A stretch of 64,000 nt of DNA from Nitrosopumilaceae archaeon (GCA_965209085.1 OZ242376.1:384001-448000); one strand, 5' to 3'; shown: positions 1 through 64,000, numbered from the stretch's first letter. Program-made: numbers and translations. Notes: generated by a model from the letters alone, not told the origin.

Positions 1-768
1 GCTGAATCATCAGATGGCACAAGCGTGAGTCTTTTAGATCCGCAATCTGCGGATATTTCAGGAATAGCGTCAGTTACAAACAACGCCCCTGAAAAATTCC
101 AACTGGGGGATACAGTGGTAACCTGGACCCTTACGGACAATTACAATAACACGGCTACGGCAGAACAGACTGTCAGTATTGTCGATACGACTCCTCCGGT
201 GATAGATTTGCCGGATACTGTGGTATTTGAAATAACGGGAACAAGTACCAGAGCGTCCCTTGAAGATGCCACAGCATTTGATTTGGTGGACGGTGCAGTT
301 TCAGTTACAAACAACGCCCCAGAATCGTTTGGATTGGAAAAAGTAAACATAACATGGACTTCCACTGATGCATCAGGAAATACCGCAAAGACCATTCAGA
401 TTCTTGAACCAAACGCATGCGGAAAACCGCTTTCGTATTACGTATTGACGGTTGGAACCGACTTGGATGATTCAATACGCGGAACCGCCCAGCCTGATCT
501 GATGTTTCTTTTGCGCGGAGATGATGTTGTATTTGGAGAGCGCGGCAATGACTGCATATTCGGAGGACAGGGCTCTGATGTGATATTCGGCGGCGAAGGG
601 GATGATACGCTCTATGGGGACGAGGATGGCGATGTACTGCGCGGCGATTCAGGCTCTGATTCCATATTTGGAGGCGAAGGATACGATATAATCGACGGTG
701 GAGACGGATACGATTCATGCGGCCTGATAACTGACACAGCGCAGGATCTGACCATACGGTGCGAATAA
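1..768 (+). CDS. C-terminal part of a large secreted HYR-domain protein with RTX-type Ca2+-binding repeats (5' end lies before the window)
   Basis: Frame is open from base 1 (AESSDGTSVSLLD...). Two HYR-like units (NNAPE.F.LG...VTWT..D..GN.A) are followed by GGxGxDxxx nonapeptide repeats. Confidence 0.8.
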   Translation, partial: AESSDGTSVSLLDPQSADISGIASVTNNAPEKFQLGDTVVTWTLTDNYNNTATAEQTVSIVDTTPPVIDLPDTVVFEITGTSTRASLEDATAFDLVDGAVSVTNNAPESFGLEKVNITWTSTDASGNTAKTIQILEPNACGKPLSYYVLTVGTDLDDSIRGTAQPDLMFLLRGDDVVFGERGNDCIFGGQGSDVIFGGEGDDTLYGDEDGDVLRGDSGSDSIFGGEGYDIIDGGDGYDSCGLITDTAQDLTIRCE

Positions 769-816
769 CCGTCAGGACTTCAGACTTTTATTTGCGGCAA
801 AGACAACACGTGCCGA

Positions 817-903
817 GCGGAGATCGCCTAGCCTGGTAGGGCGTGTGATTGCTAATCCCATGTCCGAAAGGACACGGGGGTTCAAATCCCCCTCTCCGCG
901 CCA
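817..903 (+). tRNA. tRNA-Ser (GCT), long variable arm, CCA encoded
   Basis: Acceptor GCGGAGA/TCTCCGC, anticodon loop TT-GCT-AA, variable arm TGTCC-GAAA-GGACA, T arm GGGGG-TTCAAAT-CCCCC, discriminator G then CCA. Confidence 0.95.
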
Positions 904-960
904 TATTGCCGAATGTGTACAAAAATTACAGTTAAAATAGGCGGCAGCCGCATGTTTGAC

Positions 961-1122
961 ATGGGTCGCAGAAAATCACAAAAGATCATCCGTTCAGCTC
1001 CAAGAAACGTTACTACAGGCATGTGTCCAAAGTGCCAGACCATAGGGCGCATCTACATCATTGGAAAACCTGGGAAAGAACACGGTAAATGTCCCGCATG
1101 CAACCAAGATTTTGATCTCTAA
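961..1122 (+). CDS. Small Zn-ribbon protein, Elf1-like (53 aa)
   Basis: MGRRKSQK basic N-terminus plus CPKC and CPAC pairs. The ATG at 961 fits better than the ORF-track start at 913. Confidence 0.6.
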   Translation: MGRRKSQKIIRSAPRNVTTGMCPKCQTIGRIYIIGKPGKEHGKCPACNQDFDL

Positions 1123-1175
1123 TCCGTGGAAAAACAATAACTTTTTAAGTAAATTTTTAAAGTATATGATCGGCT

Positions 1176-1349
1176 ATGGTAAAGAAAGACTCCGAGACAG
1201 TATACGATAAAGTGGCAAAACTCGAAAAAGAGGTCATAATGTTGCGCAAACAAATGGACGTGGTATTGGGTGCCGTACGCAATAAAATTGCACGGCACGA
1301 GATAGCCATGATACGCGAAGGCGACGATGTAAAGTCAGTATTGGACTAG
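1176..1349 (+). CDS. Hypothetical coiled-coil microprotein (57 aa)
   Basis: Hand translation MVKKDSETVYDKVAKLEKEVIMLRKQMDVVLGAVRNKIARHEIAMIREGDDVKSVLD*. AT-rich TATA-like element upstream; fills the gap between genes. Confidence 0.7.
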   Translation: MVKKDSETVYDKVAKLEKEVIMLRKQMDVVLGAVRNKIARHEIAMIREGDDVKSVLD

Positions 1350-2167
1350 ATTTTTTCACGTATGCTTTTTATCATCTCTAAAACATGATCAATGTCGTGT
1401 CCTCCTGGATTTATCTCAAGATACCTGTTTAGGTGCTCAAGGGATGCACTATAATGCAGCAGCCTTGCCTCGATTATTCCCTTGTCCCTTACATCGTCGG
1501 GGGATTCAGGATCAAATGCAAGAACCATGTCTGCGCATCTTCCTGCCCTTGCATAATCGTACGAATGCATGTACGAATTTTTCAGATTGCGCGCCATACG
1601 AATCATCAGCCTCTCAGGTTTGGCCTCGTCAAGATATTCTGGTTTAAACAAAACTTCGCCATCAAAGACACTGTCCAAAATTACCTGCAAATCATCGTGT
1701 CCTACAATCATTCCGCCGTTGTACGGATCAAGTATGACCATCTCTCCAATCTTTGCCAAAATATGTCCTGGAAAATCAACCAACCTGACGTTAAGGCCTG
1801 TATGTCCTGCCACCTCTGCGTACATTATGGATAACGTAATGGGGATGCCAGTTTTTTTGTCAATGACCTCGTTGAGAAAATTGTTGCGCGGATCGTAATA
1901 ATCTGTCTCGTCCGGACCGTATCCAAGTGATCCAAAAAACTCTCCGTTGAATCTGCCGACCCTGTCTGCAATTTCACCCTCGCCGGAGCATACAGACCAG
2001 CAGTGTCTGCCAAGTGCGTTTATTTTTTCAATGTATGCGCCAATATCCAAGTCGGGGTATTCGAGCAGTTGGGCCATCTTGAGATATTTTTCAACCGGTC
2101 CAAGATTTGGATTATTCACATACGATGCCCATTCTGCCACAAATGGGTCAAATCCGTGCTCTTCCAC
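1346..2167 (-). CDS. SirB1-family (transglutaminase-like + TPR) protein
   Basis: YYDPRNNFLNEVIDKKTGIPITLS, FPGH and LDPYNGG motifs; C-terminal TPR-like helices. Confidence 0.9.
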   Translation of the reverse strand: MEEHGFDPFVAEWASYVNNPNLGPVEKYLKMAQLLEYPDLDIGAYIEKINALGRHCWSVCSGEGEIADRVGRFNGEFFGSLGYGPDETDYYDPRNNFLNEVIDKKTGIPITLSIMYAEVAGHTGLNVRLVDFPGHILAKIGEMVILDPYNGGMIVGHDDLQVILDSVFDGEVLFKPEYLDEAKPERLMIRMARNLKNSYMHSYDYARAGRCADMVLAFDPESPDDVRDKGIIEARLLHYSASLEHLNRYLEINPGGHDIDHVLEMIKSIREKI

Positions 2168-2170
2168 GAG

Positions 2171-3358
2171 TTACACCCTTGCCAGATACGTCCCAGGTTC
2201 CTTTAACTCGCGCGTGGTGGGGGGACTATCAAGAAGCATTTCAAAAGTTTTCTTTCCATGTTTTTCATATACTGCCTTTGTGAAATCCCTTCCCATGCTT
2301 TTTCGAACCCTGTACGAGGATATGTCGGTGCCGGCAAATGTGGACAGATATGCTGCAAAATCCTCGTCATCTCCGAGCACGTTTTCCACGGCAAATTCGG
2401 CCATCCCCTCCATTGCGGTAAACGCCGCATGGTGCGACTGTATGGGCTCCAGCCAGCGCTGGTAAATTTCCAAAAGTTCTGGAACCATCCCAGATATCTT
2501 TGGATCTATCTCAACCTTGTTGAACGTCATCACGTCCGGACCTAGAATGTTGACGATAAAGTTGTCCGGATTTAACATGAAAAATAAATTTGCCCTCTTT
2601 GCAATGGGAAAATCATCCGGTACGGTCTGCAGCTGCAGGTATTCGTAAAGGGATGATGCGGTGTCATCGTCCAGCGAATTTATTATTCCTGCCAGTTCTT
2701 CATTTATCAGGTTTACCTCAAGCGAGGCTTTTTCATTTATTTTGTGCAGTTTTTCCTGTCCTGAATGAACCAGCTCTTCAAGTATTGTCATCTTCAAGGC
2801 TCCCATGTATCCGGAATTTACGCGCTCAAATTTCTGATCAAAGGGCTCACCCTGTCTGTAGAGTATTATCCGGGGGTAGTTTGATAGTACAAATTTGTTC
2901 AGATATACCGTTCCATCCATATAGTCGCCGTACGTCGTGGAGATCTTTGAGAGGTATGCTTTTGCGTACGTTGAATATACGAAAAATCTCGGCCTGTCTT
3001 CCTTTATGAGATTGGATATTTCCACAACGTTGGCAGCAGATACTGCTGCAAAAAGTCTGTCTATATACTGGCGTGAATCGTCTTTTGCCACCACTTTTCT
3101 GCCCTTGAGCGCTTTGAATTCATTCAAATCTGCAAATTCAAGAACGGTATTGCTGCAATCCAGCCCTGTAAATTCTGACATTTTCTCCCCCATGGGATCA
3201 AAGAATCTTTTCGCCGCATCCTCGAGCGGCTCAAATTTCACATCAAAGGGAGAATCACCGGATATCTTTTCTGCAAGATCCGCAATCACTTTCTCTTCGT
3301 TTGTTTCAACGGCAATCTGATCAAGCAACGCGTCTGCAAATTCCTCAAGCTCTGGCAT
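2171..3358 (-). CDS. Hypothetical protein with zincin-like features
   Basis: Start placed at MPELEEF because the longer ORF runs into the tRNA. Motifs EELVHSGQ and MEGMAEF. Confidence 0.7.
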   Translation of the reverse strand: MPELEEFADALLDQIAVETNEEKVIADLAEKISGDSPFDVKFEPLEDAAKRFFDPMGEKMSEFTGLDCSNTVLEFADLNEFKALKGRKVVAKDDSRQYIDRLFAAVSAANVVEISNLIKEDRPRFFVYSTYAKAYLSKISTTYGDYMDGTVYLNKFVLSNYPRIILYRQGEPFDQKFERVNSGYMGALKMTILEELVHSGQEKLHKINEKASLEVNLINEELAGIINSLDDDTASSLYEYLQLQTVPDDFPIAKRANLFFMLNPDNFIVNILGPDVMTFNKVEIDPKISGMVPELLEIYQRWLEPIQSHHAAFTAMEGMAEFAVENVLGDDEDFAAYLSTFAGTDISSYRVRKSMGRDFTKAVYEKHGKKTFEMLLDSPPTTRELKEPGTYLARV

Positions 3359-3432
3359 GAAAATTGCATATGCGTTGCTGAATTTAACGCTAGTGATGGG
3401 GCATCCGCTGACCTTGAACGTGCATCTGTGTG

Positions 3433-3530
3433 TGGTGCCGGAGGTGGGTTTCGAACCCACGACCTCCAGATTATGAGTATTGCCCTACACGGGGAGGCTG
3501 GCACTCTAGGCCAGGCTGAGCTACTCCGGC
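3433..3530 (-). tRNA. tRNA-Met (CAT), probably elongator, with a 19-nt non-canonical intron (3479-3497); CCA encoded
   Basis: Reverse complement GCCGGAG...CCAG[CCTCCCCGTGTAGGGCAAT]ACTCATAATCTGG...GTGGGTTCGAAACCCACCTCCGGCACCA. Removing the intron restores the CCAGA/TCTGG anticodon stem. Confidence 0.92.
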
Positions 3531-3576
3531 ACGAAATAAAGCCTGTCGTGTGTTAAATTAAATGATTCGTATGATG

Positions 3577-5172
3577 TCAGTATTTTTTAGAAACGGACGA
3601 CCATTTGTCATGTTCTTCCTTTACCCACAGAAACTTTCTTTGTAGCGCCAAAGTATACAGTTTTTCCCAAGGAACTTCAACGTGATCCGTCCATGATTTT
3701 AGGACGCGGGGGTCTATATAATTGCGCAGCGAAGTGCCGAGATTATAGTCGCGTGTTTGCTGCACCAGTTCAAGCTGCAGTTTGAGCTTGGTTATTCTTT
3801 CTTTTTTGCGTATTTCCTGTTTCTTTGTTTTGGTTTTTGCATTCTTTACATTTTTGAGGATTTCACGTTTCTTTTCAATGGATTCTTTAAAGGTTTTTGG
3901 AATAGTACGTTTGTGATTGCACATCTTTGCAGCCTCAAGATTTGCAAGTTTTGCATAATAGATCTTTTCCACGGGAGTCTTGCCTGATATGTTGCCGACA
4001 TTCCTGAGATATTTTGAAACCACAGTTGATGCAAGATATGTTCTAAACACTTTTGCCGACAGGCCGTCAACTATGCCTGAAAAATACATGTTTACATGTC
4101 TTGACGTAATTCCGCCGAATATCTCCTCTTTTGGGGATATTTTATCCGTAAGTTCCTTGAGGTTGAGGCGGAACTGTTCATCATGACCCACGGCTTTTAC
4201 CGTCTCGCGCCATCTGACACTGTCTTTTCCAAGAAAATCAAATTCTATTGCATCATTTGTGATCTTTACATGTTCTTTACGCAGTGTGGTAGCTCCCACG
4301 GTGTCCGCCTCGTCGGGATCTTTTTCATCTCCCACCCTCATGGCAGTTCTGTATATGAGATAACATGCGGTGGCCACCAGTTTTTTTCTTGTATCTGAGC
4401 CTTTCATATCGCGTGTAATCTGCGCGCTTATACGCTCGATGCTCTTTGAGAGGTTTTCGGCTTTGACATATTTTGCTTTGTCATTTTTTTGTTTTATTCC
4501 TGCCGTGTCTGCAAACCCGACGTATTTTGTATTTTTTGTAAGATCGTCCACCCAGCTTGCTAGCCACGCGGCCTCTTGATTGTGAATAATTTTTCCCCAT
4601 TTGCCGGGAGGAACTTTGGCTTCCTTGCCCATGTTCAAAATTACATCCCCGTGCATTACGCGTTTTTTCCATTTCCCTCTGAGGGGATGCGCTCCCCTTC
4701 CTATGAATATGCCCGGGGGTTCGGCCATATAGTTTCCAACCTCTACTTTTTCACCGTCAAGAACTGCAACACCGTACTGGTCTTTTAATTTTTCACGCAG
4801 CTCTTTTCGTTTTTTTGCAAGGGATTTTCGATCTTCTTTTGTCATCATCTCACGCGCGTCTTTTTCTGCGTCAACAATTTTGTACATGTCTGAAAAATTA
4901 ATATCCAAATATTTTGTACCAGAAAATTCCTTGCCAAGCTGGCGCGAAAAATCTTTTGTAAAGTTTTTCTGAAACACCGTATCCTGTACGTACGGCGTGT
5001 CTTTTTTTTTGGCCCACAGATATGCCATTTCTTCCTGCAGCGGCGTAAGATTTGTTTTTTTACCCTTTATGGAAACTGACAGCCCTTTTGTCTCGTATGC
5101 TGGAGGAAAAAGTATGCCGTTGTGCTGCAGGGTGTTCCATTTTTTTTCTTTTTTCTTTTTTATCTTGTTCAT
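3577..5172 (-). CDS. top1: DNA topoisomerase IB (eukaryote-like)
   Basis: KWNTLQHNGILFPP, EPPGIFIGRGAHP, RVGDEK...DTVG, FLGKDS, KVFRTY and catalytic SLRNYIDPR motifs. Confidence 0.97.
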   Translation of the reverse strand: MNKIKKKKEKKWNTLQHNGILFPPAYETKGLSVSIKGKKTNLTPLQEEMAYLWAKKKDTPYVQDTVFQKNFTKDFSRQLGKEFSGTKYLDINFSDMYKIVDAEKDAREMMTKEDRKSLAKKRKELREKLKDQYGVAVLDGEKVEVGNYMAEPPGIFIGRGAHPLRGKWKKRVMHGDVILNMGKEAKVPPGKWGKIIHNQEAAWLASWVDDLTKNTKYVGFADTAGIKQKNDKAKYVKAENLSKSIERISAQITRDMKGSDTRKKLVATACYLIYRTAMRVGDEKDPDEADTVGATTLRKEHVKITNDAIEFDFLGKDSVRWRETVKAVGHDEQFRLNLKELTDKISPKEEIFGGITSRHVNMYFSGIVDGLSAKVFRTYLASTVVSKYLRNVGNISGKTPVEKIYYAKLANLEAAKMCNHKRTIPKTFKESIEKKREILKNVKNAKTKTKKQEIRKKERITKLKLQLELVQQTRDYNLGTSLRNYIDPRVLKSWTDHVEVPWEKLYTLALQRKFLWVKEEHDKWSSVSKKY

Positions 5173-5265
5173 ATAAAACGCACCATAATTGTGGACTTTG
5201 ACATAAACTCCACATATTGGTATATCAATTTACCCATATAACAACATACAGTATGATTCATGCGA

Positions 5266-6009
5266 TTATGCACCGTCCATTTTTGCAGGACACATACTGC
5301 GGTATTTGCAGACCCTGCATTTTGCCACGACGTTGTGATGTTTTGGCTCTGCAGCGTTCAAAAGCAGCGTTGCAAATCTCTCCACCGCTTGGTTAAGATA
5401 CGCCGTTTCATACACACCGCATTTGCCGGTATATTTTTTCACAAGCGCATTGCCGTTGTTTTTATCGCGTATGTTTACCGTCCATTCCTTTGATTTATTT
5501 TCAATTTCAAACCAGTCTTCGCCTTCTGAGGAATGCGAATAATCCGAATTCAAATATGCAAGAATCTGCAGCAGCTGGTTGTCGTATGGAGCATCCCTCT
5601 TCAGATACGGGAGCGTTTTTGCCGGAAATTTGTCATCCTCCACTCCAAGTATGCCTTCGGATCTTTTCAGCTTGTCGGTTCTGCCGTAGAGTGTTACCAC
5701 CGCATCTTTGCGCCCAATCCTGATGTTTGAGCGCATTCGCGTGCGTATGTACTCGCGGGGAAATTCAATATTCTGAACCGGATCCGCAATCTGCTTGACG
5801 GTAACCTCTTCAAGTACAACGTGTTCTTTTTCATACTCTTCCTCCTCCTCGTGCGCTTCAAGGCCTGCCATGACTGCCTTTGAGGGTTCGGTTTTTATTT
5901 TTTGCAGTACCATGGGAGCTTCGTATTCACAGTATCCAATAACGCCGGTAAATTCACTGACGGATGCTGCCACGTGATCCGTATCGCCAGTGCTCCAGGT
6001 ACTTGCCAT
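5266..6009 (-). CDS. Exo5/Cas4-like PD-(D/E)XK nuclease with a 4-Cys Fe-S cluster motif
   Basis: N-terminal SVSE...YCE, G...H (GLEAH), GRTD, EDDK, QILAY and C-terminal CRVCKYRSMC. Likely start is ATG 6009, not the ORF-track 6288. Confidence 0.8.
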   Translation of the reverse strand: MASTWSTGDTDHVAASVSEFTGVIGYCEYEAPMVLQKIKTEPSKAVMAGLEAHEEEEEYEKEHVVLEEVTVKQIADPVQNIEFPREYIRTRMRSNIRIGRKDAVVTLYGRTDKLKRSEGILGVEDDKFPAKTLPYLKRDAPYDNQLLQILAYLNSDYSHSSEGEDWFEIENKSKEWTVNIRDKNNGNALVKKYTGKCGVYETAYLNQAVERFATLLLNAAEPKHHNVVAKCRVCKYRSMCPAKMDGA

Positions 6010-6058
6010 GTTTAAAGGCAAACTTCCGACTTTAAAAATATGTGCAGCATACTCTGCT

Positions 6059-6292
6059 CTAAATGTCAGAGACGTCATCGGATGCACCAAAAACATCGTG
6101 TTTGACAACCCCGGTCCAGCATCCAAAATGATAGAATATGCGGCGTTTGTGATCCGTAACGCTACTTTCCGTACCGATTGTTTTGCCGCACACGTAGCAT
6201 ATCTGCCCGGATGGCAAAGACGAGCTTGCCTGACCTTTCCAGTATATGCCGGCAAAGAATGCCAAAAGCACCATGCCAACCTCTGCAATCAT
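6059..6292 (-). CDS. Membrane-anchored Zn-finger microprotein (77 aa)
   Basis: Hydrophobic N-terminus VGMVLLAFFAGIYW, then CYVC...HFGC. Confidence 0.55.
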   Translation of the reverse strand: MIAEVGMVLLAFFAGIYWKGQASSSLPSGQICYVCGKTIGTESSVTDHKRRIFYHFGCWTGVVKHDVFGASDDVSDI

Positions 6293-6472
6293 GGGACATC
6301 TAGCCTCTGTATAGCATTGGTTCGTTGTCGCCATCGTCAAACTCGCGGATTATTATCGGATACATCTTTGAATTTGCAGATTTTGCAGGTCTGATCTCAT
6401 TTTTCATCATGATTGAATGTGGGTTTAGAAATTATTATATTACACCACCATAGTATGCATATTGAACATAAT

Positions 6473-7219
6473 ATGAATAATGTTACGGATTTGCGCGTAC
6501 ATGTGGCCCCTGTGGGATATGAGGAAGACCGGATAGTGATTCCGGCGATACAAAAAAAAGCCGACCGTGTTTGGCTTTTGGTGCATTCAAATCCCAGTGA
6601 AGATCGGGCACTGCAGTTTACGGAAAGAATTAAGAAAAAACTGGAAAATGAAAAAATCGAGGTTGTTACAGAACCGCACGACAGGACGGATTTTTTTCAA
6701 ATAATAAAATGTATAAAATCCGTAATAGAAAAAGAAAAACAAAACACCCTGTACATTAATCTGGCATCCGGATCCAAAATACAGTCAATCGCCCTGATGA
6801 TGGGATGCATGACGGTTAACAACAGACAGAACATACGTCCGTTTTACGCAGAGGCTGAAAGTTATCCTGGAATGGCAAAAAAACAAATCTCATACGGCGT
6901 TAAAAACATAATGGACGTTCCAACATACAGAATACATACTCCAAAACCCGCGCTTGTTGCAGCACTGCATCTGATACGCCAGGAAAACGGCCGCATTACA
7001 AAAAAACGGCTTGCACAACTTGCAATTGAATCGGGAATAATAAACGTGGGGGCAAGGGAAGAAAATAAAAATCCTGCCGCCCTGACAAGTCTGGCACAAA
7101 ACATTATACGGCCGCTTGAAGATGAATGGGGTTATATCCGGATAGAAAAAGTGGGAAGAAACCGGTGGGTGGAGCTGACCGAAGAGGGACGCAACGTTAC
7201 GGAATTTCTCTCTAAGTGA
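6473..7219 (+). CDS. CARF/Csa3-like Rossmann + winged-HTH transcriptional regulator (HFX_2341/DUF6293-like)
   Basis: RVHVAPVGYEEDRI..PAI...ADRVWLL and YINLASGSKI motifs; C-terminal wHTH ending GYIRIEKVGRNRWVELTEEG. Confidence 0.8.
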   Translation: MNNVTDLRVHVAPVGYEEDRIVIPAIQKKADRVWLLVHSNPSEDRALQFTERIKKKLENEKIEVVTEPHDRTDFFQIIKCIKSVIEKEKQNTLYINLASGSKIQSIALMMGCMTVNNRQNIRPFYAEAESYPGMAKKQISYGVKNIMDVPTYRIHTPKPALVAALHLIRQENGRITKKRLAQLAIESGIINVGAREENKNPAALTSLAQNIIRPLEDEWGYIRIEKVGRNRWVELTEEGRNVTEFLSK

Positions 7220-8036
7220 ACAGCTGCGATTTTATGTAATTTTCAAACTCAATGTCAGTCTTGCCGCGTCTTACCTCATCAAACATTGCAGCATCAGTAC
7301 CCACAGTATACCTTGGAAGGGGATTTTCTTCCTCTAAAACGTCCGCTATTTTTTTGGCAACCTCTGCCGGTTCTGTTCCAAACTGCGCCATCATCTTTAT
7401 GCCAGAAACCACCTTGTCTGTGAGCTCCCCGTACGGGGAATTTTCTTTGGGTTTTACCACCCTTAGCGAATCAAAGAATTTTGTTTTTGTCACGCCCGGT
7501 TCCACGGTTATGACCTTTATTCCAAACTGTCCAAGCTCGTACCTAAGGCACTCTCCGAGTCCCTCTAGTGCGAATTTGGAGCTCACGTATGCTGGCGATC
7601 CTGGAAATCCTATCTTACCTGCGATGGAGCTTACATTTACAATGTGTCCGGAACCTTTGGCCCTCATTGACGGGGAAATCTGGCGTATTATTCGTGCAAC
7701 ACTGAAAAAATTTGTCTCAAACTGGGATTTTAATTCGGCATCCGAAATGTCCTCAAGACTCCCAAACAGTCCGTAACCGGCATTGTTTACCAAAACGTCA
7801 ATACTGCCGCATTCGGAGAGCACCGAATCTATTGCCGTACCGGTTGCCACTGCATCATCAACATCCATTGGAATTATTCTTATGTCCATCCCGTCTTTTG
7901 CCGCATCGGCAAGACCGCCGTCATTGGATGCCCTGTGCACTCCGGCATACGTGACGTATCCACGTTTTGCGATCTCTAGTGCGGTTTCGTATCCTATGCC
8001 GCTTGAACTTCCCGTCACAAGCGCAGTTTTTGCCAT
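7212..8036 (-). CDS. Short-chain dehydrogenase/reductase
   Basis: TGSSSGIG, NNAG and YVSSK motifs. Confidence 0.95.
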   Translation of the reverse strand: MAKTALVTGSSSGIGYETALEIAKRGYVTYAGVHRASNDGGLADAAKDGMDIRIIPMDVDDAVATGTAIDSVLSECGSIDVLVNNAGYGLFGSLEDISDAELKSQFETNFFSVARIIRQISPSMRAKGSGHIVNVSSIAGKIGFPGSPAYVSSKFALEGLGECLRYELGQFGIKVITVEPGVTKTKFFDSLRVVKPKENSPYGELTDKVVSGIKMMAQFGTEPAEVAKKIADVLEEENPLPRYTVGTDAAMFDEVRRGKTDIEFENYIKSQLFT

Positions 8037-8095
8037 GCGTTAGCATACCATGTATTGGTTTATCATTCTTTAGGAAGTGGGGGTTTTATGGCCGC

Positions 8096-10600
8096 TCAGA
8101 CAAGGGGTTTTTCCCCGTCTTTTGCACTCACCATCCGTGTAACCTGTCCTTTGCATATTTTCTCAAATATCTCAAGAGCCGCTGCCTTGTGCAGGTATTC
8201 GTTGTTATTTCCGCATCTATACGAATAGGTGCATCTTGGACAGCCGTCAACTCCGGTGCAGGGACACTCTTCAACCATGCTTTTGGCCCTTGATACGGCA
8301 TCCTCAAACCTCTCGTACAGGGCACGGCTTGCACCGCTGCCTCCCACGGCTCCGTCGTATACGAATACAAGTCCGGACGTACCTAGCGATATGCCTCCCA
8401 GATCCTGCGATGCTCCGCCGGTTACCATGTTGCTGCCCTCTATGATGACGTGTTCTGCCGCGTGATATCCGCTCGCCATGGTATATTCGGCATCGGAGGA
8501 ATCTGCCGCACATATGTCCGGCTGCGGCGCATGAAACGCTATTCCTTTTGTAACAAAATCATAGTGCAGCGGTTCTGCAAGATTTACCCTCGTACCCTGC
8601 ATGTTTGCGCCGATCTTTATGTTTGCATATCCGTAAACTGTTTTTTCCACATGCAGTCTGCAAAACACGATTTCGGTTCCAAACGCCTTCTTTTTTTCAT
8701 AAACATGCTCGATGGTGGGCCACTCGTCGGTAAGCGCTTTTGTATAATATGGATAATCTCTTGGGGCATTTTCTATTACGGCGCGCATCTTGTCCGGATA
8801 TGATAAATGTTTTACAATGTACTTTGTACCTGCCAAAAAATAAACCGCCCCCTCGTGCAGCTCCTCCAAAGCCATGGGCAGCGTTCTCTCGCCTACCATG
8901 CGTCCGTTTGAGATAATCCCTACGTGTGCACCTATCCCCCTGATGCTGTATTCTGACAAAAGACGTTTTCCCCTGGCTCCGGGCGCATACCTGCCGCCGT
9001 AGGATACAAGATTGCGGGAATCGCAGTGCATGCGTATAACCTTCTCGTGCTCGGGCATCTCGCCTATTTTTATGGCCTTGTCACAGGCCATTGCAAGCAC
9101 ATGTGATTCTTCAACAAACGGGTTTTTTGGATCAATGTACGCCTCTTCGGCATCCTCAAAGTAATCGTCGGGGTGGTTTTTGTAGTATTGGGATATGGGA
9201 TCCTGACCAAGGGCCAAAAACGCAAAACCCATCTGGCCTTTGCGGGCTGCCCTCCCGATTCTCTGCACAAGCCTGTTGACAGGTACCGTGGATGAGACGA
9301 CCCCGTCTACATCACCCACGTCTATCCCAAGCTCTAGCGTGGGAGTACATGATATGGCCTGCAGCCGGCCATTGCGAAATTCATCCTCTACGGTTTTTCT
9401 ATATTCTGGTGTGAGACCGGCCCTGTGGACCTTTATTGAAACTCCGAGTTTTTTGGTCTGTATTGCCAAAAGTTCCGCACCCTGGTGTGAGTTGCTGAAC
9501 ACAATGGTTTTGTGTCCACTGGCGGTCAGTTTTTTTGTCAAATCTGACATTAGTGATCTCTGCGTCCGCAGGGAAGGAAACAGCATGACAAAATCAACTT
9601 CAGACTTTGCACCCTGACCTGCAACATGCTCCATCTCTTCGCCGAAGAGATGCCTGCAAAAACCTGCCGGATTGCGCAGCGTGGCAGAGGATGCGATAAA
9701 CTGTATTCTGTCTGATGCGAGTCTTTTGAGCCGTTTTAGTATATAGTGTACGTTTGATCCGAATATGCCCGTATACGCATGGGTCTCATCCACTATGACA
9801 AATCTTACGTTTGCAAGCAGCGATGCAAAAGACGTGCGCCGCATCATATGATAGTGCAGCACGTCAAAGTTTGTAACAACAACGTCAGGTTTGCTGCGCA
9901 CTATCTCGGATTTGCGCGCCGGCCCGACATCCCCGTCAAAAACTTCCGCCTTTAGATCCACAGAAGATGAAAATTTTTTCACTTTTGAATACTGATCGTG
10001 CGCAAGAGCCTTTGTGGGATACAGTACGAGAACTGACGGGCCAGGAGTGTGTTGCGTGCACGCCATGTGGAGCACCGGAATCAAAAATGCCTCCGTCTTA
10101 CCTGATGCGGTAGGGGCGTCTATGATTATGTTTTTACCTGTGAGGATTTTTTTAATTGATTCATGCTGAAATTCATACAGTTTGGATATGCCAGATTCTG
10201 CAAGCGCATCAACCAGTCTTTTGTCAATTTTTGACTTTACAGTACCGTCTGCAAAGGGCGGCTTGGGTCTGCTCATTCTCTTATAGCATGCGATGTAATC
10301 TTTCTTTGAATACAGTACGGATTTTGTGAGCGCATCCGGACTGTGACCTTTGATCAAACGGGCAATCTCAGCCTCTTCTCTTATCATGTCTGATGGTGTG
10401 TCTGCAGGATTCTGAGACCTGTGGGATAAGCTTCCATCGTCATAACTGCATCCAAACTCCATCACCGCCATGTCTGTGCCACCTGAGCCATCAAAGAGTC
10501 CGTGCAGACCGCAGGAAGGACAGGATATGTGAATTCTTTTGTCAAATGCGGTGTCCACACAAAGATCCGATTTGCAGTTTGGACACGGATATTTTGACAT
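8096..10600 (-). CDS. DEAD/DEAH helicase with C-terminal DUF1998 Zn domain (MrfA/Hrq1-like)
   Basis: APTASGKT, DETH, SAT, LELGIDVG and QRIGRAAR motifs; C-terminal CPC...GCPRC; extra N-terminal CPNC/CPSC ribbon. Confidence 0.93.
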   Translation of the reverse strand: MSKYPCPNCKSDLCVDTAFDKRIHISCPSCGLHGLFDGSGGTDMAVMEFGCSYDDGSLSHRSQNPADTPSDMIREEAEIARLIKGHSPDALTKSVLYSKKDYIACYKRMSRPKPPFADGTVKSKIDKRLVDALAESGISKLYEFQHESIKKILTGKNIIIDAPTASGKTEAFLIPVLHMACTQHTPGPSVLVLYPTKALAHDQYSKVKKFSSSVDLKAEVFDGDVGPARKSEIVRSKPDVVVTNFDVLHYHMMRRTSFASLLANVRFVIVDETHAYTGIFGSNVHYILKRLKRLASDRIQFIASSATLRNPAGFCRHLFGEEMEHVAGQGAKSEVDFVMLFPSLRTQRSLMSDLTKKLTASGHKTIVFSNSHQGAELLAIQTKKLGVSIKVHRAGLTPEYRKTVEDEFRNGRLQAISCTPTLELGIDVGDVDGVVSSTVPVNRLVQRIGRAARKGQMGFAFLALGQDPISQYYKNHPDDYFEDAEEAYIDPKNPFVEESHVLAMACDKAIKIGEMPEHEKVIRMHCDSRNLVSYGGRYAPGARGKRLLSEYSIRGIGAHVGIISNGRMVGERTLPMALEELHEGAVYFLAGTKYIVKHLSYPDKMRAVIENAPRDYPYYTKALTDEWPTIEHVYEKKKAFGTEIVFCRLHVEKTVYGYANIKIGANMQGTRVNLAEPLHYDFVTKGIAFHAPQPDICAADSSDAEYTMASGYHAAEHVIIEGSNMVTGGASQDLGGISLGTSGLVFVYDGAVGGSGASRALYERFEDAVSRAKSMVEECPCTGVDGCPRCTYSYRCGNNNEYLHKAAALEIFEKICKGQVTRMVSAKDGEKPLV

Positions 10601-10723
10601 GGTGCAATTAAAATGACACTTCATTTATTGTTTTGAAATCCAAACGTGGTCAATACGGCATAACCAAACGGCAAACTTTACTCAATCTCACACGATATGT
10701 ACGATGGTGTGCATCAATGTTAC

Positions 10724-10912
10724 ATGGCTGGATACACATCCCAAGTTGTACAAATTCACAAAAAATACAACACGCAGCTCAAAAAGGCAAAATCTTCAAA
10801 AACGGTACTAAAGGCGTTTACGGCACACAAAAAAGCACATACGCGTCTGTTAAAGAGCCACCTCCGTGAGGAAAAAACCATAGCTGACAGACTTCGTAAA
10901 ACTTTGAAATAA
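10724..10912 (+). CDS. Small basic Lys/His-rich protein (62 aa)
   Basis: MAGYTSQVVQIHKKYNTQLKKAK...; followed by a T8 tract. Confidence 0.6.
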   Translation: MAGYTSQVVQIHKKYNTQLKKAKSSKTVLKAFTAHKKAHTRLLKSHLREEKTIADRLRKTLK

Positions 10913-11001
10913 AGTCAATAATCGTGCGGATTTTTTTTGACACTACGTTAGCTTGTGTGCACACATTTTATTACCAGTTACAATAAACACATACTATTAG
11001 A

Positions 11002-11781
11002 TTGAAAAAAAAAACCTCTGATCTGGTGTGCAACGAGGACTGTATTGTCGGAATGCAGAAAATGCAGGCAAAAAGCGTGGATCTTATCGTAACCGATCCG
11101 CCGTTTGCGATAAAATTTGGCGCGCGCAAGGACAACTATAACCGCAAAGGCTCCCGTGTGTTGCAAGGATACGGCGAGATAGACGAGTCCGAATATGGCG
11201 AATTCACACGTAACTGGATGATGCAGGCATACAGAACATTAAAGGAATCTGGAAGCATGTACGTCTTTTCCGGATGGAATAATCTTGGGGACATACTTGC
11301 AGGACTTGATTCTGCAGGATTTACGGTGGTAAACCATCTTGTGTGGAAGTATCAGTTTGGCGTTGTCACAAAACGCAAGTTTGTTACCTCGCATTATCAC
11401 TGCCTGTATGCGTGCATTAATGATAAAAAACGCACGTTTTACCCTTTTTCCCGTTTTGAAAAAAACGATCGGGATAAAAACGGCAAAAGCCGCCATTATG
11501 CTGACAAGGAAGATGTCTGGATGATAAAACGCGAATACTGGTCTGGGATGACAAAAACACCGACAAAACTTCCGCGCGAACTGGTGGAAAAAATACTCTC
11601 ATACTCTAGCAAAAAAGGCGATCTTGTAATGGATCCGTTTCTTGGCTCAGGACAGGTTGCCGTGGTAAGTAACATGATGGAGCGAAAGTATGCAGGATTT
11701 GAAATTGTAAAAGAATATTGTGAATTTGCACAGCGCAGGCTGCAGAGCGGCGGGTATGGTCTTGAAAAAAACACCGGCTAG
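11002..11781 (+). CDS. Orphan N6-A/N4-C DNA methyltransferase (beta class)
   Basis: DPPF catalytic motif precedes DPFLGSG SAM-binding motif; no adjacent restriction endonuclease. Confidence 0.93.
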   Translation: MKKKTSDLVCNEDCIVGMQKMQAKSVDLIVTDPPFAIKFGARKDNYNRKGSRVLQGYGEIDESEYGEFTRNWMMQAYRTLKESGSMYVFSGWNNLGDILAGLDSAGFTVVNHLVWKYQFGVVTKRKFVTSHYHCLYACINDKKRTFYPFSRFEKNDRDKNGKSRHYADKEDVWMIKREYWSGMTKTPTKLPRELVEKILSYSSKKGDLVMDPFLGSGQVAVVSNMMERKYAGFEIVKEYCEFAQRRLQSGGYGLEKNTG

Positions 11782-12107
11782 GATTCTTTTTTACCCATCT
11801 TGGATTCCACTGTCTCGCGCAGCTCCTCATCGGATTTGTCCGTAAAATCTATTCCAAGCGATTTGCACATCATTTCAAGTTTTTGCCGTTCTGTGTCAAC
11901 CGGACCTTTTACACCTGCCTGCTGAATTCCAGCATCACTCAGATTCTTTTTTATTTCCTCTTTTACACGGTTGTACTCGTTTACCGCCTTGCCCATCTTT
12001 TTTGCAGCTTCGGGTAGTTTGTTTGTACCCAAAATCAGCACAAGTGCAACAAATATGATGATTACCCATTCTCCGCCTATGATGTTTAACACGGTTTCGT
12101 AAATCAT
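11778..12107 (-). CDS. tatA: Twin-arginine translocase TatA/E family subunit
   Basis: GGEWVIIIFVALVLILGTNKLPEAAKKMGKAVNEY. Confidence 0.88.
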   Translation of the reverse strand: MIYETVLNIIGGEWVIIIFVALVLILGTNKLPEAAKKMGKAVNEYNRVKEEIKKNLSDAGIQQAGVKGPVDTERQKLEMMCKSLGIDFTDKSDEELRETVESKMGKKES

Positions 12108-12139
12108 GCCGTACTGTGGATGGTGCCTATATTATAATG

Positions 12140-13294
12140 TCAACCCCGGACTGCACTAGGTCGCAGAACAGAACGTCTGAATATTGCCGTGAATGCCACG
12201 CCAAACCCCAGTGCGGCGAACACAATGTACGGTGCTGACCCGCCGTATTCATGCGATACTGTGCCGGCAATTATGGGTCCGAGCACCCAGCCTACTCCAA
12301 AAATAGATTCGTATGCGCCGATGAGCGAGCCTGAAACTTGCGTTCCTACCCTGGAGAGTGCAATTTCAAGCGTAAGCGGAACTACGGCGCTAAAACCAAA
12401 TCCCATTACAATCAGTGCTGCAGCATACCATAACAATCCGTCGCCAAAATATGCCGCACCCATGCCTGCACCGATGGAGAGTACGGCGGCAACCAGGGTG
12501 GCAGCAGGATGTCTGACAAATTTTTTGGCGAACAACAGGGTAATTATGCGGGAAACGCCGAATGCAAAATACAAAATTTCAACATGTATCGCACTTGCGC
12601 CTTTTTCGGCAAGAAACGCCGGATATACTGCAAGTATTGCCCCAAAGGATGCCGTACAGTAGATTACAATCATGATAATATCGGGCATCAAGATCATGCT
12701 GCGAAATCCTGAAAGCGATATTCTTGCACTTGATGATATGGTGCGTATTCTGGATGAAGAAACAGAAGATACCAGCGCGGCGGCCATTACAAACGCGGCA
12801 AACTGGAACAGCGTACGGTATCCTGATTCGGCATCCCCCAAAAACAGCGAACCTAAAAGCGGACCGATGGTAAATCCGGCTACAAAAAACCCCACAAATC
12901 TTGCAATGTTCTTTATCCTCTCGGGGCCGGAGCTGACGCTGGAAATTATTGCCTCGCAGGGGGGCCAAAAGAATGCGTGCGCTATGCCGGTTCCAATTCT
13001 GCACACCATGATCTCCGGTACAGTGTGCACTATGGAGAGTGCATACGTGGATACTGCGTTAAGTGCAACGCCTGCCGTAAGAATCCACCCGCGGTTAAAC
13101 CTGTCAAGCAGCATTCCGACAAACAACGGGACAAAAATATACGGTGCAAAATTCGCAACACCAATGGCGCCAATTTCCGAATACGTTGCGCCTATCGTCT
13201 CAGAAGCAAATATGGGAAGCACCGGATTATGCATGCCGTAGGATATGCCGATAAGAAGACTGACGACATTTACCAGAAAAAGCTGGCGCCTCAT
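12140..13294 (-). CDS. MFS transporter
   Basis: About 12 hydrophobic segments; motif A GMLLDRFNRG. Confidence 0.92.
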   Translation of the reverse strand: MRRQLFLVNVVSLLIGISYGMHNPVLPIFASETIGATYSEIGAIGVANFAPYIFVPLFVGMLLDRFNRGWILTAGVALNAVSTYALSIVHTVPEIMVCRIGTGIAHAFFWPPCEAIISSVSSGPERIKNIARFVGFFVAGFTIGPLLGSLFLGDAESGYRTLFQFAAFVMAAALVSSVSSSRIRTISSSARISLSGFRSMILMPDIIMIVIYCTASFGAILAVYPAFLAEKGASAIHVEILYFAFGVSRIITLLFAKKFVRHPAATLVAAVLSIGAGMGAAYFGDGLLWYAAALIVMGFGFSAVVPLTLEIALSRVGTQVSGSLIGAYESIFGVGWVLGPIIAGTVSHEYGGSAPYIVFAALGFGVAFTAIFRRSVLRPSAVRG

Positions 13295-13998
13295 TTGTAT
13301 GCGGCCACCATAACGGCCCCGCCCATCAGATCTTTTCCAAATTCGACCCTTGAAAATTTTTCAAGTAGCAATGATTCAAGTTTCTTGTTTGCAGGCCATC
13401 TCTGAAACGTGCCGTACAGTGCGGAAAATTTCAGGCCAAGCCGGCCTGCGGCGCAGTACGCAATAATTGGAAGCGCAAATCTGAGGTAAAATCCCACGCC
13501 CGCTCTTACGAATCTTGAATCCGGTTTGCCAAGATCCACGATGACAAACCTTCCGCCGTCACGTAAAACCCTGTGTGCTTCTGATATTGCAATTCGCAGT
13601 CCTATGGCATCGCGCAGCGAATATCCGCACATGACCGCGTCAAAATGGCCGGAGCGAAATGGCATGTGTTCAAAAACGCCGCACGAGAGAGCGGGGGGTT
13701 TTTCAAACAGTTTGCCGGTGTTTTTGAGCATGGGTATGAGGGGATCGTACATTATGATTTTTAAATCACCGCCGCACAATGATAGGGCAGCCTTTGACAT
13801 GTTGCCAAAACCGGAACCTGCATCCAAAACAACATCGCCGGGATTTATGCGTCCTCGTATGCCCGTATCGCGGTGTTTTGCATCACGCCCCAAAGATATG
13901 TACGAGTTTACCTTGTCATATACTGGAATGATTTCGCGTAATACGTCCATGACGCCGCCCCAGCTTCCGCCAAGACCCAAAACAAACCCTGCCGTCAC
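13291..13998 (-). CDS. Class I SAM methyltransferase, UbiE/MenG-like
   Basis: YDKVNSYISLG, VLDAGSGFG and EAHRVLRDGG motifs; exact start uncertain. Confidence 0.85.
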   Translation of the reverse strand: MTAGFVLGLGGSWGGVMDVLREIIPVYDKVNSYISLGRDAKHRDTGIRGRINPGDVVLDAGSGFGNMSKAALSLCGGDLKIIMYDPLIPMLKNTGKLFEKPPALSCGVFEHMPFRSGHFDAVMCGYSLRDAIGLRIAISEAHRVLRDGGRFVIVDLGKPDSRFVRAGVGFYLRFALPIIAYCAAGRLGLKFSALYGTFQRWPANKKLESLLLEKFSRVEFGKDLMGGAVMVAAYK

Positions 13999-14720
13999 AC
14001 TTTGCCGAATTTTTCGGCAACGGTTGTGTATTTTTCCACGTCTTTATCGCTGATTTTCTGCATGGTTCCGTCTTTGGAAGTTATGGCAGCCATCTTAATG
14101 TGGATCTTGTCTGATTTTTCATCCGTTTTTCTGTTTGTTGCAGCAACAGCCAGCGCAGCCGCATCATCAATGCTCATCTGTGCGTCGTAATTTGTTTCCA
14201 AAAATGCATTTGCCTCCTCCGATCCGGCGCCTATTGCAATTGCAGCATATTGTACATACGTGCCGCTCGGATCCGTAACGTATACGGAGCTTCCTTTTTG
14301 ATCAACTCCTGCTATTATGAGTGACACGCCGTACGGTCTTACTCCAGAATATTGGGTAAACTGGTGACACTGGTTTGCAAGATACTTTGCCACCGTTTCG
14401 ACCTCTACTGATTCATCATATGTAATTCTTGTTCCCTGGGAAAAATATCGCGCATTATTTACCTGGATACGCGCGTCGGGAATATACCCTGCAGCAGCAA
14501 TGCCAATATGTTTGTCAACTTGGAATATTTTTTGCGTGATCCCGCTGGTCTGCAGTGCTTGGGGCACCTCTTCTACGGCAACTAGAACGCCACCGTTGAA
14601 TTTTATGCCTATTGCCAGCGTTCCACGGTTTACGGTTTCTATGGCATATTCTACCTGGTATATGCGTCCGTCAGGTGAATACATTGTAGGGGTCATATCA
14701 TAACCGCGTGATGCCATCAT
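13995..14720 (-). CDS. psmA: Proteasome alpha subunit
   Basis: GYDMTPTMYSPDGRIYQVEYA and RPYGVSLIIAG motifs. Confidence 0.97.
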   Translation of the reverse strand: MMASRGYDMTPTMYSPDGRIYQVEYAIETVNRGTLAIGIKFNGGVLVAVEEVPQALQTSGITQKIFQVDKHIGIAAAGYIPDARIQVNNARYFSQGTRITYDESVEVETVAKYLANQCHQFTQYSGVRPYGVSLIIAGVDQKGSSVYVTDPSGTYVQYAAIAIGAGSEEANAFLETNYDAQMSIDDAAALAVAATNRKTDEKSDKIHIKMAAITSKDGTMQKISDKDVEKYTTVAEKFGKV

Positions 14721-14765
14721 ACGTAAAATATCCCAAAGTGCAAATTTAAGGGTATGGCAGTATGT

Positions 14766-15470
14766 GGCTCTGTCCATGAATAAAATCCAAAATATACCGT
14801 AAATCTTTTAGATCATGAACGTAAATGACCGAAAAAGCTTTGGATCAGTAGATCAGAGCCAATTTCATGAAATCAACAAAGCGCATACGACAAGGAAATC
14901 TTACCCGATCACGCCAAATGCTAACCTTGATTATAATGAAAGTAAAAAATCAAGGGGTAAGGCCATGGAAACAGAATCCATTAGGGCAATACGGCTTTGA
15001 CCCCCTGACCTTTCATGCAACATATGCACGCTCATAGAAAAGACCGGACGAATTCCTGTAATAATGCCAAGAAAAAGTGTTCATGTACGTGGATTTGATG
15101 CAATGGGCAAAAGATGGCATCGTGATAATCCTGATGAATTTCTATCAATATACTACAAACGCAACAACATAGAGGCTACGTTTTCATCCATGAAGAGGAG
15201 GTTTTCATCCACTCCGAGTGCCCGCAAATTTGCAACACGGAAAATTGAATTGGGCTTTTTTGTCTTGTGTTATAATATTCACATTCTAGCTGCCGCAGTC
15301 TAGATTCTGACACTTTGTGTCAGATATGATCCTAGCGTATGCCATACTCTAAAACCCAATATTTGCAATACTGACAAGATTAGCAGGGCTTGATGATGGC
15401 GGACATGTTGTATAATTTTGAATGAATTTGATCGGATTTTTATAAAAAATGCTCATTCATGGACAGAGCT
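14766..15470 (+). mobile_element. 705-bp internally deleted IS (IS5/IS903-like)
   Basis: Perfect 15-bp inverted repeat GCTCTGTCCATGAAT (14767-14781) / ATTCATGGACAGAGC (15455-15469). 9-bp direct repeat GCAGTATGT at 14757-14765 and 15471-15479. Confidence 0.88.
15014..15303 (+). pseudogene. C-terminal fragment of a DDE transposase
   Basis: YYKRNNIEATFSSMKRRF has Y-(2)-R-(3)-E-(6)-K spacing; ends ...ELGFFVLCYNI. N-terminal part is missing or disrupted; left boundary approximate. Confidence 0.82.
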
Positions 15471-15515
15471 GCAGTATGTACTGCCGTTTAATCCGCATAC
15501 GGTCAAGCTCGCAGA

Positions 15516-16397
15516 TCATGAATTAATTCCGTTTACCGCTTCTGCAAGGCCGGTTTTATACGAGGGATATTTTACGTCGATCATTTTTGCCATTGCCGAG
15601 CCGTCGCATACGGTCGGCGTGGTAAGCATTTTTACGGTATCGCGGCCCATCGCCATTGCCGCAATCATGGATGGAATGTTTCCGGGATATTTGACATCCA
15701 ACAGTTTGCAGACATGCCGTATAAAATCGGAAAACATTGCCGGCTCAGTATCTGCCAAAATGTGAACTCCCTGCTCTGAATGCCTGCCAATTGTACCGAG
15801 GGCGGCAACTGCATCGTCCACATGCACAAAGCTTTTTGCGTACATGCCGTCGCCCGGAACTTTGAATCTGCCTTTTTTGATTCTTGGAACAATCTGGGAT
15901 GCAAGCCATCCTCCCGCACCGTATACTTCGCCCATACATGCAACTGCAAACGCGCCGCCGTTTTCACTGCACACATTTTGCACGTATTTTTGCGCTTCAA
16001 GACGCACTTTGGAGTATTTTGTATTCGGATTTGGTTTTGTCTCCGCGGTTATGGGAGAATTGGTTTTACCGTATATGCCGGTTCCGGTAACGTATACAAA
16101 AAAATCAGTACGCCCTTTTACCGCCTCTAGGATATTCTTTACACCGCCATAATTTATCCCCCTGCAGCCGTCCAAACTGCGGGCCAGCGGAGTCGCCGCC
16201 GCCAGATGGTATACGATATCATATCTGCCATTTGGAATGTCGGGAACTTTGGCTGCAAGGTCTGCCTTTACCGCCGTGCATCCGAGTGGAACCAAATTTT
16301 TGTTGCCAAGTGCCACCACCTCGTCGCCTGAATCTGCAAAATTAGACGCCAGCTTGTATCCGATAAACCCCGACGCACCAGTTACCAGTATTTTCAT
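15516..16397 (-). CDS. NAD-dependent epimerase/dehydratase family protein
   Basis: MKILVTGASGFIG, YHLAA and VHVDDA motifs. Confidence 0.92.
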   Translation of the reverse strand: MKILVTGASGFIGYKLASNFADSGDEVVALGNKNLVPLGCTAVKADLAAKVPDIPNGRYDIVYHLAAATPLARSLDGCRGINYGGVKNILEAVKGRTDFFVYVTGTGIYGKTNSPITAETKPNPNTKYSKVRLEAQKYVQNVCSENGGAFAVACMGEVYGAGGWLASQIVPRIKKGRFKVPGDGMYAKSFVHVDDAVAALGTIGRHSEQGVHILADTEPAMFSDFIRHVCKLLDVKYPGNIPSMIAAMAMGRDTVKMLTTPTVCDGSAMAKMIDVKYPSYKTGLAEAVNGINS

Positions 16398-16488
16398 AAA
16401 CTTGGTTTGCACATGCGTATTTTGAGTTTTACTGACGTATGGGATATGGCGCAGGCTTAATATACAATTACGCAATTTGTAATGCCGT

Positions 16489-17763
16489 ATGGCAGGCGCT
16501 GATCCATTTGAAAACGCAACAAAACAGGTCTACGACGCATGCGATACTTTGAAAATAAAAGATCAGGGAATACGGGACTATCTTGCAATACCAAACAGGG
16601 TTTTACGGATAAAAATTCCAATTAAAATGGACAACGGTAAAATCCGCGTCTTTATAGGATTTAGATCACAGCACAACAACGACAGGGGGCCGTACAAGGG
16701 GGGAATACGGTACTTTGATCCTGCCGGAGGAGTGGAATACATGGAACGCGAAGTCATGGCATTATCATCATGGATGACATGGAAGTGCGCCGTAGTGGAC
16801 GTACCGTTGGGCGGAGCCAAGGGTGGCATTTTTGTAAACCCGAAAAAAGAAAAACTTAGCGCAGGAGAAATGGAACGGCTTACACGAAGATTTGCATACG
16901 GGATATCCGAAGTTATAGGACCTGAAAAAGACATTCCGGCTCCAGATGTGTACACTACCGGACAGGAGATGACGCACATTATGGATACGTTTGGCAAATT
17001 GAACGGAAACAAATACACGCCCGGCGTAATAACCGGCAAACCGATACCAATGGGCGGCTCGCTTGCAAGAAATGTTGCCACGGGACTTGGTACGGCATAC
17101 TGCGTGCGCGAGGCTGCATCAAAATTCAAAATCAAACTTGCCGGATCAAAGGTCGTATTGCAGGGATTTGGAAACGCGGCAACATTTGCAGGCGAATATC
17201 TTGAAAAAATGGGCGCGGTCATAATAGGCGCAAGCGATTCCAAAGGATCCATCCTATCCGCCAAAGGTATGAAAATGTCAAAACTTGAAGCGTACAAAAA
17301 ACAAAAAGGAACCGTTGTGGGATTTCCAGGCAGCAGTAAAGTAACCGTATGGGCGCTGTTAACTGCAAAATGTGACATACTCATACCTGCCGCACTTGAA
17401 AACCAAATTGACGCAAAAATTGCAAAAAAACTCCAGTGTAAAATAATCGGCGAAGCGGCAAACGGCCCGACACTACCTGAGGCAGATCCAATACTGTACA
17501 AGAAAAACATCGTGGTAATTCCCGATATTTTGGCAAACTCTGGAGGAGTATGCATATCGTATCTGGAATGGGTGCAAAACAACATGGGATATTACTGGAC
17601 TTTTGACGAGGTGGCAAACAAAATGGAGGCAAACATAGTGCGCGGCTTTGATGATTCGTTAAAAATATCCAAAAAATACAAAATTGACATGAGGCGGGCC
17701 GCGATGGTGCTTGCCGTACAACGCGTCATGGAAGCATTTGAGCTAAAAGGCCTGTGGCCATAG
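16489..17763 (+). CDS. gdhA: Glutamate dehydrogenase
   Basis: GPYKGGIR, GGAKGG, DIPAPD, QGFGN, EAANGP and PDILANSGGV motifs. Confidence 0.96.
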   Translation: MAGADPFENATKQVYDACDTLKIKDQGIRDYLAIPNRVLRIKIPIKMDNGKIRVFIGFRSQHNNDRGPYKGGIRYFDPAGGVEYMEREVMALSSWMTWKCAVVDVPLGGAKGGIFVNPKKEKLSAGEMERLTRRFAYGISEVIGPEKDIPAPDVYTTGQEMTHIMDTFGKLNGNKYTPGVITGKPIPMGGSLARNVATGLGTAYCVREAASKFKIKLAGSKVVLQGFGNAATFAGEYLEKMGAVIIGASDSKGSILSAKGMKMSKLEAYKKQKGTVVGFPGSSKVTVWALLTAKCDILIPAALENQIDAKIAKKLQCKIIGEAANGPTLPEADPILYKKNIVVIPDILANSGGVCISYLEWVQNNMGYYWTFDEVANKMEANIVRGFDDSLKISKKYKIDMRRAAMVLAVQRVMEAFELKGLWP

Positions 17764-17803
17764 GCATTTTCAGGATTGATTCTGCAAATTATTTTTTGGT
17801 AAA

Positions 17804-18481
17804 ATGTCTGACATTCTAGTATTACAAAATTCGCAGCTGGAAGGCATTGGCACTCTTGGCCGCATGATGGAGCATGACGGGTTTGAACTGGACGTAATTG
17901 ACGCAAAAAGAACCATTCCTGACAGAATGTATGGTGTCCTCGTGGTTTTGGGAGGACCCCAGAGTGCCAATGATAAAAAACCATATCTTCGGAAAGAAGA
18001 GGATGCAATACTCCGGCATGCTGGTGCGGGCATTCCAGTACTTGGAATATGTCTGGGCGCGCAGCTTGCCGCAAAAGCGCTGGGAGGGATTGTATACGAG
18101 GGCGAAAAAAAAGAAGTGGGATTTTACGATGATCTAACATCAGTATCTGATGAGAAATTTTTTTCGGGATTGGAAAATTTTTGCGCGTTTCACTGGCACA
18201 ATGACACTTTTGATCTTCCCAGCGGAGCAGTACGCCTTGTCGAATCAAACGACTACAAAAACCAGGCTTTTCGGCACGGAACCGTGGTTGGACTTCAGTT
18301 TCATCTGGAAGCGGATACTGACATGATGAAAAAATGGCTTACAGAATATGCAGATTACGTAAACAGCTCTGCACATCTTGACGCGGACCGCATTATGCGG
18401 CAGGTTGATGCGCGCATAAACGAGGTAGGTTCCAATCTGGCTAAATTTTATGCCAATTTTAAATCTGAATTTTCAATATAG
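17804..18481 (+). CDS. Type 1 glutamine amidotransferase
   Basis: GICLGAQ nucleophile and QFHLE. Confidence 0.93.
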   Translation: MSDILVLQNSQLEGIGTLGRMMEHDGFELDVIDAKRTIPDRMYGVLVVLGGPQSANDKKPYLRKEEDAILRHAGAGIPVLGICLGAQLAAKALGGIVYEGEKKEVGFYDDLTSVSDEKFFSGLENFCAFHWHNDTFDLPSGAVRLVESNDYKNQAFRHGTVVGLQFHLEADTDMMKKWLTEYADYVNSSAHLDADRIMRQVDARINEVGSNLAKFYANFKSEFSI

Positions 18482-18566
18482 GATAGCATCAAAAACCTAC
18501 CAATCGGCTGAATGGATATGTCATTTGGGTTTAGTATATTAAACCGAAAAATAGGCAAAACTAGTG

Positions 18567-20681
18567 ATGGCGCAGGCCGATAAAATATTCGACGAAACAA
18601 TACGCACCACTCACAAAGTAATAACCGAAGAGCTCTCAAAATCAATTTTAAAGTCATACGGACTCAAAGTCCCGCCGTACACCCTTGCAACTTCCCCTGC
18701 AGAATCTGTAAATGCCGCAAAAAAAATCGGATTTCCACTCGTAATGAAGATAGTTTCACCGCAAATTCTGCATAAAACCGACGTGGGTGGGGTCAAAGTG
18801 GGCATTGACAATATTGCTGATGTGAAAAAAACATTCAATGACATGTATGGCCGCCTCTCAAAGAAAAAAGGCGTCACCGTAAAGGGAATTTTGCTTGAAA
18901 AAATGGTTCCAAAGGGTGTGGAACTTATCGTAGGACTTCAAAATGATCCGCAATTTGGTCCTGTAATTATGGTTGGCATGGGCGGAATCATGACTGAAAT
19001 TATGCACGATGTTGCGTTTAGAATGCTTCCGATAGGAACATCTGATGCCAAATCCATGATAGATGAACTGCAGGGCTCAAAACTGCTCAAAGGTTTCCGC
19101 GGATCAAAACCCGTGGATATGGGCATGCTCGCTTCGGTACTTGTAAAGATTGGAAAGATGGGCATGGATCATGCAACGCATTTTGAAAGTATTGATTTTA
19201 ATCCGATTGTAGTATATCCGAAATCCTACAATATCGTTGATGCGAAAATCATACTGCGCAAAACCATAAAACCGGATGCGGTCTCAAAAGTAAAACCGGA
19301 CTCGTCGTTTATGGAAAAATTCTTCACTCCAAAATCTGTTGCACTTGTCGGAGCTTCTGCAACTCCTGGCAAAATAGGAAATTCGGTTTTGGACAGTCTT
19401 GCAAAACATGATTACAAGGGCAAAGTCTACCCGATAAACCCCAAACAAAAAAACATCCTTGGAATAAAATGCTATCCGTCAATATCTGATGTTCCAAACA
19501 AAGTGGATTTGGTAATAGTGTGCGTGGATCTTTCAATAACAGAACCTGTTATGAGAGAGTGTGCAAAACTTGGAATTCACAACGTGGTCATAGTATCCGG
19601 CGGCGGCAAAGAACTTGGAGGCAAACGTGCCGAATACGAGGCAAAGATACGGGAAATTTCACTTGAAAACAAAATACGCATCATAGGTCCAAATTGTATT
19701 GGAATGTTCAATGCCGCAAACCGTCTGGACTGCGCGTTTCAGGGACGTGAACGCATGGTGCGGGCCAAACTTGGACATGTGGCACTGCTTTCGCAGAGCG
19801 GAACAATGGGAATAAGCTTTTTGGAGACTGCCGATTCATTTGGACTCTCAAAAATGATAAGTTATGGCAACCGTTCGGACGTGGACGAGGCAGACATGAT
19901 CTGGTATCTTGCAAACGATCCGCAGACCAAAGTAATCGCATTGTACGTTGAAGGCTTCGGTGACGGACGAAAATTCATTAAAACTGCAAAACAGGTAATG
20001 AGGGAAAAGAAAAAACCCATAGTTATATGGAAAAGCGGACGGACTGCAGCCGGAGCAAAACAGGCAGCATCGCACACGGGTTCTCTTGGCGGCTCCAATG
20101 CAATAATCATGGGTGCGTTCAAACAGGCCGGAATAATATCAGTTGACAGCTATCAGGAACTGGCGGCAGTAACAAAGGCGCTTGTATGGCAGCCTTCTGC
20201 AAAAGGCAACAAGTGTGCATTGTGCAGCAATGGGGCAGGACCTATGATCGGGGGAATTGATCATTTTGAAAGACTCGGACTTTCACTGGCAAAAGTTTCA
20301 TCTGCCACACTCAAAAAAATGACGGATCATTTCCCAAAAACGTACGTTATCGGCAAGGGAAATCCTGCGGACGTTACGGGAGGGGCAAGTGCTGAAGATT
20401 ACAAGTTTACAATGCAGGCATTTTTGGATGATGCAGGCGTGGACGTAATTATGCCGTGGTTTGTATTCCAAGATGATCCGTTGGAGGAAACAATTGTGGA
20501 TTATTTGGAAGGTATTTCAAAACGCCGCCGCAAGCCGGTTTTGGTGGGAGGTAACGGCGGTCCGTACACGGAAAAAATGTCCAAAGCCATAGAGGCTAGG
20601 GGAATACCCGTATATGATGACATACGCGACTGGGTTGCGGCAGCATCTGCCCTGGCACAATGGGGACGCATAAAAAAATAA
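18567..20681 (+). CDS. ADP-forming 3-hydroxypropionate-CoA ligase (3HP/4HB cycle)
   Basis: ATP-grasp first (HKTDVGGV), then CoA-binding domain (GPNC, SHTGSL). Length and domain order match my recollection of the thaumarchaeal enzyme. Confidence 0.85.
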
Positions 20682-20683
20682 CA

Positions 20684-21547
20684 TTAGAGTTTTTTCAAAT
20701 ATTCTATAATTCCGGTATAATCCAAATCCCCGAATCCGCAGTCTGCAGCATCCCCGTACACTTTGAGCGCTTTTTTGCCCATGGGCAAATCCAGTCCGAT
20801 ATCCAAGGATGCCCCCGCAAGCGCGCCCAAATCTTTTTTGAGGTTGCGTAAAAGAAACGTGGGGCTTACTCTGCCATTTGTCATTCCATACGCCTTTTTT
20901 TTACTCATACCGGTGCCAAAATAGGTGGAGTTTAAGACCTCGAGGAATTTTCTTGGCTCAACACCTGATTTTTCCACAAACATGATTCCTTCGGATATTG
21001 AAAGGGCCAGCATGGCAATCTGCAGATTCATTGCAAGCTTTACCGCGTATGCATCGCCAGTCTCTCCGATGTAAAATATTTTCTCTGCAACAAGGGATAA
21101 AATCGGACGGCATTTGGATAGCGCATTCTCCGACCCTGATGCCATCATGACAAGTCTGCCAGCAGCTGCTGCATCCGGACCGCCCATTACCGGCGTACCA
21201 AGCATTGTTACAGAGTATGCCTTGAGTTTTTTTGTAATTTTCTTGGATTCTTTTGGTCTAATCGTACTCATATCGCATACAACAGGGCAGTCCTTTGAGC
21301 TCTCCACAAGTCCTCCGGAATCAAAACATACCCTCTCAAGTGCGTCCGCATCCGTCACGCAAGTTATGACAAGATCGCATCCTGCTGCAGCACCTGCCGG
21401 ACTGTCTGCAACGGTGGATCCGGCATCGGAGAGTTTTTTGGTTTTTGAGGCGGTACGGTTGTACACTGCAAGTTTTACCCCTTTTGCAATCATGCGTATG
21501 CCTACCGCTGAGCCGAGCATTCCGGTGCCTATGATGCCTACCTTCAC
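20684..21547 (-). CDS. 3-hydroxyisobutyrate/6-phosphogluconate dehydrogenase family oxidoreductase
   Basis: GIIGTGMLG, DMSTI, PVMGG and KLAMN motifs. Confidence 0.9.
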   Translation of the reverse strand: MKVGIIGTGMLGSAVGIRMIAKGVKLAVYNRTASKTKKLSDAGSTVADSPAGAAAGCDLVITCVTDADALERVCFDSGGLVESSKDCPVVCDMSTIRPKESKKITKKLKAYSVTMLGTPVMGGPDAAAAGRLVMMASGSENALSKCRPILSLVAEKIFYIGETGDAYAVKLAMNLQIAMLALSISEGIMFVEKSGVEPRKFLEVLNSTYFGTGMSKKKAYGMTNGRVSPTFLLRNLKKDLGALAGASLDIGLDLPMGKKALKVYGDAADCGFGDLDYTGIIEYLKKL

Positions 21548-21635
21548 GGCGTAAAAATGACTAATGCGTATATTTTAGTTTGTGGATGAGTTTGAGGCAC
21601 TTTTGAGTGCCAGCATACGCGGTTTGTTTGCATAC

Positions 21636-22022
21636 TTATCTGCGTTCTTCAACACGTATCTTCCATTTGGAATTTCTAAGACGGGACGACTCTAATTCCA
21701 AATGCCCTATCACCACTTCGCCCCGTTTGATCATGGCATATTCGGATTTTCTCCAAAGGTACGTTTTTTCCATCGGTTTGTATCCGCCTTCTACGGCTTT
21801 GACCTTGAATCTCTTGCTAGCTTTTGTGATGAGTTTTCTTGCAGACTGTATATCGCCCATCCATGAGATCATCTCAAATGAACCAAAGTTTTCGGTTTCA
21901 ATCTCGTATCCATACAATCTGAATTCTATTTTGCATTTTTTTGTCAGAGCTTCTGAATTGAGCCACTCTACGACCTTTGCCCCGGAACCTTTCTCAATTC
22001 CAAACGTTTCAGAGAATTCCAT
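21636..22022 (-). CDS. Hypothetical protein
   Basis: 128-aa ORF with natural composition filling the gap. Confidence 0.7.
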   Translation of the reverse strand: MEFSETFGIEKGSGAKVVEWLNSEALTKKCKIEFRLYGYEIETENFGSFEMISWMGDIQSARKLITKASKRFKVKAVEGGYKPMEKTYLWRKSEYAMIKRGEVVIGHLELESSRLRNSKWKIRVEERR

Positions 22023-22064
22023 TACACGTGCGGGATTGCGAGTTTTTATAATCCTTGACCACCA

Positions 22065-22469
22065 ATGTTCAAATATGGATGCGCAAAAATCATAAAAATG
22101 CTGGATGTAGACTGCCGTGACATAAAACCGATAATGCGGGATTTATTGGTGTACGTTTCAGACCAGGTGGGGGCAATTCCTGCAATAAAATCCCGCGGCT
22201 TTGCGCTTGAATCCTTTGATGAAGACGGTATGGATTCATCACTTGTCATAAGATCCATAAGGGAATATCTTGTTTCAGTCGGTGAGGATAAAAAATACGC
22301 GATAACGGCACAGGGTAAAACAATAACAATCCGTTCCATATCAGGAGAACAGATGAAACCTGTGAAAAACGAATCTACTGATGCGGGTCTTTTTTCATGC
22401 ACCCACTGCGGATACGTTACAAGATATGAAACGGATCTAAAAGCCCATAGAGTGATACATTATCTCTAG
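22065..22469 (+). CDS. C2H2 Zn-finger-containing protein
   Basis: C-terminal FSCTHCGY...LKAHRVIH; start uncertain (22065 or 22098). Confidence 0.75.
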   Translation: MFKYGCAKIIKMLDVDCRDIKPIMRDLLVYVSDQVGAIPAIKSRGFALESFDEDGMDSSLVIRSIREYLVSVGEDKKYAITAQGKTITIRSISGEQMKPVKNESTDAGLFSCTHCGYVTRYETDLKAHRVIHYL

Positions 22470-22647
22470 ACTGCCGAATGTATCGGAAATTTCAGCAGAT
22501 GTGATAACTTGAACAAAATAGACAAATTTTTACAACCATGCAACATATCACTGTAAAATATAACACAGTACAGTTGACGATAATTTACGTGCCAATAAGA
22601 CCTACAAAAAGTACACACTATGCGGACGATGAAGAATCCGAATAGGA

Positions 22648-23571
22648 TTACAGCCGGGAAAACGAATTTTTTGGCACCGAAATATTTTCCGTCAACGCCG
22701 GATGTATTATCTTTGAGAGAATTTCTATTCCTGTAATTATTCTGTGGCTTGGTTTGCTAGAATACGAGTCAGCATCAACTGCAAAAACACGACCATTTTT
22801 TACCGCACGCAGCTTGTTCCATTCTTCCGAATGTGCAAGCGTCGTTGCATACTCTGAGGCAGAACGGGCAACGTCAAAACCGCATGCCATGATGACTATG
22901 ACTTCCGGATCCTCTTTTGCAATTTCATCAATGCACGTTTTGCGGGAGCGCTCTCCGGATTTACTAATTAGATTTATTCCGCCTGCGGCTTGCACCATGT
23001 CCGGAACCCAATGTCCTGCAGTATATGGGGGATCCACCCATTCAAGTATCATTACGCGTTTTGGATCCGTGGAGCATTTTTTTGAAACATTTGAAATTCT
23101 TGCACGGAGGGATTTTGCAAGTTTTACACCGCGTTCGGCAAGACCGACTTTACACGAGAGATCCTCGATGCCATTTAATACATCCTCAACCGTATGGGGA
23201 TTCATCTCGTACAGTTCTGGCTTTTTATCCAAAACACGTATTGCGTTTCCAACATGTGTGGTGTGAGCTGCACACACCTCGCAAGTATTTTGTGAGATAA
23301 TAAAATCAGGATTTGTCTGTCGTACAACATTTTCGTCTAACACGAACGCACTTTTTTGTGCATACTGCATTTTTGAATTTTCCACGTCTATTTCTAAACT
23401 GCTCATGCATTCGGGATCTATCGGAGATGTGATTGCACGAGGTTTTGTTTTTGCCGCGTCCGGATACGTGCATCTGTGGGTTACAGCTTTAACCGATTCT
23501 CCTGCCCCGATCTCGTAGAGAATTTCGGTGGCACTGGGTAAAAGGGATAAAATTCTGTTTGGAGCCATCAT
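22648..23571 (-). CDS. BtuF-like (cobalamin/Fe-siderophore) substrate-binding family protein
   Basis: RILSLLPSATE, Q..CEVCA and EWVDPPYTAGHWVPDM motifs. Confidence 0.85.
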   Translation of the reverse strand: MMAPNRILSLLPSATEILYEIGAGESVKAVTHRCTYPDAAKTKPRAITSPIDPECMSSLEIDVENSKMQYAQKSAFVLDENVVRQTNPDFIISQNTCEVCAAHTTHVGNAIRVLDKKPELYEMNPHTVEDVLNGIEDLSCKVGLAERGVKLAKSLRARISNVSKKCSTDPKRVMILEWVDPPYTAGHWVPDMVQAAGGINLISKSGERSRKTCIDEIAKEDPEVIVIMACGFDVARSASEYATTLAHSEEWNKLRAVKNGRVFAVDADSYSSKPSHRIITGIEILSKIIHPALTENISVPKNSFSRL

Positions 23572-23642
23572 ACCTGTGTAAAAACTGCCGGTCATAAACT
23601 TCACGCAGCTTGCCTTAATAGGAACACACAGTACATAGATGC

Positions 23643-24794
23643 GTGCAGAGCAGCACGGATTTAAGAAAGGCCGCTGAATCACAATGGAATGAATTTTTAC
23701 GCGGCCAGTGGACTTTTTCTTCGGATAATCTGCAGGGATCTAGCCCTCCGTCCGTCTTTGTAGGCTCGTTTGGATATCCGCGTCTTAGCGTAGGACCGAT
23801 GGCAGTTTCAGGCGGCGGCGATTCTGCATTTCTTGACGCACCAGAAAAATGGGCCGGCATGAAATTGGAAGACATTGTAAGATACAGGCTAAATTTGGTG
23901 AGGGGGGTAAAACACCTCCGCGTACACGAATCTTCCGGCAGATACATTGAATCGTTGCAGGATATGGCAATGTCTTCACGTCCTGCAGACACGGATATGA
24001 TTTTCGAAAAACCTCTGGCAGCATCGTCCACATTTGATGGTCAAAGTGCCCCGTTTGGACCCGTGGGGAATTTAAAATCCGCAAAATTCTCCTTTGGAAA
24101 CTCTGAGAAAAAACTAGAACGCGTATACTATGACCAGGATATGCCCGCAAAAGAGGCTGTTTTGGATTTGTATGGTGCTGGAGTAGAAATTTCAAAAATA
24201 CAAAAATGCTTTTCGATAGGCATGATGGGAAGAAAACGCAGACTGAATCCTACAAAATGGAGCATCACTGCGACAGACGACATTATATCAAAATGGCTTG
24301 TACATGAGATACTTGAAATGCCGCAGATAAATTCATACGAGACATATTTTTTTGAACATCTTGGAAATTTGTTTTCCATAATACTCTTTCCACACAGATG
24401 GATGTATGAAATGGTGGAGGCATGGTATTCGGGCGGAGTGCTGGGTTTTGGATCCGATCACGAAGATGCGCGCGGCATAAACCATGCCCCTGCAATTGCC
24501 GGCGCATACCATGCGGCAAAACTTGCAGTTGCAGAACATCTCTACGGACGTAAGATGCAGGCTGGCTCCCTAATCCTGCGTGAAATCCGTCCCGAATACT
24601 CTATACCCGTTGGCGTATGGCAAGTGCGCGAAGGTGTACGTTCTGCATTGGTAGGCAAACCTGTAATATCTGAAAGCCTTCATGATTCATTAGATGTGGC
24701 ATGTTCGCATTCGAACATATCCAAAAATGAATGGCTACGGCAGGGATATTTTACAAAAATGATGCTTCAAAGAACAATTTCCGAATATGTCTGA
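23643..24794 (+). CDS. nreA: Nre-family DNA repair protein
   Basis: GSSPPSVFVGSFGYP, PTKWSITATD and PVGVWQVRE motifs; C-terminal PIP-like QRTISEYV. Confidence 0.9.
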   Translation: MQSSTDLRKAAESQWNEFLRGQWTFSSDNLQGSSPPSVFVGSFGYPRLSVGPMAVSGGGDSAFLDAPEKWAGMKLEDIVRYRLNLVRGVKHLRVHESSGRYIESLQDMAMSSRPADTDMIFEKPLAASSTFDGQSAPFGPVGNLKSAKFSFGNSEKKLERVYYDQDMPAKEAVLDLYGAGVEISKIQKCFSIGMMGRKRRLNPTKWSITATDDIISKWLVHEILEMPQINSYETYFFEHLGNLFSIILFPHRWMYEMVEAWYSGGVLGFGSDHEDARGINHAPAIAGAYHAAKLAVAEHLYGRKMQAGSLILREIRPEYSIPVGVWQVREGVRSALVGKPVISESLHDSLDVACSHSNISKNEWLRQGYFTKMMLQRTISEYV

Positions 24795-24797
24795 TTG

Positions 24798-26534
24798 TTA
24801 TTCTTCAACGTTTGTACCCGATGCCTTTAATCTTTCTTGTATCTGTGTCATTATCCGTCTTGCCTTTTCCCCGTCGTCATTTCTGTCCACATTACCGTCC
24901 ATTATGCTGTCTATTTCAAAACCTTTGTCAACTAGAATGTCTGCCACATGGTTATCCAAAGTTCCATCCCCTACCAAATAATATGCAAATACGGTGTTTT
25001 TTTGCCCCATGCGGTGCAGTCTGTCTTCTGCCTGTCTGTGTATTGCCGGACTCCAGTCAAGTTCGGCAAAAACCACATATCTTGCACGACTCAGATTTAT
25101 TCCAACGTTTCCTGCCCGCAACCCTGCTATCATTAGGTTTGATTTTCCATCTTGAAAATTGTCTATGCTGTTTTGTCTGTCTTTGTCGGTCTGACCTCCT
25201 ATAATGGATACTGGGGAAAATTCTGCTAGCTGTTCATGAAGCAGTTTGTGTATGGCCCTGTGATGGCAAAATACCACCACGCTTTCTTCAATCTCCATTA
25301 TTCCCTTTACAAAATTGATCACATGTGGCAGTTTTGCAATGCCGGCTGCCTGTCTTTCACTTTGTATTGCGCGCTGATATGATGCTGATTTGTCAAACGA
25401 AGTCCTTGCATGTTTTTTATCCTCAAGCATTTTTTTCCAAATTTTCTTCAGTTCGCCCACGTAATATTGTGAATCTGAATCTATGACTTCGCGGTGGCGC
25501 ACTTTACCTTTTAATTCTCGTAGAACATCAGCTTTTTTGCGGCGGAGCATTATGTGTTCTTGAAGCTGTTTTCTTAGTGATTCTCTTTTGTTTTCAAGCA
25601 CTATGGCTTTTCCTTTTTCATTCAAATAACAAAAATACTCACAAAACTCGCGATAATTTCCAAGCATACCTGGTTTTAGTATGTCTATAATCGGCCAGAT
25701 TTCCGAACCACGATTGTATATCGGCGTACCTGACAAACCTATGCGATGCTCTATCGTTTCCAGCTTTGAAAGTTTTAACACCGCAGAATATTTTCTAGTG
25801 GATTTTGATCTAAGATGTTGCACTTCATCGCATATGAGAGAACGAGCTCCAATTTTTGATAAATCCAAAAGACGGCGTTCCAACAATTCATAATTTATAA
25901 TATAAAAATCAAATTCTCCAAGATCCGCGGATTTGCCGCGACGAATCATTGTGGTTGTTGGGATTGAACTTTTTATCACACGTCCGTTACGACTTTTTTT
26001 GAACATGAATTTTCCAATTTCCCGTTCCCAATTTTTCAAAGTAACTAGAGGTGCAACAACTATTGCAGGAAACGGTTGCTTTTCCGTCGCCAGATATGCC
26101 AGAGTCTGCACGGTTTTACCCAAGCCCATCTCATCTGCAAGAAGTGCATTGCCAGAAGATTTTAGCAAAAAATCAAGTCCTTCTTTTTGAAAATCCAGCA
26201 ATTTTCCCTTGAATTGGGATCCTGGTTTTGTGCGTTTGAGGGTGTATTTTTGTATCACCGGTGCCTTCTTTTGGCGTGGTTTGACACTCTTTCTCCTCCA
26301 TACGGATTTTGAAAGTATCTCCAACGGATGTCTATCTGCGATCCATTGTAGCTGTTGGATGTTCTGTATATTGTCTTGTACTATTACCTCGTTGGCTCCA
26401 TCACCATACCATGATTGTGGGATCATTTTTGAGACCATATTGATCGCTTCCAATCCTGTGATTTTCCAACTCCATGCTTGTGAATACCTGTCCATCACGT
26501 ATTCCATAGTGCCAAAATCATGTTGCTGTGCCAT
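24798..26534 (-). CDS. SNF2-family helicase
   Basis: LADEMGLGKT, DEVQ, LSGTP and QAEDRLHRMGQ motifs. Confidence 0.95.
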   Translation of the reverse strand: MAQQHDFGTMEYVMDRYSQAWSWKITGLEAINMVSKMIPQSWYGDGANEVIVQDNIQNIQQLQWIADRHPLEILSKSVWRRKSVKPRQKKAPVIQKYTLKRTKPGSQFKGKLLDFQKEGLDFLLKSSGNALLADEMGLGKTVQTLAYLATEKQPFPAIVVAPLVTLKNWEREIGKFMFKKSRNGRVIKSSIPTTTMIRRGKSADLGEFDFYIINYELLERRLLDLSKIGARSLICDEVQHLRSKSTRKYSAVLKLSKLETIEHRIGLSGTPIYNRGSEIWPIIDILKPGMLGNYREFCEYFCYLNEKGKAIVLENKRESLRKQLQEHIMLRRKKADVLRELKGKVRHREVIDSDSQYYVGELKKIWKKMLEDKKHARTSFDKSASYQRAIQSERQAAGIAKLPHVINFVKGIMEIEESVVVFCHHRAIHKLLHEQLAEFSPVSIIGGQTDKDRQNSIDNFQDGKSNLMIAGLRAGNVGINLSRARYVVFAELDWSPAIHRQAEDRLHRMGQKNTVFAYYLVGDGTLDNHVADILVDKGFEIDSIMDGNVDRNDDGEKARRIMTQIQERLKASGTNVEE

Positions 26535-26606
26535 GAATTGCACACTTTTGTTTTTTCTGCTTATGAATCTTGATTTTTTTAGTATATTTGGATAATATTG
26601 GCTCGA

Positions 26607-26756
26607 TCAGCCATGAGGGGCGTCTACTGTACCCTGTTCTGCATGAGGCTTTGTATTCTCATCATGGCAGTCGCAGTGGCACAGGTATTCCTTGTGATCG
26701 CTATGACAATCGATACATTCGTAGTGTTTGTGGTTCTCACATGCTGCGCATATCAA
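26607..26756 (-). CDS. Cys/His-rich metallothionein-like microprotein (49 aa, TTG start)
   Basis: Hand translation MICAACENHKHYECIDCHSDHKEYLCHCDCHDENTKPHAEQGTVDAPHG*: 7 Cys, 8 His. AGGAG lies 12 nt upstream. Confidence 0.6.
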   Translation of the reverse strand: MICAACENHKHYECIDCHSDHKEYLCHCDCHDENTKPHAEQGTVDAPHG

Positions 26757-26890
26757 TAAATGCCCAAACTCCTGAAATTGCCCAATCCTGACATGAGTAT
26801 ACTGTGTGTATGGGGGGATAAAAAATTATTGCCCACTGGAGTAAAATATTAGATATAGCCCCATAAGAGCATGATTCATCATTATTTTTT

Positions 26891-28081
26891 ATGCGTACAT
26901 GGTACATTCTGGCACCAGTCATTGCGTGCCTTGCAATGGCGCCTATGGTACAGGCAGATGCAATATTTTGGGATCTACTCATACACCCTACAATCACCAA
27001 TGATCCGGTACCTTTGGGCGGACATCCTGAGCTAAATGGGATTATAGAAGATCATGGTGGTAATGCCGTGGTTGGAGCTAGCATAAGCGTCAGAACTTTG
27101 GGACATACTGCTTGGCTGGAGACAGATGAATATGGTAGATTTGCGTATTTGTTTAATGAAACTACGGCAACTCCGGGACTTCATTCTATACAAATACATG
27201 CAACCGCGGACGGTCTTGGCGGAGAAAAAACTGGTTTTGCCGATGTCACATATAGAACAGAAGGCGGTCCTGGACTTTCTGCAGAGGCAAAAATATTGGC
27301 CACCGAAGACGCAAGGAAATATCTTAATGCCAATGAAGATGATTTTACAAATGATCTTGTGGGATCTTTATTGTATGAATATTATAATGATTTGTATCAA
27401 ACACATCTTAAACAAATTGTAAGAGAACAGGAATTAGAAGAGAGAAACAATCAAATTTTAAAAAACCGTGCAATTGCATTAAATATCACAAATAATCTAA
27501 TAAACGATAATGACCAGAGAACTGGACATATCTCAAAATATTCCTATGAGAAATTAATATCCAATACGGATCCTACCATACGTAATGACGTGATACGCCA
27601 GATCAATTATACAATAACTGCATTCCACGAAGCGCAAGATGCCATAAAAATAATACAACAATCTGGAAAATCTTACAAGGATGCTGTAAACATATATTCT
27701 GAAAACAATCCTCTCTCACGTGAAAACATGGATATGATTCTATCTGGATATTCATACGATGATCTAGAACGTATGAACATGGAAGGCGTGGAGAATAATA
27801 TGTCTGCCGTTGATTCAAATGCAACTATTTTGGATGTACCAGTAAACGATCTGAACAGCACCATGACAAATCAGACTGTACCAAAAGACGTGATAATTCC
27901 TGATCCCACGTACAATTTACACATATCTGTCACGGCACTAAATTGGGATCTTCCTCCCTCTGGAACTAGCATAAATCTTACCGGTTCTGCGATTGGGCTT
28001 AGCTCATCTGGTAAAATAATGGTTGGAATAAATGGAACTTTGGTAGAATTACAACTACATGAACTAATTATATCAGAATAA
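26891..28081 (+). CDS. Secreted hypothetical protein with an Ig-like N-terminal region
   Basis: Signal-peptide-like start (MRTWYILAPVIACLAMAPMVQA), a beta-rich segment, then a helical Asn-rich region. Confidence 0.75.
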   Translation: MRTWYILAPVIACLAMAPMVQADAIFWDLLIHPTITNDPVPLGGHPELNGIIEDHGGNAVVGASISVRTLGHTAWLETDEYGRFAYLFNETTATPGLHSIQIHATADGLGGEKTGFADVTYRTEGGPGLSAEAKILATEDARKYLNANEDDFTNDLVGSLLYEYYNDLYQTHLKQIVREQELEERNNQILKNRAIALNITNNLINDNDQRTGHISKYSYEKLISNTDPTIRNDVIRQINYTITAFHEAQDAIKIIQQSGKSYKDAVNIYSENNPLSRENMDMILSGYSYDDLERMNMEGVENNMSAVDSNATILDVPVNDLNSTMTNQTVPKDVIIPDPTYNLHISVTALNWDLPPSGTSINLTGSAIGLSSSGKIMVGINGTLVELQLHELIISE

Positions 28082-28328
28082 TCTTCAATTTTGATTTCCA
28101 ATATACAATACTGATTTAATAAATATACTTTTTTAATTCATAATTTTTAATAAAAATAGACATAATTTTTATTAACATTGTATTTCACAATAGACTCTTT
28201 CAAATCAGTCATTCTCATTCATAGAAATTGTGAATTTGGTCAGTCATGTATATGATCTAATCTTATGATTAGACGTACATTTGGATTATTTCAATACCTT
28301 TTTATTGAAATTTTTTAACTATAAACTC

Positions 28329-30572
28329 ATGAATCGTACGATGCAACTTATGGCATTATTCACAATATTGCCACTTTTGACTGTATCAATTTCAATGTCT
28401 GCAAATAACGCATACGGTGCAACCAACATCTGTGGCGTACAATTGTGTTCTGATTACCCTGGTGGCAAATCCAAGTTTGAGGAAGATAAAATGCTTGGTT
28501 ATGGATATTCTGTAAAATCTAATTCAGTTATTGATCCAACTATGATGATGAAAACCCATGATGAAAAATCCAAATATGCTATGAAAATTGCTGATTGCAT
28601 GGAAAATATGATGATGGATGAAATGATGATGAAGATGATGATGGACAGGATGATGACGGATGAAATGATGATGATGGACGAGATGATGATGGACGAGATG
28701 ATGATGGACGAGATGATGATGGACGAGATGATGATGGACGAGATGATGATGGACGAGATGATGATGGACGAGATGATGATGGACGAGATGATGATGGACG
28801 AGATGATGATGGACGAGATGATGATGGACGAGATGATGATGGACGAGATGATGATGGACGAGATGATGATGGACGAAATGATGATGGACGAAATGATGAT
28901 GGACGAAATGATGATGGACGAAATGATGATGGACGAAATGATGATGATGATGAAGAAAATGATGACGGACGAAATGATGACGGATGAAATGATGATGATG
29001 AAGAAAATGATGACGGACGAGATGATGACGGATGAAATGATGATGATGAAGAAAATGATGACGGACGAGATGATGACGGATGAAATGATGATGATGAAGA
29101 AAATGATGACGGATGAAATGATGATGATGATGAAGAAAATGATGACGGACAAGATGATGACGGACAAGATGATGACGGACGATATGATGACGGATGAAAT
29201 GATGATGATGATGAAGAAAATGATGACGGACGATATGATGACGGATGAAATGATGATGATGATGAAGAAAATGATGACGGACGATATGATGACGGATGAA
29301 ATGATGATGATGATGAAGAAAATGATGACGGACGATATGATGACGGATGAAATGATGATGATGATGAAGAAAATGATGACGGACGATATGATGACGGATG
29401 AAATGATGATGATGAAGAAGATGATGACGGATGAAATGATGATGATGATGAAGAAAATGATGACGGACGAAATGATGATGGACCACGAATTTGATTGTGA
29501 AACTTACAAAATGAAGTATGCTGATAAAATGCATAAAAAAGACAGTATGCATGGTGATAAAATGGAAGAAATGCGAGGTTCCAATGATGATGAAATGAAA
29601 GGCATGGATCACAAGAAAAAAGTTTATCTCTCTAGAGCAAATGTAGCCGCTGAAATTCCTCTACATGAAGGATATTACAATGGCGATAACGTTTACTATA
29701 TTATAACTGACGCAAGCGAACAGAGCCACGTAGATACTATCTCTACAAACCAAGATTGGAATGTTGCATATGCACCCTTACTGACCAACGCTCCAGAATC
29801 TGCACTTTCAAAAACATACATGTTCGTAAACGGTGTTGATGGGAATGGAGTACACGGATACCAATCTGAAGTATTTACCACTATTCCAGGTCAAGATAAC
29901 TATAGTCCTTTAAAATCTCATGTACACGTTGTTTGGAATGACGGTGTTTCTCCTACACTATTAACATCAGAAGATGATATCGAAACTGCTGCAGCACAAA
30001 ACAAAGTAACACTCATTCCACTAGATGTGGTAATCAACATGCCATTCATAATGTGGCCAAACGGACAATTACAGATCAATGAAAATACTATAACCGATCA
30101 TCTTGTATATGGTGGGGGTCAAATTACAGATATTGATCTTGACGACATGACCGTTACGTTCATTGCACATCGCGGATGGGGTCCTGATGGCAGCACAATA
30201 TACTATATCGTGACAGATGCCATACCATCTGGTCCTGCTGAAGCAATGGGAGTCCCACATACACCAGCTACAGCATCTTTGCTTGCAAACCCTGCCGCAG
30301 TCGATTTATACCAGTTCAAAAACGGGTTAACAGGTACAGGTCCACTAGGTTTCCAACCTGGAATTGGAGCTGCAGGTTTTGGAGATGATAATTATTCACC
30401 AATGTGGCGTATATTCCTTATTGAATGGAATGATGCTGATCATGCATCATTATTGATGACCAAAGGGGATATTGATGCTATGAATGAATCTGGAAAAATC
30501 ACCATTGAACTAGCAATGCCTATGGACTTGGCGCATATTGTAAACTGCCCGTTTATAGATCCATTCCAATAA
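28329..30572 (+). CDS. Secreted protein with an extreme Met-rich repeat tract and two C-terminal repeated globular domains (DUF7482-like, tentative)
   Basis: Signal peptide, CGVQLC motif, about 295-aa Met/Asp/Glu/Lys/Thr tract, then two copies of YYI.TDA...F.NG..G.G..G.Q...YSP...N.PF. Confidence 0.85.
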   Translation: MNRTMQLMALFTILPLLTVSISMSANNAYGATNICGVQLCSDYPGGKSKFEEDKMLGYGYSVKSNSVIDPTMMMKTHDEKSKYAMKIADCMENMMMDEMMMKMMMDRMMTDEMMMMDEMMMDEMMMDEMMMDEMMMDEMMMDEMMMDEMMMDEMMMDEMMMDEMMMDEMMMDEMMMDEMMMDEMMMDEMMMDEMMMDEMMMDEMMMMMKKMMTDEMMTDEMMMMKKMMTDEMMTDEMMMMKKMMTDEMMTDEMMMMKKMMTDEMMMMMKKMMTDKMMTDKMMTDDMMTDEMMMMMKKMMTDDMMTDEMMMMMKKMMTDDMMTDEMMMMMKKMMTDDMMTDEMMMMMKKMMTDDMMTDEMMMMKKMMTDEMMMMMKKMMTDEMMMDHEFDCETYKMKYADKMHKKDSMHGDKMEEMRGSNDDEMKGMDHKKKVYLSRANVAAEIPLHEGYYNGDNVYYIITDASEQSHVDTISTNQDWNVAYAPLLTNAPESALSKTYMFVNGVDGNGVHGYQSEVFTTIPGQDNYSPLKSHVHVVWNDGVSPTLLTSEDDIETAAAQNKVTLIPLDVVINMPFIMWPNGQLQINENTITDHLVYGGGQITDIDLDDMTVTFIAHRGWGPDGSTIYYIVTDAIPSGPAEAMGVPHTPATASLLANPAAVDLYQFKNGLTGTGPLGFQPGIGAAGFGDDNYSPMWRIFLIEWNDADHASLLMTKGDIDAMNESGKITIELAMPMDLAHIVNCPFIDPFQ
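28608..29483 (+). repeat. Coding tandem repeat: 18 x 15-bp ATGATGATGGACGAR, then mixed MMMM(M)KK / MMTD(E/D/K) units
   Basis: 28668-28937 is 13 units ending GAG followed by 5 ending GAA; after that, higher-order units of up to 51 bp. Confidence 0.95.
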
Positions 30573-30603
30573 CCAACATATCATATTATTTATGACCGTC
30601 TAG

Positions 30604-31551
30604 ATGCGTATATTTATGATGCAGAATAAAACATTGTTTGTTGCAATTGCAGTCGTATCGTTACCAATAATATTCGCATTTGTGGCATATTCTGAAACGT
30701 TCAATCTAAGTTGGAATCAAGGTCGTGGGGGATTTTTATTTGCACTTGCATTCATAATAGCCGAGCTAATAGGACTACGGATCGGAATAGCCAAAAATCG
30801 TATTTTAATGGCAATTCCTTTGGCTTTGATTGTCATAACATACATGATCTTACTAGAAAATGGATTACGTGAACAAATTGAATCGTTAGCTAGCAATTTT
30901 GGAATTCAACTTTTACTTTCTTGGGTGTGGATGTGGGACTTTATAATCATGGCTGCGTTTACAACCGCAACATTGATCCTCTTTTTTGGCACCAAGTGGA
31001 TAAGAATAGCACCGGCAGGACCAATTTTTCTTTATGGAAGTGCAATAATATTGTCTTTAGATGCATTTTTCCCATATGATTCACTTGGCCCGTTGCAATA
31101 TTTTGTACCATATTTGGTAAATCTTAACGTTTGGCTTGTGAATTTGTTTGATCTTGGTGTAGCAAATGCATCCGGAAACATGATGTTTCTAAAGGGTGAT
31201 TTTGGTCCATTTGCATTGCAAGTATTCTGGCCTTCTGCAGGAGTACACAGCATAATTATCTACTCGCTTGTCATGATGGCATTTTTGCTTAAAATGCGTA
31301 TAATACCTAGACGAAAACTTGCTTGGTTTGCAATTGGGATCTTTGGAACAATAGTGGTTAATGTAATCCGGATCTTTTCACTCTCTTGGTATGCATTAAA
31401 AGTTACTACCGATACGGCACTTTGGGAAGAATTTCATTCCGTAGCTGGAGAAATCATGTTCCTACCGTGGCTATTCGCGTTTCTTATGATCGTCGCTGTG
31501 GTAGAAAATAAAAAATTAAAGCAACTAGACAAACAAAACGATCAAAAATAA
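30604..31551 (+). CDS. artG: Thaumarchaeosortase (exosortase/archaeosortase family)
   Basis: Multi-pass membrane protein with QVFWPSAGVHS, NVIRI and EEFHSVAGE catalytic-region motifs. Confidence 0.88.
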   Translation: MRIFMMQNKTLFVAIAVVSLPIIFAFVAYSETFNLSWNQGRGGFLFALAFIIAELIGLRIGIAKNRILMAIPLALIVITYMILLENGLREQIESLASNFGIQLLLSWVWMWDFIIMAAFTTATLILFFGTKWIRIAPAGPIFLYGSAIILSLDAFFPYDSLGPLQYFVPYLVNLNVWLVNLFDLGVANASGNMMFLKGDFGPFALQVFWPSAGVHSIIIYSLVMMAFLLKMRIIPRRKLAWFAIGIFGTIVVNVIRIFSLSWYALKVTTDTALWEEFHSVAGEIMFLPWLFAFLMIVAVVENKKLKQLDKQNDQK

Positions 31552-32636
31552 TCGTCAATGCTTAATTGACCTGTAACATCTGACAATTCTGAAACCTTTA
31601 CTCCTAGTCTACGAATTGGCTTATTTTGAATTTCCAAGGCTTCATGCAAAAGTTGTTTGGCAATTTTTGAGAGATCCTGCAAAGATGCAGTGGGATGCAA
31701 TAACATTTTGGAATGGGATTTACCTGTCATGTCATTTTGCACAAATTGAACGCCTACTGATCTAAAAAGTTTGTTGTTTTTCATCACAATTTCATGAATC
31801 TGTCTGCACATTCTATACAAATTTAACAAAAGATATGTTTCATCAGAAGAATCTTTAGAAAGAGTGGATATTTTGCTATATTGAACACTTGGTTCTTTCT
31901 TAGTAACTGGCGATAAATCTTCACCTTTTGATGCATTGTAAATATACGTACCAACTTTTCGCCCAAATTCTCTTTGCAGTGCAAATATATCTGCATTACA
32001 GAGCTGACCTATAGTAATAAATCCCATGGATTTGAGTTTCACTTCTGTTTTTCCACCGATGCCTGGTATGTCTCGAATTTTTAATGGTTCGAGAAATGCT
32101 GAAACATTTTCAGGTCGAACAACCGTCAATCCGTCTGGTTTTTTAAAATCAGATGCTATTTTTGATATTAATTTATTTGGAGTTACACCAACGGAACATG
32201 TGAGCTTTGTACCTTCACGTATGGCGTTTTTAATTTGCTGCCCAATATGTGATGCATGATCAAAATTTTCTTTACTTTTTACGGTGACATCTAGATATGC
32301 TTCATCTCTTCCTACATATTCAAAAATATCTGCATGTTTACTCATTATATCCATAGCTTTTTGCGACATGTCTGAATAATAATCAAAATCTGTTGGTAAA
32401 AATACCGATTCAGGAATGGATTCAAGCTTTCTTTTTGCAATTGTTATGGGCATGCCTGCCTTTACACCATAATTTCTTGCCGTATAATTCGCAGTAGCTA
32501 TGGCCCCACTATCTCCCCCTCGATCTGAGAATACACACACAGCTACCGGAACGGTTCGTAGTTGCGGTTTGCGTATTTCTTCACATTGGGCATAAAAATA
32601 ATCAAAATCAGCATGAATTATGACGCGTTTTTTCAT
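31542..32636 (-). CDS. dinB: Y-family DNA polymerase IV (DinB/Dpo4)
   Basis: HADFDYFYAQ, ATANYTAR, DEAYLD and KPDG motifs; C-terminal PIP-like QLSIDDYF. Confidence 0.96.
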   Translation of the reverse strand: MKKRVIIHADFDYFYAQCEEIRKPQLRTVPVAVCVFSDRGGDSGAIATANYTARNYGVKAGMPITIAKRKLESIPESVFLPTDFDYYSDMSQKAMDIMSKHADIFEYVGRDEAYLDVTVKSKENFDHASHIGQQIKNAIREGTKLTCSVGVTPNKLISKIASDFKKPDGLTVVRPENVSAFLEPLKIRDIPGIGGKTEVKLKSMGFITIGQLCNADIFALQREFGRKVGTYIYNASKGEDLSPVTKKEPSVQYSKISTLSKDSSDETYLLLNLYRMCRQIHEIVMKNNKLFRSVGVQFVQNDMTGKSHSKMLLHPTASLQDLSKIAKQLLHEALEIQNKPIRRLGVKVSELSDVTGQLSIDDYF

Positions 32637-32677
32637 GATTTCGATACGCTAAAATGTAATAAAAATTTCACTATATT

Positions 32678-32929
32678 ATGTCTGCACCAGTAGAACTCAA
32701 AGATGGTGGAATATGTATTAGACCGGAAAAAATGGAAAAAGAAAAATTATACCACTGTATAATGGGTTCAAAAATAATGCTTATATATAAAGACAGCCAA
32801 GATATGTTCAACTGTTACGAATTGGATGACCCTGATCTAGTTAAAACCATTCAAAAATGCACTAATGATGAGCAGATAGAGGCATCACTACGTGAATTTG
32901 CCAACATTTCTGACCTAAATACTAAATAA
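32678..32929 (+). CDS. Hypothetical protein (83 aa)
   Basis: Natural-looking ORF divergent from dinB and co-directional with the Alba fusion. Confidence 0.7.
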   Translation: MSAPVELKDGGICIRPEKMEKEKLYHCIMGSKIMLIYKDSQDMFNCYELDDPDLVKTIQKCTNDEQIEASLREFANISDLNTK

Positions 32930-32955
32930 TAGGTATATTGATGATTAATCATAAC

Positions 32956-34497
32956 ATGTCAGACAAAGCATATACGGATGCAGAAGATATCTTACAAGAA
33001 ATTCAGGACAAAAATAAAGCCAAAATGAATCCTAATTCTGACGATTCGTCTAAAAATGATCAATTATCACAAACATCCCTGGGAGGCTCATGTGGTTGCT
33101 CCCACGAAGAACCTGAACCAACGTCCAAAACAAAAAGCAAAGGCTCATGTGGTTGCTCCAACGAAGAACCATCCTCCGGTCATGAACATTCATCAGCATC
33201 ATTAATCCAACCTGAACCAACGTCCAAAACAAAAAGCAAAGGCTCATGTGGTTGCTCCAACGAAGAACCATCCTCTGGTCATGAACATTCATCAGCATCA
33301 TTAATCCAACCTGAACCAACGTCCAAAACAAAAAGCAAAGGCTCATGTGGTTGCTCCAACAAAGAACCATCCTCCGGTCATGAACATTCATCAGCATCAT
33401 TAATCCAACCTGAACCAACGTCCAAAACAAAAAGCAAAGGCTCATGTGGTTGCTCCAACAAAGAACCATCCTCCGGTCATGAACATTCATCAGCATCATT
33501 AATCCAACCTGAACATTCATCAGCATCATTAATCCAACCTGAACCAACGTCCAAAACAAAAAGCAAAGGCTCATGTGGTTGCTCCAACAAAGAACCATCC
33601 TCCGGTCATGAACATTCATCAGCATCATTAATCCAACCTGAACATTCATCAGCATCATTAATCCAACCTGAACATTCATCAGCATCATTAATCCAACCTG
33701 AACCAACGTCCAAAACAAAAAGCAAAGGCTCATGTGGTTGCTCCAACAAAGAACCATCCTCCGGTCATGAACATTCATCAGCATCATTAATCCAACCTGA
33801 ACATTCATCAGCATCATTAATCCAACCTGAACATTCATCAGCATCATTAATCCAACCTGAACCAACGTCCAAAACAAAAAGCAAAGGCTCATGTGGTTGC
33901 TCCAACAAAGAACCATCCTCCGGTCATGAACATTCATCAGCATCATTAATCCAACCTGAACCAACGTCCAAAACAAAAAGCAAAGGCTCATGTGGTTGCT
34001 CCAACAAAGAACCATCCTCCAGTCATGAACATTCATCAGCATCATTAATCCAACCTGAACCAATGTCCAAAACAAAAAGCAAAGGCTCATGTGGTTGCTC
34101 CAACGAAGGATCCCATGAGGATGTACCACTTTCATTATCAAAACCGGAACAAATGTTGGAAAATAATACTGAACAAAAAACAACCCAAAAAAATTCTGAA
34201 ACTAAATCTGAAAAATCTGTTCTGTCAAGTGAACATGATGTAATATTCATTGGTGATAAACCTCTCATGACTTATGTGACACATACGCTTACACAGCTTG
34301 CGATACGATCCACTGTAACATTAAAGGCACGAGGTAGAAAAATAACACACGCTGCAGATGTTTCACAAATGATTGAAAAACGTATGGGTTCAGTAGGATA
34401 CAAAGTAATGGATGTTCGAATATCGTCTGATTTACTCACACATGAAGGTAAAGAGCGCAAAGTTCCAACAATCGAAATAGATCTGTCAAAAAATTAA
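32956..34497 (+). CDS. Alba-domain protein with a long Cys/His/Ser-rich repeat N-terminal extension
   Basis: C-terminal IFIGDKPLMTYV...VTLKARGRKITHAADVS...KVPTIEIDL is the Alba signature; 10 GSCGCS motifs lie upstream. Confidence 0.88.
   Translation: MSDKAYTDAEDILQEIQDKNKAKMNPNSDDSSKNDQLSQTSLGGSCGCSHEEPEPTSKTKSKGSCGCSNEEPSSGHEHSSASLIQPEPTSKTKSKGSCGCSNEEPSSGHEHSSASLIQPEPTSKTKSKGSCGCSNKEPSSGHEHSSASLIQPEPTSKTKSKGSCGCSNKEPSSGHEHSSASLIQPEHSSASLIQPEPTSKTKSKGSCGCSNKEPSSGHEHSSASLIQPEHSSASLIQPEHSSASLIQPEPTSKTKSKGSCGCSNKEPSSGHEHSSASLIQPEHSSASLIQPEHSSASLIQPEPTSKTKSKGSCGCSNKEPSSGHEHSSASLIQPEPTSKTKSKGSCGCSNKEPSSSHEHSSASLIQPEPMSKTKSKGSCGCSNEGSHEDVPLSLSKPEQMLENNTEQKTTQKNSETKSEKSVLSSEHDVIFIGDKPLMTYVTHTLTQLAIRSTVTLKARGRKITHAADVSQMIEKRMGSVGYKVMDVRISSDLLTHEGKERKVPTIEIDLSKN
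33085..34107 (+). repeat. Nested coding tandem repeat: 99-bp unit containing a variable-copy 30-bp unit
   Basis: Unit is GSCGCS-N(E/K)EPSSGH-(EHSSASLIQP)n-EPTSKTKSK with n = 1,1,1,2,3,3,1,1. Confidence 0.95.
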
Positions 34498-34607
34498 TTC
34501 CGTAATACGTCACATTGCTTTATCCTGTAAAATAGTACAAGTTCACGTCGTCAATAATTTATACGAAAAATTAAGATCTAAATACAAAATAATCTCGAGT
34601 ACCGTAC

Positions 34608-35234
34608 TCACGTAAAATATGTCATTGCGTCTGCAACAAACATTATTCCAAAATACACCAATATTATGGACGTTCCAATCATAATCATTTTGTATATCTT
34701 ATTTGTAATAAATTTGGAAGCTTTGCCAGACATACCCCCAACAAACATCATCCATGCATAATCCATCCATATATGTAATGCAAACATGGCTGATATGCCG
34801 ATCAACCCCCATTGATTTGCATCCGTGATTAGCTTTAATCCTATGGTTCCCCACCACAAAATAAACAACGGATTTAAGAAACTGAGTAGCATTCCTGTAA
34901 TTAATGGACTATTCCCAAAAATACGTTCTTTGATGGAATAGCACATAACTGATTTCATCTGTATTGCTACAAAAACAAACAAACCAATGGCACCTACAAT
35001 TGTAATACCTGCCCTAAACCATAATGTTCCGTCAATAACTATGATGCCGAGTCCAAACGCTACAACAATTGGTATTTCAACAATTGTGTGGCCTACTGCC
35101 ATTTTAAATCCAGACTTCATGCCACCTTTTATGCCGTGTGCAATATTGGCTACGAATAATGGTCCTGGAGACATGACGCCAGTAACCGATATTATCATAA
35201 CCATAACGGCAAATATGAAAAAATCTTCGTACAT
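34608..35234 (-). CDS. LysE-family translocator
   Basis: MSPGPLF, GHTIVE and NPLFILWW motifs; about 6 TM segments. Confidence 0.9.
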   Translation of the reverse strand: MYEDFFIFAVMVMIISVTGVMSPGPLFVANIAHGIKGGMKSGFKMAVGHTIVEIPIVVAFGLGIIVIDGTLWFRAGITIVGAIGLFVFVAIQMKSVMCYSIKERIFGNSPLITGMLLSFLNPLFILWWGTIGLKLITDANQWGLIGISAMFALHIWMDYAWMMFVGGMSGKASKFITNKIYKMIMIGTSIILVYFGIMFVADAMTYFT

Positions 35235-35321
35235 GTTTTAGTTAAAACTAAACCGCATTTAGACTATGCGGGTAAAATGGTACAAATTGTACTGGTATTT
35301 AAAAAAGGAAAATGACGTTGA

Positions 35322-35465
35322 TTAGATTTTTCCTATTCTGAACATTTTTGTACTGCAGGTGCCGCAAGTTCCCTTGACGGCTGGTCTGCCATTTTTGAGA
35401 GTTGTTGGTGTTGCTCCTTCTATTTCTCTCTTGCTTCTGCATTTTACACAGTATCCTGTGGTCAT
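35322..35465 (-). CDS. Zn-ribbon microprotein, DUF5679-like (47 aa)
   Basis: Hand translation MTTGYCVKCRSKREIEGATPTTLKNGRPAVKGTCGTCSTKMFRIGKI*. Confidence 0.85.
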   Translation of the reverse strand: MTTGYCVKCRSKREIEGATPTTLKNGRPAVKGTCGTCSTKMFRIGKI

Positions 35466-35586
35466 GCTCTATATTGTAATCAACTAATATTATCAGTATG
35501 TGGTAAAAATGATTTTACAATTAAGTGTCACTTCGATCACATTTTTGATCTAAAAATCTGTAAAAATTATAACCTAGTATGAATAT

Positions 35587-36864
35587 GTGCCTGATATGAA
35601 CGTAAAATTACACCGAATGATGAGTACTTTTGGACCCGGAATAATGTTTGCTAGCACGGCAATAGGTGTTTCACATCTTGTCCAATCCACTAGGGCCGGA
35701 GCCGAATTTGGATTCGGTTTGGTGGCTATTGTACTTTTAGCCAACGTCTTAAAATATCCGTTTTTTGAATTTAGCTCGCGATATGCAAATGCAACAGGTA
35801 CTAGTCTAATAGACGGATACAAAAAACTTGGCCGTTGGGCACTTGGTCTGTACTTTGCCATAACAATTGCATCGATGTTTTTTGTCACTGCTGCAGTGGG
35901 GCTGGTTACCGCTGGATTTATGGAAAATTTGTTTGGCGTAACAACACTTGGCATATGGGGGATAGCTGTATTATTTGCAGTCTGTAGCATTATACTGATC
36001 ATAGGCCGATATACCGTACTTGACAGTCTCATAAAGATAATCGCCACTGTAATACTGGTTTCCACGGTACTTGCATTCGCTTTGGCCGTATATTCTGGAC
36101 CTGCAGAACATGCAGATGGATTTATGGCACCTGAAATTTGGAGTGGTACAACACTGTTTTTCGTTATAGCTCTTATGGGATGGATGCCGATACCAATTGA
36201 CGTTTCTGCATGGCACGGACTGTGGACTCTGGAACGAATAAGACAGACCAAATTCAAACCGTCTTTAAAAGAAACATTATTTGATTTTAATATTGGATAC
36301 TTAATTGTGGCGTCACTCTCTGTATTGTTTTTGATTCTTGGAACGTATATTTTTTACGGTACTGGAAATGATCTGCCTGCAAGCAGTGGTTTGTTTGCAC
36401 ATAAAGTAGTTCAAATTTACACCGAAACTATAGGCGGATGGTCTGAGCTAATCATATCGATATCTGCATTTAGCGTAATGTTTGGAACCATAATAGCAGT
36501 ATTTGATGGATATACTAGATCAATTACAAGGATAAGTGATCTTTTGATGTCAAAACCCAAACCAATCTCAAAACCTTCGTGGAGAAAATACGTTTCAATC
36601 ATGTCGATTTTAGCTGTCACTTCGTTTGTTGTGCTGATGCAATTTGGCGATAAAATCAAGGAATTGGTGGATTTTGCCACCACCATATCGTTTGTAATAG
36701 CTCCAGTTGTGGCTTATTTTAACATCAAACTTGTTTCTGCAAAATATGTGGGCACCGATGCAGTACCTCCCGCGTGGTTGCGGGCATTAAGCTATGCCGG
36801 ATTGATATTTTTATCTGGATTTGCAGTTGTTTTCATAATAGTATACATCCCAACGATCATTTAG
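35587..36864 (+). CDS. NRAMP-like divalent metal cation transporter
   Basis: GPGIMFASTAIGVSHLVQSTRAGA and LMGWMP motifs; about 11 TM segments. Confidence 0.85.
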   Translation: MPDMNVKLHRMMSTFGPGIMFASTAIGVSHLVQSTRAGAEFGFGLVAIVLLANVLKYPFFEFSSRYANATGTSLIDGYKKLGRWALGLYFAITIASMFFVTAAVGLVTAGFMENLFGVTTLGIWGIAVLFAVCSIILIIGRYTVLDSLIKIIATVILVSTVLAFALAVYSGPAEHADGFMAPEIWSGTTLFFVIALMGWMPIPIDVSAWHGLWTLERIRQTKFKPSLKETLFDFNIGYLIVASLSVLFLILGTYIFYGTGNDLPASSGLFAHKVVQIYTETIGGWSELIISISAFSVMFGTIIAVFDGYTRSITRISDLLMSKPKPISKPSWRKYVSIMSILAVTSFVVLMQFGDKIKELVDFATTISFVIAPVVAYFNIKLVSAKYVGTDAVPPAWLRALSYAGLIFLSGFAVVFIIVYIPTII

Positions 36865-36958
36865 ATTAAATCTTGTGCATAATCATTCAAATCAATTATT
36901 TTTATTCATAAAAATCGTTCTCATTGTACAGGGGTCCGCACCATATGCATACGGTCTG

Positions 36959-38257
36959 TTATAATTTTGTCCTATAATAGTCCCATTTTTCCGGATCAAA
37001 TTTTTCTATAAATTCAGTATCCTCCAAGTTTCTAATGCGCATGTCCACTACATCTCGATGGGCAAAGCTTGTCAGATATGCATAATTTTTTGAATGTGAT
37101 TGCATAGCAAACATGTGCCGCATTTCACTTCCGCCGTGCATGCCCCAGTATCCCATCTTGATTGCAAAAGATTCGAGAAAAACGGTGTTGCTTTTTCCAT
37201 AATTTTTATCATTTGTCATGGGTTCCACATCGTACATCTCAAGCGGTCCACCCTTTGCATATCCTATGATCTTGCCGTCGGATTTGCCATATCGTAACGT
37301 GGTAAGTATGGTGCTCTCATCCGTAAGCGTACTCTTGAAACGTTCTCTATCAAGCTGTAGCGGTCCTGGAAGCTCGTTGTACAGATTTTCTAATTTGTTT
37401 ACAAAATTTACCTCTGAACGTAAATGGGGTTTTTCTATTACGGGAATTAGTTTAAGATCGCCGTCCAAGTATTTTGCCATGGTATGGATCTCTTTTTGAC
37501 GCAATTTCATAAAGGATGTAATGTTGTCCAACAGATTATCCCGCATGACTTTTGGCATCTGACGTACAATCCTGTTGAACATTGCCGATTCGTTACCAAT
37601 CATTCTTTCAAAATATTCCACGGTTCTTCGAACCGTATTTGCTGGATGCCATCCCAATGCATGGGAATTTTTCTTTGCCAGTTCCATGCCTTTTGTAAAA
37701 CCTCCAAGTGAATATCCTGATACCCTGTCGATCATTGACAAAAACCATCCTTTCTCAAATAACTCATTGCGATTATATCCTTCTGGCATGCACGCTTCTA
37801 TGGCACGAGTGGCATCCGCTGCAATATTCCCTTCCCACGGGTATGAAGTTCTAAGTATCAGTGCCTTTATTATTCCTGAAGAAAGACCTGTACTGGAAAT
37901 ATATTTTTGTAGCGTATCATCATTTGATATAAATTTGACAACTTCCTGTTCCTGTGGTTTGTCATTGTCTTTCTGAGGTTCAAAATCGTGCAGCAACGCA
38001 GCAACATAAAGATATCTCATGTCTTCTGTAGTAATTTTTGGATCCGTAGACGATACAAGCATCGATACATAGGTTACTTCCAGCTCGTGCATAATGTTGT
38101 GATATCCGTAATATTCGGTACCAAGACCTTTTTCTTCAAATAACTTTACAACATAATTTAACATATCAAGATAAGGATGATCGGGCATGCCGTTCTTTTT
38201 GATCATATCCTCTATATTGCAGCGCAATTTTTTGGGATTTGAAGGCAGATCCAACAT
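36959..38257 (-). CDS. HD-domain protein with a C-terminal GNAT-like region
   Basis: YHNIMH...LLHD. C-terminal IIGYAKG...VFLESFAI...YWGMHGG resembles a GNAT acetyl-CoA-binding motif. Confidence 0.75.
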   Translation of the reverse strand: MLDLPSNPKKLRCNIEDMIKKNGMPDHPYLDMLNYVVKLFEEKGLGTEYYGYHNIMHELEVTYVSMLVSSTDPKITTEDMRYLYVAALLHDFEPQKDNDKPQEQEVVKFISNDDTLQKYISSTGLSSGIIKALILRTSYPWEGNIAADATRAIEACMPEGYNRNELFEKGWFLSMIDRVSGYSLGGFTKGMELAKKNSHALGWHPANTVRRTVEYFERMIGNESAMFNRIVRQMPKVMRDNLLDNITSFMKLRQKEIHTMAKYLDGDLKLIPVIEKPHLRSEVNFVNKLENLYNELPGPLQLDRERFKSTLTDESTILTTLRYGKSDGKIIGYAKGGPLEMYDVEPMTNDKNYGKSNTVFLESFAIKMGYWGMHGGSEMRHMFAMQSHSKNYAYLTSFAHRDVVDMRIRNLEDTEFIEKFDPEKWDYYRTKL

Positions 38258-38294
38258 TAAGACAACTCAAAACCGCTTTAAAACTGATACGGCA

Positions 38295-38924
38295 TTACCA
38301 GTCAGGCTCACTTGTCATGACCGGCATGTCTTTTATTATTTCAAAACCCATGATTTTGAGTGTTTCTACAGCATGTGGATTTCTTTCAAATATCTTTTTT
38401 GCCAGATCCTCTCTCTTGTCCGTATTCACATTTTGGCCAATCTTGTACTTGCCCCGTATCTGATTTGGAATTATTTTTATGACTGAAACATGTGATAAAA
38501 CATCATCCGTATCTGTGATTTTTTCATATCCTCCTTCCGGCTGATATTTTTCCATGAGTCCGTTTAATGCCATTGCCGATTCTGTTTTATCTGTCACAAA
38601 TGATGCATTACCCTTTATGACCACGCTTATGTATAGAGTATCTGCAAATGAAGCGTCTTTTGGATTCTCAAAATACGAAGGCAAAAATTCCAATTCACGA
38701 TCTGTTTCAAAACCCACTTTGGAATTTTGTGTAATGTTGCTTATTTTTTCACCGCGTATGTGGGAATGCATATAGATAAACCCGTCAATATGGACAAAAT
38801 TCATGGGTATGATCTGTGGAAATCCGTCTTTGCCAATCGACGCAATTCTACCTGTGTGCTCTTCATGAAGAAACTTTGCAATTTTTTGCGGTGATTTTAT
38901 CTCCAATTTGCCCCCAAGCTGCAT
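38295..38924 (-). CDS. Pyridoxamine 5'-phosphate oxidase-like FMN-binding protein
   Basis: GRIASI...PQIIPMNF...YMHS...GEK motif. Confidence 0.88.
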   Translation of the reverse strand: MQLGGKLEIKSPQKIAKFLHEEHTGRIASIGKDGFPQIIPMNFVHIDGFIYMHSHIRGEKISNITQNSKVGFETDRELEFLPSYFENPKDASFADTLYISVVIKGNASFVTDKTESAMALNGLMEKYQPEGGYEKITDTDDVLSHVSVIKIIPNQIRGKYKIGQNVNTDKREDLAKKIFERNPHAVETLKIMGFEIIKDMPVMTSEPDW

Positions 38925-39010
38925 GTTGTATCTTTCCAAACTACGTATAAAATCTATTTGATATTATTCTTACAGTTAGACACATATCTGACACATATTG
39001 AAAATATTCC

Positions 39011-39328
39011 ATGGGATTGAATGATGCGATTGCCAAACTGAAAAAAAATATTGCAGCATCTGCACGCATAGGAGACTGTGATTTTGATCTTGATTCTGTA
39101 CGCATATGGCGCGGCCGGGACGATCAATGGCGTCTAAGCGGATCGGTACAGTCAAAATCAATTCTTGATTTGGCGGGAAAATCGATGCTTGGTCCTAACC
39201 GTGATTCTGCCGATGTAACAATAACGGCAACTGCAGGAGAAATCCAAGAAACACTGCATGCAAATCTTACTTCCAGCATGGAAACTGATTCTGTGGTGGA
39301 GATTACATTTACTCTGCTTGAATATTAA
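39011..39328 (+). CDS. Hypothetical protein
   Basis: 105-aa ORF filling the gap, with a 4-bp stop overlap to the next gene. Confidence 0.6.
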   Translation: MGLNDAIAKLKKNIAASARIGDCDFDLDSVRIWRGRDDQWRLSGSVQSKSILDLAGKSMLGPNRDSADVTITATAGEIQETLHANLTSSMETDSVVEITFTLLEY

Positions 39329-39846
39329 CTGCCATCTAGATATTCGTCGTATTCTTTGCGTAACAATTTGTTGGACAACACCTCGTAAGCCCGGTTTATC
39401 ATCACCATGCGTGCAGAATCCTTGTCAATATTTTTGTCCGGGTGGGATTTTTTTGCAAGTTCACGGTATTTTGATTTTATCTCGTCCATGGTGGAATTTT
39501 TTTTCACACCCAGTATGTTGTAATATTCTTCATCCTTGGATATTTTGTACCTGTGTTTCTTTTGCCTGTTTTCCCTCCACCCCCAGTCGTCGTTCCATTC
39601 GGAATGGTATTTTTCATAATCGCGGTTTTTCTGTGAATCCAGTTTGCTGGCATCGTATCGATTCTTACGATGCAGTATGGCATCACGTGAAATGTAGATG
39701 ACCAAAGCCACCATAGCTGCCACAAATGATCCAAAAATGATGATCAAGTCCCGAGTTTGTAGCACGGGAATTTGATCTTCTGCATACGCATCTGATATTG
39801 AAAATAAAAATATGCATACACTAGCAACTAGCACCAAACGATTCAT
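39325..39846 (-). CDS. Membrane-anchored J-domain protein
   Basis: Signal and TM segments, then YYNILGV...HPD...INRAYEVL. Confidence 0.9.
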   Translation of the reverse strand: MNRLVLVASVCIFLFSISDAYAEDQIPVLQTRDLIIIFGSFVAAMVALVIYISRDAILHRKNRYDASKLDSQKNRDYEKYHSEWNDDWGWRENRQKKHRYKISKDEEYYNILGVKKNSTMDEIKSKYRELAKKSHPDKNIDKDSARMVMINRAYEVLSNKLLRKEYDEYLDGS

Positions 39847-39943
39847 CTTACATTCGTACATTATGTGGGGATTGTACAAACCAAGTTTTAAACCATGTAT
39901 ATGCGGGGGTTATCTTTAAAACATATCCAAGTCGTATAATGGC

Positions 39944-40168
39944 ATGAATTCAGACGATCTATATTCAAAGGGCATGCATCTATTGGAAGAGAGACAATTC
40001 CAGAACGCATTATCCCATTTTGAACAGGCGTTGATTGAAAACCCAAATAATCCTGATATGTTAAACGGCAAAGGTGCAGCTTTGCGGAGTTTGGGCAGAT
40101 ACAATGAGGCGTTGGAATGTTTTAACAAGTCTCTGCAGATTGATCCGAGGGATAAACAAGCGTCATAA
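39944..40168 (+). CDS. TPR protein (74 aa)
   Basis: Two TPR motifs. Confidence 0.85.
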   Translation: MNSDDLYSKGMHLLEERQFQNALSHFEQALIENPNNPDMLNGKGAALRSLGRYNEALECFNKSLQIDPRDKQAS

Positions 40169-40214
40169 CTGCAAACCAATCGATACGCTAATTTGTACCG
40201 TATTCGTATGACAT

Positions 40215-40730
40215 ATGTTGAGAGACGATGTGCGAATTGAAAAACTGACCGCAAAGGCGGCAGAACTTGCCGAAGAAGAACATTATGATGAATCACTATT
40301 AGTATATGATGAGGCATTAAAAATATCCAAAGGAAATGTGAAGATTATGGCTGACAAAGCTCTGACACTTGTATCTGCAGAAAGGGAAAAAGAATCTATA
40401 TCATTGTACAAACTTGTACTAGAATCTGCTCCAAAAAATCCCGACATTCTTGTAAACGCCGGATCTGCATTTCACTCATTTGGAAAATACAACAAGGCAG
40501 TTGAAATGTACAAACGTGCTCTTGACATTAGTCCTAGACATGCTGCGGCACTTGCAAACTCTGGATGTGCACATGCGGAAATGGGGCACAATGACGAAGC
40601 GATGAATTTTCTTGATGCGGCCGTCAAGGCAGACGGTGATTTTGCAGAAATGCGTGATAACGTGTGTACAAAATTGCAAGAATTGAAAAAAACACTAAAA
40701 CCTAGCACAAATATTGCTAAAAAACTGTAA
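40215..40730 (+). CDS. TPR protein
   Basis: About four TPR motifs. Confidence 0.85.
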   Translation: MLRDDVRIEKLTAKAAELAEEEHYDESLLVYDEALKISKGNVKIMADKALTLVSAEREKESISLYKLVLESAPKNPDILVNAGSAFHSFGKYNKAVEMYKRALDISPRHAAALANSGCAHAEMGHNDEAMNFLDAAVKADGDFAEMRDNVCTKLQELKKTLKPSTNIAKKL

Positions 40731-40875
40731 CATCGCCCGGTGCCGAACCGTGTTCCTGTACTGAATCCTGGACTGAACCGTGATCGTTTTTCTGATGTTC
40801 ACGAAGTTTTTCAATATTTGTAAAATCTTTTGCACACATGTAACATTTGGGCCTATCTTCGTTTGTCAGCGGCAT
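40717..40875 (-). CDS. C2H2 Zn-finger microprotein (52 aa)
   Basis: Hand translation MPLTNEDRPKCYMCAKDFTNIEKLREHQKNDHGSVQDSVQEHGSAPGDVTVF*. Confidence 0.75.
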   Translation of the reverse strand: MPLTNEDRPKCYMCAKDFTNIEKLREHQKNDHGSVQDSVQEHGSAPGDVTVF

Positions 40876-40964
40876 AACCATACGATATTGCATTAACCGT
40901 GATAAATAATCCTTGTCAAAAAGGTGTTGTTAGTTATATATTTGCATACAGAAAATGATAATTC

Positions 40965-42059
40965 ATGCTAAAACAGCTGATTGGTACGTCGCCTACATTG
41001 GAAAAAGTGTTTGCCGGGGAAAAACTTTCACTCAAGGACGGTCTGAGCTTGTTTGAAGAAAATGAGCACATTCTTGGCGCCACAGCCGATATTATCCGCA
41101 AACGTAGCGTAGGAGACAAGGTTACATTTGTAGCCTCATATTACATGAATTACACCAACGTATGTGCGGCAAGCTGCCAAATGTGCGCATTTTATCGTAA
41201 AGGTTCCGAAGATGATGCATACACGCTCACACCAGAACAGATGGAGATACGCGTGGATCAGGCCGAACGTATGGGTGCCACCGAAGTGCACATTGTGGGA
41301 GGTTTTCATCCAAAACTAGAACTTGATTATTATGAAAGCATGATGCGCGTAATTAAAAAATCTCATCCATCTATGAACATAAAGGCGTTTACAGCGGCGG
41401 AAATATTTTATCTCTCAAAACTTACAAAAAACTCCGTCAAGGAAATACTCTCAAGACTAAAAGATGCAGGACTAGACTCATTGCCAGGAGGTGGTGCGGA
41501 AATATTTGATGATGACGTACGAAAAAACATAATTCGTGGCAAGTGCACCGGACAGGAATGGCTTGACACGGTGGAAATTGCACACAATTTGGGAATACGG
41601 TCAAACGCCACAATGCTTTACGGACACGTGGAAAAACCCAAACACGTGGTGGATCATTTGTTGCAAATACGCAAACTGCAGGAAAAAACAAAAGGATTTA
41701 TCACATTCATACCTCTAAAATTCAGTCTGGATAATACGGAACTTGAAAAAAAGGGCAACGTGGTTGAAGAATGCTCGTCAATATACGATCTTAAAGTCAT
41801 GGCATTGTCACGCATCTTTCTTGCCGGAGCTTTGGACAACATTTCAGTATACTGGGTGGCATATGGAAAAAAACTTGCACAGGTGGCGTTGTGTAATGGC
41901 GGAAATGATCTTGTAGGGACTGCGTTTTCCGAGGAGATATACAAGGCCGCCGGAAAACCCACCTCTTCATCAATCGAAGATTTGGCACGCATTGCATCTG
42001 AAATAGGACGCATTCCCGAACAGCGCAATACGTTCTTTGAAACAATCCGAAAATTCTAA
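40965..42059 (+). CDS. mqnE: CofH-family radical SAM enzyme, likely aminofutalosine synthase
   Basis: NYTNVCAASCQMCAF, EVHIVGG, IKAFTAAEI and PGGGAEIF motifs; close to mqnD. Confidence 0.8.
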   Translation: MLKQLIGTSPTLEKVFAGEKLSLKDGLSLFEENEHILGATADIIRKRSVGDKVTFVASYYMNYTNVCAASCQMCAFYRKGSEDDAYTLTPEQMEIRVDQAERMGATEVHIVGGFHPKLELDYYESMMRVIKKSHPSMNIKAFTAAEIFYLSKLTKNSVKEILSRLKDAGLDSLPGGGAEIFDDDVRKNIIRGKCTGQEWLDTVEIAHNLGIRSNATMLYGHVEKPKHVVDHLLQIRKLQEKTKGFITFIPLKFSLDNTELEKKGNVVEECSSIYDLKVMALSRIFLAGALDNISVYWVAYGKKLAQVALCNGGNDLVGTAFSEEIYKAAGKPTSSSIEDLARIASEIGRIPEQRNTFFETIRKF

Positions 42060-42069
42060 TCTGCAGATA

Positions 42070-42354
42070 TTATAATTTTTTCATATTGCCGTCATCATTT
42101 TTCTTGCCGCCCCGTTTTGGCATTTTGGTTCCAAAACTAAGCAGTACGAGCAGCAAACCGATTCCGAGCAAAATTGCAACCAATTTTCCAACATCTCCGT
42201 ATATCGTTTGCTCAAAGAGCAAATCTTCTATCTCTTCATCGGTCATACCGTGTATGCCAACGGGTGTGACAGAATCCAAATGCATGGATAATGCTATGCC
42301 TATGGCAATCATAATTGTACCACCTATGGCAAACTTTGCATCAATCCGCACCAT
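42070..42354 (-). CDS. Small two-TM membrane protein
   Basis: Two hydrophobic segments and a basic tail. Confidence 0.7.
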   Translation of the reverse strand: MVRIDAKFAIGGTIMIAIGIALSMHLDSVTPVGIHGMTDEEIEDLLFEQTIYGDVGKLVAILLGIGLLLVLLSFGTKMPKRGGKKNDDGNMKKL

Positions 42355-42383
42355 AATATGCTGTTTGTATAGCTGAATTTATC

Positions 42384-43205
42384 TTATACATCCGCAATCT
42401 TTGGAGTGTATTCTGGAACTATACCTTTTGCCATATCAAAGAATTTTTTTATGGATTCTTCGCCTTTTGCACCCATGTTTACCGTTACGGGATTGACGTA
42501 CATTTTTACAAATTTGGATATAAGATCCCTTGGTTTGCCACGGGAGTATTGCATGGCGTATTCTAAGGCGTCTTCCTCGTGATCCAGGGCGTATTGTATG
42601 GATTCCTGCAAGTATGAATCAAAACTGCGTATGGTGTCAGCACCAATGCTCTCGCGGATGACGTTTATTCCAAGTGGTACTGGAAGACCCCCGGTCGTCT
42701 TGTCCCACCATGAACCCACATCTGCAATTTTTTTAATTCCTTCGCTGCCGTAAGAGAGCTGTGTCTCATGTATGACAAGCCCTGCATCGACGCTGCCTGC
42801 CGAAACGGCAGCTGGTATGTCATTAAAATTCATCTCACTGTACTCAAATTCACCTATCATGAGGCGCAAAAGCAGATATGCCGAGGTCATCTTTCCCGGT
42901 ATTGCAATTTTAAGATCCTTGAGCGAGTTTGGATCGATGTCCTTGGTTGCCGTTATAATTGGCCCGTATCCTATGCCAAAACTACCTCCACTGCGGAGCA
43001 TTACATAATCTGGCATGTATGCACATGCATGGATGGATACGGCTGTCACATCAAGCTCGTTGTTTAGGGCACGTTTGTTCAATTCTTCAATATCGTCTAT
43101 TACATGTTCTATCTGAAAACCTGGTGACGGGATTTTACCTTCGAGCATTCCATAAAACATAAAGGCATCATCAGAATCCGGCGTGTGACCTACCGTTACC
43201 TTCAT
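42384..43205 (-). CDS. mqnD: 1,4-dihydroxy-6-naphthoate synthase
   Basis: GHTPDSDDAFMFY, DIEELN, GYGP, LVIHE and LPVPLG motifs. Confidence 0.88.
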   Translation of the reverse strand: MKVTVGHTPDSDDAFMFYGMLEGKIPSPGFQIEHVIDDIEELNKRALNNELDVTAVSIHACAYMPDYVMLRSGGSFGIGYGPIITATKDIDPNSLKDLKIAIPGKMTSAYLLLRLMIGEFEYSEMNFNDIPAAVSAGSVDAGLVIHETQLSYGSEGIKKIADVGSWWDKTTGGLPVPLGINVIRESIGADTIRSFDSYLQESIQYALDHEEDALEYAMQYSRGKPRDLISKFVKMYVNPVTVNMGAKGEESIKKFFDMAKGIVPEYTPKIADV

Positions 43206-43434
43206 GTACAGTTTTTATCGCGTGGGTATAAAAACTAGGGATATTATGGTGTAAAATTTTTCCAAACGCGTTTTATATTGATTGCATTGCAAACCATATG
43301 CCGGAAAGTATGATGTCGGCATCTTGCGATATCTTGTACACATTTTTATTTATTGTGTAAATTCTGGGCATGATGTAACATCATATCGCGGAAATCCGAC
43401 AAGGTTTAATACCCAACAAAGAGGGCTTGCTAAT

Positions 43435-45627
43435 GTGGCAAAATACAAGTCAACTGATCAGGTATTAAAGATCATCAAAAACCAGAATCAAATCCGCAAT
43501 TTTGGGGTAATTGCGCACGTTGATCACGGGAAAACAACCATGAGTGACAGCCTTTTGGCATATTCTGGAATTATAGCACCTTCTGCGGCAGGAACCGCCT
43601 TAGCTTTGGATGCCATGAAAGCCGAACAGGAACGGGGCATTACCATAGTGCAGGCAAACGTTACTCTGCATTTTACCAAAGATGATCAAGAATATGTCAT
43701 AAACATGATAGATACGCCCGGACACGTTGATTTTTCCGGAAGGGTAATTCGAAGCCTTCGTGCAATAGACGGAGCAGTTGTCGTGTGCGATGCGGTGGAA
43801 GGAATAATGACGCAAACTGAGACTGTGACCCGGATGGCGTTGGAAGAGAGGGTAAAGCCAGTTTTTTTCATAAATAAAATAGATCGACTCATAAAAGAAC
43901 TCCGCCTCACGCCTGAGAAAATGCAGGAGAAACTTGCCACGGTTGTGGCAAATTTTAACGAATTGATAGACGCCTACGGTGAGCCCGGATACAAGGATGA
44001 GTGGAAAGTTGCAATAAAAAACGGCAGCGTCACGTTTGGTTCTGCAAAAGACAGGTGGGCGATAAACATGGATATGATGAAGGAAAAAGGAATCTCATTC
44101 AAGGATGTAATTGACGCATACAAAAACGAAAAAGTGGCAGAGCTTGCGGAAAAAGCTCCGCTTGCAGAGGCCATATTGGGAATGGTTGTAAAACACCACC
44201 CTCCACCGCACGTGGCACAAAAATATAGAATCCCAAAAATTTGGAAAGGCGATCTTGAATCTGACATTGGCAAGTCTATACTAAACTGCGATGAAAACGG
44301 CCCGGCCGTAATGATGATAGTAAACATGGCACTGGATCCGGCTGCTGGTCCTGTGGCAATTGGGCGGCTCTTTTCGGGCACACTAAAAGACGGGGATACT
44401 ATAAACATCATTGACGCAAAACGTGAGGGACGAATCCAATCTGTCAACTTTTTCATGGGCAACCAGCGAGAACAGGTTGGAGAGCTTGGAGCAGGAAACA
44501 TACCCGCACTGCTTGGTCTGACTGAAGCTCGTGCGGGAAACACAATCTCATCGATAAAAGATATACAGATGTTTGAAGGCATAAAGTACGTCTCCGAACC
44601 GGTGGTCCAGATTGCCATAGAGCCAAAACACCCAAAAGATCTGCCAAAACTTGTGGATATTTTAAAGAAACTTACAATAGAAGACCCAAATCTTGTGGTA
44701 AAAATTGATCAGGAAAGCGGGGAGACGATTATAGCCGGCATGGGTGTGCTTCACCTTGACATTGCAACAAACCTCATACGCGACCAGAAAGTTGAAATTG
44801 TAACATCCGAGCCCCTCATAAATTACAGAGAAACAATTAGGGGATCGTGCGAACCAATAATGTCAAAATCACCAAACCGCCACAACAAGATATTCATGAA
44901 AGTGGAGCCACTGGAACCGGCAATCGCAGACATGATAAGAACAGGCGAAATTAGCGACATGAAGGACAAAAAAGAAGTTGTAACATTGTTAAAGAAACAC
45001 GGATGGGATACAGATACGTGCAAGCGCGTCATGCGGTTTGATTCGCGCGGAAACGTAATGATAAACGCCACAAAAGGTGTGCAGTTTGTCCAAGAATCCA
45101 CAGACTCGATTCTTTCTGGATTTGACGATGTAACAAAGGAGGGTCCACTGGCAAAAGAGCAGTTGCGCGGCTGTAAATTCCTCTTTACCCATTTTACTCC
45201 GCACGAGGATCCGGCACACCGCGGACTCTCGCAGCTTGGTCCTGCATCTAGAAGGGCATGCATGGGTGCTACACTCATGGCGCAGCCGGCACTCTTGGAA
45301 CCAATACTCGGTATAGAGGTTCGGGTTCCGCCGGACATGGTGGGCAACGTTGCACAGGTTCTCTCCGGCAAACGCGGCAAAGTATTAGACATGGCACAAA
45401 AAGGAATAATCAGCATTGTAACTGGCGAAATACCTGCATCTGAGACATTTTCACTCTCTGATGACATGCGTGGTCAGACAGCTGGCAAGGCAATGTGGAA
45501 CACATTCTTCAAATTGTGGGCAGAGATACCAAAATCAATCATGGCTACGGCCGTGCAGGATATTAGAAAACGCAAAGGACTTGCACCCGATCCGCCAAAA
45601 GCTGAAGATTTCATAGATCGAGAATAA
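43435..45627 (+). CDS. fusA: Elongation factor EF-2
   Basis: AHVDHGKTT, RGITI and DTPGH motifs; diphthamide loop HEDPAHRG; GTG start at 43435. Confidence 0.97.
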   Translation: MAKYKSTDQVLKIIKNQNQIRNFGVIAHVDHGKTTMSDSLLAYSGIIAPSAAGTALALDAMKAEQERGITIVQANVTLHFTKDDQEYVINMIDTPGHVDFSGRVIRSLRAIDGAVVVCDAVEGIMTQTETVTRMALEERVKPVFFINKIDRLIKELRLTPEKMQEKLATVVANFNELIDAYGEPGYKDEWKVAIKNGSVTFGSAKDRWAINMDMMKEKGISFKDVIDAYKNEKVAELAEKAPLAEAILGMVVKHHPPPHVAQKYRIPKIWKGDLESDIGKSILNCDENGPAVMMIVNMALDPAAGPVAIGRLFSGTLKDGDTINIIDAKREGRIQSVNFFMGNQREQVGELGAGNIPALLGLTEARAGNTISSIKDIQMFEGIKYVSEPVVQIAIEPKHPKDLPKLVDILKKLTIEDPNLVVKIDQESGETIIAGMGVLHLDIATNLIRDQKVEIVTSEPLINYRETIRGSCEPIMSKSPNRHNKIFMKVEPLEPAIADMIRTGEISDMKDKKEVVTLLKKHGWDTDTCKRVMRFDSRGNVMINATKGVQFVQESTDSILSGFDDVTKEGPLAKEQLRGCKFLFTHFTPHEDPAHRGLSQLGPASRRACMGATLMAQPALLEPILGIEVRVPPDMVGNVAQVLSGKRGKVLDMAQKGIISIVTGEIPASETFSLSDDMRGQTAGKAMWNTFFKLWAEIPKSIMATAVQDIRKRKGLAPDPPKAEDFIDRE

Positions 45628-45742
45628 CCCCACGCCCACCGTGGTCTGTTTTGCAAAAATCAAACATGTTTATGCGTAACATAATGCGAATTTTATATGT
45701 ATGATATGCATCAATTATATTTGATGACTGCCAATATCACAC

Positions 45743-46162
45743 ATGTCGAATAGTAAATCCCCGGTGCTAAAACTGGTGGAGGAAATAATAACAGTTGATC
45801 CCGGAGTCCGTTTTGCATCAATCATAGACAAGAACGGCAATGTTGTAGAAGGAATAATGAACAGCGGAAAAACCAATTTAAAATCACAACAAGAGGAGGA
45901 ATATTTCTGTAAAGAAGTTGCAAAGAGGCGCAAAATACACAAAGAATTTGATACCAGCCTCGGCAAGGTGCGTTACATACACGTGGAGCGGGAAAAACTT
46001 ACGCAGATTGTGCTGTATCCTGCGGATTATACGATATACTTTACGCTTGAACCAGAGATAGGGGTGGTTGAACGCGTCCAGATAATAAACAAAGTAAAAA
46101 AATTGATATCTGGAATCATGCCAAAAATGGTGCGTAGCAACAGCGCCGTATACGAAGAATAA
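45743..46162 (+). CDS. Roadblock-like (DUF6659-like) protein
   Basis: VRFASIIDKNG...LGKVRY...REKL pattern, shared with the ORFs at 62736 and 63378. Confidence 0.75.
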   Translation: MSNSKSPVLKLVEEIITVDPGVRFASIIDKNGNVVEGIMNSGKTNLKSQQEEEYFCKEVAKRRKIHKEFDTSLGKVRYIHVEREKLTQIVLYPADYTIYFTLEPEIGVVERVQIINKVKKLISGIMPKMVRSNSAVYEE

Positions 46163-46176
46163 CGGGTGCATATGGT

Positions 46177-46449
46177 ATGAAAATACTTGTGGATGAAATG
46201 CATGAAAAATGGGTGGAAATGCTAAAAAGCCAAAACTTTGATGCGTACAGCGCACGGGAACTAAAAGCGACGCACAATATCAGCTCAGACTATTCCATAT
46301 TAAAATACGCACAAGAACATAAAATGTTCTTTATCACAAGCGACAAGGAATCTGGTGCGGGCTGCACGGAACAGGGAATTCCACATCTTTTTTTGGATGA
46401 TGAGATGATATTTGATCTGGTACTCTCAAAGCTTCGGACATTAAACTAA
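46177..46449 (+). CDS. PIN-like (DUF5615/Mut7-C-type) protein
   Basis: MKILVDEM...SDYSILKYA...ITSD. Confidence 0.8.
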   Translation: MKILVDEMHEKWVEMLKSQNFDAYSARELKATHNISSDYSILKYAQEHKMFFITSDKESGAGCTEQGIPHLFLDDEMIFDLVLSKLRTLN

Positions 46450-47240
46450 TCCTGCATACCGCATACGTTTCTTTCAAGTCTGGATGCGATAATGAAAGGC
46501 ATTACGGCCAAAATAGGTATGCTTGCGGCTATGAACAGAGTCTGAAGCTGCACAAGTGCAGCAGTTAAAACAATGCCGCCTGCAATACCTGCAAAAACCG
46601 AAAGTATTGAACCAACGCACGAGGGACATGCGATAAAAAGACCCGCTGCCGCACTCGCACAGGTAATTCCTTTCTTTCTGCTGGAAACGCGCGTGGCACC
46701 TACCACAATTGCCGTGTTTAACGCCACCAAATATGATACAGTTGTCTGCAAAATAATGTTGATGGGTATTATCTGCAGTCCGGTATGCTCTCCGGCGTAC
46801 ACGAGAATCTTTGGCATGTATCCGGCAGCATCACAGCATGGAATTACCTGAATCGAGGGTATCTTTACCCCATAATGGTATGAAAAATCCACCTCTGGCT
46901 GGTATACCAGCGTACCGGAAGTTGCTGAGAAAAAAACCCCGTATGCGATAAAAGTAACAACGAATGCAATTTTTGCCCTGGAATTATTCGTAACAAATGC
47001 TATGGCATACATACGCCCTGATCTTGGACTGCTGGCCAATTTTTGCCGGTGGTACGAGTACAGCCCATACGCAATGCTTGCAAACGAGGCTGCAAACACG
47101 GCATAAAACCCGTATGCTAGGCGCTGTATGTCATCAAAAGCCTCCGGCGTTATCATCTCGGGATTCTGGTATCTTGAATATGTAAGAAATAACACGGCAA
47201 TTGATATGAATCCTGCAAACACGGCAGCCTTTCCAGCCAT
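46446..47240 (-). CDS. Hypothetical multi-pass membrane protein
   Basis: About 6 TM segments; PCC and CPSC motifs. Confidence 0.75.
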   Translation of the reverse strand: MAGKAAVFAGFISIAVLFLTYSRYQNPEMITPEAFDDIQRLAYGFYAVFAASFASIAYGLYSYHRQKLASSPRSGRMYAIAFVTNNSRAKIAFVVTFIAYGVFFSATSGTLVYQPEVDFSYHYGVKIPSIQVIPCCDAAGYMPKILVYAGEHTGLQIIPINIILQTTVSYLVALNTAIVVGATRVSSRKKGITCASAAAGLFIACPSCVGSILSVFAGIAGGIVLTAALVQLQTLFIAASIPILAVMPFIIASRLERNVCGMQD

Positions 47241-47271
47241 GCAGCATGCACGGGGCGGCGGGCATTAAACC

Positions 47272-49092
47272 CTATGTGGCAAGTCTTGGATAAAATATGT
47301 AAATAACTGCAATTATCTCAAGCCTTCCAAATATCATCAGAAAACTCATCCCTATCTTTGAGGCCGGATCGACATCTATGGTAATGGCCCCTGTGGAGAG
47401 TCCACCGGTGGTTATGAGGCCTACTGCTTCAAGATATGATTCATCAAAATCCGCCCCCGTTATGGTCTCTAGGTGAACGGCAGTACCGAACGCAATTATG
47501 GGGAAGAGCAGAATGAGAACAAGCGCCGTCATCATTTCTTTTTTTTCATCCTTACTCATATCGTTTCTTGTGGAACGGCGGACAAATAATACGACGTTGC
47601 TCATCTGCATCAGTCTGAATATCTTTATGCCGCCTGCCGTGGAAAAACCGCATCCGCCCACAAACATTAGAATTATCAGCACGGCGTATCCTACTCCGCT
47701 TACTCCGTCAAGATTGCTTATCTGCAGACCTGCGGTGGTTCCGGCCGATATTGCATAAAACATTCCCTCAAAATACCCAAAACCTCCGACCCACATGAAT
47801 AATGCCGCGCCTATTGCCAAAACGGCAAAATAAACCAAAACCTCCTTGCCAATCTTTGTGAGCATGAACCTTTTGCGCAAAAAACCATAGTGGAATGTAA
47901 ACGGAAGGGCGCCAAGTATCATGGCTGCCATCAGCGTTGCGTGCTGTTGCCATATCATATCTGCAAGCATCGTTGATGATGGGACAAATCCTCCTGTCGC
48001 CACAGTGCTCATTACTAGTGAAACATTGTCTATGATGTCTGTTGCACCAAAACCGTACAGTATGGCGACAAATATCATTATGTATATGGAAAATATCACT
48101 ATGATTGTTCCGAAAAGCTCGCGAAGATGCAGCGTTTTACCGGATATAAACCCGCGCATGGTTTGTAGTTTTCCCTCCGGATAAAAGGCTGTAATTACAA
48201 GATAAATGAAACTCATGCCTCCGACCAGCTGCGTAAAACTGCGATAAAACGTGAAACTCTGCGGCAAATCCTCCGGGGAATCGAAAAGCGATATGCCTCC
48301 GGTGGTAAACCCTGCGGCGCTGGAGAAAAATCCGCTTGCAAACGCCTCTATTGGAGTTTCATATTCAAACGTGGACACGTACAGATACGGGACGGTGCCA
48401 AAAAGTGTGAGAATAAACAGGCTGGAAAACACCAGTATGGAAGCCTGCCGCATATTCAGACTGGATTTTTCGCCGTACGAATTTAAAAAAAATCCGGAAA
48501 CTAGCAACATGACCGTAGTCAGGTATATTCCTGTGGCAGTTACAGTGTCGTTTAGGATGGTTGCCACTACGGCCGGAATCAGAATAAGCACGCCTGAAAA
48601 CTGGAGAACAAATCCCAGATTTCCCAAAATGGCTTTTACCGGGGGGCTGATTAATCTTGGAGGCGTGATTGTCGCATTGCGTATTACTTCGGCTATTTTC
48701 TGCTGGCTGATTATTCCCAAAACTTTGCCTTTTTTATCCATCACTGGAAGCTTACGTACGTTGCGGTCCCGCATAATGTGCAAAGCGTTTTGAATCTGCG
48801 TTCCTGGCGTAACTGTAATCAGCGGCGAGCTCATAATATCCTCCAAAGTGGTGGTCTCAGCGTACACATTTTTGTCGCTTACCTTGTTGAGAATGTCCTG
48901 ATCAGTTACAATGCCGATGGGTTTGTCTAACGCATCGGTAACTATAATGTCGTCGCGCTCGTAATGCTGCAAGTGTGTGACCGCCTGCTGTGTGGGGGTA
49001 AATGCGGGAAGTTTTAAAACATCAGGATCCATGTACACGGAGACTGATTTGGTTAGAACATATGATACCGATTTTCGGGATTCACTTGACAT
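47272..49092 (-). CDS. trkH: CBS-domain-fused TrkH-family K+ uptake protein
   Basis: N-terminal CBS pair; pore motifs FTTGG, VATGG, GTTAG, ITTGG; GGCGFSTAGGIK and GRLE. Confidence 0.9.
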   Translation of the reverse strand: MSSESRKSVSYVLTKSVSVYMDPDVLKLPAFTPTQQAVTHLQHYERDDIIVTDALDKPIGIVTDQDILNKVSDKNVYAETTTLEDIMSSPLITVTPGTQIQNALHIMRDRNVRKLPVMDKKGKVLGIISQQKIAEVIRNATITPPRLISPPVKAILGNLGFVLQFSGVLILIPAVVATILNDTVTATGIYLTTVMLLVSGFFLNSYGEKSSLNMRQASILVFSSLFILTLFGTVPYLYVSTFEYETPIEAFASGFFSSAAGFTTGGISLFDSPEDLPQSFTFYRSFTQLVGGMSFIYLVITAFYPEGKLQTMRGFISGKTLHLRELFGTIIVIFSIYIMIFVAILYGFGATDIIDNVSLVMSTVATGGFVPSSTMLADMIWQQHATLMAAMILGALPFTFHYGFLRKRFMLTKIGKEVLVYFAVLAIGAALFMWVGGFGYFEGMFYAISAGTTAGLQISNLDGVSGVGYAVLIILMFVGGCGFSTAGGIKIFRLMQMSNVVLFVRRSTRNDMSKDEKKEMMTALVLILLFPIIAFGTAVHLETITGADFDESYLEAVGLITTGGLSTGAITIDVDPASKIGMSFLMIFGRLEIIAVIYIFYPRLAT

Positions 49093-49175
49093 ACAAACGC
49101 TGGTCTTTATCTTGTATTTTAACAAGCGAGGCGATCACATGTCATGTTTATATCCAAAGAATGTTCCGTAACCGT

Positions 49176-49598
49176 ATGCGCATGGATGAGCGAGAAAATC
49201 CAGATTATGAAACGGCCAAACTTGGCCATGTGGGATTCGTGGATCCGTATGCTCTTGAAGGTATTTTGATTTTAACATCCGATGACGGCAGGGAGTTTAT
49301 AATGCGCTCGTTTTCTGGCGAAGTTGCCAAACACATAAAATCTTTTTCAAACGGCGGGGAGAGATCGTCCACAATATATGCAATGTTTGAGGACATGTGC
49401 GAACAAAACGGCGACATACTTGTAAAAGTCAAGATATACGAGAGCGGCGAGGCTCTGCGGGCAAACCTGTACCTTACGGGAAAAAAAGACACCGTGTTGC
49501 GAAATTACAGGGCATCGGATGCTGTGGCACTGGCCGTCTTTTACGGAATACCCATACTGGTTAAAAACACGCTTTTAAAGGAAAAACTTGAAGCCTAG
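49176..49598 (+). CDS. Bifunctional nuclease domain (DUF151) protein
   Basis: RASDAVALAV...PILV motif. Confidence 0.85.
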   Translation: MRMDERENPDYETAKLGHVGFVDPYALEGILILTSDDGREFIMRSFSGEVAKHIKSFSNGGERSSTIYAMFEDMCEQNGDILVKVKIYESGEALRANLYLTGKKDTVLRNYRASDAVALAVFYGIPILVKNTLLKEKLEA

Positions 49599-50689
49599 GT
49601 TGTAATTTTTCCAAGACTGCCTTCGTTGATTGCCTGCCTAATCTCCATAGCTATGCGCCTGCCGATTCCAAACGTCTGACCGTACTGGTATTTTGTATAC
49701 GGACTGGTCGTGGCCACTATGGGGTTACCTGGAACCCGCAGGGATACATCATACACCACTAGTTCCAAATCGCGCGTTATGACGCTTTGAAGTGAAAAAG
49801 GACCTATTATTCCGGGAGGATATTCTTTTTTCACGGCCCTGACAAATTTCTCACCCATGGCAAGCACTTTTTCCAACAACGACTCGCGTATGCTTGCGGG
49901 TGTGTGTCCCACCTCTATGTTTTGCAATTCAATAGAGCCCATCTGCATTTGTTGTGCTGCGGGAAGCGCGTTAAAATCGTGCACGTTTGTCTGCAGGCGC
50001 CTCTCTATGCCGATAAAATCTACACCGTCCGATATGGGGGTGTGAAAATAATTAAAATTCATGTACGTTCCTATTGCAAGCTCCTCAATGCTAGCTTTTT
50101 GCAGTCCTGCGCGCGAAATCATGCCATCTTTTATCTTTTTTTCGGATTTTTCCACATAGTCTTTGGGGGACATTACGGTAAAAAACGCCCTCTCCATCTT
50201 GCGGTTTTTCTCCTGCACTTTTACAATTGCAGGTGCGTTTATCTCGCCGGGTTTTGAAAAAATTCTGGGGTACCGTATGCCTGCTTTTTTTAAAAGATAA
50301 TACTGGTTTCTCTTCTCGTCGCGCTCTTCAGCTCGAAAGAGCATTCTGTTGCCAAAAATTGGAACCTTGAATTTTTCTTCGATTGTTTTGTATCCAAGAT
50401 ACGCGGTAAGGGATCTGTGCGGAACCACTATGGTGTCAGTTGACACCATTTTTTTCTGCGCCTTTGCACCTGCCATGTCTGAAAATTTATCCATCACGAT
50501 TATTTCGTCCGCTATTCTTGAGAATTTTTTATACGGCGCCTCCCGTCCTTTTTGACAAAATACCACGGTTTGAAAATTCTCGTCTTTTGCCCCGTCCATT
50601 ATTTCTAGGGCAGAATGGCTGCCAAGAACGCCTATGCGCGGATTTTTGTAACCTGATAGAATCTGTGCAATATCCTTTTTTGCGACCAT
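49595..50689 (-). CDS. purP: Formate-dependent AICAR ligase (FAICAR synthetase)
   Basis: GSHSAL..MDGAKDE, PIFGNR, RESLL, GPFSLQ and GRRIAMEI motifs. Confidence 0.92.
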   Translation of the reverse strand: MVAKKDIAQILSGYKNPRIGVLGSHSALEIMDGAKDENFQTVVFCQKGREAPYKKFSRIADEIIVMDKFSDMAGAKAQKKMVSTDTIVVPHRSLTAYLGYKTIEEKFKVPIFGNRMLFRAEERDEKRNQYYLLKKAGIRYPRIFSKPGEINAPAIVKVQEKNRKMERAFFTVMSPKDYVEKSEKKIKDGMISRAGLQKASIEELAIGTYMNFNYFHTPISDGVDFIGIERRLQTNVHDFNALPAAQQMQMGSIELQNIEVGHTPASIRESLLEKVLAMGEKFVRAVKKEYPPGIIGPFSLQSVITRDLELVVYDVSLRVPGNPIVATTSPYTKYQYGQTFGIGRRIAMEIRQAINEGSLGKITT

Positions 50690-50750
50690 GCCAAAACAGG
50701 GGTAAAATCATAATATAACTATAGGTGAGCAAACCCGGCATTCTATTCGC

Positions 50751-50879
50751 TTATTCTTGCTCTTTGAGAAGATCTTCTAGTGCTTGGCCCGCATCCGTCA
50801 TGCCGTGCTCCATTGCATGTTTTGATATTGCGCGGTATTGGGCATCGGTGCAACAGACCGGTATTGTACGTTTTTCCAT
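50751..50879 (-). CDS. Microprotein, ribbon-helix-helix-like (42 aa)
   Basis: Hand translation MEKRTIPVCCTDAQYRAISKHAMEHGMTDAGQALEDLLKEQE*. Confidence 0.55.
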   Translation of the reverse strand: MEKRTIPVCCTDAQYRAISKHAMEHGMTDAGQALEDLLKEQE

Positions 50880-50926
50880 GATTAGCCGTGATAATATTAT
50901 TTAATATCCTTTTCTATGGACAGTAC

Positions 50927-51442
50927 ATGAACGGACGCGTACAGATACTCGTTATAGGGCACAACGAGTCCGGCTGTACGGCAGATCATGAAAAAATTGC
51001 ATACGATACGGGCGCACAAATTGCACAATCCGGAGCTGTTTTGATTACTGGAGGTCTTGGAGGCGTAATGCGGTTCTCGTCCAAGGGTGCAAAAGAGGCA
51101 GGCGGAATAACCGTGGGGGTGCTGCCACAAAATAAGCGCGGTGAGGAAAATGAATTTTGCAGCGTGGTACTTCCAACCGGAATGGGATATGCCAGGGATT
51201 TTCTCAACGCCTTGTCAGCTGATGCGGTGATAATCATAGGGGGAGGAGCTGGCACGCTATCTGAAATGTGTGCCGCGTACATGTACGAGCGTCCAATGGT
51301 TGCAATACGTGGTACTGGCGGAATGGCAGACGAGTATGATGGAAAATACATGGATTACCGGAAAAAATTCCCGGTGCGTGGAGCTGATACGCCCGCTGAA
51401 GCTGTGAAAACCGCGCTCGCCTTATGCGGACATGGATCGTAG
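50927..51442 (+). CDS. LOG/TIGR00725-family Rossmann-fold protein
   Basis: TGGLGGVM, TGMGYAR and GGGAGTLSE motifs. Confidence 0.9.
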   Translation: MNGRVQILVIGHNESGCTADHEKIAYDTGAQIAQSGAVLITGGLGGVMRFSSKGAKEAGGITVGVLPQNKRGEENEFCSVVLPTGMGYARDFLNALSADAVIIIGGGAGTLSEMCAAYMYERPMVAIRGTGGMADEYDGKYMDYRKKFPVRGADTPAEAVKTALALCGHGS

Positions 51443-52570
51443 CATTGGATCGGGCTCGTAAAAAGTTCCGTATACGGATGAAAATTTTTCAAGATGTTTG
51501 ATGATCTTATCAACACCAAACTCTTTTGCCGTCTCAAATATGGGCTTTTTTAACCCGAGTCCAAGATTTGCCGCCTTTTCAATCTCGGTAACGTCGCTTG
51601 CCCCGTTTGTAACAAGCCATGCGGCATTATTCAGCAGGTTTGCAAATATTGGAAGGGGATTGTATTTCTTCCCGAGCTCCTCGGATAACTTTACGCGTTC
51701 ATAGTTTTCTTTTGAATACTGGTAAAACCCTTCGCCTGATTTTTTGCCCAATTTTTTTACATTAAACATCTCTTCTATTCTGGGATGTGGATTTGCAACC
51801 TTTGCATCGCGCTGATGCATCTCAAAAGTAGCCTTGTGCATTACATCCATACCAGTAAAATCTGCAAGCTCGAATATTCCCATTGGGAATCCAAGTGAAA
51901 ATTTGAACGCAGAATCAATCTCCTCCAAGCTTGCACCGGTGCGGTCAACTTCATAACACGCCTCGTGAGCCATAGGTATGAAAAGCCTGTTTACTATGAA
52001 TCCTGGAACATCCTTGCGGCATACCACTGATTCTTTTCCAACAAATTTTACAAATTCAACAATGTCTTTTGTCACTTTTGCATCAGTCTTTGTCCCAGGT
52101 ATGACCTCTACAAGCTTCATCAGTTGCGGCGGGTTGAAAAAATGTATTCCGACAAATCTCTCCGGTTTTGCAATCGTTTGGGATATTTCCGTTATGGGCA
52201 GCGTGCTTGTATTGGATGCAAATACTGCATCCTCCGGAGCTGACGCCTCTAGTTCAGCATAGACTTTTTTCTTTAAATCCATAATTTCTGGCACCGCCTC
52301 TATCACCATCTCACATTCGCCTACTGCTTTTGCCAAGTCCGTATGCGGGGTTATTCTACCGTATATCCTATCTGCATTTTCTGAATCAATCTTGCCTTTT
52401 TGCACCATTTTGTCAAGACTCCAGCGTATCTTTTGCATGGCTTTGTCCAAAAATTCTTTTTTTATGTCGCGCAAAGCCACATTGCATCCTGCAGTTGCGG
52501 CAACCTGGGCTATTCCGTGACCCATTATACCCGAACCTAGAACAGCTATATTCTTGAACGTCAACGGCAT
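51422..52570 (-). CDS. 3-hydroxyacyl-CoA (3-hydroxybutyryl-CoA) dehydrogenase
   Basis: GSGIMGHG, SNTS, HFFNP and PGFIVNR motifs. Confidence 0.93.
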   Translation of the reverse strand: MPLTFKNIAVLGSGIMGHGIAQVAATAGCNVALRDIKKEFLDKAMQKIRWSLDKMVQKGKIDSENADRIYGRITPHTDLAKAVGECEMVIEAVPEIMDLKKKVYAELEASAPEDAVFASNTSTLPITEISQTIAKPERFVGIHFFNPPQLMKLVEVIPGTKTDAKVTKDIVEFVKFVGKESVVCRKDVPGFIVNRLFIPMAHEACYEVDRTGASLEEIDSAFKFSLGFPMGIFELADFTGMDVMHKATFEMHQRDAKVANPHPRIEEMFNVKKLGKKSGEGFYQYSKENYERVKLSEELGKKYNPLPIFANLLNNAAWLVTNGASDVTEIEKAANLGLGLKKPIFETAKEFGVDKIIKHLEKFSSVYGTFYEPDPMLRSMSA

Positions 52571-52616
52571 TATACCTCAAGTATCCTTTATAATGTATTG
52601 TGAATGCGTCACAAAC

Positions 52617-52784
52617 ATGGGTATGTTTGGACGTGGGACGAAAAAAGACGTTGGTACAAAATGCAAAATATGCGGGGTGGAATTGCACGAATCCGAACGT
52701 TTGGAGCGCCACATGAAAAAAGCGCATGCTAACGTACCCCAAAGTAAACCCGACGAACGCAGCTCCGAGGGTGGCCTGTGGTAG
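52617..52784 (+). CDS. C2H2 Zn-finger microprotein
   Basis: KCKICG...LERHMKKAH. Confidence 0.75.
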   Translation: MGMFGRGTKKDVGTKCKICGVELHESERLERHMKKAHANVPQSKPDERSSEGGLW

Positions 52785-53059
52785 CTGAAATGAAAGAGGA
52801 AAAAAAATATACGATTATCATTATCGGAGCTTTTTTTGCAGTGGGCATTGTGATGGCCACCGTGGTTTTTCCGTTTTGGAATCTGATACGCGAGGACGTC
52901 TACGAAAAAGTCGTAATACTTGCAAATCATGACGGCGTATGTTATGCAGAATCCGAGGATCTTACGTCAAAAACAATATTCGATTGTACTGCACGCACAG
53001 GGGATACTGTCACCATAAAATACGGCCGCGATCTTGCATGGGCGGTAATTGCAGAATAG
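52778..53059 (+). CDS. Small membrane-anchored hypothetical protein
   Basis: One N-terminal TM segment; operon-like overlaps with neighbours. Confidence 0.7.
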   Translation: MVAEMKEEKKYTIIIIGAFFAVGIVMATVVFPFWNLIREDVYEKVVILANHDGVCYAESEDLTSKTIFDCTARTGDTVTIKYGRDLAWAVIAE

Positions 53060-53066
53060 ATGCGTA

Positions 53067-53480
53067 ATGCCTGAACCGTGCATATTCTGTGATATTGTCT
53101 CCGGTATAGTGCCTGCAAAAACGGTTGGATCTACTCAAAGCTCCATTGCATTCATGGATGCGTTTCCGGTGGCGGCCGGACACGTTCTAATCGTACCGTT
53201 AAGACACTGTGAAAAAATACAGGATTTAAGCGGCACCGAATGCGCCGATTTGTTTGGACTTGTACAAAACATGATAAAAAAAGTGGATACGCTGACAGGT
53301 TCGACTTTGGTTGCCGCACACAACGGCAGGGAGAGTGGGCAGGAAATTCCCCACGTACACGTTCATCTCATACCTCGCGATAAAAACGACGGAGCCGGAC
53401 CGGTACATAGTATGTTTGGCAAAAATCCAGTAAGCAAAGAACAATCTGAACATGCATACGATGCGGTATGTTCTGCCTAA
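53067..53480 (+). CDS. HIT-family protein
   Basis: CIFC and HVHVH motifs. Confidence 0.95.
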   Translation: MPEPCIFCDIVSGIVPAKTVGSTQSSIAFMDAFPVAAGHVLIVPLRHCEKIQDLSGTECADLFGLVQNMIKKVDTLTGSTLVAAHNGRESGQEIPHVHVHLIPRDKNDGAGPVHSMFGKNPVSKEQSEHAYDAVCSA

Positions 53481-54115
53481 AACGGGTACAGTTTTTCCCC
53501 GGTGGTAATGTTGCCAACCGATATTGCCTTTGTAGGGCAGGTCTCGGCGGCATTCATGATTTTTTCAAGACTGGCACCGTGTCTGTTGTGTACGGTGGAT
53601 TTTGGATTTGTATGTTTGCTACTGTCTATTGAAAATACGTTTGGCGCTATGACTTCGCAACTGCAGCATCCAATACACAAACTGGGTTCGATTTTTACTG
53701 CAAGGTTTGGGCGCTTTACCTCGTCTCCATCATCCTGCGGTTTTTCACGGGTTTTATCCATGAATTTTCCGTAATCATCCCAAAACTTGCGTTCGTATTC
53801 GGTCCAAAATTTTTCATTATGTTCGTACTCTTTGGTATATTTTGACCAGTCCTGCTCTGGCGGATCCTGCGGCCGGGTGGCACCCCACTGGCTTTTGCGG
53901 GGACTAGGTGCAGGTTTTTTGGCGGATTTTGCGGGGGAGGATTTGAGTATTTCGTATGCTTTTATAATTTGTTTAAACTCAACGCTACTGCCGCTACGGT
54001 CCGGATGCAGTTTTAACGCCATTTTGCGATATGCTAATTTTACTTTGTCTGGCTCTGCGCCGTATTCCAGTTTTAAAACCCCATACGCTTCTTTTTCGTC
54101 CACGACAGAATACAT
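53477..54115 (-). CDS. DnaJ-ferredoxin fusion protein
   Basis: J-domain HPD, then CIGCCSC...CP ferredoxin motif. Confidence 0.92.
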   Translation of the reverse strand: MYSVVDEKEAYGVLKLEYGAEPDKVKLAYRKMALKLHPDRSGSSVEFKQIIKAYEILKSSPAKSAKKPAPSPRKSQWGATRPQDPPEQDWSKYTKEYEHNEKFWTEYERKFWDDYGKFMDKTREKPQDDGDEVKRPNLAVKIEPSLCIGCCSCEVIAPNVFSIDSSKHTNPKSTVHNRHGASLEKIMNAAETCPTKAISVGNITTGEKLYPF

Positions 54116-54177
54116 ACATGGATCTTTAAAAATGATTGTACAAATCCGTACACGGTGCACAAATTCTGCCTTGGGGA

Positions 54178-54627
54178 TCAGATCTTTTTGGTTACAGTTC
54201 CGGCAGAATCTGATTCATACCATGACGTTTTGAAAGTGCCTCCTTTGCCTGAAAGATTAAGCGCAATGTGGGAAAACAACTCTGTCTTTTTCACGGAACC
54301 GTGCGTATGAAGTGTTCCTGCAGGCACATACACAATTGATCCTGTGTGCAGTGGGATCTTTTCTTTTATTTTTGTCTTAAACGGAGGTTTTTTATTTCTG
54401 CTGGAATACGTTACAAGACTTCCTGCACCGCTGGTTACAATGAGCATCTGCCCGGACGTATGGAAATGTATTTTTGTCCTAGATCCTTCGTGGAATTTTA
54501 CGTGCAAAACGTCCGTTTCTTTTGGTTTTGGACTGACTGAAACCATCTGCAGTGATACTTTGCCGGTAAAATAATCTGGACTTACTTTTTTTACGGTTCC
54601 TTTTTTTACAAAACTTCCAGCTTTCAT
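54178..54627 (-). CDS. Cupin-domain protein
   Basis: HFH..GQ and VPAGTLHTHG motifs. Confidence 0.88.
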   Translation of the reverse strand: MKAGSFVKKGTVKKVSPDYFTGKVSLQMVSVSPKPKETDVLHVKFHEGSRTKIHFHTSGQMLIVTSGAGSLVTYSSRNKKPPFKTKIKEKIPLHTGSIVYVPAGTLHTHGSVKKTELFSHIALNLSGKGGTFKTSWYESDSAGTVTKKI

Positions 54628-54704
54628 GACTGTGCATCATACGTTTGATTATATAATTTAACGGAATCGGACATCCTTAATACGAAGAAGCTTCGATATG
54701 GGAT

Positions 54705-55397
54705 ATGGAGAATATCACAAAAACTTTGGTACTCTTGCGCAAGATGACTCTGGAAGATGCAATGCGATTGGTTGAATCAAAAAAAACCTCACAGTTTGGC
54801 ACCGCTCTTCTCAGGCCAAAAAAAAGCCAAATCCACCTGCATTCTGTTTCCCTTGTATACGAACCAATACTGATAGTATCCGGTTCGTATTCTGCAAATT
54901 ATTACCGAAAAGCGGTACACAAGATAAAAGTGGACCGCAACGTCAAAGAAGTGATTGTGGGCCCTGACACGTTTGAAGTTTCAAAAAAATCAAAACTTTC
55001 CAAACTTGTAAACACCGATGGAAAACGCGTCATAAATTTGGATCTTGAAGAACACATGTTTGTAAAAAACGATGGGACGCTGTATCTGGATCATCATGGA
55101 AAACGGCTCGAAAACCTGCCATATGCGATGGATCAAAAAGTTATGGAAAGCTACGGCTCAAAGGTTTTGGCAGCGGAGAAAACAAAAGAGCATGAAATTT
55201 CAACAACCGATGCGGTAACCATGCTGAAACGAATTTTAAAAGACATACCAAAATCCAAAATGAGAAATCTTGAAGAACACTTTGAACCTCAAAGTATTGT
55301 AATGTTGTACGTTCCAATATACGAGGCGAGGCTTGTAGGATCGTCCAAAAAAATACGCATAATGCGGATAGATGCGACGCGCAAAAAAATACTCTAG
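54705..55397 (+). CDS. Hypothetical protein
   Basis: 230-aa ORF with natural composition. Confidence 0.75.
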   Translation: MENITKTLVLLRKMTLEDAMRLVESKKTSQFGTALLRPKKSQIHLHSVSLVYEPILIVSGSYSANYYRKAVHKIKVDRNVKEVIVGPDTFEVSKKSKLSKLVNTDGKRVINLDLEEHMFVKNDGTLYLDHHGKRLENLPYAMDQKVMESYGSKVLAAEKTKEHEISTTDAVTMLKRILKDIPKSKMRNLEEHFEPQSIVMLYVPIYEARLVGSSKKIRIMRIDATRKKIL

Positions 55398-56207
55398 TCA
55401 CAGAATCTTTGAATATCTGGAATCTTCCCGCATAGCATCAAAGGCTTTTTCCTCCAAGGCCCATCGTTTCACAGTCTTTGAATCTTTTTTGGCAGCAACC
55501 CTTAGTCTTTCTGCGGCCATGTCGTATTTTCCCACCGCAGCATAGCTTCTTGCCTTGGCATATTCTAGCGGCGCGTTTCCCTGATGGCGTATTGGAAGTC
55601 TGGCATAAATTTTCTGCGCTTCCTCATGGCGTCCCAATTCTGCAAGCTCTATGCCTTCGTGGAATTCTGCATCCGCGTGTCCGTGCTCTGATTTGCGTAC
55701 TGTATGAAAACATTTCAGAGCTTCCTCATGCCGTCCAAGTTTACCGTATACTATGCCGATGTAAAACTTTATTGATGATTTTCCAGAATCAAGTCTGATA
55801 GCTGTCTCAAGACTGGCAAGAGCTTGCTCATGTTCTCCAATTCTGTCTAACAAAACTCCTAGATTGAAATGTGCCGGAGCATACCGTCTGTCAAATTTTA
55901 TTGCATCAGAATAACATAATTTGGCCCCGTCAATGTTGCCAAGTTCTGCCATGGCTATTGCTTTGTTGTTCAAAGATGCGATATTTTCCGGATCAAGTCT
56001 GAGTGCCTCATCAAAACACGTTATCGCATCGGAATATTTTCGGATCTGATTGAGGGCAATTCCCCTGTTATAGTGAACCTGTCTGTTGTCCGGATCCTGC
56101 TTTATGGCCTGACCAAAGAGTGCAGCTGCTGCCTTTGGCTGATTTCTTCGCAACATTGCCATGCCCTGTCTTTCCAATTCCTTTGAATCTATTTTTTTAC
56201 CAAACAT
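55398..56207 (-). CDS. TPR protein
   Basis: Six to seven TPR motifs. Confidence 0.9.
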   Translation of the reverse strand: MFGKKIDSKELERQGMAMLRRNQPKAAAALFGQAIKQDPDNRQVHYNRGIALNQIRKYSDAITCFDEALRLDPENIASLNNKAIAMAELGNIDGAKLCYSDAIKFDRRYAPAHFNLGVLLDRIGEHEQALASLETAIRLDSGKSSIKFYIGIVYGKLGRHEEALKCFHTVRKSEHGHADAEFHEGIELAELGRHEEAQKIYARLPIRHQGNAPLEYAKARSYAAVGKYDMAAERLRVAAKKDSKTVKRWALEEKAFDAMREDSRYSKIL

Positions 56208-56270
56208 CGTATATGATGCGACATCTCCTTTTATTCAAGTTTGTTATATGGTATGCAATTAGATGCGCAT

Positions 56271-57605
56271 TCAGGACGTATTTTGGGCGTATTTTTCAGT
56301 GGCTGTCACCAGGGCGTTTACATCTGATTTTGTATGCGCATCTGAGATTGCTCCAAGCTTGCCGGGCAGAAAAAATATTCCCGAACGTGCGATAAGCGAA
56401 AAATGATATCTGTAGAGGGCGGCAGTATCGCATTTGGCAGCATCCGAGGCGTTTTTGACTTTGTAAATTCCGGATTTTTGCGTAAAATGGGGCATAAACA
56501 TGGAATCCTTTCCGGTGACTATTACCCTGCCGTCAAACGCTTTTGCAATTTTACGAGATGTCTCCCTGCCCAACAAACCAATTTTTGAATAAATCCCGGA
56601 TCCGTTTTTTTTGAGAATATCCAACGTGGCAGTTCCAGCAGACATGGTTGCAGGATTTGCCGAAAACGTTCCGCCCCCTATGTATGCTCTGTCAGTTTTT
56701 GAATGGGCGTTGGTGTCAGATAATTTCATTATTTCTTTTTTGCCGCATATTGCACCCACTGGAAATCCTCCGCCAATTATTTTTCCAAGTGTGACGATGT
56801 CAGGATCAAGTTTCATTTGCGGATAAATGCATCCGTATCTGAAACGAAATCCGGTAACAATTTCATCCAGCATAAAAAGAGCTCCGCACTTGTGTACAAA
56901 TTCCTGAACGCTTTGCATATAGTCTGCATCCGCGGGTATGCATCCGCCGCCTCCCAACATAGGTTCTATTATAACACCTGCCAAATTTTTTCCAACACGG
57001 CGTAAAATGTCAAGCGTTCCATCTATATCGTTGTACGGAACGGAAATAATGTTTGAAGATCCAACAAGACCGCCACTCTCCGGTATTTTAAACGGCCAGT
57101 TTACGGTTTTTAACAGCTCTGATGTATACCCGTGCCACCCGCCGTCTATTTTTGCCACGATTTTTTTTCCAGTAGCTGCGCGTGCAAGTCTGACCGCATA
57201 CATGGTTGCTTCCGTACCTGATGTAACATAACGTATCCGTTCTGCAGCTTTGACAGTTTTACATATTGACTCAGAGAATGCAAGTGTAGGTTCGTTCACC
57301 GTTCCATACATCCATCCGCGGCGCAGCTGTTTTGATACAGCACGTGCGACTTTGGCTTTTGCATGACCTAAAATCAAACTCCAATGACCCATCCAATAAT
57401 CCGTGTATCTGTTTGAATCCAGATCTGTCAGTTTTCCACCTGATGCGGATTTTGTCACAAACGGATATGGTTCAAAATACCGTATGTTGTGGTGCACGCC
57501 GTTTACATGATATTTCTTTGATTTTGCAAAAATAACCGACGATCTGGATGTCTTTTTACGGTATTCTGCAAGGGCATTTTGATATTCTGTCTTTTTGATC
57601 GCCAA
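56271..57605 (-). CDS. hemL: Glutamate-1-semialdehyde 2,1-aminomutase (class III aminotransferase)
   Basis: [23 protein letters not shown] and GGTFSANP motifs. Confidence 0.85.
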
Positions 57606-57852
57606 TTTTCAGCTATTTTGTAACGGATCTAGGCATGGTTTATATGTATTTGAACGATTATTAGATTTCATACGTGACGCAAGGCGGCGCTTGTAATGAA
57701 TCCGTGGCAGTATGCCATATTGTGATTTACGGGCCTCCAGTTACGCATACAAAATGAGGATCCGATTGCAAAATCGGATCTGAAATGTGAAGACAAGTGC
57801 ATTCCGTCCAATTCCAATAATTTGTGCAGAGATTACTTATTTGTAATCCTTG

Positions 57853-59323
<1,471 letters not shown>

Positions 59324-59482
59324 TAGACAACACAACGAATTGTGTATGGAATGCACAAGTCTTCACACATCAGATGCAATGCGTCATCTCGCGATGACGT
59401 ATGAAGGATGTAGCTGACCTTCCTACCCTGGAAGGAAAGCAATGATCGTCGTGTATAGTCGTGTAATATGTGGCTGAATATG

Positions 59483-62467
<2,985 letters not shown>

Positions 62468-62735
62468 TTCAGCCACTTACATAGAGACTATACGCGACGA
62501 TTATTTTTAACAAGCATAGCGGACGCTATGTATGAAAATATGACACTATGGGTACGGATCATACAAGTTTGACACCGTCTTATTTTGTACCTAGATCTTG
62601 ATTTTTAGTGTAAATTATATGCATAACTTGAATTCGTACTATGAATCTGATAATATTTTTCAATAAAATGACAAAATAAGGCATTTTACACGCTTATGAC
62701 AAACTTTATCACACGTTGTATATGGGGTATAATTA

Positions 62736-63083
62736 ATGGAAGCTCAAATAGCCGCAGACCGTCTGCTAAAACTTGGCACATCTGTTAGAATGGTTACCAT
62801 TTGTAATATGGATGGAAAACTGATCTATCATGCACGACACAAATCGGTAAAATCAGCACTCACACCGGCAGAAAGTCGTAGATCCCTGACGGTGTCTGCA
62901 CGAAACATGAAAGAACGTAAAAAACTTGCCAGCAAACTCGGTAAATGTCAGTACACACTGGCCGAATACAGCAATGTCAAAAGATTGGTCATGCCTGCAG
63001 GTAATAACCATCTGATCTATGTGACGTGTTCTCCTCGTTACGATCACAACAAGATTATACGTAAAGTTCGTACATTCAAATAA
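62736..63083 (+). CDS. Roadblock-like (DUF6659-like) protein
   Basis: VRMVTICNMDG...LGKCQYTLAEY..VKR. Confidence 0.75.
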   Translation: MEAQIAADRLLKLGTSVRMVTICNMDGKLIYHARHKSVKSALTPAESRRSLTVSARNMKERKKLASKLGKCQYTLAEYSNVKRLVMPAGNNHLIYVTCSPRYDHNKIIRKVRTFK

Positions 63084-63202
63084 ACAACAATTTATCTATT
63101 TTTTATTACACCAGTTATATTGTTTGATCAATTCTATGTTGACTATTCGTCAACATATAAGGTATGGGAGAAATTTTAACCACCCTTGAATAATATCTGT
63201 AT

Positions 63203-63334
63203 ATGAAAGCAAGATTTGCAACCGAATGCAGCTCGTGCGGTGATCAAATACGACGTGGAAAAGAGATCGCAAAAATCGAGTCAGGCGAATGGGTTCACAA
63301 GCATTGTGCACCAGAAACGCTTGAAATGCCATAA
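63203..63334 (+). CDS. CxxC-HxxC Zn-finger microprotein (43 aa)
   Basis: Hand translation MKARFATECSSCGDQIRRGKEIAKIESGEWVHKHCAPETLEMP*. Confidence 0.75.
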   Translation: MKARFATECSSCGDQIRRGKEIAKIESGEWVHKHCAPETLEMP

Positions 63335-63377
63335 TTACACCACTTCATTTTTATTTTGTATTATACGAGAACACATA

Positions 63378-63755
63378 ATGCCTGATCAAGACATAGAATC
63401 ACTTGAGCACCGTTGCAAAAAAATACAACAATTGGATATGGTTCGCTTTGCTGGAATTATAGATAAAGAAGGCGAAATTGTTGCTGGAGGATTCCGAGAT
63501 GGCGTGAAACCGTTGGTGGATAACAAATCCCGTCTGCGAAAATTTTTTCGTTTTGCAACTGTTGAGTCAATTGGCAAAGAATACGATGAAAATTTAGGTC
63601 CGATGAATTATTTGGCAGCACGCCGCGACAAATTGGTTTTTATCAGCTTTCCATTCCCATTAAGTGACATAATACTCTTAATTTCAGCCGAGCCTCAGGC
63701 GGAAATTGAAAAACTTGCATCTGGCGTCTCAAATGTTTTTGCAGGAATTAAATAA
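63378..63755 (+). CDS. Roadblock-like (DUF6659-like) protein
   Basis: VRFAGIIDKEG...LGPMNY...RDKL; ATG 63378 preferred over 63216. Confidence 0.78.
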   Translation: MPDQDIESLEHRCKKIQQLDMVRFAGIIDKEGEIVAGGFRDGVKPLVDNKSRLRKFFRFATVESIGKEYDENLGPMNYLAARRDKLVFISFPFPLSDIILLISAEPQAEIEKLASGVSNVFAGIK

Positions 63756-63828
63756 TCCTGATCGTCTGCATAAAACCCGCTAGCCATGATATCGAACCTT
63801 TTTAATCAAGTCTGATAATAACATGGAC

Positions 63829-64000
63829 ATGAATGAAGCATATGTGCTCTTGAATGTGGATTACAAGCACCAAAAAGATATAATAAAATCCTGCGAAAAA
63901 CTTGCCGTGGCAAAATCCGTAAAAACAGTATATGGAATCTGCGACATACTGGTAATACTTGAATCCAATGACATGCAGAAAATAAAAGATGCAATTGATG
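63829..64000 (+). CDS. Lrp/AsnC ligand-binding (RAM) domain protein, truncated by the window end
   Basis: MNEAYVLLNV...VKTVYGICDILVILES. Confidence 0.75.
   Translation, partial: MNEAYVLLNVDYKHQKDIIKSCEKLAVAKSVKTVYGICDILVILESNDMQKIKDAID

Follow-up and report, generated by a model that had tools for sequence, protein, structure and literature searches.

The window analysed here is a 64,000-nucleotide stretch of DNA from a Nitrosopumilaceae archaeon (GCA_965209085.1 OZ242376.1:384001-448000), and the subject of this study is a gene within it that encodes an Alba-domain protein with a long, repetitive N-terminal extension. The gene belongs to a block, dinB(-)/orf83(+)/Alba(+)/lysE(-), that is present in the window and kept in relatives. 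The features of the locus are as follows, counted from the first nucleotide of the window.

31542..32636, minus strand: dinB, Y-family DNA polymerase IV (Pfam IMS, IMS_C and IMS_HHH, E 1e-40)
32678..32929, plus strand: orf83, a conserved orphan of 83 aa (homologues, AF2 model, fusions)
32956..34497, plus strand: extended Alba paralogue gene, 513 aa plus stop (stop codon 34495-34497)
32956..33021, plus strand: conserved N-terminal motif, aa 1-22 (alignment of 16 orthologues; AF2 helix)
33091..34108, plus strand: Cys/His repeat region with ten GSCGCS motifs, 99-nt units with nested 30-nt sub-repeats
34109..34230, plus strand: junction without repeats, rich in Ser/Thr/Lys/Glu, that links the array to the Alba domain (translation; pLDDT below 50)
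34231..34491, plus strand: Alba domain, aa 426-512 (Pfam PF01918, solved structures, AF2)
34608..35234, minus strand: LysE-type translocator gene, the conserved downstream neighbour (Pfam LysE, E 1e-23)

The reading frame of the Alba gene runs uninterrupted to its stop codon, whether it is counted from a TTG at 32938 (ORF 32938..34497, plus strand, 519 aa) or from the ATG at 32956 (513 aa). Orthologues start at a homologous M/L-S-D position, which favours the start at 32956, and comparison of the sequences supports this ATG as the probable start codon. A second in-frame ATG, at 32941, is an alternative candidate.

Alba, one of the two archaeal chromatin/RNA-binding proteins with the widest distribution, is usually a bare 10-kDa domain. 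In the window protein the Pfam Alba profile (PF01918) matches aa 429-491 with an E of 2.7e-9 and 37.1 bits against a 25-bit cut-off, covering positions 2-66 of 66, and aa 426-512 align end to end with eleven distinct Alba sequences in the PDB, the best match being 1nfh_A (E 6.5e-13, residues 3-89 of an 89-residue chain). The AF2 model, built on a six-row alignment and with a pLDDT of 50-77 in this part, places a strand at about 431-436, a helix at 437-447, a strand at 453-457, a helix at 466-480 and strands at 482-496 and 499-512; this order of strand-helix-strand-helix-strand-strand is that of the Alba fold. The C-terminal 87 residues therefore resemble archaeal Alba (Sso10b/Alba1, AF1956, PF01918) over its whole length, including a KARG-type core, and what distinguishes the window protein is an N-terminal extension of about 425 aa. 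It is also a divergent paralogue rather than canonical AlbA, since it scores below the cut-offs of the NCBIfam equivalogs TIGR00285 (60.7 vs 88.25 bits) and PRK04015 (63.1 vs 90 bits). The first Lys of the G-K-K-P loop, which we take to be the acetylation site in Sulfolobus Alba, is Lys in the solved Albas and in short syntenic forms, Asp in the window's genus, and Thr, Val, Ile, Leu, Met or Asn in 123 of the 123 extended orthologues examined.

Between aa 23 and 429 the AF2 model has a pLDDT below 50 almost throughout and no secondary structure, and some 400 residues of the window protein are accordingly predicted to be disordered. The tail (aa 40-400) consists of 27% Ser, 10% Glu, 9% Lys, 9% Pro, 8% Gly, 6.4% His and 5.5% Cys. 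All 20 Cys of the protein, which has 27 His overall, sit in ten CGC motifs placed 19-53 residues apart, and each of the ten, at the copy number of the assembly, lies within GSCGCS. At the DNA level the repeats form a tandem array that Tandem Repeats Finder places at 33110-34108; its periods are 99, 30, 129 and 159 nt, each a multiple of 3, and its copies are 98-100% identical. Among the 8991 open frames of at least 60 aa in the 1.69-Mb genome, the window ORF alone has three or more CGC motifs in one frame. These results bear out two parts of the preliminary description, namely an Alba domain of about 90 aa behind a long disordered-looking repeat region, and ten GSCGCS/His repeats holding 20 Cys. 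That description had also pointed to basic SKTKSK patches. They are indeed present in the window protein, but they are species-specific: the same positions are Q or H in relatives and the net charge of the tail, -4 in the window protein versus -59 in the sister species, spans the whole range from -4 to -59 within the lineage, so the patches are not a conserved feature.

The tail itself matched no family. A Pfam search of the window protein at E <= 0.1 returned Alba and a sub-threshold MiAMP1 match, and no metallothionein family; sequences in the PDB matched the Alba part and not the tail, and the ESM Atlas gave no usable match for the tail. The MiAMP1 match and a PHROG match with an E of 0.0033 came with no stretch, and both were taken as chance.

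The length of the array is that of the assembly. In four public runs the short-read contigs break off at 33139 and pick up again at 34075, and because none of them bridges the array, the count of ten copies stands as assembled and unverified. In run X1, which may be the source sample of the assembly, pieces of the repeat are found at 7-13 times the depth of the flanks, compared with 5-8 assembled copies of those pieces; this ratio speaks against an inflated assembly and is suggestive of a long array. Arrays of the same kind are found in five other sequences. G001, the only other species in the genus, carries 13 SCGCS motifs in an orthologue of 479 aa, and four metagenome protein clusters (P0001-P0004) have 7-8 each. 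In all five, the array is flanked by the same N-terminal motif and by an Alba domain, which is 91% identical to the window's in G001 and 98-99% identical in P0001-P0004. The CGC counts in the six proteins are 7, 7, 7, 8, 10 and 13.

The preliminary description had allowed that translation might begin at an internal Met near 34153, downstream of the repeats. This in-frame Met (aa 400) is absent from the sister species G001, and the frame is open in every relative. With the conserved N-terminal motif upstream of the repeats, and with differences in the repeat core that are all synonymous, comparison supports the view that the tail is translated. The synonymous core changes between G001 and the window's own genome, G000, together with a pS in the repeat unit equal to that of the Alba domain, further argue that the tail is read in the plus frame and has descended vertically.

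These substitutions are also the principal evidence on whether the repeat matters to the protein. Across the six proteins (two genomes and four metagenome clusters), 52 of 52 CGC copies read SCGCS. The six consensus units agree at 17 of the 33 positions in the long unit, among them CGCS, a single His, the patch SLI-x-PE and the Gly-Ser before the next CGC. The five codons of the core show four synonymous and no non-synonymous changes between G000 and G001; the GS-CGCS core has a pS of 0.86 and a pN of 0, whereas the consensus 33-aa unit as a whole has a pS of 0.54 and a pN/pS of 0.43, and the Alba domain a pS of 0.53 and a pN/pS of 0.05. Judged by this pattern, the SCGCS core is under purifying selection, and we consider it likely that the Cys/His core is functional. 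Invariance within any one protein must in part reflect recent amplification, since the copies of the array are 98-100% identical. Conservation of the core fits a role of its Cys and His residues as ligands. SCGCS is followed by x-His in 43 of the 52 copies; the nine exceptions all have Asn and all belong to the window protein, in nine of its ten copies, so that the ligand set is weaker in the window's own species.

It is the content of the extension rather than its existence that sets the window protein apart. The protein has a best match in 41 of 41 genomes (40 relatives plus G000), and orthologues were recognised in 19 other genomes with 52-85% identity in the Alba part. When the frames of the 19 non-window best matches were read from stop to stop, 14 were complete, with the N-terminal motif, a linker and Alba; the other five are cut by contig ends, with repeat linkers still visible. 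In the complete genes, M/L-S-x-x-K-K-x-x-D-A-E-[DE]-I-[LF]-x-E-F is followed by a low-complexity linker and that by Alba. In an alignment of 16 orthologues, D8, A9 and E15 of the motif are invariant and I12 is present in at least 90%, and in the AF2 model aa 9-22 form an acidic, amphipathic helix of the DAEDIL type. No other occurrence of the motif was found elsewhere in the genome, and the idea that it is a docking tag shared with other proteins was dropped as unsupported, there being no second copy.

A profile search recovered at least 407 protein clusters of the long form (at least 173 aa, E <= 1e-10). In the 123 of these that were examined for linker features, the linker has a median length of 84 aa, a mean Pro+Glu content of 42% and no more than four His, and 94 of the 123 match the N-terminal motif expression. 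Most linkers are Pro/Glu-rich tandem repeats. Across the family they are between about 20 and about 400 aa long and hugely variable in composition, and two orthologues (G005 and G020) have kept the N-terminal motif with almost no linker and no repeats; from this variation, and from the repeat-free orthologues, it follows that the linker as such tolerates almost anything. Comparison with the Alba paralogues of ammonia-oxidising archaea, which the preliminary description had proposed as a check, places the window protein clearly. When 47 Alba domains were placed in a tree, those of the extended forms came out as one group with a support of 93/91, and the two standalone paralogues and the short syntenic forms of G006, G009 and G011 fall outside it. 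The window protein and its G001 counterpart sit together on a long stem of 0.6, with G003, whose linker is without Cys, as their sister (90/93).

In the preliminary description this architecture had gone unrecognised. That assessment does not stand, since N-terminally extended Alba is the norm in the family and is already in databases, where the extended forms, from Nitrosopumilus and relatives, go under the names 'DNA-binding protein' or 'Alba'. As these alignments and the tree have it, one Alba paralogue in the Nitrosopumilus family normally consists of a short motif, a low-complexity linker and the Alba domain, and we are highly confident of both the architecture and the orthology as described.

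The unusual part, on the same comparative evidence, is the composition of the linker: in this genus the tether is rebuilt from a Cys/His unit. A CxC motif occurs in none of the linkers of the 123 other extended orthologues examined. SCGCS arrays are confined to the window's genus, and elsewhere there is a single SCGC motif in a second genus, g13, where four of five species have one SCGC-x5-6-C motif with His-rich flanks despite differing linkers and the fifth has no Cys. The same confinement was seen at the DNA level with a degenerate motif pattern, for which the background is 0-5 matches per genome and only the contrast in counts is usable: there are 13 forward-strand matches in G000 and 13 in G001, versus no more than five per strand in the other 399 of 401 family genomes, six of which are unpublished.

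The neighbourhood of the gene offers a second line of evidence on its role; orf83, its natural fusions to Alba and the dinB synteny had escaped the preliminary description. dinB, which scores 273 bits against a 256-bit cut-off with the NCBIfam DNA polymerase IV model PRK02406, is transcribed away from orf83, and their start codons are 41 nt apart. It adjoins the orf83/Alba pair in 12 of 20 loci and, in a second survey, in 6 of 12. orf83 lies directly upstream of Alba in 13 of the 20 loci. Five of the seven misses are due to contig ends, one to a flank limit that the second survey settled, and one is G007, in which no orf83 was found in 836 nt of upstream sequence. The second survey found orf83 in 7 of 12 further loci, including those of two genomes from other families of the order, in which Alba is short. 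The distance from the orf83 stop to the Alba ATG is 26 nt in the window versus about 600 nt in G001, with no ORF of at least 33 aa in that gap. Given this gap and the absence from G007, tight co-transcription of the two genes is not universal.

orf83 has no Pfam family in any of 20 aligned homologues, and searches of NCBIfam and PHROGs returned none either. Its AF2 model, with a pLDDT of 86.8, has five strands and two helices; a fold search against the PDB gave nothing at E <= 0.001 (best E 0.24), and the ESM Atlas returned only unnamed Nitrososphaerota clusters at 0.77-0.78. A resemblance to Sac7d-derived binders, at ranks 6-7 of the fold search, was not significant, and a metal site in orf83 was rejected, since the aligned sequences share a single invariant Cys, with one more in at least 90% of them. 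Among 1.84 billion proteins orf83 has 64 representatives. Of seven that were retrieved, four are single polypeptides that run orf83, N-terminal motif, linker and Alba (P0009, P0013, P0024 and P0029, with lengths of 323, 286, 296 and 256 aa), and in genus g13 all five of five species have orf83 fused in frame to Alba. Nothing argues more strongly for joint action of orf83 and the Alba paralogue than these natural fusions, and in our judgement orf83 is probably a functional partner of the paralogue. A three-chain complex prediction with the Alba domain, the N-terminal motif and orf83 lends weak support to the partnership: it scored 0.37 versus 0.00 for the best control, with individual runs at 0.43, 0.00 and 0.37, a run agreement of 0% and a partner pLDDT of at least 58, in a range (0.60 or below) that held 7 of 80 solved complexes and both of the two mismatched pairs, of 110, that passed. 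The dinB neighbour hints at a role near DNA damage tolerance, and the synteny may simply be inherited.

Three known systems resemble parts of this protein. Eukaryotic long-form ALBA proteins of plants, trypanosomes and Plasmodium likewise join an Alba domain to a long low-complexity tail; in those, however, the tail is C-terminal and rich in Arg and Gly (RGG), whereas that of the window protein is N-terminal, rich in Ser, Cys, His, Glu and Pro, and ends in a conserved motif of its own. The translation of the window protein has no RGG repeats, and Arg is not among the major residues of its tail. Arabidopsis ALBA proteins are reported to associate with YTHDF partners by way of a short linear motif, which lies in the disordered region of the YTHDF protein (PMC11649824).

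A second likeness is to the single-stranded DNA-binding proteins (SSB) of bacteria, which consist of a binding domain, a variable disordered linker and a conserved acidic tip. By this analogy the two share a nucleic-acid-binding domain, a hypervariable disordered linker and a short acidic amphipathic peptide, and a gene that adjoins one for a translesion polymerase can be listed as a further likeness. The folds are unrelated, however, and the window protein has these parts the other way round, its tip being N-terminal.

The third comparison is with the CxC thiolate proteins that bind Cu(I) or Zn, such as metallothioneins, Ccs and dMTF-1, which share with the window protein repeated Cys-x-Cys and nearby His, a combination typical of soft-metal ligand sets. 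dMTF-1 is DNA-binding, and its Cys cluster is reported to sense copper through a Cu(I) cluster (PMC2396432). The window tail differs from these proteins in having no metallothionein match, a Cys content of 5.5% and sites that lie 19-53 residues apart in a disordered chain, and in being fused to Alba. Our literature search, which covered main texts, turned up neither an account of extended Alba proteins in ammonia-oxidising archaea nor a characterised archaeal metallothionein; one genome paper lists two Alba genes (PMC3043068).

The paralogue is composed of a short acidic N-terminal helix, a fast-evolving tether predicted to be disordered and an Alba domain, and we suggest that it cooperates with orf83, which is encoded upstream and in some lineages forms the N-terminal part of the same chain. 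In the window's genus, the usual Pro/Glu-rich tether has been swapped for tandem units in which the constrained elements are Ser-Cys-Gly-Cys-Ser, usually then His, a second His and an SLIQPE-type patch. The ten Cys-x-Cys/His sites could bind soft metal ions, with Cu(I) or Zn(II) the most likely; this proposal draws on general coordination chemistry and on the analogy with metallothioneins, the Ccs chaperone and dMTF-1. Metal loading or oxidation might then compact or cross-link the tether, and such a change might alter the contacts that the Alba domain and the N-terminal motif make with nucleic acid and partners. That the linker of a tethered Alba paralogue has been turned into a multivalent array of thiolates and imidazoles, which binds metal or possibly senses redox state, is a reading we put forward tentatively, as one that may well fail, and we hold metal binding as the function of the Cys/His core to be similarly possible without calling it probable. 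The fuller proposal, in which a nucleic-acid-binding Alba doubles as a metallothionein-like metal buffer or as a metal/redox switch acting with orf83, and in which compaction or cross-linking of the metal-loaded tether would govern its assemblies with nucleic acid, seems rather doubtful to us. Metal or redox responsiveness and tail-driven condensation, as proposed in the preliminary description, are likewise putative. Several findings weigh against metal. The Cys content of the tail is far under that of typical metallothioneins and below what defines a metallothionein, no metal-binding family in Pfam and no PDB sequence matches the tail, His has been replaced by Asn in the window's species, and the family tolerates almost any linker.

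The plainest alternative is that the linker need only be long, hydrophilic and disordered, and that slippage amplified a chance CGC unit with no ligand or redox role. The wild variation of orthologous linkers in length and composition, and their absence from some members, would be expected of a mere spacer, as would a tail charge that is not conserved, near-identical copies that point to recent expansion, and repeat numbers that differ among near-identical strains (7 to 13 CGC). What such a spacer leaves unexplained is that SCGCS has stayed invariant in all 52 copies while the rest of the unit diverged, with four synonymous and no non-synonymous core differences at a pS of 0.86, that Cys is otherwise nearly absent from linkers (CxC in 0 of 123), and that an SCGC motif is independently kept in four of five species of another genus. 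We regard a simple spacer as unlikely for these reasons. The same conservation of the core could serve disulfide chemistry, in which Cys-Gly-Cys disulfides, strained intramolecular or interchain, would form under oxidative stress and reversibly cross-link Alba on nucleic acid. CxC motifs are capable of forming redox-active disulfides and of mimicking PDI, and the CXC-motif literature covers Ccs1 disulfides. The co-conserved His, however, present after 43 of 52 cores and accompanied by an invariant second His, are better explained as metal ligands, and there is no thioredoxin-like context in the neighbourhood, so that a purely redox role appears distinctly improbable.

A different kind of objection is that the array is misassembled, or that translation starts past it and produces an Alba of ordinary form, about 110 aa long. 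The array is not bridged by any read or contig, there is an in-frame Met at aa 400, and the locus appears in no RNA run, an observation that is uninformative on expression either way. Against this stand six independent sequences with in-frame SCGCS arrays between the N-terminal motif and Alba, substitutions between species that follow the third codon positions of the plus frame, repeat k-mers at 7-13 times the depth of the flanks, and the lack of that Met in the sister species; an artefact is thus very improbable. We are left with a real Alba protein of a common but undescribed architecture, with a rare Cys/His tether that is apparently under selection, and binding of metal by that tether as the preferred, if tentative, account of it.

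Several consequences follow. A whole family of abundant ammonia oxidisers has a dedicated Alba paralogue with a docking-type motif, a hypervariable tether and an orphan partner, and the Cys/His version can be seen as a natural experiment, a spacer that acquired a conserved ligand motif and so offers a handle on the role of the tether. Ammonia-oxidising archaea are unusually copper-dependent, including in their energy metabolism. If the tether binds Cu or Zn, metal homeostasis would be linked with nucleoid or RNA biology in these organisms, and if it is a metal switch, copper status would be tied to genome or RNA handling; an archaeal chromatin protein would also have been described with a metallothionein-like module for the first time. 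The motif, tether and Alba together with orf83 would, if they act as we suggest, constitute a new conserved module beside a translesion polymerase. Even if no metal is bound, the protein would still be a clear case of selection on a short motif within a free-running repeat array.

An antisense frame of 377 aa, at 33050-34183, overlies the array and is a mirror product of the repeats.

In this genus the Alba domain of the Cys/His Alba protein (positions 34231-34491 of the window, and the orthologue at L005 in the sister species G001) is separated from the other extended orthologues by a long branch of 0.6 substitutions per site, and its G-x-K-P loop carries an Asp. It seems that the domain and the tail changed together in this genus. 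The nearest Alba paralogue in G027 (L038), a genome belonging to a different family of the order, is tailed C-terminally rather than N-terminally; that tail contains TASPAP-type repeats and has a Lys-rich stretch at its end, and no match to orf83, the small conserved orphan protein encoded directly upstream of the Cys/His Alba gene, was found near this paralogue.

The Cys/His repeat array can also be read on the opposite strand, as one long open frame:

33050-34183, minus strand: antisense ORF of 377 aa spanning the repeat array

It looks like an artefact that mirrors the stop-free repeats, and a corresponding antisense frame of 348 aa is present in G001. The substitution pattern supports the plus-strand frame of the array. 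Within the array, a 1-nt insertion in a repeat unit at position 33353 was seen in a single low-depth contig from the public short-read run X2 (depth 7, versus thousands); most likely this reflects either an error or a variant of low frequency.

The spacing between orf83 and the Alba gene is 26 nt in the window versus approximately 600 nt in G001 (L040, 2062-2661), where the intervening sequence holds no ORF of at least 33 aa; this gap could contain either an RNA gene or what is left of an insertion. In a metagenome protein of 142 aa, P0044, only the first half of an orf83 homologue is present, joined to a short GKKP-type Alba; this could be a further type of fusion, or a gene call affected by a frameshift.

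The following genes lie around the Cys/His Alba gene, the Nramp-like gene being the second downstream of it:

24798-26543, minus strand: SNF2-family helicase, upstream
28281-30572, plus strand: DUF7482 protein of 763 aa, upstream
30604-31551, plus strand: exosortase/DUF998-like membrane protein (sub-threshold matches only), upstream
35587-36864, plus strand: Nramp-like divalent-metal transporter (Pfam Nramp, E 5.7e-11)

Elsewhere in the same genome (G000), outside the window, a minus-strand open frame of 118 aa near position 713965 of contig C1 is 14% Cys and contains seven CxC motifs, ranking second in this genome by number of CxC, and could encode a genuinely Cys-rich small protein.
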